A stretch of 5,584 nucleotides of DNA, from the NCBI RefSeq assembly GCF_000009705.1, contig NC_003241.1, forward strand, positions 1 through 5,584. Reading direction: 5' to 3'. Below, piece after piece: positions 1 to 5,584 of the stretch. The DNA comes from Nostoc sp. PCC 7120 = FACHB-418. Its GTDB lineage: Bacteria > Cyanobacteriota > Cyanobacteriia > Cyanobacteriales > Nostocaceae. The notes below the pieces were generated by a model. That model did not search any database and was not told where the DNA came from. It saw only the letters and a program-made list of their open reading frames with translations. How positions within the stretch are numbered: position 1 is the stretch's first letter; each line of letters begins with the position of its first letter. The translations under genes and the position numbers were made by a program.

Positions 1-1449
1 TACGTAGCGCGTCAGAAGGCTTATCACCCAGTAGCTAATTACTTGTCATCCCTTGAAAACTATGGCATAGAACATAGCATAGAATATGGCACAGTTGATA
101 GCATAAAATATGCCATGTCTGCAATACTACAATCTGTTGCAGACATACACGATGACCTAGCACAAACTATTTTAATTAAATGGCTAGTATCAGGTGTAGC
201 GAGAATATTTGAACCTGGGTGTAAGGTTGACATGATGCCTATCTTCTACGGCAGACAGGGAATAGGTAAATCATCATTCTTGCGGGAATTATGCCCTCAA
301 TCGGATTGGTTTAGTGACGACCATTCTGGCACGGGTGATAAGGATGCAATGATGTTGCTCAATCAATTTTGGATTCTAGAGATAGCAGAGTTTGAGAAAA
401 TCTATTCCAAGAGTGATGCAGAAACATTAAAAGCAATTGTCACAAAACTCGCTGATACTTACCGCGCCCCATACGACAAAGATTTGGAGACACACTTCAG
501 AAGATGTATTCTCGCCGCTACAGCTAACAGTCAAGACTTCTTGCGTGACTCATCCGGCGATCGCCGTTACCCAGTTATTGCCCTTCACCAAAAAGTAAAC
601 ATACCCTTGCTGATTGAGAAACGGGATGAGCTTTGGTTTTATGCGATGCAATTGTATAGACTTGGCTACCAATGGCATACGACACCAGAAGAAGACGCAA
701 AGGTAAGCATCAATAACGCTGCTTATCGTGGTTACGACATATTCGGGGAAGCGGTAGCCGATGCGGTCAAGTTTCCTGGTTCACCTCACGGGCTGATGGA
801 GAAAACCCGTATCGATTATGTATGGGAGAAAATCAACGCTCACAAGTCACCGTTGCCAGACTTAACCCAAAAGGATAGCCGCGCTATTGCTAACGCTCTA
901 AAACAACTTGGCTACGAACAGAAAAACGTGTGGACTGACGGTAGTAGCAAGAAGTTCTGGGTACTTACCTCACCCATTACCTCATTACCTGAGTTTTCAG
1001 ACTCAGGGCAGGGTGAGGTAAGGCATACACAGCAAGAGTTACAGCCATTCCTTACCTCATTACCTCAAATAAAACTTTTGAAAAAAAATACTAAGGTAGC
1101 AGAGAGCATCGTCGATGATAATCCCTACGCTCACCTTGATGATGAAAAAGAAAGTTTAAAGTCAGGTAATGAGGTAATGGAAGCCTCAAACGTAGACACG
1201 GCAAGCCTTACCTCACCATTACCTGACCTTGTAGACTCAGGTAATGATGCAGGAAATGAGGTAAAAATCGGCGATCGCGTAACCCTGATGGTAGATCACA
1301 GTTTCGCGCTGGCAGGCACAGCATTAGAAGTTGTGGGCATCAATGACAGATACATCAGATGCTTAAGATGTGACCGCAAGCAAAATCAGCCAGCCAGCCT
1401 GAGGGAAATTATCGTACTAGCTGACCAAGTGCAGTTGACCAACTCATAA
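1..1449 (+). CDS. VirE-family (PF05272-like) P-loop NTPase/helicase part of a primase-helicase replicase. The 5' end is open at the window edge, and the TTG at 43 in the ORF track is not the real start.
   Basis: Frame 1 is open from base 1 (YVARQKAYHPVANYLSSL...). It carries the HPV-x-YL motif typical of VirE/D5-like helicases and a Walker A (GRQGIGKS, 250-273). Further family-like blocks are WILEIAEFE, YRAPYDK, ATANSQDFLRDSSGDRRYPV and RDELWFYA. An S/P/T/D/E-rich linker and a small C-terminal domain follow, with stop TAA at 1447-1449. Confidence 0.9.
   Translation, partial: YVARQKAYHPVANYLSSLENYGIEHSIEYGTVDSIKYAMSAILQSVADIHDDLAQTILIKWLVSGVARIFEPGCKVDMMPIFYGRQGIGKSSFLRELCPQSDWFSDDHSGTGDKDAMMLLNQFWILEIAEFEKIYSKSDAETLKAIVTKLADTYRAPYDKDLETHFRRCILAATANSQDFLRDSSGDRRYPVIALHQKVNIPLLIEKRDELWFYAMQLYRLGYQWHTTPEEDAKVSINNAAYRGYDIFGEAVADAVKFPGSPHGLMEKTRIDYVWEKINAHKSPLPDLTQKDSRAIANALKQLGYEQKNVWTDGSSKKFWVLTSPITSLPEFSDSGQGEVRHTQQELQPFLTSLPQIKLLKKNTKVAESIVDDNPYAHLDDEKESLKSGNEVMEASNVDTASLTSPLPDLVDSGNDAGNEVKIGDRVTLMVDHSFALAGTALEVVGINDRYIRCLRCDRKQNQPASLREIIVLADQVQLTNS
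61..120. repeat. Five degenerate 12-bp tandem repeats (iteron-like) inside the replicase CDS.
   Basis: The units are tatggcatagaa / catagcatagaa / tatggcacagtt / gatagcataaaa / tatgccatgtct. Units 1 and 2 match at 10 of 12 positions, as do units 2 and 4. They encode the 4-aa periodic peptide YGIE-HSIE-YGTV-DSIK-YAMS. Confidence 0.7.
115..146. repeat. Perfect 10-bp stem, 12-nt loop hairpin immediately after the 12-mer array.
   Basis: ATGTCTGCAA (115-124) and TTGCAGACAT (137-146). Confidence 0.7.
965..1264. repeat. Dense field of TTACCTCA / TGAGGTAA direct and inverted repeats inside the replicase linker-coding region.
   Basis: TTACCT occurs at 965, 977, 985, 1052, 1060, 1208 and 1219. AGGTAA occurs at 1016, 1164, 1172, 1239 and 1259. 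There is an 18-bp perfect inverted repeat: CCATTACCTCATTACCTG (974-991) with CAGGTAATGAGGTAATGG (1163-1180). There is also a palindrome CATTACCTGA-N10-TCAGGTAATG (1217-1246). Confidence 0.85.
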
Positions 1450-1475
1450 CGACTGCGACTTGCTTTTCAAAAGTA

Positions 1476-1700
1476 ATGGATCGCCTAATGCTTCCCTATT
1501 TTGGTAAGCAAATGGCAATAACCTGCGCTTATCGTTCAGCCGCTAAAATGAAAGCAAAAAAACCTGATATTGGTACGATTCCGGTATCAGGACTGATGCC
1601 CCATTACCGAGGTAGGCATACCAAGGCTTTGAGGGCAATTTATCCTACTCATTTGGGGAATCCGTGGGCATATCAAGTAGGTAGATTGGGGGGTGAATGA
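1476..1700 (+). CDS. Doubtful ORF (74 aa), more likely non-coding 3' UTR or terminator sequence.
   Basis: It has no SD and an odd basic composition. The lysine run comes from an A7 tract that belongs to a minus-strand intrinsic terminator (1556-1591) lying inside the ORF. Confidence 0.2.
   Translation: MDRLMLPYFGKQMAITCAYRSAAKMKAKKPDIGTIPVSGLMPHYRGRHTKALRAIYPTHLGNPWAYQVGRLGGE
1556..1591 (-). terminator. Rho-independent terminator for minus-strand transcription (RHH gene).
   Basis: Read on the minus strand, the sequence is CCTGATA-N15-TATCAGG followed directly by T7. On the plus strand this is the A7 at 1556-1562 and the stem arms at 1563-1569 and 1585-1591. It lies about 115 nt downstream of the RHH stop codon. 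Confidence 0.55.
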
Positions 1701-1705
1701 TAAGT

Positions 1706-1888
1706 TTAGGCTATGTTCTGCTGTTCACCTTCAATCAACTTTTTGATAGCCAGTGCAATCATATAGGATCTGCTACGGTCGTATTTTTTGGCTACTTCAT
1801 CCAACTGGTTAATTGTTTCTTGGTCGATCACAACGGATAACCTTGGTTTCTTACTTGGCATGACTCGCTTTTCTATCGATACAGCCAT
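1706..1888 (-). CDS. Ribbon-helix-helix (CopG/Arc/MetJ-like) DNA-binding protein, probably a transcriptional repressor or copy-number regulator.
   Basis: The 60-aa product has a basic N-terminus (PSKKPR), a beta-strand-like RLSVVID, then two helices (ETINQLDEVAKKY and SRSYMIALAIKKLIE). This is the classic RHH layout. An alternative start is at Met10 (1861). It is divergent from the 1979 operon across a 90-bp region that contains an inverted repeat. Confidence 0.75.
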   Translation of the reverse strand: MAVSIEKRVMPSKKPRLSVVIDQETINQLDEVAKKYDRSRSYMIALAIKKLIEGEQQNIA

Positions 1889-1913
1889 TGTATGTGAAAT
1901 CTGGTTATAGGTA

Positions 1914-1942
1914 TTGACGGGTAGTAACCTAAGCTATATAGT
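1914..1942 (+). promoter_or_regulatory. Sigma70-type promoter for the plus-strand operon.
   Basis: TTGACG (1914-1919), an exact 17-bp spacer, then TATAGT (1937-1942). This places it about 37 bp upstream of the ATG at 1979. Confidence 0.5.
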
Positions 1943-1972
1943 GATAGTCACAGTACACATCAGTTACTACCC
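1919..1972. promoter_or_regulatory. 10-bp perfect inverted repeat bracketing the -10 element. Candidate operator for the RHH protein.
   Basis: GGGTAGTAAC (1919-1928) and GTTACTACCC (1963-1972). CAGTAC also occurs twice (1951-1956 and 1972-1977), 21 bp apart. The repeats sit in the 90-bp divergent intergenic region. Confidence 0.45.
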
Positions 1973-1978
1973 AGTACC

Positions 1979-2278
1979 ATGACAATTGAATCAACAACGC
2001 TAACCACTAGCAAGCCTAAAAAGCGTAGGCGTGTCCAGCACTTGCCAATGGTGCAAGATGCGTCTCAAATGGTAGATATCGCGCTCAACCTCAAGTGTGA
2101 AACTGTATCTATTCAGTGGGATGAACTGCCAATTTACTCGCTATTTTCTATTAACCGCGATGGCAGCCACCCTAAGTTGAAAGTTTCAAAAGTAAGCTGT
2201 GTATCGCTTGCGGATAGTAAGCAGTATCACGTAAATCAGGACGTAGGCAATAGAATCTTTCGATTGCATATCATCTAA
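1979..2278 (+). CDS. Hypothetical protein (99 aa) with a basic N-terminus (KPKKRRR). First gene of the plus-strand operon.
   Basis: The ORF starts about 37 bp downstream of a good sigma70-like promoter (TTGACG-17-TATAGT). I recognise no domain and see no clear Shine-Dalgarno (SD) sequence. Confidence 0.55.
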   Translation: MTIESTTLTTSKPKKRRRVQHLPMVQDASQMVDIALNLKCETVSIQWDELPIYSLFSINRDGSHPKLKVSKVSCVSLADSKQYHVNQDVGNRIFRLHII

Positions 2279-2284
2279 TATCTA

Positions 2285-2340
2285 TTCCACATTTTATTGC
2301 ATATTTTATTTAATAGAATGTGGAACAAAATATGGAACAA
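2285..2340. promoter_or_regulatory. AT-rich intergenic element with an inverted repeat and TGGAACAA direct repeats.
   Basis: TTCCACAT (2285-2292) pairs with ATGTGGAA (2318-2325), and A/T pairs extend the stem. TGGAACAA occurs at 2321-2328 and 2333-2340, 12 bp apart. This is the most AT-rich stretch in the window. Confidence 0.35.
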
Positions 2341-2358
2341 TAAAAATACACACACATC

Positions 2359-2565
2359 ATGACTGAAAGCACTTTCAAGGATACACTTGCTCACACCCAA
2401 TTCGGCGCGAACGCTGATAAATTCGGCGGATGGGATACAGCGATGGAAGCGGCGGAAGCGGTAGAAACTGGCGACATTCAATCATTAAGAGATATCGCCA
2501 GTAATCATCCGGAGGCTACCCCATTAATAGAAAGAATAGTAACCGTATCATCTGAACATAGATAG
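2359..2565 (+). CDS. Hypothetical small acidic protein (68 aa).
   Basis: The ORF is co-oriented within the operon, and its stop overlaps the SD of the next gene. I recognise no domain and see no clear SD of its own. Confidence 0.5.
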   Translation: MTESTFKDTLAHTQFGANADKFGGWDTAMEAAEAVETGDIQSLRDIASNHPEATPLIERIVTVSSEHR

Positions 2566-2575
2566 GAGTGTAATC

Positions 2576-2839
2576 ATGAAGCGATTTCTAATAGGGTTCT
2601 TTTGGGAATGCCTAGCGTTTACCATTGACGTGAGCGACGCGGTTTGGCGCGAGTTCGGTGAACATTTCTTGTACGATATGGAAACATACACCAAGCAGGA
2701 TGTACACCCGTTGCGAGAGGTAGCGCGTGTTATCGGTCGAGGATTCGCTACATTCGCTCTGCCTATCCGAAAAAAGGCTCCAAGTTGGCAGAGATCAAGA
2801 ATGAGAACCAGTTTGGAGTGTATGCTCGATAAGGAATGA
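2576..2839 (+). CDS. Hypothetical protein (87 aa) with a hydrophobic N-terminus (FLIGFFWECLAFTI).
   Basis: AGGAG at 2564-2568 lies 7 nt before the ATG at 2576. The stop TGA overlaps the ATG of the following small ORF (ATGA at 2836-2839). Confidence 0.6.
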   Translation: MKRFLIGFFWECLAFTIDVSDAVWREFGEHFLYDMETYTKQDVHPLREVARVIGRGFATFALPIRKKAPSWQRSRMRTSLECMLDKE

Positions 2840-2964
2840 CATCATCTAACACGGTTGTAGCTACCTCAATTTTTATGATTGGGGTGGCTATTTTTTTACT
2901 GGCATTATCCCTCAATGATGCCCCCAAGATGCGATTAGAAATAAGGATTGAAATCAATGGATGA
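2836..2964 (+). CDS. Small predicted single-pass membrane protein (42 aa), not in the supplied ORF track.
   Basis: Hand translation gives MTSSNTVVATSIFMIGVAIFLLALSLNDAPKMRLEIRIEING. It has a 20-residue hydrophobic helix followed by a charged tail. There is an ATGA start/stop overlap with the upstream gene, and an 8-nt overlap with the ATG (2957) of the ATPase gene. That pattern suggests translational coupling. Confidence 0.4.
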   Translation: MTSSNTVVATSIFMIGVAIFLLALSLNDAPKMRLEIRIEING

Positions 2965-4129
2965 TAAGGAATTACTCACGCTAGATATGCCCCTCCAGCG
3001 TATGAAACGCAGTGCTTGGGTAGCGATGCCCTTACCCGACAGTAAGGCAGCAATACGCTTTATTGGGTGGGCATCAGGTAGGCTGGCTTTTATGGCATTG
3101 TCTACCAGTTTAAGCATTATCAAAAATGCTGCTAAAGCTGTTATTTGGATATCGGAAAAAATTGAAGATGGGTTAAAACTTCTCACCCATTACTATGATG
3201 CACTCCCTTACATGGGAATGCCTCAAGACACACTTACGCTTGAGGCAATACCAGCTAACCAGGGGGCTAGCAATCTTCAGACTCCATCTGTAGATATCCT
3301 AGCAGGTATCGCGGGGAAACACTTACTAATAATTGGCGATACGGGAAGCGGTAAAAGTACGATCGCTCAGTACATTGCTGCCAGGAATTCATCACAGATA
3401 AAAGTTTATGATGCTGATGCCGCGCCGGATGATTGGCAAGGCTTGAAAGTAGTCGGCAAGGGTGGCGATTTTGGCGAGATTAACGCATCAATGAACGCTG
3501 ATATTGATGAATTAGAAAATAGAATCAAACTGCGATCGCAATCTGGCGATAATGCGCTCACTGGCAAGGAACTTTGCATCATTGCTGAAGAATTCCCCAG
3601 TTTAAAGGATGAGTGTGAAATTGCACCGGAATGGCTGGGTAAGCTGGCTAGGAGGGGTAGAAAGCCAAAGATATTTGTCATCGCTTTGTCACAGTCGGAC
3701 AGTGTAAAAGCGCTTGGCATTGAGGGTGACGGCGCTATCCGGCAGAACTTCAAATACTTACGATTGGGTAAGTTCGCGGTACAACACGCCAAAAAACTGG
3801 GTAATGATGCCATGGTGAACTGGCTTCAATCTGGCAAGTATCGAGCGATGCTGGACGATGAGCCAGCGCAAATGCCATCAATAGATAGTACACTTTTAGT
3901 ACACACGAGGTTGCTTGATAGTCGCGCGATCGCCGGCGAAAATCCGCCGGAACCACCGCCGGAAATGGATCTAACCAATTTACCTCATTCGCTAAAACCA
4001 GCTATTTTGGCGCTAAAACAGGAGGGCTGGAGTGATAGCAAGCTAATCAAGGAGGTGCTTGGCTACTCCGGCGGGAATTATCAAAAGGGCAAATTGATTC
4101 TGGATGAGTTACTAGGCAGGGGACAATAG
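2957..4129 (+). CDS. FtsK/SpoIIIE/TraB-like P-loop DNA translocase ATPase with a C-terminal helix-turn-helix-like domain.
   Basis: Walker A is LLIIGDTGSGKST (3335-3361) and Walker B-like is LCIIAEEFPSL (3575-3592). The blocks RRGRKPKIFVIALSQSDS and GAIRQNFKYLRL are collinear with the FtsK motifs (RAaGIHlilATQRPS and IKaN.ptRiaf). A proline-rich linker (NPPEPPPE) precedes a roughly 50-aa helical tail. I prefer ATG 2957, which has AAGGA 9 nt upstream, over the tracked TTG at 2948. Confidence 0.85.
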   Translation: MDDKELLTLDMPLQRMKRSAWVAMPLPDSKAAIRFIGWASGRLAFMALSTSLSIIKNAAKAVIWISEKIEDGLKLLTHYYDALPYMGMPQDTLTLEAIPANQGASNLQTPSVDILAGIAGKHLLIIGDTGSGKSTIAQYIAARNSSQIKVYDADAAPDDWQGLKVVGKGGDFGEINASMNADIDELENRIKLRSQSGDNALTGKELCIIAEEFPSLKDECEIAPEWLGKLARRGRKPKIFVIALSQSDSVKALGIEGDGAIRQNFKYLRLGKFAVQHAKKLGNDAMVNWLQSGKYRAMLDDEPAQMPSIDSTLLVHTRLLDSRAIAGENPPEPPPEMDLTNLPHSLKPAILALKQEGWSDSKLIKEVLGYSGGNYQKGKLILDELLGRGQ

Positions 4130-4435
4130 ATGATTTCGATAAATTACGAGCAGAAAAATCTAAGGATGGCTAAGAAGGGTACACCGCGCATCAGCGCGGA
4201 TGCCTACGACCAGGCGGAAATCGAGCGATTGGCAGAAAACCATAAAACCATTCGGTATCATGCCAGCAATGGTTTTGAATTCTCTATTGGGGTAGACAGT
4301 CGCCGTGTGTTGACTGCGCGTACTCAGATAGACAGCCGCATACATTACCGTTACGTGGGAACAATCGAGACGGTATCCAAGGAGCAACTGGAAGCGATCG
4401 CCAACGAATTTAAAGAAATATATGAGGGCAAATGA
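4130..4435 (+). CDS. Hypothetical protein (101 aa). Last gene of the operon.
   Basis: The ATG directly abuts the TAG stop of the ATPase gene (TAGATG). A G-rich SD-like AGGGGA sits at 4118-4123. An intrinsic terminator follows. I recognise no domain. Confidence 0.6.
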   Translation: MISINYEQKNLRMAKKGTPRISADAYDQAEIERLAENHKTIRYHASNGFEFSIGVDSRRVLTARTQIDSRIHYRYVGTIETVSKEQLEAIANEFKEIYEGK

Positions 4436-4451
4436 TATGATGCCCAAAAGC

Positions 4452-4500
4452 AAAACCCCGACTGGTTTTAGCGTCTTCCTGTCGGGGCTTTGTTTATTTC
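4452..4500 (+). terminator. Rho-independent terminator of the 1979-4435 operon.
   Basis: The GC-rich stem pairs CCCCGAC(t)GG (4456-4465) with CC(t)GTCGGGG (4478-4487). The T-rich tract CTTTGTTTATTTCTT follows, and an A-run (4452-4455) precedes the stem. Confidence 0.65.
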
Positions 4501-4507
4501 TTATTCG

Positions 4508-4667
4508 GAGTGCCTACGAGTGCCTATCCATGCCATAGAAACATGAGTAGCGGAGGCTTTTGACCACTGAATTAATTATGCCATATAGGAACTGAATAGT
4601 ACAGTCCATGCCATAACTTTTCAGCAAAAGTCTTAACTTATGCAATAAGAGCAAGGGTAGGCACTCG
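4508..4667. promoter_or_regulatory. Repeat-rich intergenic control region upstream of the replicase gene. Candidate origin, operator or leader.
   Basis: Tandem GAGTGCCTA copies lie at 4508-4516 and 4518-4526, with an inverted copy TAGGCACTC(G) at 4658-4667. There are three ATGCCATA boxes (4530, 4578, 4608), two ACTGAAT copies (4566, 4591) and a hairpin ACTTTT-CAGC-AAAAGT (4616-4631). A possible -35 TTGACC lies at 4560-4565, but the -10 is weak. Confidence 0.5.
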
Positions 4668-4690
4668 CTAATAAACTTTAGGAGTGACCC

Positions 4691-5584
4691 ATGGTAAACA
4701 CATTACAAAAAAACCAATCCAAAGAACAGACCATTGAATTTTTGTCCCAACAGCGTGGTATACCTGTTGACTGGCTTGAGGCTCACTGCAAGCGCGATCG
4801 CGACGGATGGCTGATTACTGGAGCTAATTATCAGCAACAGAAACGCCTAGATAAGCCTAGAACGACCAAGGACGGCAAGCAGGTTAAATATGTATCGCAC
4901 ACCAAGGATAAGCAGAAGTACGACATATTTATCCCAGTTGAGCCTACTTTTGGGCTACCGATAACGGATGATTACGACCGCGACGCGACGCTGGTGATCA
5001 CTGAAGGGGCATTCAAAGCTATAAAAGGTTGTAGCGAGGGCGTGTTGACTGTTAGCGTGCCTGGGGTAAATCAACTGTTCAAGCCCAAAGAAAGCGGCGG
5101 CGACTTGGTGAACGGACTGCACGCGCTCACCATTAGATATAAGAAAATAATCATCGCGTTTGACGCTGATGCCAGTTTTAAACCTCAAGTATGGGATGCC
5201 ATAAAGAAAGGGGCTATGGCATTAATTGAGCGCGATTGTGATGTAAAAATAGCTGTGTGGCAACATTCGGAAGAGACTAAAGGAATGGATGATTATATCA
5301 ACAAAGAAGGCATAGAAGCTTTCAAGTTAGTGTTAGAAAATGCGCTAGCTTTGGATGCTTGGGAACATCAATATCCGCGTCCAGAGGACAAGGCATCCAA
5401 AACAAAGCGAACAAAAGCACGGGAAGCAATAGAAAAATATTACGGCGATAGATTGCAGTGGAATGAATTAAAACAAAGAATAGAATTAGATGGCACTCAA
5501 TACAAAGCGGGTCATGCTTATATTGATATAGATAAGGATATCTGCATTGAGTTACCTAAAGAACTCGCTATGGACTTGATGGTA
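4691..5584 (+). CDS. N-terminal part of the primase-helicase replicase: a Toprim-like (DUF3854-type) domain followed by the start of the VirE N-terminal region. The 3' end is open at the window edge.
   Basis: ATG at 4691 follows AGGAG (4680-4684) with a 6-nt spacer. I translated it by hand and found 298 sense codons with no stop up to base 5584. Toprim-type acidic motifs are present: LVITEGAFKA (Glu codon 5003-5005) and IIIAFDADA (DxD, 5162-5170). The tail RLQWNELKQRIELDG matches the N-terminal region usually found upstream of VirE NTPase domains. It is missing from the supplied ORF track only because it has no stop in the window. Confidence 0.85.
   Translation, partial: MVNTLQKNQSKEQTIEFLSQQRGIPVDWLEAHCKRDRDGWLITGANYQQQKRLDKPRTTKDGKQVKYVSHTKDKQKYDIFIPVEPTFGLPITDDYDRDATLVITEGAFKAIKGCSEGVLTVSVPGVNQLFKPKESGGDLVNGLHALTIRYKKIIIAFDADASFKPQVWDAIKKGAMALIERDCDVKIAVWQHSEETKGMDDYINKEGIEAFKLVLENALALDAWEHQYPRPEDKASKTKRTKAREAIEKYYGDRLQWNELKQRIELDGTQYKAGHAYIDIDKDICIELPKELAMDLMV

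Follow-up and report, generated by a model that had tools for sequence, protein, structure and literature searches.

A putative SaPI-type iteron origin inside the rep coding sequence of the cyanobacterial plasmid pCC7120zeta

Introduction

As summarized in two reports that cite Ubeda et al. (2007), the SaPI origin comprises 6–12 iterons of 5–6 nt with an AT-rich centre (PMC9371898; also PMC7581432). At least two iterons per side are oppositely oriented, and the winged helix of the Rep C-terminal domain binds the origin (PMC9371898). The same reports place the origin directly downstream of the rep ORF and present SaPI Rep as a self-loading helicase (PMC9371898, PMC7581432). Judged by the homology of the initiators, this origin, served by a self-loading helicase of the VapE family, is the closest known system to the plasmid locus described here. 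All parts of the SaPIbov1 origin were reportedly found to be needed by Ubeda and colleagues in 2012.

Origins that lie inside the gene of their own initiator are known as well. In phage lambda, iterons and an A+T-rich region are located in gene O, in the part that encodes an interdomain linker, and transcription through the origin is part of its activation. In P4, a single polypeptide, alpha, combines a primase, an SF3-type helicase and a C-terminal winged-helix origin binder; the octamer iterons occur in both orientations and there are two separated cis sites (ori and crr), neither of which, to our knowledge, has been described inside the alpha gene. In the pSK41-type RepA_N plasmids, the origin (Rep boxes) is central in rep and the encoded segment is an interdomain linker, for which an in-frame deletion supplied in trans was made (PMC5703833).

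Among cyanobacterial plasmids, CyRepA is defined by an N-terminal DUF3854 and a C-terminal DEXDc helicase (PMC10079941), and the minimal replicons of the CyRepA1 and CyRepA2 types (pSYSA, pCC5.2) always include the whole rep ORF (PMC10079941, PMC9978351), which leaves room for an intragenic origin there. The origin of these replicons is unmapped or, in pSYSA, has been proposed to lie upstream of rep with RNA priming (PMC10079941, PMC9978351). We here analyze a stretch of 5,584 bp (the window) of Nostoc/Anabaena PCC 7120, in which a dense field of short repeats is embedded in the coding sequence of a VapE-type initiator.

The plasmid and its initiator protein

The window is almost certainly the complete plasmid pCC7120zeta (zeta). 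The rep ORF runs past the window end into position 1, indicating that the replicon is circular, and the ORF joined in frame across this junction encodes a protein of 780 aa (zeta Rep). In a protein search, zeta Rep was 100% identical to a VapE-domain protein of Nostoc sp. PCC 7120, and the best relative beyond this match displayed only 34–35% identity. Megablast of the whole window against PLSDB returned no match. The rep gene is arranged as follows:

4691–5584, forward strand: rep CDS part 1, residues 1–298, DUF3854 Toprim/primase-like domain (98–209) and helical connector (Pfam)
1–738, forward strand: rep CDS, residues 299–544, VapE-like P-loop helicase/ATPase core (Pfam, profile, Foldseek)
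739–963, forward strand: rep CDS, residues ~545–620, winged-helix C-terminal domain, proposed iteron reader (AF2, profile)
1264–1449, forward strand: rep CDS, residues ~721–780 and stop, KOW-like small C-terminal domain (profile, ORF)

Thus, the domain order of zeta Rep is a DUF3854 primase-like domain, a VapE helicase, a winged helix and then a KOW-like tail. The first two were detected by Pfam with E-values of 4.5e-21 (PF12965, residues 98–209) and 5.5e-62 (VapE-like_dom, residues 338–538), along with a weak match to DUF5906. The profile of zeta Rep matched SaPI1 Rep1 (7pds_A) with an E-value of 1e-98 over chain residues 12–448 of 477. This alignment begins ahead of the ATPase region and ends near the chain C-terminus, and on this extent it should take in the C-terminal domain of SaPI Rep1. 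The same structure was the top Foldseek match to the zeta Rep model (7pds, TM 0.65). In the AF2 model, pLDDT is 90+ up to residue ~628, and the winged-helix domain is composed of two helices (569–576 and 588–600) and a beta-hairpin (603–620), the latter containing W618, an invariant residue among 15 homologues. Zeta carries no apparent gene for a separate loader.

The field of repeats starts two codons past W618, the last conserved winged-helix residue. The initial annotation had placed the field in a probably disordered linker, and this location holds: the field corresponds to residues 620–720, an S/P/T/E-rich segment with no confident predicted fold, and pLDDT is below 50 at residues 629–762. 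The rep frame contains no internal stop in 965–1449, as opposed to 17 stops in each of the other two frames, and terminates at the stop codon at 1447–1449. The tail behind the linker appears to be KOW-like, as a profile built from 12 tails matched Spt5/NusG KOW domains with an E-value of 2.7e-6. AF2 confidence is low for the tail domain.

Organization of the iteron field

The field comprises the following features:

965–1264, no strand: iteron field, proposed oriV, with 12 TTACCT(C/G)A sites in an imperfect 300-bp dyad; also encodes Rep residues 620–720
965–1021, no strand: outer left block with forward iterons at 965, 977 and 985, the CCTGAG-N8-CTCAGG palindrome and a reverse iteron at 1014
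1052–1067, forward strand: inner left iteron pair (1052, 1060), oriented to the centre
1060–1099, no strand: A+T-rich stretch, on base composition a candidate DNA-unwinding element
1162–1177, reverse strand: inner right iteron pair (1162, 1170), oriented to the centre
1208–1264, no strand: outer right block with forward iterons at 1208 and 1219, reverse iterons at 1237 and 1257, and the 10-N10-10 palindrome

The hexamer TTACCT/AGGTAA occurs 12 times in 965–1264 and only four times in the other 5.3 kb (at 264, 701, 3980 and 5552). In the field, seven copies are forward (965, 977, 985, 1052, 1060, 1208 and 1219) and five are reverse (1016, 1164, 1172, 1239 and 1259). The 8-mer TTACCTCA was found five times forward and three times reverse in the field, with one more copy at 3980. 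When position 7 is relaxed to C/G, there are exactly 12 full 8-bp sites, TTACCT(C/G)A, with seven forward and five reverse. Within the window, no other hexamer clusters more densely when the strands are collapsed. Among 300 Markov-1 simulations, the top hexamer cluster had 4.6 copies on average and never more than nine, so that the clustering of the TTACCT words exceeds chance.

The field is symmetrical on several scales. There is a perfect 18-bp inverted repeat (974–991/1163–1180) that extends to 23 nt at 96% and in which the right arm is supplied by the inner right iteron pair. The two palindromes are located at 988–1007 (CCTGAG-N8-CTCAGG) and at 1217–1226/1237–1246 (10-N10-10), and two units of ~57 bp match at 41 of 58 aligned positions, with two 9-bp indels. 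The 18-bp repeat, the palindromes and the two related units, as well as the hexamer and 8-mer counts, had been given in the initial annotation and were recovered as such. The whole field forms an imperfect dyad around 1114.5, where 90 of 150 pairs are complementary, as compared with 37.6 ± 5.5 at other centres (9.6 SD above the background), and its left half and the reverse-complemented right half share 92 of 155 positions in an ungapped alignment. The single 300-bp dyad and the exact set of 12 full 8-bp sites with C/G at position 7 go beyond what had been annotated.

The opposed inner iteron pairs are separated by a 94-bp spacer that holds the most A+T-rich DNA of rep. The A+T content amounts to 87% at 1065–1094, more than in any other 30-bp window of the rep CDS (mean over the CDS 56%, SD 9%), and a second A+T-rich patch of about 70–73% lies at 1130–1169. 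No DnaA box was found in or near the field.

Comparison with described systems

Zeta resembles the SaPI system in the initiator, a VapE/SaPI-Rep-type helicase with a C-terminal winged helix, in the number of iterons (12, within the range of 6–12), in the A+T-rich stretch between two halves that each carry at least two opposed iterons, and in the start of the field directly after the winged-helix coding sequence. On the other hand, the field of zeta lies inside the ORF (residues 620–720) instead of downstream of the rep stop, its words are 8 bp long instead of 5–6, and it is built of four blocks in an overall 300-bp dyad. The primase-like module of zeta Rep, DUF3854 (Toprim-like), is fused to the helicase, and zeta is an autonomous cyanobacterial plasmid instead of a phage satellite. 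An origin of the SaPI type is already known; what differs here is that the proposed origin is read through as protein-coding sequence.

The initial annotation had likened the locus to the lambda origin. The analogy stands as far as an origin in a linker is concerned, whereas the closest system is the SaPI origin, as zeta Rep is homologous to SaPI Rep. The repeats of zeta, like those of pSK41 and lambda, lie inside the initiator ORF, in a segment that encodes an interdomain linker. The pSK41 RepA_N plasmids are thus a precedent for an origin in the linker-coding segment of an initiator gene, an analogy at the level of architectural class and not of protein family. Their initiator is unrelated, with an N-terminal DNA-binding domain and no helicase or primase domain; it recruits the host DnaG and has four boxes in place of a 12-site dyad. 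Similarly, lambda O is unrelated and has no intrinsic helicase or primase, requiring the P protein and the host DnaB, and the lambda iterons are four 19-bp inverted repeats. P4 alpha differs in that its helicase belongs to another Pfam family, to which zeta Rep shows only the weak DUF5906 match. Zeta shares the host phylum and the N-terminal DUF3854 with the CyRepA replicons but carries a VapE helicase instead of DEXDc. We considered classifying zeta Rep as CyRepA and rejected this assignment, since the Pfam scan finds a VapE-like domain and no DEAD/DEXDc-type family; the two are set apart by their domains and the published definition.

Conservation of the iteron words in a sister lineage

Forward copies of the TTACCT word are translated in two frames (LTS/ITS and LPE/LPQ/LPD), and the reverse copies yield GEV, NEV and SGN. 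Such a reading in different frames and on opposite strands had been taken as a sign of constraint on the DNA or RNA and not on the peptide; the reading was confirmed, and constraint on the DNA is supported. As the nearest relative of zeta is only 34–35% identical, we compared the conservation of word and peptide in a sister lineage with the same architecture as zeta (L011/L013, L014 and L016), whose word likewise falls in more than one frame and on either strand. The iteron columns were invariant at 72 of 72 positions, including 21 of 21 third codon positions. The invariant fractions in the spacers and in the third positions of the neighbouring winged-helix region were 35% and 34% (Fisher P = 8e-23 and 1e-8, respectively), although the footprint alignment was anchored on identical words, which inflates the contrast somewhat. 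These substitution patterns clearly argue that, in the sister lineage, selection acts on the DNA and not on the peptide.

Alternatively, the repeats could reflect selection on a flexible, repetitive linker protein or on an mRNA hairpin that regulates the translation of the C-terminal domain, with the DNA symmetry being incidental. The S/P/T/E-rich segment with no confident fold fits the former, and a single strand of the field folds far better than shuffles do (z = -8.8), as expected from the latter. However, such a strong fold is the automatic outcome of predicted binding sites arranged in a dyad. Furthermore, a single word serves in two frames and on either strand, the third codon positions of the words are invariant at 21 of 21 while those of the spacers are at 28%, and many relatives carry an equivalent field outside the ORF (see below). 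We thus regard this alternative as extremely improbable.

Iteron fields in related Rep loci

We surveyed 73 related loci with a 3'-complete VapE ORF. Their 3' zone was taken to start where the VapE domain ends and to reach 500 bp beyond the stop. In 35 of the 73 loci, the highest-ranking 7-mer cluster anywhere in the locus fell into this zone, against 8.4 expected (P = 3.6e-15), and among the 31 with at least six copies, 27 have at least two copies per strand. The 3' zone contained 29 clusters, as opposed to three in a mirrored 5' control; for strong two-strand clusters, the numbers were 21 and 0, respectively. The iteron word differs from lineage to lineage. The four-block layout with an AT-rich centre is repeated in five loci (L002, L045, L047, L056 and L058), and another (L001) possesses a simpler two-block field, again with an AT-rich centre. 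In all of the 17 fields mapped, the most AT-rich 30-bp window of the field ranked in the 93rd percentile of its locus or higher.

In the relatives with VapE only, the ORF ends at the end of the winged helix, and the fields typically begin 2–50 bp past the stop. In two complete small plasmids, Microcystis p2-NIES88 and Gluconobacter pGO128, the field begins right behind the VapE stop. In a C. aponinum plasmid it is contained in the 3' part of the CDS, and in a Phormidium plasmid it is found ~1.1 kb downstream. Fields are absent from L012 and from about half of the VapE-only loci, many of which are chromosomal. L003 and L004 carry an additional, different repeat field elsewhere in the locus, implying that not every such cluster must be an origin. 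Altogether, a field that starts at the winged-helix end is a recurring signature of VapE replicons from cyanobacteria to Myxococcota and Alphaproteobacteria, and can be used for computational origin annotation.

In zeta and its cyanobacterial relatives, the rep ORF reads through the field into the KOW-like tail, which is kept in the relatives and always positioned directly after the field; an in-frame stop between field and tail occurs only in L019. We also considered an origin of this arrangement by fusion with a free-standing tail gene. The relatives with a downstream field have no separate KOW-like ORF beyond it, and this scenario was rejected.

In a metagenome scan for the DNA pattern of the inner-pair arrangement, no hit was found. 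A scan with the 18-mer yielded 120 hits, mostly single chance matches. The only two-strand clusters among them (L171 and L186) are in armadillo-repeat-like, probably eukaryotic sequences with no Rep homology, and were set aside as unrelated.

The survey also bears on two other readings that had been raised in the initial annotation, in which the field would act in partition, as a centromere-like site, or in transfer, as a cis-acting locus, and would be recognized by the RHH protein or by a C-terminal DNA-binding domain of the P-loop ATPase, in the way TraB reads clt in Streptomyces. Both proteins are encoded on zeta (Pfam), the field consists of repeated 8-bp words, and an extra copy lies in the ATPase gene. 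Nevertheless, only 3 of 80 Rep loci have a homologue of the ATPase and a single one has a homologue of the RHH protein, whereas fields lie beside Rep in most loci and the words change along with the Rep lineage. The field thus tracks Rep across the family and not the other genes of zeta. The ATPase had been called FtsK-like, a label we dropped, as its matches in Pfam, NCBIfam and PDB are at the generic P-loop level with none to an FtsK/TraB family; a transfer locus of the Streptomyces TraB/clt type is disfavoured on the same grounds. Moreover, a second reader would more plausibly recognize another over-represented word of zeta, ATGCCATA (7 copies). We therefore hold a partition or transfer role of the field to be very improbable.

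The field could also be an array to which Rep binds for control only (copy-number handcuffing, incompatibility, or autoregulation through a block of rep transcription), with the DNA being opened elsewhere. An intergenic A+T-rich inverted repeat at ~2283–2327 would be eligible, as it displays windows of 87% A+T, a dyad that scores second-best within the window (61/150), and two words close to a DnaA box. Extra control iterons are common in iteron plasmids, and in pSYSA, a related DUF3854 plasmid, priming has been proposed upstream of rep and not inside it. On the other hand, the field of zeta has its own A+T maximum between opposed iteron pairs, as in the layout of the SaPI origin, and the relatives retain this layout beside Rep whatever the neighbouring genes are. 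Besides, no second repeat cluster of comparable density was detected in a 3.1-kb Microcystis plasmid. A role in control alone is, in our view, quite unlikely.

We consider it very probable that the field at 965–1264 serves as the vegetative replication origin of zeta and is an iteron origin of the SaPI type. Of the roles entertained for the field at the outset, an iteron-type origin is the leading candidate, supported by the anatomy of the field, by the homology of Rep and by the positional conservation.

Proposed mechanism of initiation and its implications

The likely reader of the words is, by homology to SaPI Rep, the winged-helix domain encoded just upstream of the field and not the KOW-like C-terminal domain. 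If zeta Rep acts as SaPI Rep does, it would bind the words through this domain, and two Rep hexamers, assembled head-to-head at the opposed inner pairs, would melt the A+T-rich spacer with no separate loader. The N-terminal primase-like domain would then lay down the first primers, and theta-mode copying of the circle by the host polymerase would follow. Cooperative binding, or copy-number control via origin pairing, is the probable contribution of the outer blocks.

As the ORF reads through the proposed origin, the iterons double as linker codons (LTS, ITS, LPE, LPQ, GEV, NEV and SGN), and every rep transcript crosses the origin. The precedent of lambda suggests that transcription and the origin may be coupled analogously in zeta, and, speculatively, transcription across the origin could help to open it. 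It is rather unlikely, though worth stating, that the read-through of its own origin by rep is a selected design in the clade of cyanobacterial primase-helicase plasmids, with the same 300 bp acting as origin, operator and linker codons. Were it selected, each round of rep transcription would help to open the iterons and the A+T-rich spacer as in lambda, iteron-bound Rep would block elongation and yield less full-length Rep or a tail-less isoform, and the KOW-like tail would link the initiator to the transcription or translation machinery, altogether constituting a one-gene feedback circuit.

The field at 965–1264 is the first concrete, testable origin proposed for a plasmid of the model cyanobacterium Nostoc/Anabaena PCC 7120 and, by extension, for a widespread group of cyanobacterial primase-helicase plasmids with unmapped origins. 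For the construction of shuttle vectors, such an arrangement would mean that origin and rep are inseparable by simple subcloning and that shortening rep would remove the origin. The iteron word could serve to predict incompatibility groups. The locus is also a clear example in which predicted DNA-binding sites dictate the amino-acid sequence of a protein linker.

Additional features of the plasmid

GC and AT skew were uninformative on the origin of this 5.6-kb circle. A single copy of the iteron word is located apart from the field within a gene:

3980–3989, forward strand: single additional copy, TTACCTCATT, within the gene of the P-loop ATPase, of uncertain membership

This copy had been reported in the initial annotation and is indeed present, but it may be a chance occurrence, the probability being 0.13 if the 8-mer is considered and 0.016 for the 10-mer, a post hoc choice.

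The iteron field and the rep gene

The initial annotation had described a dense hexamer field within the replicase gene, and a direct sequence check found every element that it named in place. The field at 965-1264 holds 12 copies of TTACCT/AGGTAA, and the rest of the window holds 4. The 12 copies make up the densest strand-collapsed hexamer cluster of the window; no hexamer reached more than 9 copies in any of 300 Markov-1 simulations. When C or G is allowed at position 7, the field contains exactly twelve 8-bp sites (iterons).

Iterons and blocks of the field
965, 977, 985, 1052, 1060, 1208, 1219, + strand: forward 8-bp sites (C/G at position 7)
1014, 1162, 1170, 1237, 1257, - strand: reverse 8-bp sites (C/G at position 7)
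965-1021: outer block, left
1052-1067: inner pair, left, pointing right
94 bp between the inner pairs: spacer
1162-1177: inner pair, right, pointing left
1208-1264: outer block, right

The whole field forms one imperfect dyad centered at 1114.5, a feature absent from the initial annotation, with 90 of 150 base pairs complementary versus 37.6 +/- 5.5 for all other window centers. Within the 94-bp spacer lies the 30-mer with the highest A+T content in the rep CDS (1065-1094; 87% A+T). An RNA or single-strand structure might be supposed to lie behind the field, as a single strand of it is far more strongly folded than shuffled sequences (z = -8.8), but we attribute this strong fold to the dyad arrangement of the sites. 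The single iteron copy at 3980 may be due to chance.

The rep ORF starts at 4691, crosses the window end, and continues in frame from position 1 to the stop at 1447-1449, yielding 780 aa to which a VapE-domain protein of Nostoc sp. PCC 7120 is 100% identical. On these grounds, and as its length of 5,584 bp is that of pCC7120zeta, the smallest plasmid of this strain, the window is treated as a complete circular replicon cut within rep (junction 5584/1). Owing to this cut, ORF lists give rep as a 468-aa fragment from an internal TTG instead of the true product from 4691. PLSDB megablast with the whole window returned no match, and the protein search gave 34-35% identity for the next best Rep relatives after the identical one. 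The cyanobacterial palindrome HIP1 (GCGATCGC) is present in 6 copies in the window; the copy at 1271-1278 is located 7 bp past the last iteron, where the coding region of the KOW-like tail begins.

In Rep, residues 98-209 form a DUF3854 (Toprim-like) domain, and residues 338-538 form a VapE-like P-loop domain. The AlphaFold model, for which 45 homologues were in the alignment, is of high confidence through a helix and a beta-hairpin ending at residue 620, with pLDDT <50 at 629-762. Residues 620-720 are encoded by the field, which starts two codons past W618, a residue invariant among the closest 15 Rep homologues. Across 965-1449, the rep frame is free of internal stops and each of the other two frames has 17, so the extension is preserved as coding sequence. 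The last ~60 residues constitute a small domain common to many relatives, and a profile of 12 such tails matched Spt5/NusG KOW domains (E = 2.7e-6).

Likeness to SaPI origins

The Rep family profile matched chain A of 7PDS, the Rep1-DNA complex of the staphylococcal pathogenicity island (SaPI) SaPI1, with an E-value of 1e-98 over residues 12-448 of 477, a range extending from ahead of the ATPase almost to the C-terminus. Foldseek with Rep also ranked 7PDS first (TM 0.65), with other SF3 primase-helicases next in rank. In SaPIs, Rep is a self-loading helicase that reads short iterons through a C-terminal winged-helix domain (Qiao et al., 2022, PMC9371898; Bebel et al., 2020, PMC7581432). The SaPI ori consists of six to twelve iterons immediately 3' of rep, with an AT-rich region near the center and at least two iterons per side in opposite directions (PMC9371898; PMC7581432). 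The zeta field shares all of these features of layout except one, as it lies inside the rep ORF while the SaPI ori is downstream of rep. We regard the field as very probably the Rep-bound origin of zeta; by homology with SaPI Rep, it would be bound by Rep, melted, and required in cis.

SaPIs already provide the class of mechanism, in which a self-loading helicase reads iterons through its winged helix, and the logic of SCCmec Cch2 is similar (PMC7581432). What is unreported in the searchable literature is the combination, namely a primase-helicase-KOW fusion with a SaPI-type origin inside its ORF, conserved across a cyanobacterial clade. In lambda O, the origin is likewise embedded where the initiator gene encodes a linker. 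The same holds for pSK41 RepA_N (PMC5703833). In the CyRepA papers, the origin is unmapped, and the minimal replicons always contain the whole rep ORF (PMC10079941; PMC9978351). CyRepA has the DUF3854 domain alone in common with zeta Rep, and its helicase is DEXDc (PMC10079941) whereas that of zeta Rep is VapE-like.

Repeat fields in the relatives of Rep

We compared 80 genomic loci encoding Rep relatives and, per locus, took the strand-collapsed 7-mer cluster of highest density within 300 bp, regardless of gene position. Among the 73 loci with a 3'-complete ORF, the top cluster fell in the zone from the VapE-domain end to 500 bp past the stop in 35 (8.4 expected; P = 3.6e-15), of which 15 were within the ORF and 20 shortly after it. 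Among the 31 clusters of this zone with six or more copies, 27 had two or more on each strand. An equal-sized mirrored 5' zone of the same genes contained 3 top clusters versus 29 in the 3' zone, and no strong two-strand cluster versus 21.

The words are lineage-specific (CTGTTAC, GGTTACA, GGACAACC, GTGGTGA, TGATCCA, GTGGACA, and others). Among the VapE-only relatives, the usual start of the field is 2-50 bp past the stop; in the cyanobacterial DUF3854-VapE group, the ORF contains the field, between the parts coding for the winged helix and for the tail domain. In each of 17 mapped fields, the most A+T-rich 30-bp window reached at least the 93rd percentile of its own locus, and several, from Fischerella to Polyangiaceae, showed the zeta-like four-block layout. 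Three of four complete small plasmids agreed with the field position, and in one plasmid the field was 1.1 kb away. No field was found in about half of the VapE-only loci of this survey, many of which are chromosomal.

A second tail type, helical and unrelated to the KOW-like one (motif IALIWW.EYYPEQ...QMYGW), follows the field in its place in the Microcoleus-group Reps (L003, L030, L032, L033, L035, L037, and L043), so the module downstream of the putative origin is exchangeable. In a Gloeomargaritaceae MAG (L019, 6918-7136), the part of Rep that the field encodes is cut off by an in-frame stop from 72 aa that match the KOW-like tail profile (E=7e-6). A split gene, stop-codon read-through, a pseudogene, and an assembly error are all conceivable explanations. 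Two Microcoleus plasmid-like contigs carry a second, different repeat field, GTCTACA, with 11 copies on both strands (L003, 3493-3788, overlapping a small ORF; L004, 227-525). The in-linker word of L004 is ACCACCT, separate from the GTCTACA field, giving two different cis-site arrays on one small replicon.

Selection on DNA rather than on peptide

Since zeta has no close relative, the proposal of the initial annotation that the DNA word is conserved over the peptide was examined in a sister lineage, three distinct Leptolyngbya-group sequences with the common word GGACAACC, and was borne out there. All 72 iteron columns were invariant, including 21/21 third codon positions, versus 35% of the spacer columns (Fisher P = 8e-23) and 34% of the third positions of the adjacent winged-helix domain (P = 1e-8), a contrast somewhat exaggerated by the alignment being anchored by identical words. 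The copy number, order, and spacing of the words are conserved as well. GGACAACC occurs in different codon phases and on both strands. Peptide selection as the cause of the repeats is ruled out by the occurrence on both strands and in several frames, together with the non-coding fields in relatives.

Other genes and sites on the plasmid

The initial annotation had also considered the field as a centromere-like site or as a transfer locus read by the ATPase. A partition or transfer site read by the ATPase or the RHH protein is unlikely, because an ATPase homologue was found in only 3 of the 80 loci and an RHH protein in 1, and the zeta ATPase, labeled "FtsK-like" initially, gave only generic P-loop matches. 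The ATPase (2948-4129; 393 aa) ends in a ~60-aa segment behind a proline-rich linker, and its homologues among the loci examined were restricted to filamentous cyanobacteria (Tolypothrix, Westiellopsis, and Leptolyngbya). The closest relative of the zeta module is in Tolypothrix tenuis PCC 7101 (L001; AP018248.1, 3332-7361), where an ATPase 55% identical to that of zeta is directly upstream of a Rep 35% identical, which carries its own in-ORF field (CTGTTAC x6). The record is described as a nearly complete chromosome, and it may be that a zeta-like element integrated there or that assembly joined a plasmid to the chromosome.

The intergenic region 2279-2345 contains windows of 87% A+T and an inverted repeat, TTCCACAT ... 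ATGTGGAA, with the second-best dyad score of the window.

Near-DnaA-box words in 2279-2345
2283, + strand: TATTCCACA
2319, - strand: TGTTCCACA

Possible roles of this region are those of a promoter/terminator, an operator, or an alternative site of unwinding. A less probable reading of the iteron field is that of a Rep-binding array for control only, with initiation elsewhere, e.g., within this A+T-rich inverted repeat (near 2283-2327).

A second over-represented word, ATGCCATA/TATGGCAT, is present in 7 exact copies in the window (61, 3091, 4530, 4578, 4608, 5196, and 5215) versus about 0.17 expected. The three direct copies at 4530, 4578, and 4608 are intergenic, just upstream of the rep start. 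These copies mark a candidate cis site (an operator, a partition site, or another) whose reader would differ from that of the TTACCTCA field. Between asr9501 and asr9503 of pCC7120zeta, proteogenomics identified a previously unannotated small gene with three peptides (PMC8557916).

Follow-up and report, generated by a model that had tools for sequence, protein, structure and literature searches.

The window, 5,584 bp in length, represents one whole circular plasmid of a filamentous cyanobacterium, and a re-check of its ORFs placed them at the coordinates given here. The replicase gene (780 aa, + strand) runs across the circular junction in a continuous frame, from 4691 to 5584 and on through 1-1449. 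Its N-terminal part (4691-5584) carries a DUF3854 (Toprim-like) domain (Pfam, 4.5e-21), while the C-terminal part (1-1449) contains a VapE-like P-loop helicase-type domain (Pfam VapE-like_dom, 5.5e-62; PHROG DNA helicase/primase families, 2e-55), a linker that bears arrays of an 8-mer, and a small C-terminal domain. The protein belongs with the DUF3854-containing cyanobacterial Rep proteins of the CyRepA type (PMC10079941). The region upstream of the gene (4517-4667) combines TATGCCATA-like repeats (4529-4647) with a 17-nt inverted repeat (4517-4533 / 4651-4667), and may be a replicase control region. Further TATGCCATA-like copies lie within the replicase gene at 61-117, and the motif TATGSCATA, with one mismatch allowed, occurs 13 times against an expected 2.2.

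The 8-mer TTACCTCA forms convergent arrays at 965-1264, in the 3' third of the replicase gene, with direct copies at 965-1067 and inverted copies at 1162-1264. When up to one mismatch is allowed, 13 of its 20 hits fall in this field (whole-window expectation 4.2; 0/200 shuffles). The field proposed by the first-pass annotation as a clt locus thus exists, but the role suggested for it does not hold: relatives sharing this replicase have an array of another 8-mer in the same place, and an array whose position in the replicase gene is kept while the 8-mer changes behaves like an origin. Judged from these sequence comparisons, the arrays are most likely the replication origin rather than clt. That the only strong 8-mer array on the plasmid behaves in this way counts against the transfer function discussed below.

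A repressor of the RHH (CopG/Arc) type, 60 aa long, is encoded on the minus strand (1706-1888), divergently from the ATPase operon. It passes the Pfam RHH_1 model (5.1e-5; 23.5 bits versus a gathering score of 20.5), matches the PHROG Arc-like repressor family (2.5e-6), and has homologues in the equivalent place in 17 related loci, pDU1 among them. The divergent control region (1889-1978), as read from its sequence, contains a promoter-like site for the + strand operon, TTGACG (1914-1919) and TATAGT (1937-1942) separated by a 17-nt spacer, which is the top consensus match (10/12) within 1400-4800. A perfect 10-bp inverted repeat, GGGTAGTAAC (1919-1928) and GTTACTACCC (1963-1972), brackets this site and is a candidate RHH operator. 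The divergent RHH gene and the promoter-like site flanked by an inverted repeat, both described at first pass, are therefore confirmed.

The first gene of the operon (1979-2278, + strand) encodes a 99-aa protein of family c2, in which a basic N-terminal stretch (KPKKRRR) precedes a conserved domain some 65 aa long. No other partner of the ATPase is as well conserved: homologues occur in 59-60 of about 69 loci, in every case on the same strand as the ATPase and upstream of it. The 99-aa protein has no match in Pfam, PHROG or PDB sequences. The next product, a small acidic protein of 68 aa (2359-2565, + strand; 12 D+E, 5 K+R), has homologues in three related loci (L001, L010 and L015), its place in other loci being taken by small acidic ORFs without homology to it. 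An 87-aa ORF (2576-2839, + strand) shares an ATGA stop/start overlap (2836-2839) with a 42-aa ORF (2836-2964, + strand), whose own stop codon (2962-2964) lies beyond the ATPase start codon at 2957. Both had been described as small hydrophobic proteins coupled to the ATPase, and this is true of the 42-aa product, a single-pass membrane mini-protein ending in RLEIRIEING that is clearly transmembrane (KD19 2.52, at least 1.6 being required for a mini-ORF). For the 87-aa ORF, the hydrophobicity ascribed to its N-terminus is weak (KD19 1.38), falling under that threshold; this ORF has no homologue across 79 loci, and is uncertain as a genuine gene. Of 60 loci, 42 have a transmembrane ORF of 39-67 aa that overlaps or directly adjoins the start of the ATPase gene, and such mini-ORFs share a strand-like terminal motif (...KIEVQYGK or ...GVIYGK). 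The 42-aa protein is proposed to be a membrane anchor or partner of the ATPase. A 101-aa ORF (4130-4435, + strand), with its ATG immediately 3' of the ATPase stop, has no sequence homologues and one weak PHROG hit (0.004); unrelated ORFs of about 80-100 aa occupy this position in relatives.

The ATPase gene (2957-4129, + strand) encodes 390 aa from ATG 2957, the likely start, preceded by AAGGA 9 nt upstream, or 393 aa from TTG 2948. Walker A (GDTGSGKS, at residue 130) and Walker B (IIAEE) are invariant in an alignment of 53 family sequences. The protein falls short of every curated FtsK or TraB model, which counts against a transfer function; its Pfam hits are sub-threshold P-loop matches (DUF87, 1.2e-4; FtsK_SpoIIIE, 15.8 bits versus a gathering score of 24). 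A confident AlphaFold2 model (pLDDT 84) matched TcpA (1e-6), the FtsK motor (1.4e-6) and EccC (6.5e-6) in the PDB with Foldseek, each at a probability of 1.0. The ATPase has 113 close homologues; a profile search reached 2,560 cluster representatives at E<=1e-3, and some of the distant relatives exceed the FtsK_SpoIIIE threshold. By modelled structure and transitive profile homology, the motor is a member of the FtsK/TcpA/EccC clade, as the initial assignment to the FtsK family had it. A Zot-like assembly ATPase was ruled out by the position of Walker A and the lack of a Zot hit, and packaging ATPases of the A32/PRD1 type were rejected as nearest kin, since Foldseek favours FtsK, TcpA and EccC.

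The model comprises a long N-terminal amphipathic helix (32-88), a RecA-like motor (about 115-310), a proline-rich linker (321-342) predicted to be disordered (pLDDT below 50), and a C-terminal three-helix domain (349-388). The N-terminus is moderately hydrophobic (1.20; family median 1.32) and is not a confident transmembrane segment, which is a further point against a transfer function. The proline-rich linker and helical tail noted earlier are present, but the tail, modelled as three helices without a beta wing, does not detectably resemble FtsK gamma or any Pfam HTH, and its comparison with a recognition domain of the FtsK gamma type was not upheld.

The top PDB match of the motor domain is the coupling protein TcpA of the Clostridium perfringens plasmid pCW3 (TM-score about 0.4 over about 220 residues, 18% identity); it is likewise plasmid-borne, and its solved construct (about 350 residues) is similar in size. 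This match might mean that the ATPase is a coupling protein of the TcpA or VirD4 type, the plasmid being mobilised as single-stranded DNA by a host-encoded type IV secretion system located elsewhere. NCBI PGAP calls some relatives 'type IV secretory system conjugative DNA transfer family protein', and RHH proteins are common accessory factors of relaxosomes. Such a role is nevertheless very improbable. Pfam and domain searches found no relaxase, rolling-circle Rep or VirB4 among any ORF of the plasmid, in agreement with the absence of the first two claimed at first pass; no relaxase, rolling-circle Rep or oriT-processing enzyme was found in the plasmid or in about 70 related loci, none of which has a linked VirB4 gene. 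All 11 PLSDB plasmids that carry the ATPase family were typed by MOB-suite as non-mobilizable, without a relaxase. TcpA-type coupling proteins, in contrast, work and co-occur with VirB4-type secretion systems and MOB_T relaxases, and their homologues were reported from Firmicutes only (PMC3548315).

The module, with a core of c2, small ORFs, the transmembrane mini-ORF and the ATPase, was found in about 70 loci, cyanobacterial without exception, and the named hosts are all filamentous (Nostocales, Moorena, Allocoleopsis, Pseudanabaena, Annamia, Richelia). Circular plasmids of 5.5-6.4 kb (the present one, L001, L024, L025 and pDU1) hold little besides a replicase and the module, and a 9.1-kb relative sits integrated in tRNA-Lys, flanked by 49-nt repeats and carrying int, RHH, module and rep. 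The core is joined to at least four unrelated replication systems (DUF3854-VapE, the 373-aa Rep of pDU1, a DnaB_N+AAA_25 helicase, and c14/c16), suggesting that its function belongs to the module and not to replication; it is also paired with differing recombinases.

One possible function is plasmid maintenance: an FtsK-like pump sited at the closing septum would move plasmid copies out of the way or share them out between the daughter cells of the filament, or would act with a tyrosine recombinase to resolve multimers, in the manner of FtsK with XerCD. FtsK is among the closest folds, no ParA/ParB genes were found on the 5,584-bp plasmid with Pfam and PHROG, and a small tyrosine recombinase is encoded by pDU1 and by the 16-kb elements described below. 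Moreover, pDU2 was reported as a dimer of pDU1 (PMC6933252), and PMC13031611 cites work on how the copy number of pDU1-derived vectors varies from cell to cell. However, the 5,584-bp plasmid has no recombinase, so the module works without one, and the module is retained in elements integrated into the chromosome, which have no need of partition. Small multicopy plasmids rarely require active partition, and Schmetterer and Wolk reportedly found in 1988 that a 1.75-kb pDU1 fragment lacking the ATPase gene was enough for replication in Anabaena. A maintenance device is thus distinctly unlikely.

In about 40 relatives the module lies within 15-16-kb elements that encode an XRE or RHH repressor, recombinases, Amidase_3 (1.3e-28) and a conserved block of 4-8 genes without Pfam or PHROG matches, which could specify a virion or a transfer apparatus. 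One such element is a circular 16.3-kb contig, and many contigs bearing c46, the most conserved ORFan, measure 15-17.5 kb. These elements could equally be a temperate virus, and the module might serve to package the genome of a membrane-containing or pleomorphic virus not yet described, or of a plasmid or satellite descended from such a virus. The membrane-anchored ATPase would then load circular dsDNA into a particle or vesicle made by the ORFan block, and the 5,584-bp plasmid would represent a derivative that lacks a capsid and might rely on a helper for its packaging. FtsK-HerA ATPases that act together with small membrane proteins do package the genomes of membrane-containing viruses; in PRD1 the packaging ATPase P9 is anchored by 42-47-aa membrane proteins. 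In addition, the ATPase weakly matches a PHROG family annotated 'terminase large subunit' (3.2e-6), and its BFVD matches comprise an unnamed viral protein (8.4e-20) and A32-like packaging ATPases (1e-6 to 1e-5).

Several observations nonetheless make packaging unlikely. Although PRD1 P9, STIV2 B204 and poxvirus A32 belong to the same FtsK-HerA superfamily, they match less well than FtsK/TcpA-like proteins, and no viral packaging ATPase appears among the PDB top 50 for the model; the short A32/P9-type enzymes are not known to have the extra N-terminal helix and C-terminal domain seen here. No capsid gene lies next to the ATPase, and neither the 5,584-bp plasmid nor pDU1 nor the other 5.5-6.4-kb plasmids have a possible one. 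The c46 protein has an alpha/beta fold, not a jelly-roll, and no PDB neighbour (best E 0.18); c46 and c28 profiles gave no match to PDB sequences, and c29 gave a chance-level match to a metallopeptidase (E 0.02). The ATPase and c29 have no tblastn match among 50,697 phage genomes, and 2.9 million IMG/VR contigs contained no close member of the ATPase family.

The best reading of the module, to which we tentatively assign a probability of about 40%, is relaxase-independent transfer of double-stranded DNA, with the operon (1979-4435) acting as a self-contained, repressor-gated DNA-translocation module for plasmid spread rather than for replication. The RHH protein, bound to the inverted repeat over the promoter, would hold the operon low. 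Upon expression, the 390-aa ATPase would form a hexameric ring at the cytoplasmic membrane, held by its amphipathic N-terminal helix and the 42-aa transmembrane partner, and would pump double-stranded plasmid into the neighbouring cell of the filament without a relaxase or type IV secretion system, as Streptomyces TraB does. The DNA might be selected by the conserved basic 99-aa protein and/or the C-terminal three-helix domain. This reading is suggested by the FtsK/TcpA/EccC clade together with the absence of relaxase, VirB4 and rolling-circle Rep, by the small plasmids reduced to a replicase and the module, by the portability of the core across unrelated replication systems, by the layout of the tRNA-Lys relative, which is that of actinomycete integrating conjugative elements (AICEs), by the retention of the transmembrane mini-ORF by position and motif in most loci, and by filamentous hosts that parallel mycelial actinomycetes. 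The Amidase_3 of the 16-kb relatives also fits, being the type of enzyme (AmiC) that perforates the septa of Nostoc with nanopores. The lack of FtsK gamma or HTH similarity and of a wing in the C-terminal domain argues against transfer, as does the diderm envelope of cyanobacteria, since a single pump would not suffice for movement from one filament to another.

The resemblance to TraB/Tra of Streptomyces plasmids (pSVH1 and pIJ101, on which the original proposal was built, and pSG5) and to AICEs such as pSAM2 is partial: the motor clade, the missing relaxase and the AICE-like relative support it, while the clt and FtsK gamma arguments fell away. In both cases an FtsK-clade motor is the sole enzyme besides the replicase, relaxase and type IV secretion genes are absent, small ORFs include a membrane protein, a small repressor is divergent, small-plasmid and tRNA-integrated forms exist, and the hosts grow as chains of connected cells. 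Kor repressors, however, are of the GntR type, whereas the cyanobacterial ones are RHH or, in other relatives, XRE, and the 99-aa partner and transmembrane mini-ORF have no known counterpart in the Streptomyces systems. The cyanobacterial plasmid also differs in having no demonstrated clt and a diderm host, and its ATPase in showing no sequence-level membership of TraB, homologues of which were reported from Actinobacteria only (PMC3548315).

A module of this family is also found on pDU1 of Nostoc sp. PCC 7524 (NC_008440), whose ATPase, a true family member (WP_011666303, 'ATP-binding protein') has no function assigned in its record or in the literature searched. It is 45% identical over 93% of the length and stands in the order RHH, c2, small ORFs, a 49-aa mini-ORF overlapping the ATPase start, and ATPase; pDU1 differs in encoding a 183-aa tyrosine recombinase and a Rep unrelated to the present replicase. 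The same uncharacterised module is thus carried by a classic Nostoc plasmid.

The FtsK-like ATPase of the plasmid (390 aa, 2957-4129, + strand) is encoded in an operon (1979-4435, + strand) that consists of ORFs of 99, 68, 87 and 42 aa, the ATPase and an ORF of 101 aa, and all the ORFs listed in the first-pass annotation are present at their places. Every product of the window other than the ATPase and the replicase has at most 101 aa. The 87-aa and 42-aa ORFs meet in an ATGA overlap, the likely start of the ATPase (ATG 2957) lies inside the end of the 42-aa ORF with AAGGA 9 nt upstream, and the 101-aa ORF begins on the base directly after the ATPase stop. The divergent gene (1706-1888, - strand, 60 aa), which had been taken for a small RHH regulator, scores above the Pfam RHH_1 gathering threshold (23.5 versus 20.5 bits) and encodes a protein of the CopG/Arc type. 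In the intergenic region between them (1889-1978), the best sigma-70-like match is TTGACG-17-TATAGT (1914-1942), and the inverted repeat described there is a perfect one of 10 bp (1919-1928 and 1963-1972), whose arms enclose the -10 element together with the probable start of transcription.

All ORFs of about 79 gathered loci, 69 of which contain the ATPase, were clustered. The 99-aa family (c2) accompanies the ATPase in 59-60 of the 69 loci; in this protein a basic N-terminus precedes a conserved domain of about 65 aa, for which neither Pfam nor PDB sequences gave a match. The N-terminus of the ATPase has a Kyte-Doolittle 19-residue maximum (KD19) of 1.20, below the usual transmembrane cut-off of 1.6, which is reached by 10 of 53 family members (median 1.32), and a separate transmembrane mini-protein is conserved beside it. 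This is encoded by an ORF of 39-67 aa directly 5' of the ATPase, mostly overlapping its start, and is transmembrane in 42 of 60 loci. The mini-ORFs cannot all be clustered by BLAST and were matched by position, size, topology and a strand-like C-terminal motif (KIEVQYGK, GVIYGK; RLEIRIEING in the window); since these four features agree, the 42-aa ORF is regarded as a real, conserved partner. Of the two small hydrophobic proteins proposed for the operon, the 42-aa product (KD19 2.52) is clearly a membrane protein, the only such one in the operon, but the N-terminus of the 87-aa product (KD19 1.38) remains below the cut-off. The RHH gene is present in 17 loci, and in others its position is occupied by a different small regulator, of the XRE type or otherwise. 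Homologues of the 68-aa ORF occur in three loci, and the clustering yielded no homologues of the 87-, 101- and 74-aa ORFs.

The Walker A motif GDTGSGKS (G130, G133, G135, K136 and S137), E215 of the Walker B motif (IIAEE) and R238 of RRGRK are invariant among 53 sequences, which were selected from 113 close homologues and aligned for AlphaFold2. The ATPase thus has the Walker A, the Walker B and the arginine after the sensor strand that characterise the FtsK-HerA superfamily. Its Pfam matches are sub-threshold (DUF87, 1.2e-4; FtsK_SpoIIIE, PF01580, 0.01, with 15.8 versus 24 bits and over the P-loop only), NCBIfam gave nothing meaningful, and sequence and profile searches of PDB sequences returned uninformative P-loop matches only (such as midasin and shikimate kinase). 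The AlphaFold2 model is confident (pLDDT 84) and comprises a long helix (32-88) followed by a RecA-like core (about 115-310), from which a disordered, Pro-rich linker (321-342) leads to a three-helix C-terminal domain (349-388). As a RecA-like motor it was matched by Foldseek, with a probability of 1.0 over about 220 aligned columns, to TcpA of pCW3 (1e-6), the FtsK motor (1.4e-6), EccC (6.5e-6) and HerA (1.6e-5); in the PDB ranking the first three are followed by HerA, VirB4 and KaiC. When 1.84 billion cluster representatives were searched with a profile, 2,560 relatives were found at E<=1e-3, and distant members of the superfamily defined in this way pass FtsK_SpoIIIE (P0258 with 38 bits, P0239 with 31 bits); one distant relative has a winged helix of the MarR type at its C-terminus. 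The assignment to the FtsK family made at first reading is therefore borne out by fold and transitive homology, which place the ATPase in the FtsK clade of the FtsK-HerA superfamily, and not by curated family membership, the threshold of which is missed. TcpA is the closest solved structure, although membership of the TcpA family is not established. An inovirus assembly ATPase of the Zot/pI type was rejected: Walker A is located at residue 130 and not at the extreme N-terminus, and no Zot occurs among the Pfam or PHROG matches. JGI labels many members of the family 'energy-coupling factor transporter ATP-binding protein EcfA2', and PGAP labels some relatives 'type IV secretory system conjugative DNA transfer family protein', in both cases without support from the context.

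The C-terminal tail had been proposed to be a DNA-recognition domain like those of FtsK gamma and TraB, and this was not supported. Streptomyces TraB reads 8-bp repeats by a C-terminal winged HTH, whereas the window ATPase is confidently modelled with a three-helix bundle without a beta wing. No Pfam HTH was detected in this domain in any of 29 members, comparison by hhalign with an E. coli FtsK gamma sequence entered by hand gave a probability of 0.5%, and a search of PDB sequences gave no match. The modelled bundle may bind DNA and could equally serve for protein docking. Segregation or multimer resolution, which might be considered for a protein with the FtsK motor among its nearest folds, is judged an improbable role for the module.

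The replicase ORF (4691-5584 joined to 1-1449, 780 aa) is free of stops across the end-to-start junction; the window is a complete circular replicon, and a linear reading would cut the replicase to 468 aa. The protein has an N-terminal Toprim-like DUF3854 domain (4.5e-21, 75.6 bits) and a VapE-like P-loop domain of helicase type (5.5e-62, 209.5 bits; both Pfam), the domain composition of DUF3854-type cyanobacterial replicases (CyRepA-like). For Rep proteins containing DUF3854, in which the helicase-type domain was named DEXDc, a role in driving the replication of cyanobacterial plasmids has been shown (PMC10079941). The HIP1 octamer palindrome GCGATCGC occurs six times in the 5.6 kb (557, 1271, 3532, 3926, 4394 and 4794), which, like the G+C content of 44%, fits a cyanobacterial host. 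Close relatives (L001, L024 and L025) are circles of 5.5-6.2 kb assembled with terminal overlaps; with the whole window as query, megablast detected no near-identical element among plasmids and phages, and Rfam found no RNA family in the window.

The linker-coding part of the replicase gene contains 13 copies of TTACCTCA at 965-1264, versus 4.2 expected in the whole window, arranged as convergent arrays of direct (965-1067) and inverted (1162-1264) copies. In relatives that share this replicase, the corresponding position is occupied by another 8-mer: GGTCTGCA in the circle L001 (5479-5880), ATGCTTCA in locus L006 (7080-7480) and CCCTGCAC in L007, an integrated element (13670-13863). These repeats had been suggested as a clt locus, which in Streptomyces TraB systems is composed of 8-bp repeats; here, however, the array tracks the replicase, with an element-specific 8-mer at a constant place, and the suggestion is not supported for 965-1264. 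Because it follows the replicase in the relatives, the array is read as a probable origin that lies within the replicase gene. The origin of phage lambda lies within gene O, and convergent sites suit two helicase rings loading head-to-head. TATGSCATA-like motifs are also overrepresented (13 matches versus 2.2 expected), with clusters inside the replicase gene (61-117) and just upstream of its start (4529-4647). The upstream cluster is surrounded by a 17-nt inverted repeat (4517-4533 and 4651-4667), and these repeats (4517-4667) are probably the control region of the replicase. The integrated 9-kb elements possess a second convergent array, separate from the replicase-linked one, of five direct and then about six inverted copies of AGTCCTTA directly beside the RHH gene (L007 8148-8366; L017 8140-8359), and plasmids of the pDU1 type have an array behind their RHH gene. 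Thus a cis site linked to the module may exist in some elements; the window has no array beside its RHH gene.

The core of the module (the ATPase with the 99-aa family, small ORFs and the transmembrane mini-ORF) was found on three kinds of backbone, which are unrelated to each other. The first comprises plasmids of 5.5-8 kb with either the DUF3854-VapE replicase (the window, L001) or the 373-aa Rep of pDU1. Plasmid pDU1 of Nostoc sp. PCC 7524 (NC_008440, 6,361 bp) carries the whole module; its ATPase, a true member of the family, is 45% identical to that of the window and is annotated only as 'ATP-binding protein'. The second kind comprises elements of about 9 kb with a tyrosine integrase of 395-425 aa. 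One of them, a 9.1-kb element in the chromosome of Dulcicalothrix desertica PCC 7102 (L007), contains the integrase, the RHH gene, the module and a DUF3854 replicase between 49-nt direct repeats that are 92% identical (5145-5193 and 14229-14277), the right one inside tRNA-Lys(ctt), and is a clean tRNA-integrated mobile element. The third kind, elements of about 15-16 kb, is represented by some 40 loci. The module occurs together with four different replication systems and is not required for replication; a 1.75-kb pDU1 fragment without it reportedly replicates in Anabaena. It is a core function of the elements and not cargo. A role in defence was likewise rejected: the PADLOC match to mad8 is partial, centred on the P-loop and of 34.6 bits, and the gene is a core gene of the element.

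The named hosts are all filamentous cyanobacteria (Nostoc, Calothrix, Tolypothrix, Rivularia, Scytonema, Richelia, Plectonema radiosum, Moorena, Allocoleopsis, Pseudanabaena and Annamia), and the labels of two MAGs, Patescibacteria and Methylacidiphilales, look like binning errors. A tblastn search with a Pfam-positive distant member matched only cyanobacterial plasmids. TraB homologues have been reported only in Actinobacteria and TcpA only in Firmicutes (PMC3548315). Judged from these sequences, the ATPases would form a new, distinct and cyanobacteria-restricted clade of FtsK-like translocases of mobile elements with partner proteins of their own. No paper was found in the literature that links FtsK/TraB-type transfer to cyanobacteria or gives the pDU1 ATPase a function.

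The absence of a relaxase, a T4SS and a rolling-circle Rep noted at first reading holds for the domains of all window ORFs. Neither relaxase, VirB4 nor rolling-circle Rep was found in the scanned conserved neighbour clusters, and the unscanned clusters, all under about 110 aa, are too short to hold a relaxase or VirB4. Every PLSDB plasmid with a member of the ATPase family is typed as non-mobilizable. The ATPase could in principle be a coupling protein of the TcpA/VirD4 type for a resident T4SS, and TcpA heads the list of structural matches; however, no VirB4 or relaxase is linked to it in the window or in about 70 related loci, and such a role is very improbable. Streptomyces TraB also acts without a relaxase or T4SS, a likeness to the window and its relatives that consists in absence only. 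TraB with its small plasmids and integrating conjugative elements is the closest functional analogue of the module, although membership of the TraB family is not established.

Taken together, the module would represent a repressor-gated, membrane-associated pump of FtsK type that works with two small, obligate partners. On a relaxase-free element, such a pump would most simply serve to move the element's dsDNA across a membrane, either into a neighbouring cell, as TraB does, or into a particle, as viruses do in packaging their genomes. Transfer of dsDNA from cell to cell is favoured, with a probability of roughly 0.4, since translocases of the cellular or conjugative kind have the nearest folds, the module is retained on plasmids of 5.5-6.4 kb in which no gene could be structural, the integrated 9-kb elements resemble the integrating conjugative elements of actinomycetes, and the hosts are filamentous. 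The TraB-like interpretation offered by the first-pass annotation is partly supported and remains the best hypothesis, although its two most specific elements, the gamma-like domain and the clt at 965-1264, were not supported. It can tentatively be proposed that filamentous, multicellular cyanobacteria harbour a family of relaxase-independent, FtsK-pump elements of their own, which would pass dsDNA between the cells of a filament by way of its septa. Such a machine would comprise the ATPase, a membrane anchor of about 45 aa and a DNA-selecting protein of about 100 aa, to which the 16-kb relatives would add an AmiC-like amidase opening the septal wall. The probability left by these and the other readings considered here belongs to some other function.

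Conjugation of dsDNA by a single FtsK-like pump has so far been peculiar to mycelial actinomycetes. If septal transfer is true, such elements would be the counterpart of TraB conjugation outside Actinobacteria, in a diderm, and a relaxase-free module of filamentous cyanobacteria would suggest that this mode of transfer arose or persisted wherever bacteria form chains of connected cells. To our knowledge, native plasmid conjugation in cyanobacteria is poorly characterised, and the module offers a concrete and testable candidate mechanism. An experiment would be easy to set up, as the module is located in a source of shuttle vectors: pDU1 provided the standard Anabaena/Nostoc shuttle-vector replicon (PMC10079941). 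The behaviour of pDU1 vectors, for example the variation of copy number along filaments, might depend on the module; cell-to-cell variation in the copy number of pDU1-based vectors in Anabaena filaments is the subject of a paper known here through its citation in PMC13031611. Even if transfer is wrong, the 2,560 cluster representatives (E<=1e-3) constitute a large uncharacterised family with obligate partners, and the 9-kb and 16-kb integrative elements consist almost entirely of unannotated genes.

The 15-16-kb layout is shared, with the ATPase operon, by about 40 loci in chromosomes of Nostoc, Calothrix and Rivularia. It includes a block of ORFan clusters on one strand (c243, c46 and c29, then either c41 or c62-c57-c132/c183-c28-c28), a tyrosine recombinase of about 193 aa, an Amidase_3 protein (1.3e-28) or a different small enzyme in its place, an arm for replication with either c14/c16 or a DnaB_N+AAA_25 helicase, a small regulator (an XRE repressor or one of another type), and the ATPase operon. 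An IS110-family DEDD recombinase occupies a fixed place in 39 of these loci and is probably the integrase of the elements themselves. A circular relative of 16.3 kb was also recovered (L062 and L068, NZ_DASQZC010000669.1), its ATPase being split across the contig ends, and a Calothrix MAG contains a tandem pair (L027/L028). In all, these Nostocales elements (L026, L041, L050, L052 and about 35 others) occur both integrated and circular, and their genes are almost wholly unannotated.

The second route would be packaging of the element's DNA into virions. Among predicted viral structures, the ATPase is best matched by an unnamed 384-aa protein (8.4e-20), followed by FtsK-like proteins from tailed phages, one of them a Nodularia phage, and only after these by A32-like packaging ATPases (1e-6 to 1e-5); no viral packaging ATPase is present among the top 50 PDB matches in Foldseek. 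The c29 protein (L026 1435-4140, - strand, and homologues; about 900 aa) has an N-terminal coiled coil, a (PS)n/Pro-rich linker, hydrophobic glycine-zipper segments and a conserved helical C-terminal domain, and resembles a tape-measure, spike or channel protein, without any match; tblastn found none in phage genomes. The ORFan block, like ten ORFans of the left arm and backbone, has no Pfam or PHROG match, and profiles of c46, c28 and c29 gave nothing useful against PDB sequences. The adjacent jelly-roll capsid that marks PRD1/A32-type systems has no candidate in the window. In the relatives one ORFan was modelled, c46 (P0309, 277 aa, L026 599-1432, - strand), the most conserved ORFan of the 16-kb elements with 410 Nostocales homologues, many on contigs of 15-17.5 kb. 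AlphaFold gives it a confident model (pLDDT 80) with an alpha/beta fold and no jelly-roll, to which no PDB chain, capsid or otherwise, is a significant neighbour (best E 0.18); c46 was hence rejected as a capsid, and its fold may be new. As far as the model goes, this neither proves nor excludes a virion, but it removes the most obvious capsid candidate. Packaging is considered unlikely overall, though still a serious rival, being placed behind cell-to-cell transfer and ahead of segregation.

Distant members of the ATPase superfamily were also seen in viral contexts. One adjoins baseplate genes of myovirus type on a prophage-like contig (L078 1-11677), and two IMG/VR contigs (L074 and L075) encode further ones; where the carrier is a tailed phage, such an ATPase is unlikely to be its packaging enzyme. 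A 16.4-kb contig with the ORFan block and no ATPase (L076) was rejected as an ATPase-less element, because it has no terminal overlap and was taken as an assembly break. The same contig carries an inserted group II intron reverse transcriptase (12189-13700, - strand; RVT_N, RVT_1 and GIIM).

Follow-up and report, generated by a model that had tools for sequence, protein, structure and literature searches.

Plasmids whose replication is controlled by Rep, such as pPS10, F, P1 and pSC101, carry operator or inverted-repeat sites in their rep promoters. Other replicons have their origins inside the initiator gene itself, as in lambda (ori in gene O), N15 (repA) and the RepA_N plasmids, and the SaPI ori has two iteron sets around an AT-rich tract. 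The arm-type domain fold reads tandem and inverted arm sites of 9-10 bp. For cyanobacterial replicases of the DUF3854 family, both the open reading frame and the region upstream of it are required for autonomous replication (PMC10079941, PMC9978351).

The window analysed here is the complete circular plasmid pCC7120-zeta (NC_003241; 5,584 bp) of Anabaena/Nostoc PCC 7120, a major model cyanobacterium that has no smaller replicon. Its rep gene occupies 4691-5584 joined to 1-1449 (780 aa); because it runs across the coordinate origin, the first annotation, with five genes, missed it. A domain search of the product returned a Toprim-like DUF3854 domain (E 1e-21), a VapE-like domain and a weak dnaG match. 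No HUH rolling-circle Rep was found in a domain search of the plasmid proteins, and no recombinase in an ORF and domain search of zeta. GC skew was uninformative, because nearly all zeta genes share one strand. The 190-bp gap at 4500-4690, upstream of rep, had been proposed as a candidate origin, operator or structured leader RNA, with no credible ORF; in keeping with the latter point, no gene was called there in 17 independent assemblies, and the sole ORF in the region encodes 46 aa from a TTG start on the minus strand. The features in and around the gap are as follows.

4166-4435, plus strand: alr9505, the orphan gene directly upstream, 89 aa from the ATG at 4166
4433-4441, plus strand: extended -10-like site TGATATGAT, at the alr9505 stop codon
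4448-4495, plus strand: terminator hairpin of the upstream operon, a G+C-rich stem of 7+7 bp followed by TTTGTTTATTTCTTATT
4508-4529, plus strand: tandem GAGTGCCTA pair, with the extended words GAGTGCCTACGA and GAGTGCCTATCC
4527-4537, plus strand: ATGCCATA box 1 (TCCATGCCATA)
4576-4585, plus strand: ATGCCATA box 2 (TTATGCCATA)
4605-4615, plus strand: ATGCCATA box 3 (TCCATGCCATA), which pairs with box 2 in the palindrome
4638-4647, plus strand: degenerate ATGCCATA box 4 (TTATGCAATA)
4655-4667, minus strand: inverted third GAGTGCCTA copy, the minus strand reading GAGTGCCTACCC
4680-4693, plus strand: rep ribosome-binding site AGGAG (4680-4684) and the start codon ATG (4691)

The repeat anatomy of the gap was confirmed. 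Two copies of GAGTGCCTA(YCC), in helical phase with each other, closely follow the operon terminator, at 4508-4516 and 4518-4526 (165-183 nt before the rep ATG), about one helical turn apart with a 10-bp period on which TRF agreed, and a third copy is inverted before the rep start. The 10-mer CGAGTGCCTA at 4517-4526 indeed recurs in inverted orientation at 4658-4667, so that 131 bp separate the arms. This inverted copy lies 24-33 nt before the rep ATG (24-36 nt for the extended word, which adjoins the ribosome-binding site) and can form a perfect 10-nt pairing with each of the tandem copies. All three exact copies of GAGTGCCTA are within 4500-4690, with none elsewhere on the plasmid. The three ATGCCATA boxes noted earlier are present between the arms (4530, 4578 and 4608), a fourth with one mismatch occurs at 4640, and the reverse complement of box 2 gives the minus strand an extended -10-like site, TGGCATAAT.

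Plasmid-wide, ATGCCATA has 7 exact copies against 0.30 expected (Bonferroni 1.5e-4), and allowing up to one mismatch gave 20 matches against 7.6 +/- 2.7 expected, a number reached in none of 200 shuffles. The exact copies are split almost evenly between the strands (4 plus, 3 minus), without a preferred orientation. Because there are seven of them across the plasmid, four in coding DNA (at 61, 3091, 5196 and 5215), ATGCCATA behaves as a sequence motif rather than as RNA structure. First-order Markov simulation of the region gave P = 0.0026 for a 9-mer and P = 0.008 for an 8-mer seen at least three times. Two minor elements of the original prediction fared less well: the ACTGAAT duplicates at 4566 and 4591 are present but at chance level (about one such 7-mer pair per 190 bp), and the partial copies noted at 4201 and 2760 are not significant, as 14 of the 9-mers in the region recur elsewhere against 8.8 +/- 4.0 expected (P = 0.12).

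The whole of 4501-4687 forms a single imperfect palindrome of 61-64 pairs with its apex near 4595-4601, a feature that had gone unreported. Folded as RNA it has a minimum free energy of -62.4 kcal/mol (z = -4.67, a value that none of 200 shuffles matched); DNA parameters give z = -3.08. Folding is slightly stronger for the plus strand (z -4.7) than for the minus strand (-3.4); the arms differ by 7 G-U pairs vs 4 A-C mismatches, an asymmetry that does not decide the strand. In a sliding-window scan of the plasmid, with z from mononucleotide shuffles, the palindrome ranked in the top two of the 190-nt windows for structure. As had been suggested, the minimum-free-energy structure is closed by the 10-bp arms. 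The perfect hairpin ACTTTT/AAAAGT (4616-4631) has a stem of only 6 bp and is one segment of the larger structure. At the palindrome foot, bases 4682-4684 of the Shine-Dalgarno sequence pair with 4504-4506, mostly through weak G-U pairs. Since ATGCCAT comes close to being a palindrome on its own, the impression of ordered repeats largely follows from the long palindrome. The latter leaves the tandem 10-bp pair unexplained, because only one copy can pair at a time. The region is a real, non-random word cluster arranged as one long imperfect palindrome, and clearly a functional cis-element cluster.

The operon terminator upstream of the region also proved real (hairpin 4448-4495 and T-run; MFE -21.9, z -2.5). 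Its minus strand carries the stem followed by TTTTGCTTTTGGG, giving a T-run on both strands, and the terminator is potentially bidirectional. TAGCGT, which we take to be the CS-6 motif of ssoA, occurs at 4469-4474, only in the loop of this hairpin. An ssoA-type single-strand origin does not fit, as the Rep is of the DUF3854 plus VapE-like type rather than HUH and TAGCGT is outside the palindrome. Among promoter-like sites, none in the region was above chance relative to shuffled sequence, and the best plus-strand match nearby, TGATATGAT, was likewise not above chance; if transcription did start from it, near 4448, the whole region would be the rep leader. The published zeta transcript candidate that we found (TSS 2684, terminator at 2890) is outside 4500-4690. 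A search of Rfam 15 returned no family at the gathering threshold in the region, the best match nearby being BSnc120 (21.6 bits vs a threshold of 114, E = 0.24) over the terminator hairpin.

The region is identical in more than 80 assemblies, the sole difference being A/C at 4713, which made a covariation test impossible. Near and distant DNA searches of PLSDB found no relatives, and a protein scan of genome contigs found no close ones; in the protein database, a cluster of identical sequences was followed by relatives of at most 34% identity. The upstream regions of the nearest Rep relatives (~34% identical) could not be aligned with that of zeta, and the positionally equivalent region of a Gloeotrichia element showed no significant similarity in alignment (P = 0.23). 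The repeat words, expected to be kept in related elements, were conserved in no relative compared, and neither was a comparable palindrome upstream of rep. An exact 18-nt pattern sought in genome contigs gave 11 matches in unrelated taxa, approximately the chance number, and was rejected. The relatives have repeats of their own upstream of rep (AAAGTCTGTGTA twice in L023, CTTGACGG four to five times in L020), a pattern expected of co-evolving protein sites, and palindromes are found there in L022, L041 and L042. Strong hairpins lie directly upstream of rep in L018/L020, L023, L025 and L042, some with U-runs or over the Shine-Dalgarno sequence. Several relatives have tyrosine recombinases next to rep.

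The dominant repeat of the plasmid, TTACCTSA, lies elsewhere.

965-1264, no single strand: TTACCTSA array, 12 exact words inside the 3' part of rep

The words occur in both orientations (+++-++ then --++--) and flank an AT-rich tract at 1066-1096 (~80% A+T). Plus copies encode L-T-S and minus copies G/N-E-V, indicating a constraint at the DNA level. Plasmid-specific arrays, each with its own word, are found at the same in-gene position in 7 related replicases; the array is top-enriched in the 3' part of rep in L018, L020, L022, L023, L038 and L044, and weakly so in L025. Because of these arrays, the in-gene array is the likelier iteron origin. TTACCTSA is absent from 4500-4690 even at one mismatch, and the region instead holds 2+1 copies of a different 9-mer; its G+C (0.41 in 4501-4700) is near the plasmid mean of 0.44, the minimum being 0.34 at 2201-2400. 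Thus, none of three marks of an iteron origin (several Rep words, an AT-rich element, an equivalent position in relatives) was found in 4500-4690, which weakens the iteron-origin part of the original prediction, and the sequences suggest that replication originates more probably in the array inside rep than in 4500-4690. The array also folds better than the palindrome (z = -10.6), which indicates that the fold z-scores here follow from inverted binding words.

Two small plasmid-encoded proteins are candidates for binding the words. Alr9505 has no homologues in our protein search, and its model (pLDDT 91) has as its best TM-score matches the arm-type DNA-binding domains of P4-like integrases (3rmp_C, TM 0.52/0.58; 3jtz, TM 0.49/0.54), with weak Foldseek E-values of 0.8-0.9; on this structural likeness we consider it a candidate reader of the repeats. 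Asl9502 is a ribbon-helix-helix (RHH) protein (RHH_1 match, E = 5e-5), for which another site is suggested by the sequence.

1919-1972, no strand assigned: inverted repeat GGGTAGTAACC / AGTTACTACCC, which brackets the operon promoter and adjoins the divergent RHH gene

The operon promoter is TTGACG-17-TATAGT (1914-1942), and the inverted repeat is a probable RHH operator. Its word is alike GAGTGCCTACCC at 9 of 12 positions, a degenerate pattern found post hoc; no 7-mer is common to the RHH promoter region and 4500-4690 in zeta, and nothing convincing was seen in L041 or L042. The model of a third protein, Alr9504, resembles TcpA and the motor domains of FtsK (Foldseek E 6e-7 to 2e-6, probability 1.0) and includes a conserved C-terminal three-helix domain. 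Downstream of the alr9504 operon lie 3-4 direct ATGCCATA 8-mers, so that, as at clt/TRS sites, an FtsK-family translocase gene stands beside direct 8-bp repeats. ATGCCATA as the target of the FtsK-like ATPase was rejected, being absent from L038, L041 and L042 despite their conserved ATPase C-terminal domain.

Tentatively, and at slightly less than even confidence, we prefer to see in 4500-4690 a control region of rep whose words are recognized by protein on double-stranded DNA, and not the iteron origin. The threefold prediction is partly supported, with the operator as its best-fitting part and the origin weakened. An operator best accounts for the exact direct and inverted words, including the tandem pair, and agrees with the enrichment of ATGCCATA in coding sequence across the plasmid; the position of the proximal inverted copy, near the ATG and the ribosome-binding site, fits a control element. 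The binders originally proposed, Rep and the RHH protein, are not the obvious ones, as the Rep word is missing and the RHH repeat differs. We envisage that a small plasmid-encoded DNA-binding protein, with Alr9505 as the first candidate and Asl9502 as the second, would occupy the distal tandem and proximal inverted GAGTGCCTA sites; with both ends occupied, ~140 bp would be bridged and the DNA looped. Such bridging would reduce the transcription entering or starting in the region and so set the replicase level and copy number. Replication would begin elsewhere, at the array of Rep's own words within rep (965-1264), on binding of Rep. In one specific version, which we consider very unlikely, Alr9505 is a stand-alone arm-type domain derived from an integrase and recruited as a copy-number regulator that loops the ~140 bp via GAGTGCCTA; if true, expression of the FtsK-like transfer or spreading operon would be coupled to replication in a filamentous cyanobacterium. 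Several points count against the control region. The words are conserved in none of the relatives, and the RHH promoter repeat has no 7-mer in common with the region. Because Alr9505 has no homologues, the relatives would lack it as a regulator, and no promoter-like site above chance was found for the words to control. Finally, the better plus-strand fold would fit a plus-strand RNA as well.

That RNA could be a structured rep leader, an antisense-RNA target or both, tuning Rep translation, which we judge rather unlikely. A leader would be transcribed by read-through of the terminator or from TGATATGAT, with the hairpin foot occluding the ribosome-binding site; a minus-strand counter-transcript starting at TGGCATAAT (4583-4575) or TAAAGT (4680-4675) would end at the bidirectional terminator. 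Rep translation would be tuned by the counter-transcript or by RNase processing, as in ColE2, R1, pMV158 and pSYSA. The fold beyond compositional expectation, closed by the 10-nt arms with Shine-Dalgarno bases paired, argues for such an RNA, as do the better folding of the plus strand, the T-runs on both strands of the terminator hairpin, the best promoter-like match on the plus strand, which precedes the entire region, and the strong hairpins directly before rep in relatives. Moreover, CyRepA1, a related cyanobacterial replicase, is controlled by overlapping RNAs (PMC9978351). Such an RNA is physically possible, but no Rfam family matches, the relatives have no homologous region, and the identity of the assemblies yields no covariation. 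The far better fold of the coding array argues that inverted DNA words suffice, the foot pairs are weak, promoter-like matches are no commoner than in shuffled sequence, and an RNA fold accounts for neither the tandem duplicate nor the ATGCCATA copies across the plasmid.

A role for 4500-4690 as a replication origin or auxiliary replication site is quite unlikely. The palindrome, extruded or single-stranded, would signal where the Toprim-type primase-helicase is to prime or load, analogous to ssiA/ssiB of RSF1010 or the sso elements, or would serve as a second cis site like P4 crr. It is long, imperfect, non-coding, next to rep and able to fold as single-stranded DNA on both strands; Rep has a primase-like domain, the TAGCGT that we take for a CS-6 motif is in the adjacent hairpin loop, and single-stranded intermediates are reported, as cited in PMC10079941, for the small plasmid pCC5.2, whose Rep likewise has DUF3854. 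Against this stand the Rep-type array and AT-rich tract at 965-1264, in a position conserved across relatives, the unremarkable 41% G+C of the region (mean 44%, with the AT-richest segment at 2201-2400), the plasmid's lack of a HUH Rep and the absence of a comparable conserved palindrome before the rep genes of relatives. A recombination or transfer site is highly improbable, whether a multimer-resolution or attP-like site organized by the arm-type-like Alr9505 or a clt-like 8-bp-repeat target of the FtsK/TcpA-like Alr9504, as in Streptomyces TraB-clt. The folds of both proteins, the conserved C-terminal domain of Alr9504, the direct 8-mers downstream of its operon and the tyrosine recombinases next to rep in several relatives would suit it, but zeta encodes no recombinase, no core-type crossover site was identified, ATGCCATA shows no orientation bias, and plasmids with a 52-68% identical translocase carry neither ATGCCATA nor a common enriched 8-mer.

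The distinction between the control region (4500-4690) and the likely origin (965-1264) bears on the choice of fragments to retain in a shuttle vector built on zeta, and on which could be altered to change copy number. Plasmid-specific arrays in the 3' linker of DUF3854/VapE-like replicases would also offer an easy way to find the origins of many small cyanobacterial plasmids. The region itself is of an ordinary, typical kind for replicon control.

Compared with ssiA/ssiB of the RSF1010 oriV and with ssoA, zeta likewise has a long imperfect non-coding palindrome beside a plasmid-encoded primase, but it has no separate iteron-binding RepC, no HUH Rep and no conserved ssi or sso signature in the palindrome. 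The in-gene and SaPI origins resemble the array at 965-1264, not 4500-4690, in that an AT-rich tract within a variable initiator linker has short words of both orientations around it; zeta differs in its DUF3854 plus VapE-like Rep family, and its array is a putative origin. As at the arm sites of lambda or P4-like integrases (PDB 3rmp, 3jtz), tandem 9-10-bp sites are combined with a distant inverted site, and the adjacent alr9505 product has a predicted fold closest to the arm-binding domain (TM 0.5-0.58, statistically weak), whereas zeta has no catalytic integrase or recognisable core site and its sites are upstream of rep rather than at an attachment site. With the ssr7036/asRNA1-CyRepA1 system of pSYSA in Synechocystis 6803 (PMC9978351), zeta shares a cyanobacterial DUF3854 primase-helicase Rep for which the upstream region matters. 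Like pSYSA, ColE2, R1 and pMV158, it has a strongly structured upstream sequence with a terminator potentially usable from both strands; unlike pSYSA, it lacks an antisense-overlapped small ORF and any sequence similarity to that system, and its helicase module is VapE-like rather than DEXDc. Although the zeta word is not the Rep-type TTACCTSA and its arms, 131 bp apart, form no compact operator, the region resembles pPS10, F, P1 and pSC101 in having direct and inverted words in the interval from an upstream terminator to the rep ribosome-binding site, with one copy near the start codon and sites that are plasmid-specific and unconserved in relatives.

The window is pCC7120-zeta (NC_003241) of Anabaena/Nostoc PCC 7120, a complete circular plasmid of 5,584 bp: contigs with the same replicase in Logan, ENA and JGI exceed this length only by the overlap of their assembled ends, and more than 80 assemblies show a single polymorphism relative to the window, A/C at 4713 (N8T in the replicase). 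The gene coordinates published for zeta agree with the open reading frames of the window (PMC3141674, Additional file 7) and so identify it, and the origin-spanning replicase is absent from the original annotation, which holds five genes only (PMC3898017). The replicase, Rep, combines DUF3854 (Toprim-like, E 1e-21) with a VapE-like P-loop domain (E 2e-62). Six HIP1 octamers (GCGATCGC) on the plasmid indicate a cyanobacterial host.

Features of pCC7120-zeta (gene ends as published, PMC3141674)
4691-5584 joined to 1-1449, plus strand: rep, 780-aa reading frame, in frame across the coordinate origin
965-1264, 3' part of rep: TTACCTSA array in both orientations (+++-++, AT-rich tract 1066-1096, --++--)
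ends 1700: asr9501
1705-1988: asl9502
within 1914-1972: operon promoter TTGACG-17-TATAGT, Asl9502's own, flanked by GGGTAGTAACC/AGTTACTACCC (also given as GGGTAGTAAC/GTTACTACCC)
ends 2565: asr9503
2948-4129: alr9504, predicted structure matching FtsK/TcpA motor domains (E about 1e-6)
4166-4435: alr9505, 89 aa, directly upstream of 4500-4690

No gene is called in 4500-4690 in any assembly, in line with the original prediction, whose coordinates for the features of this region were all correct on recheck. GAGTGCCTA occurs in three exact copies, two in tandem with a 10-bp period and one inverted, all within the region and none elsewhere on the plasmid; one copy adjoins the rep ribosome-binding site. 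ATGCCATA is found exactly three times in the region and seven times plasmid-wide against 0.30 expected (Bonferroni 1.5e-4), gives 20 matches at one mismatch against 7.6 +/- 2.7 expected, and is also enriched in coding DNA beyond the region. Markov simulation of the region gave P = 0.0026 for a 9-mer and P = 0.008 for an 8-mer occurring at least three times. The ACTGAAT duplicates, also put forward as ordered repeats, do not exceed chance expectation, and the proposed partial copies at 4201 and 2760 are at chance level (14 region 9-mers recurring elsewhere versus 8.8 +/- 4.0 expected, P = 0.12). Further ATGCCATA-like words cluster within rep at 58-146, where five TATGGCATAG-like units with a 12-bp period precede a perfect 10-bp inverted repeat (115-124/137-146); it sits in a primase-helicase linker insertion that most homologues lack.

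Not noted previously, 4501-4687 is one long imperfect palindrome. Its plus-strand RNA is predicted to form one hairpin with 64 base pairs (MFE -62.4 kcal/mol, z -4.67, 0/200 shuffles as good), the main stem of which is closed by the 10-nt arms, as had been proposed, with the SD bases 4682-4684 weakly paired at its foot. The minus-strand fold has z -3.4 and the DNA-parameter fold z -3.1; arm-to-arm alignment gives 61 Watson-Crick, 7 G-U and 4 A-C positions, counts that do not single out a functional strand. ATGCCAT is almost identical to its reverse complement, so that boxes 2 and 3 pair with each other and part of the apparent order of the repeats is the palindrome itself. The tandem GAGTGCCTA duplicate is not explained by it.

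An unbiased k-mer scan placed the most over-represented words of the plasmid outside 4500-4690. TTACCTCA/TGAGGTAA occurs nine times against 0.21 expected (Bonferroni 1e-8) and, with the variant TTACCTGA counted, the resulting Rep word TTACCTSA has 12 exact copies in 965-1264, one elsewhere and none in 4500-4690, even allowing one mismatch. The array maps to the variable C-terminal linker of Rep; plus copies encode L-T-S and minus copies G/N-E-V, which argues for constraint on the DNA. A sliding scan of the plasmid ranks it and 4500-4690 as the two windows with the strongest structure, and its fold z of -10.6 indicates that high fold z-scores on zeta arise from inverted DNA words alone. Related replicons carry arrays at the equivalent in-gene position, with a word specific to each plasmid.

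In-gene arrays at loci with related replicases
L018: GGTAGTGAC, 5 copies
L020: GGTAGTAAC, 9 copies, 4313-4566
L022: GGTTGTAAC, 8-9 copies
L023: GCACCAACCT, 7 copies
L038: AGGTCTGCA, 9 copies
L044 (Nostoc sp. UHCC 0302 plasmid): GGTGTCAAC, 10 copies

Aligned Rep sequences show these arrays as brief peptide repeats (for example, VVTEVVT...PVTTF) within a linker that otherwise cannot be aligned.

The nearest replicases share about 34% identity with zeta Rep. The closest (34%) lies in an element integrated in the Gloeotrichia echinulata chromosome (L025, 5547-10469), in which an integrase, an alr9504-like ATPase (44% identity) and Rep follow one another, indicating that the ATPase-Rep pair moves between plasmids and integrative elements. 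Upstream of rep, relatives carry other repeats and hairpins that are not alignable with those of zeta, and the zeta and Gloeotrichia upstream regions show no significant similarity (P = 0.23). The repeat words are thus not conserved in related elements, an outcome that the original prediction had named as refuting; co-evolving binding sites would give the same picture at this divergence, so function is not refuted by it. Homologues of Alr9504 number more than 100, on small plasmids of mostly filamentous cyanobacteria arranged as RHH, small membrane ORFs, ATPase, small ORF and large Rep. The Alr9504 model has a long N-terminal helix, and its C-terminal domain of three helices is conserved; the module may serve DNA transfer or spreading in a TraB-like manner.

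The best plus-strand promoter match near the region is an extended -10-like TGATATGAT (4433-4441), 5' of the terminator hairpin; candidates inside the region are weak (TACAGT at 4600, TAACTT at 4614 and 4634), and promoter-like matches on zeta do not outnumber those in shuffled sequence. Elsewhere, a candidate small RNA has been reported with a transcription start at 2684, a terminator at 2890 and about 8,100 reads (PMC4734099, Table S3); it falls inside two ORFs of 87 and 42 aa that are not annotated, and a hairpin (2857-2891) marks its end. The AT-richest spacer of zeta (2279-2345, 34% G+C) is upstream of asr9503, the most highly expressed zeta gene, and contains inverted repeats TTCCACAT/ATGTGGAA and direct repeats ATGTGGAACAA/ATATGGAACAA. 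It also contains TATTCCACA, which resembles a DnaA box.

The cluster of cis elements at 4500-4690 is real and of an ordinary kind, most likely a replicon control region, and we tentatively read it as a rep control region with sites for DNA-binding proteins other than Rep. The missing Rep word makes this the best reading, and it is favoured by the exactness of the GAGTGCCTA/ATGCCATA words, the in-phase tandem GAGTGCCTA pair without a pairing partner in the palindrome, the ATGCCATA enrichment in outside coding DNA and the GAGTGCCTA copy next to the ribosome-binding site. A structured rep leader or antisense target is possible although unlikely: the strong fold of 4501-4687, a hairpin (4448-4495) that could stop transcription both ways, the frequency of hairpins directly upstream of rep in relatives and the RNA control of the related CyRepA1 of pSYSA (PMC9978351) are consistent with it, but no covariation supports it, the assemblies being identical across the region, there is no Rfam match, and inverted DNA words alone give the iteron array its high fold z.

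An ssi-, sso- or crr-like auxiliary replication site, which would suit a primase-helicase Rep, appears improbable, given that base composition lends no support and no such site is conserved in relatives. The terminator-hairpin loop contains TAGCGT (4469-4474), known as CS-6 in ssoA-type single-strand origins, which may be coincidence. Least credible is a transfer or recombination site; it was prompted by the match of the Alr9504 model to motor domains of FtsK and TcpA (E 6e-7), but ATGCCATA is missing from plasmids whose homologues are conserved, and these have no enriched 8-mer in common. ATGCCATA was accordingly rejected as an Alr9504-linked transfer word.

For the control region, Alr9505 and Asl9502 would be candidate readers of the words, and we infer protein binding, DNA looping and the sign of rep regulation there. 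Alr9505 is an orphan: two exhaustive searches yielded no homologue. Prediction from its sequence alone gave a confident model (pLDDT 91), whose best TM-scores, with weak Foldseek E-values, are to the arm-type DNA-binding domains of integrases of the P4-like group (3rmp_C, 0.52/0.58; 3jtz, 0.49/0.54). Asl9502 is a ribbon-helix-helix protein. The word at its promoter and GAGTGCCTACCC are alike at 9/12 positions, the common pattern, defined post hoc, having 6 matches versus 1.55 expected; no 7-mer is common to its promoter region and 4500-4690. The promoter-flanking 9-mer GGTAGTAAC is the word of the nine-copy L020 array.

Zeta is a plasmid of a model organism, and the interest of 4500-4690 is modest; more useful is that the probable origin now falls inside rep, together with the family-wide rule behind this. 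The suggestion of an origin with iterons at 4500-4690 gives way to the stronger array in rep, which has the Rep word that this region lacks. Origins embedded in initiator genes are known from lambda O, N15 repA and RepA_N plasmids, and the SaPI origin is two-sided. The layout of 965-1264 resembles both, and therefore the iteron origin of zeta is probably located there, inside rep, rather than at 4500-4690.
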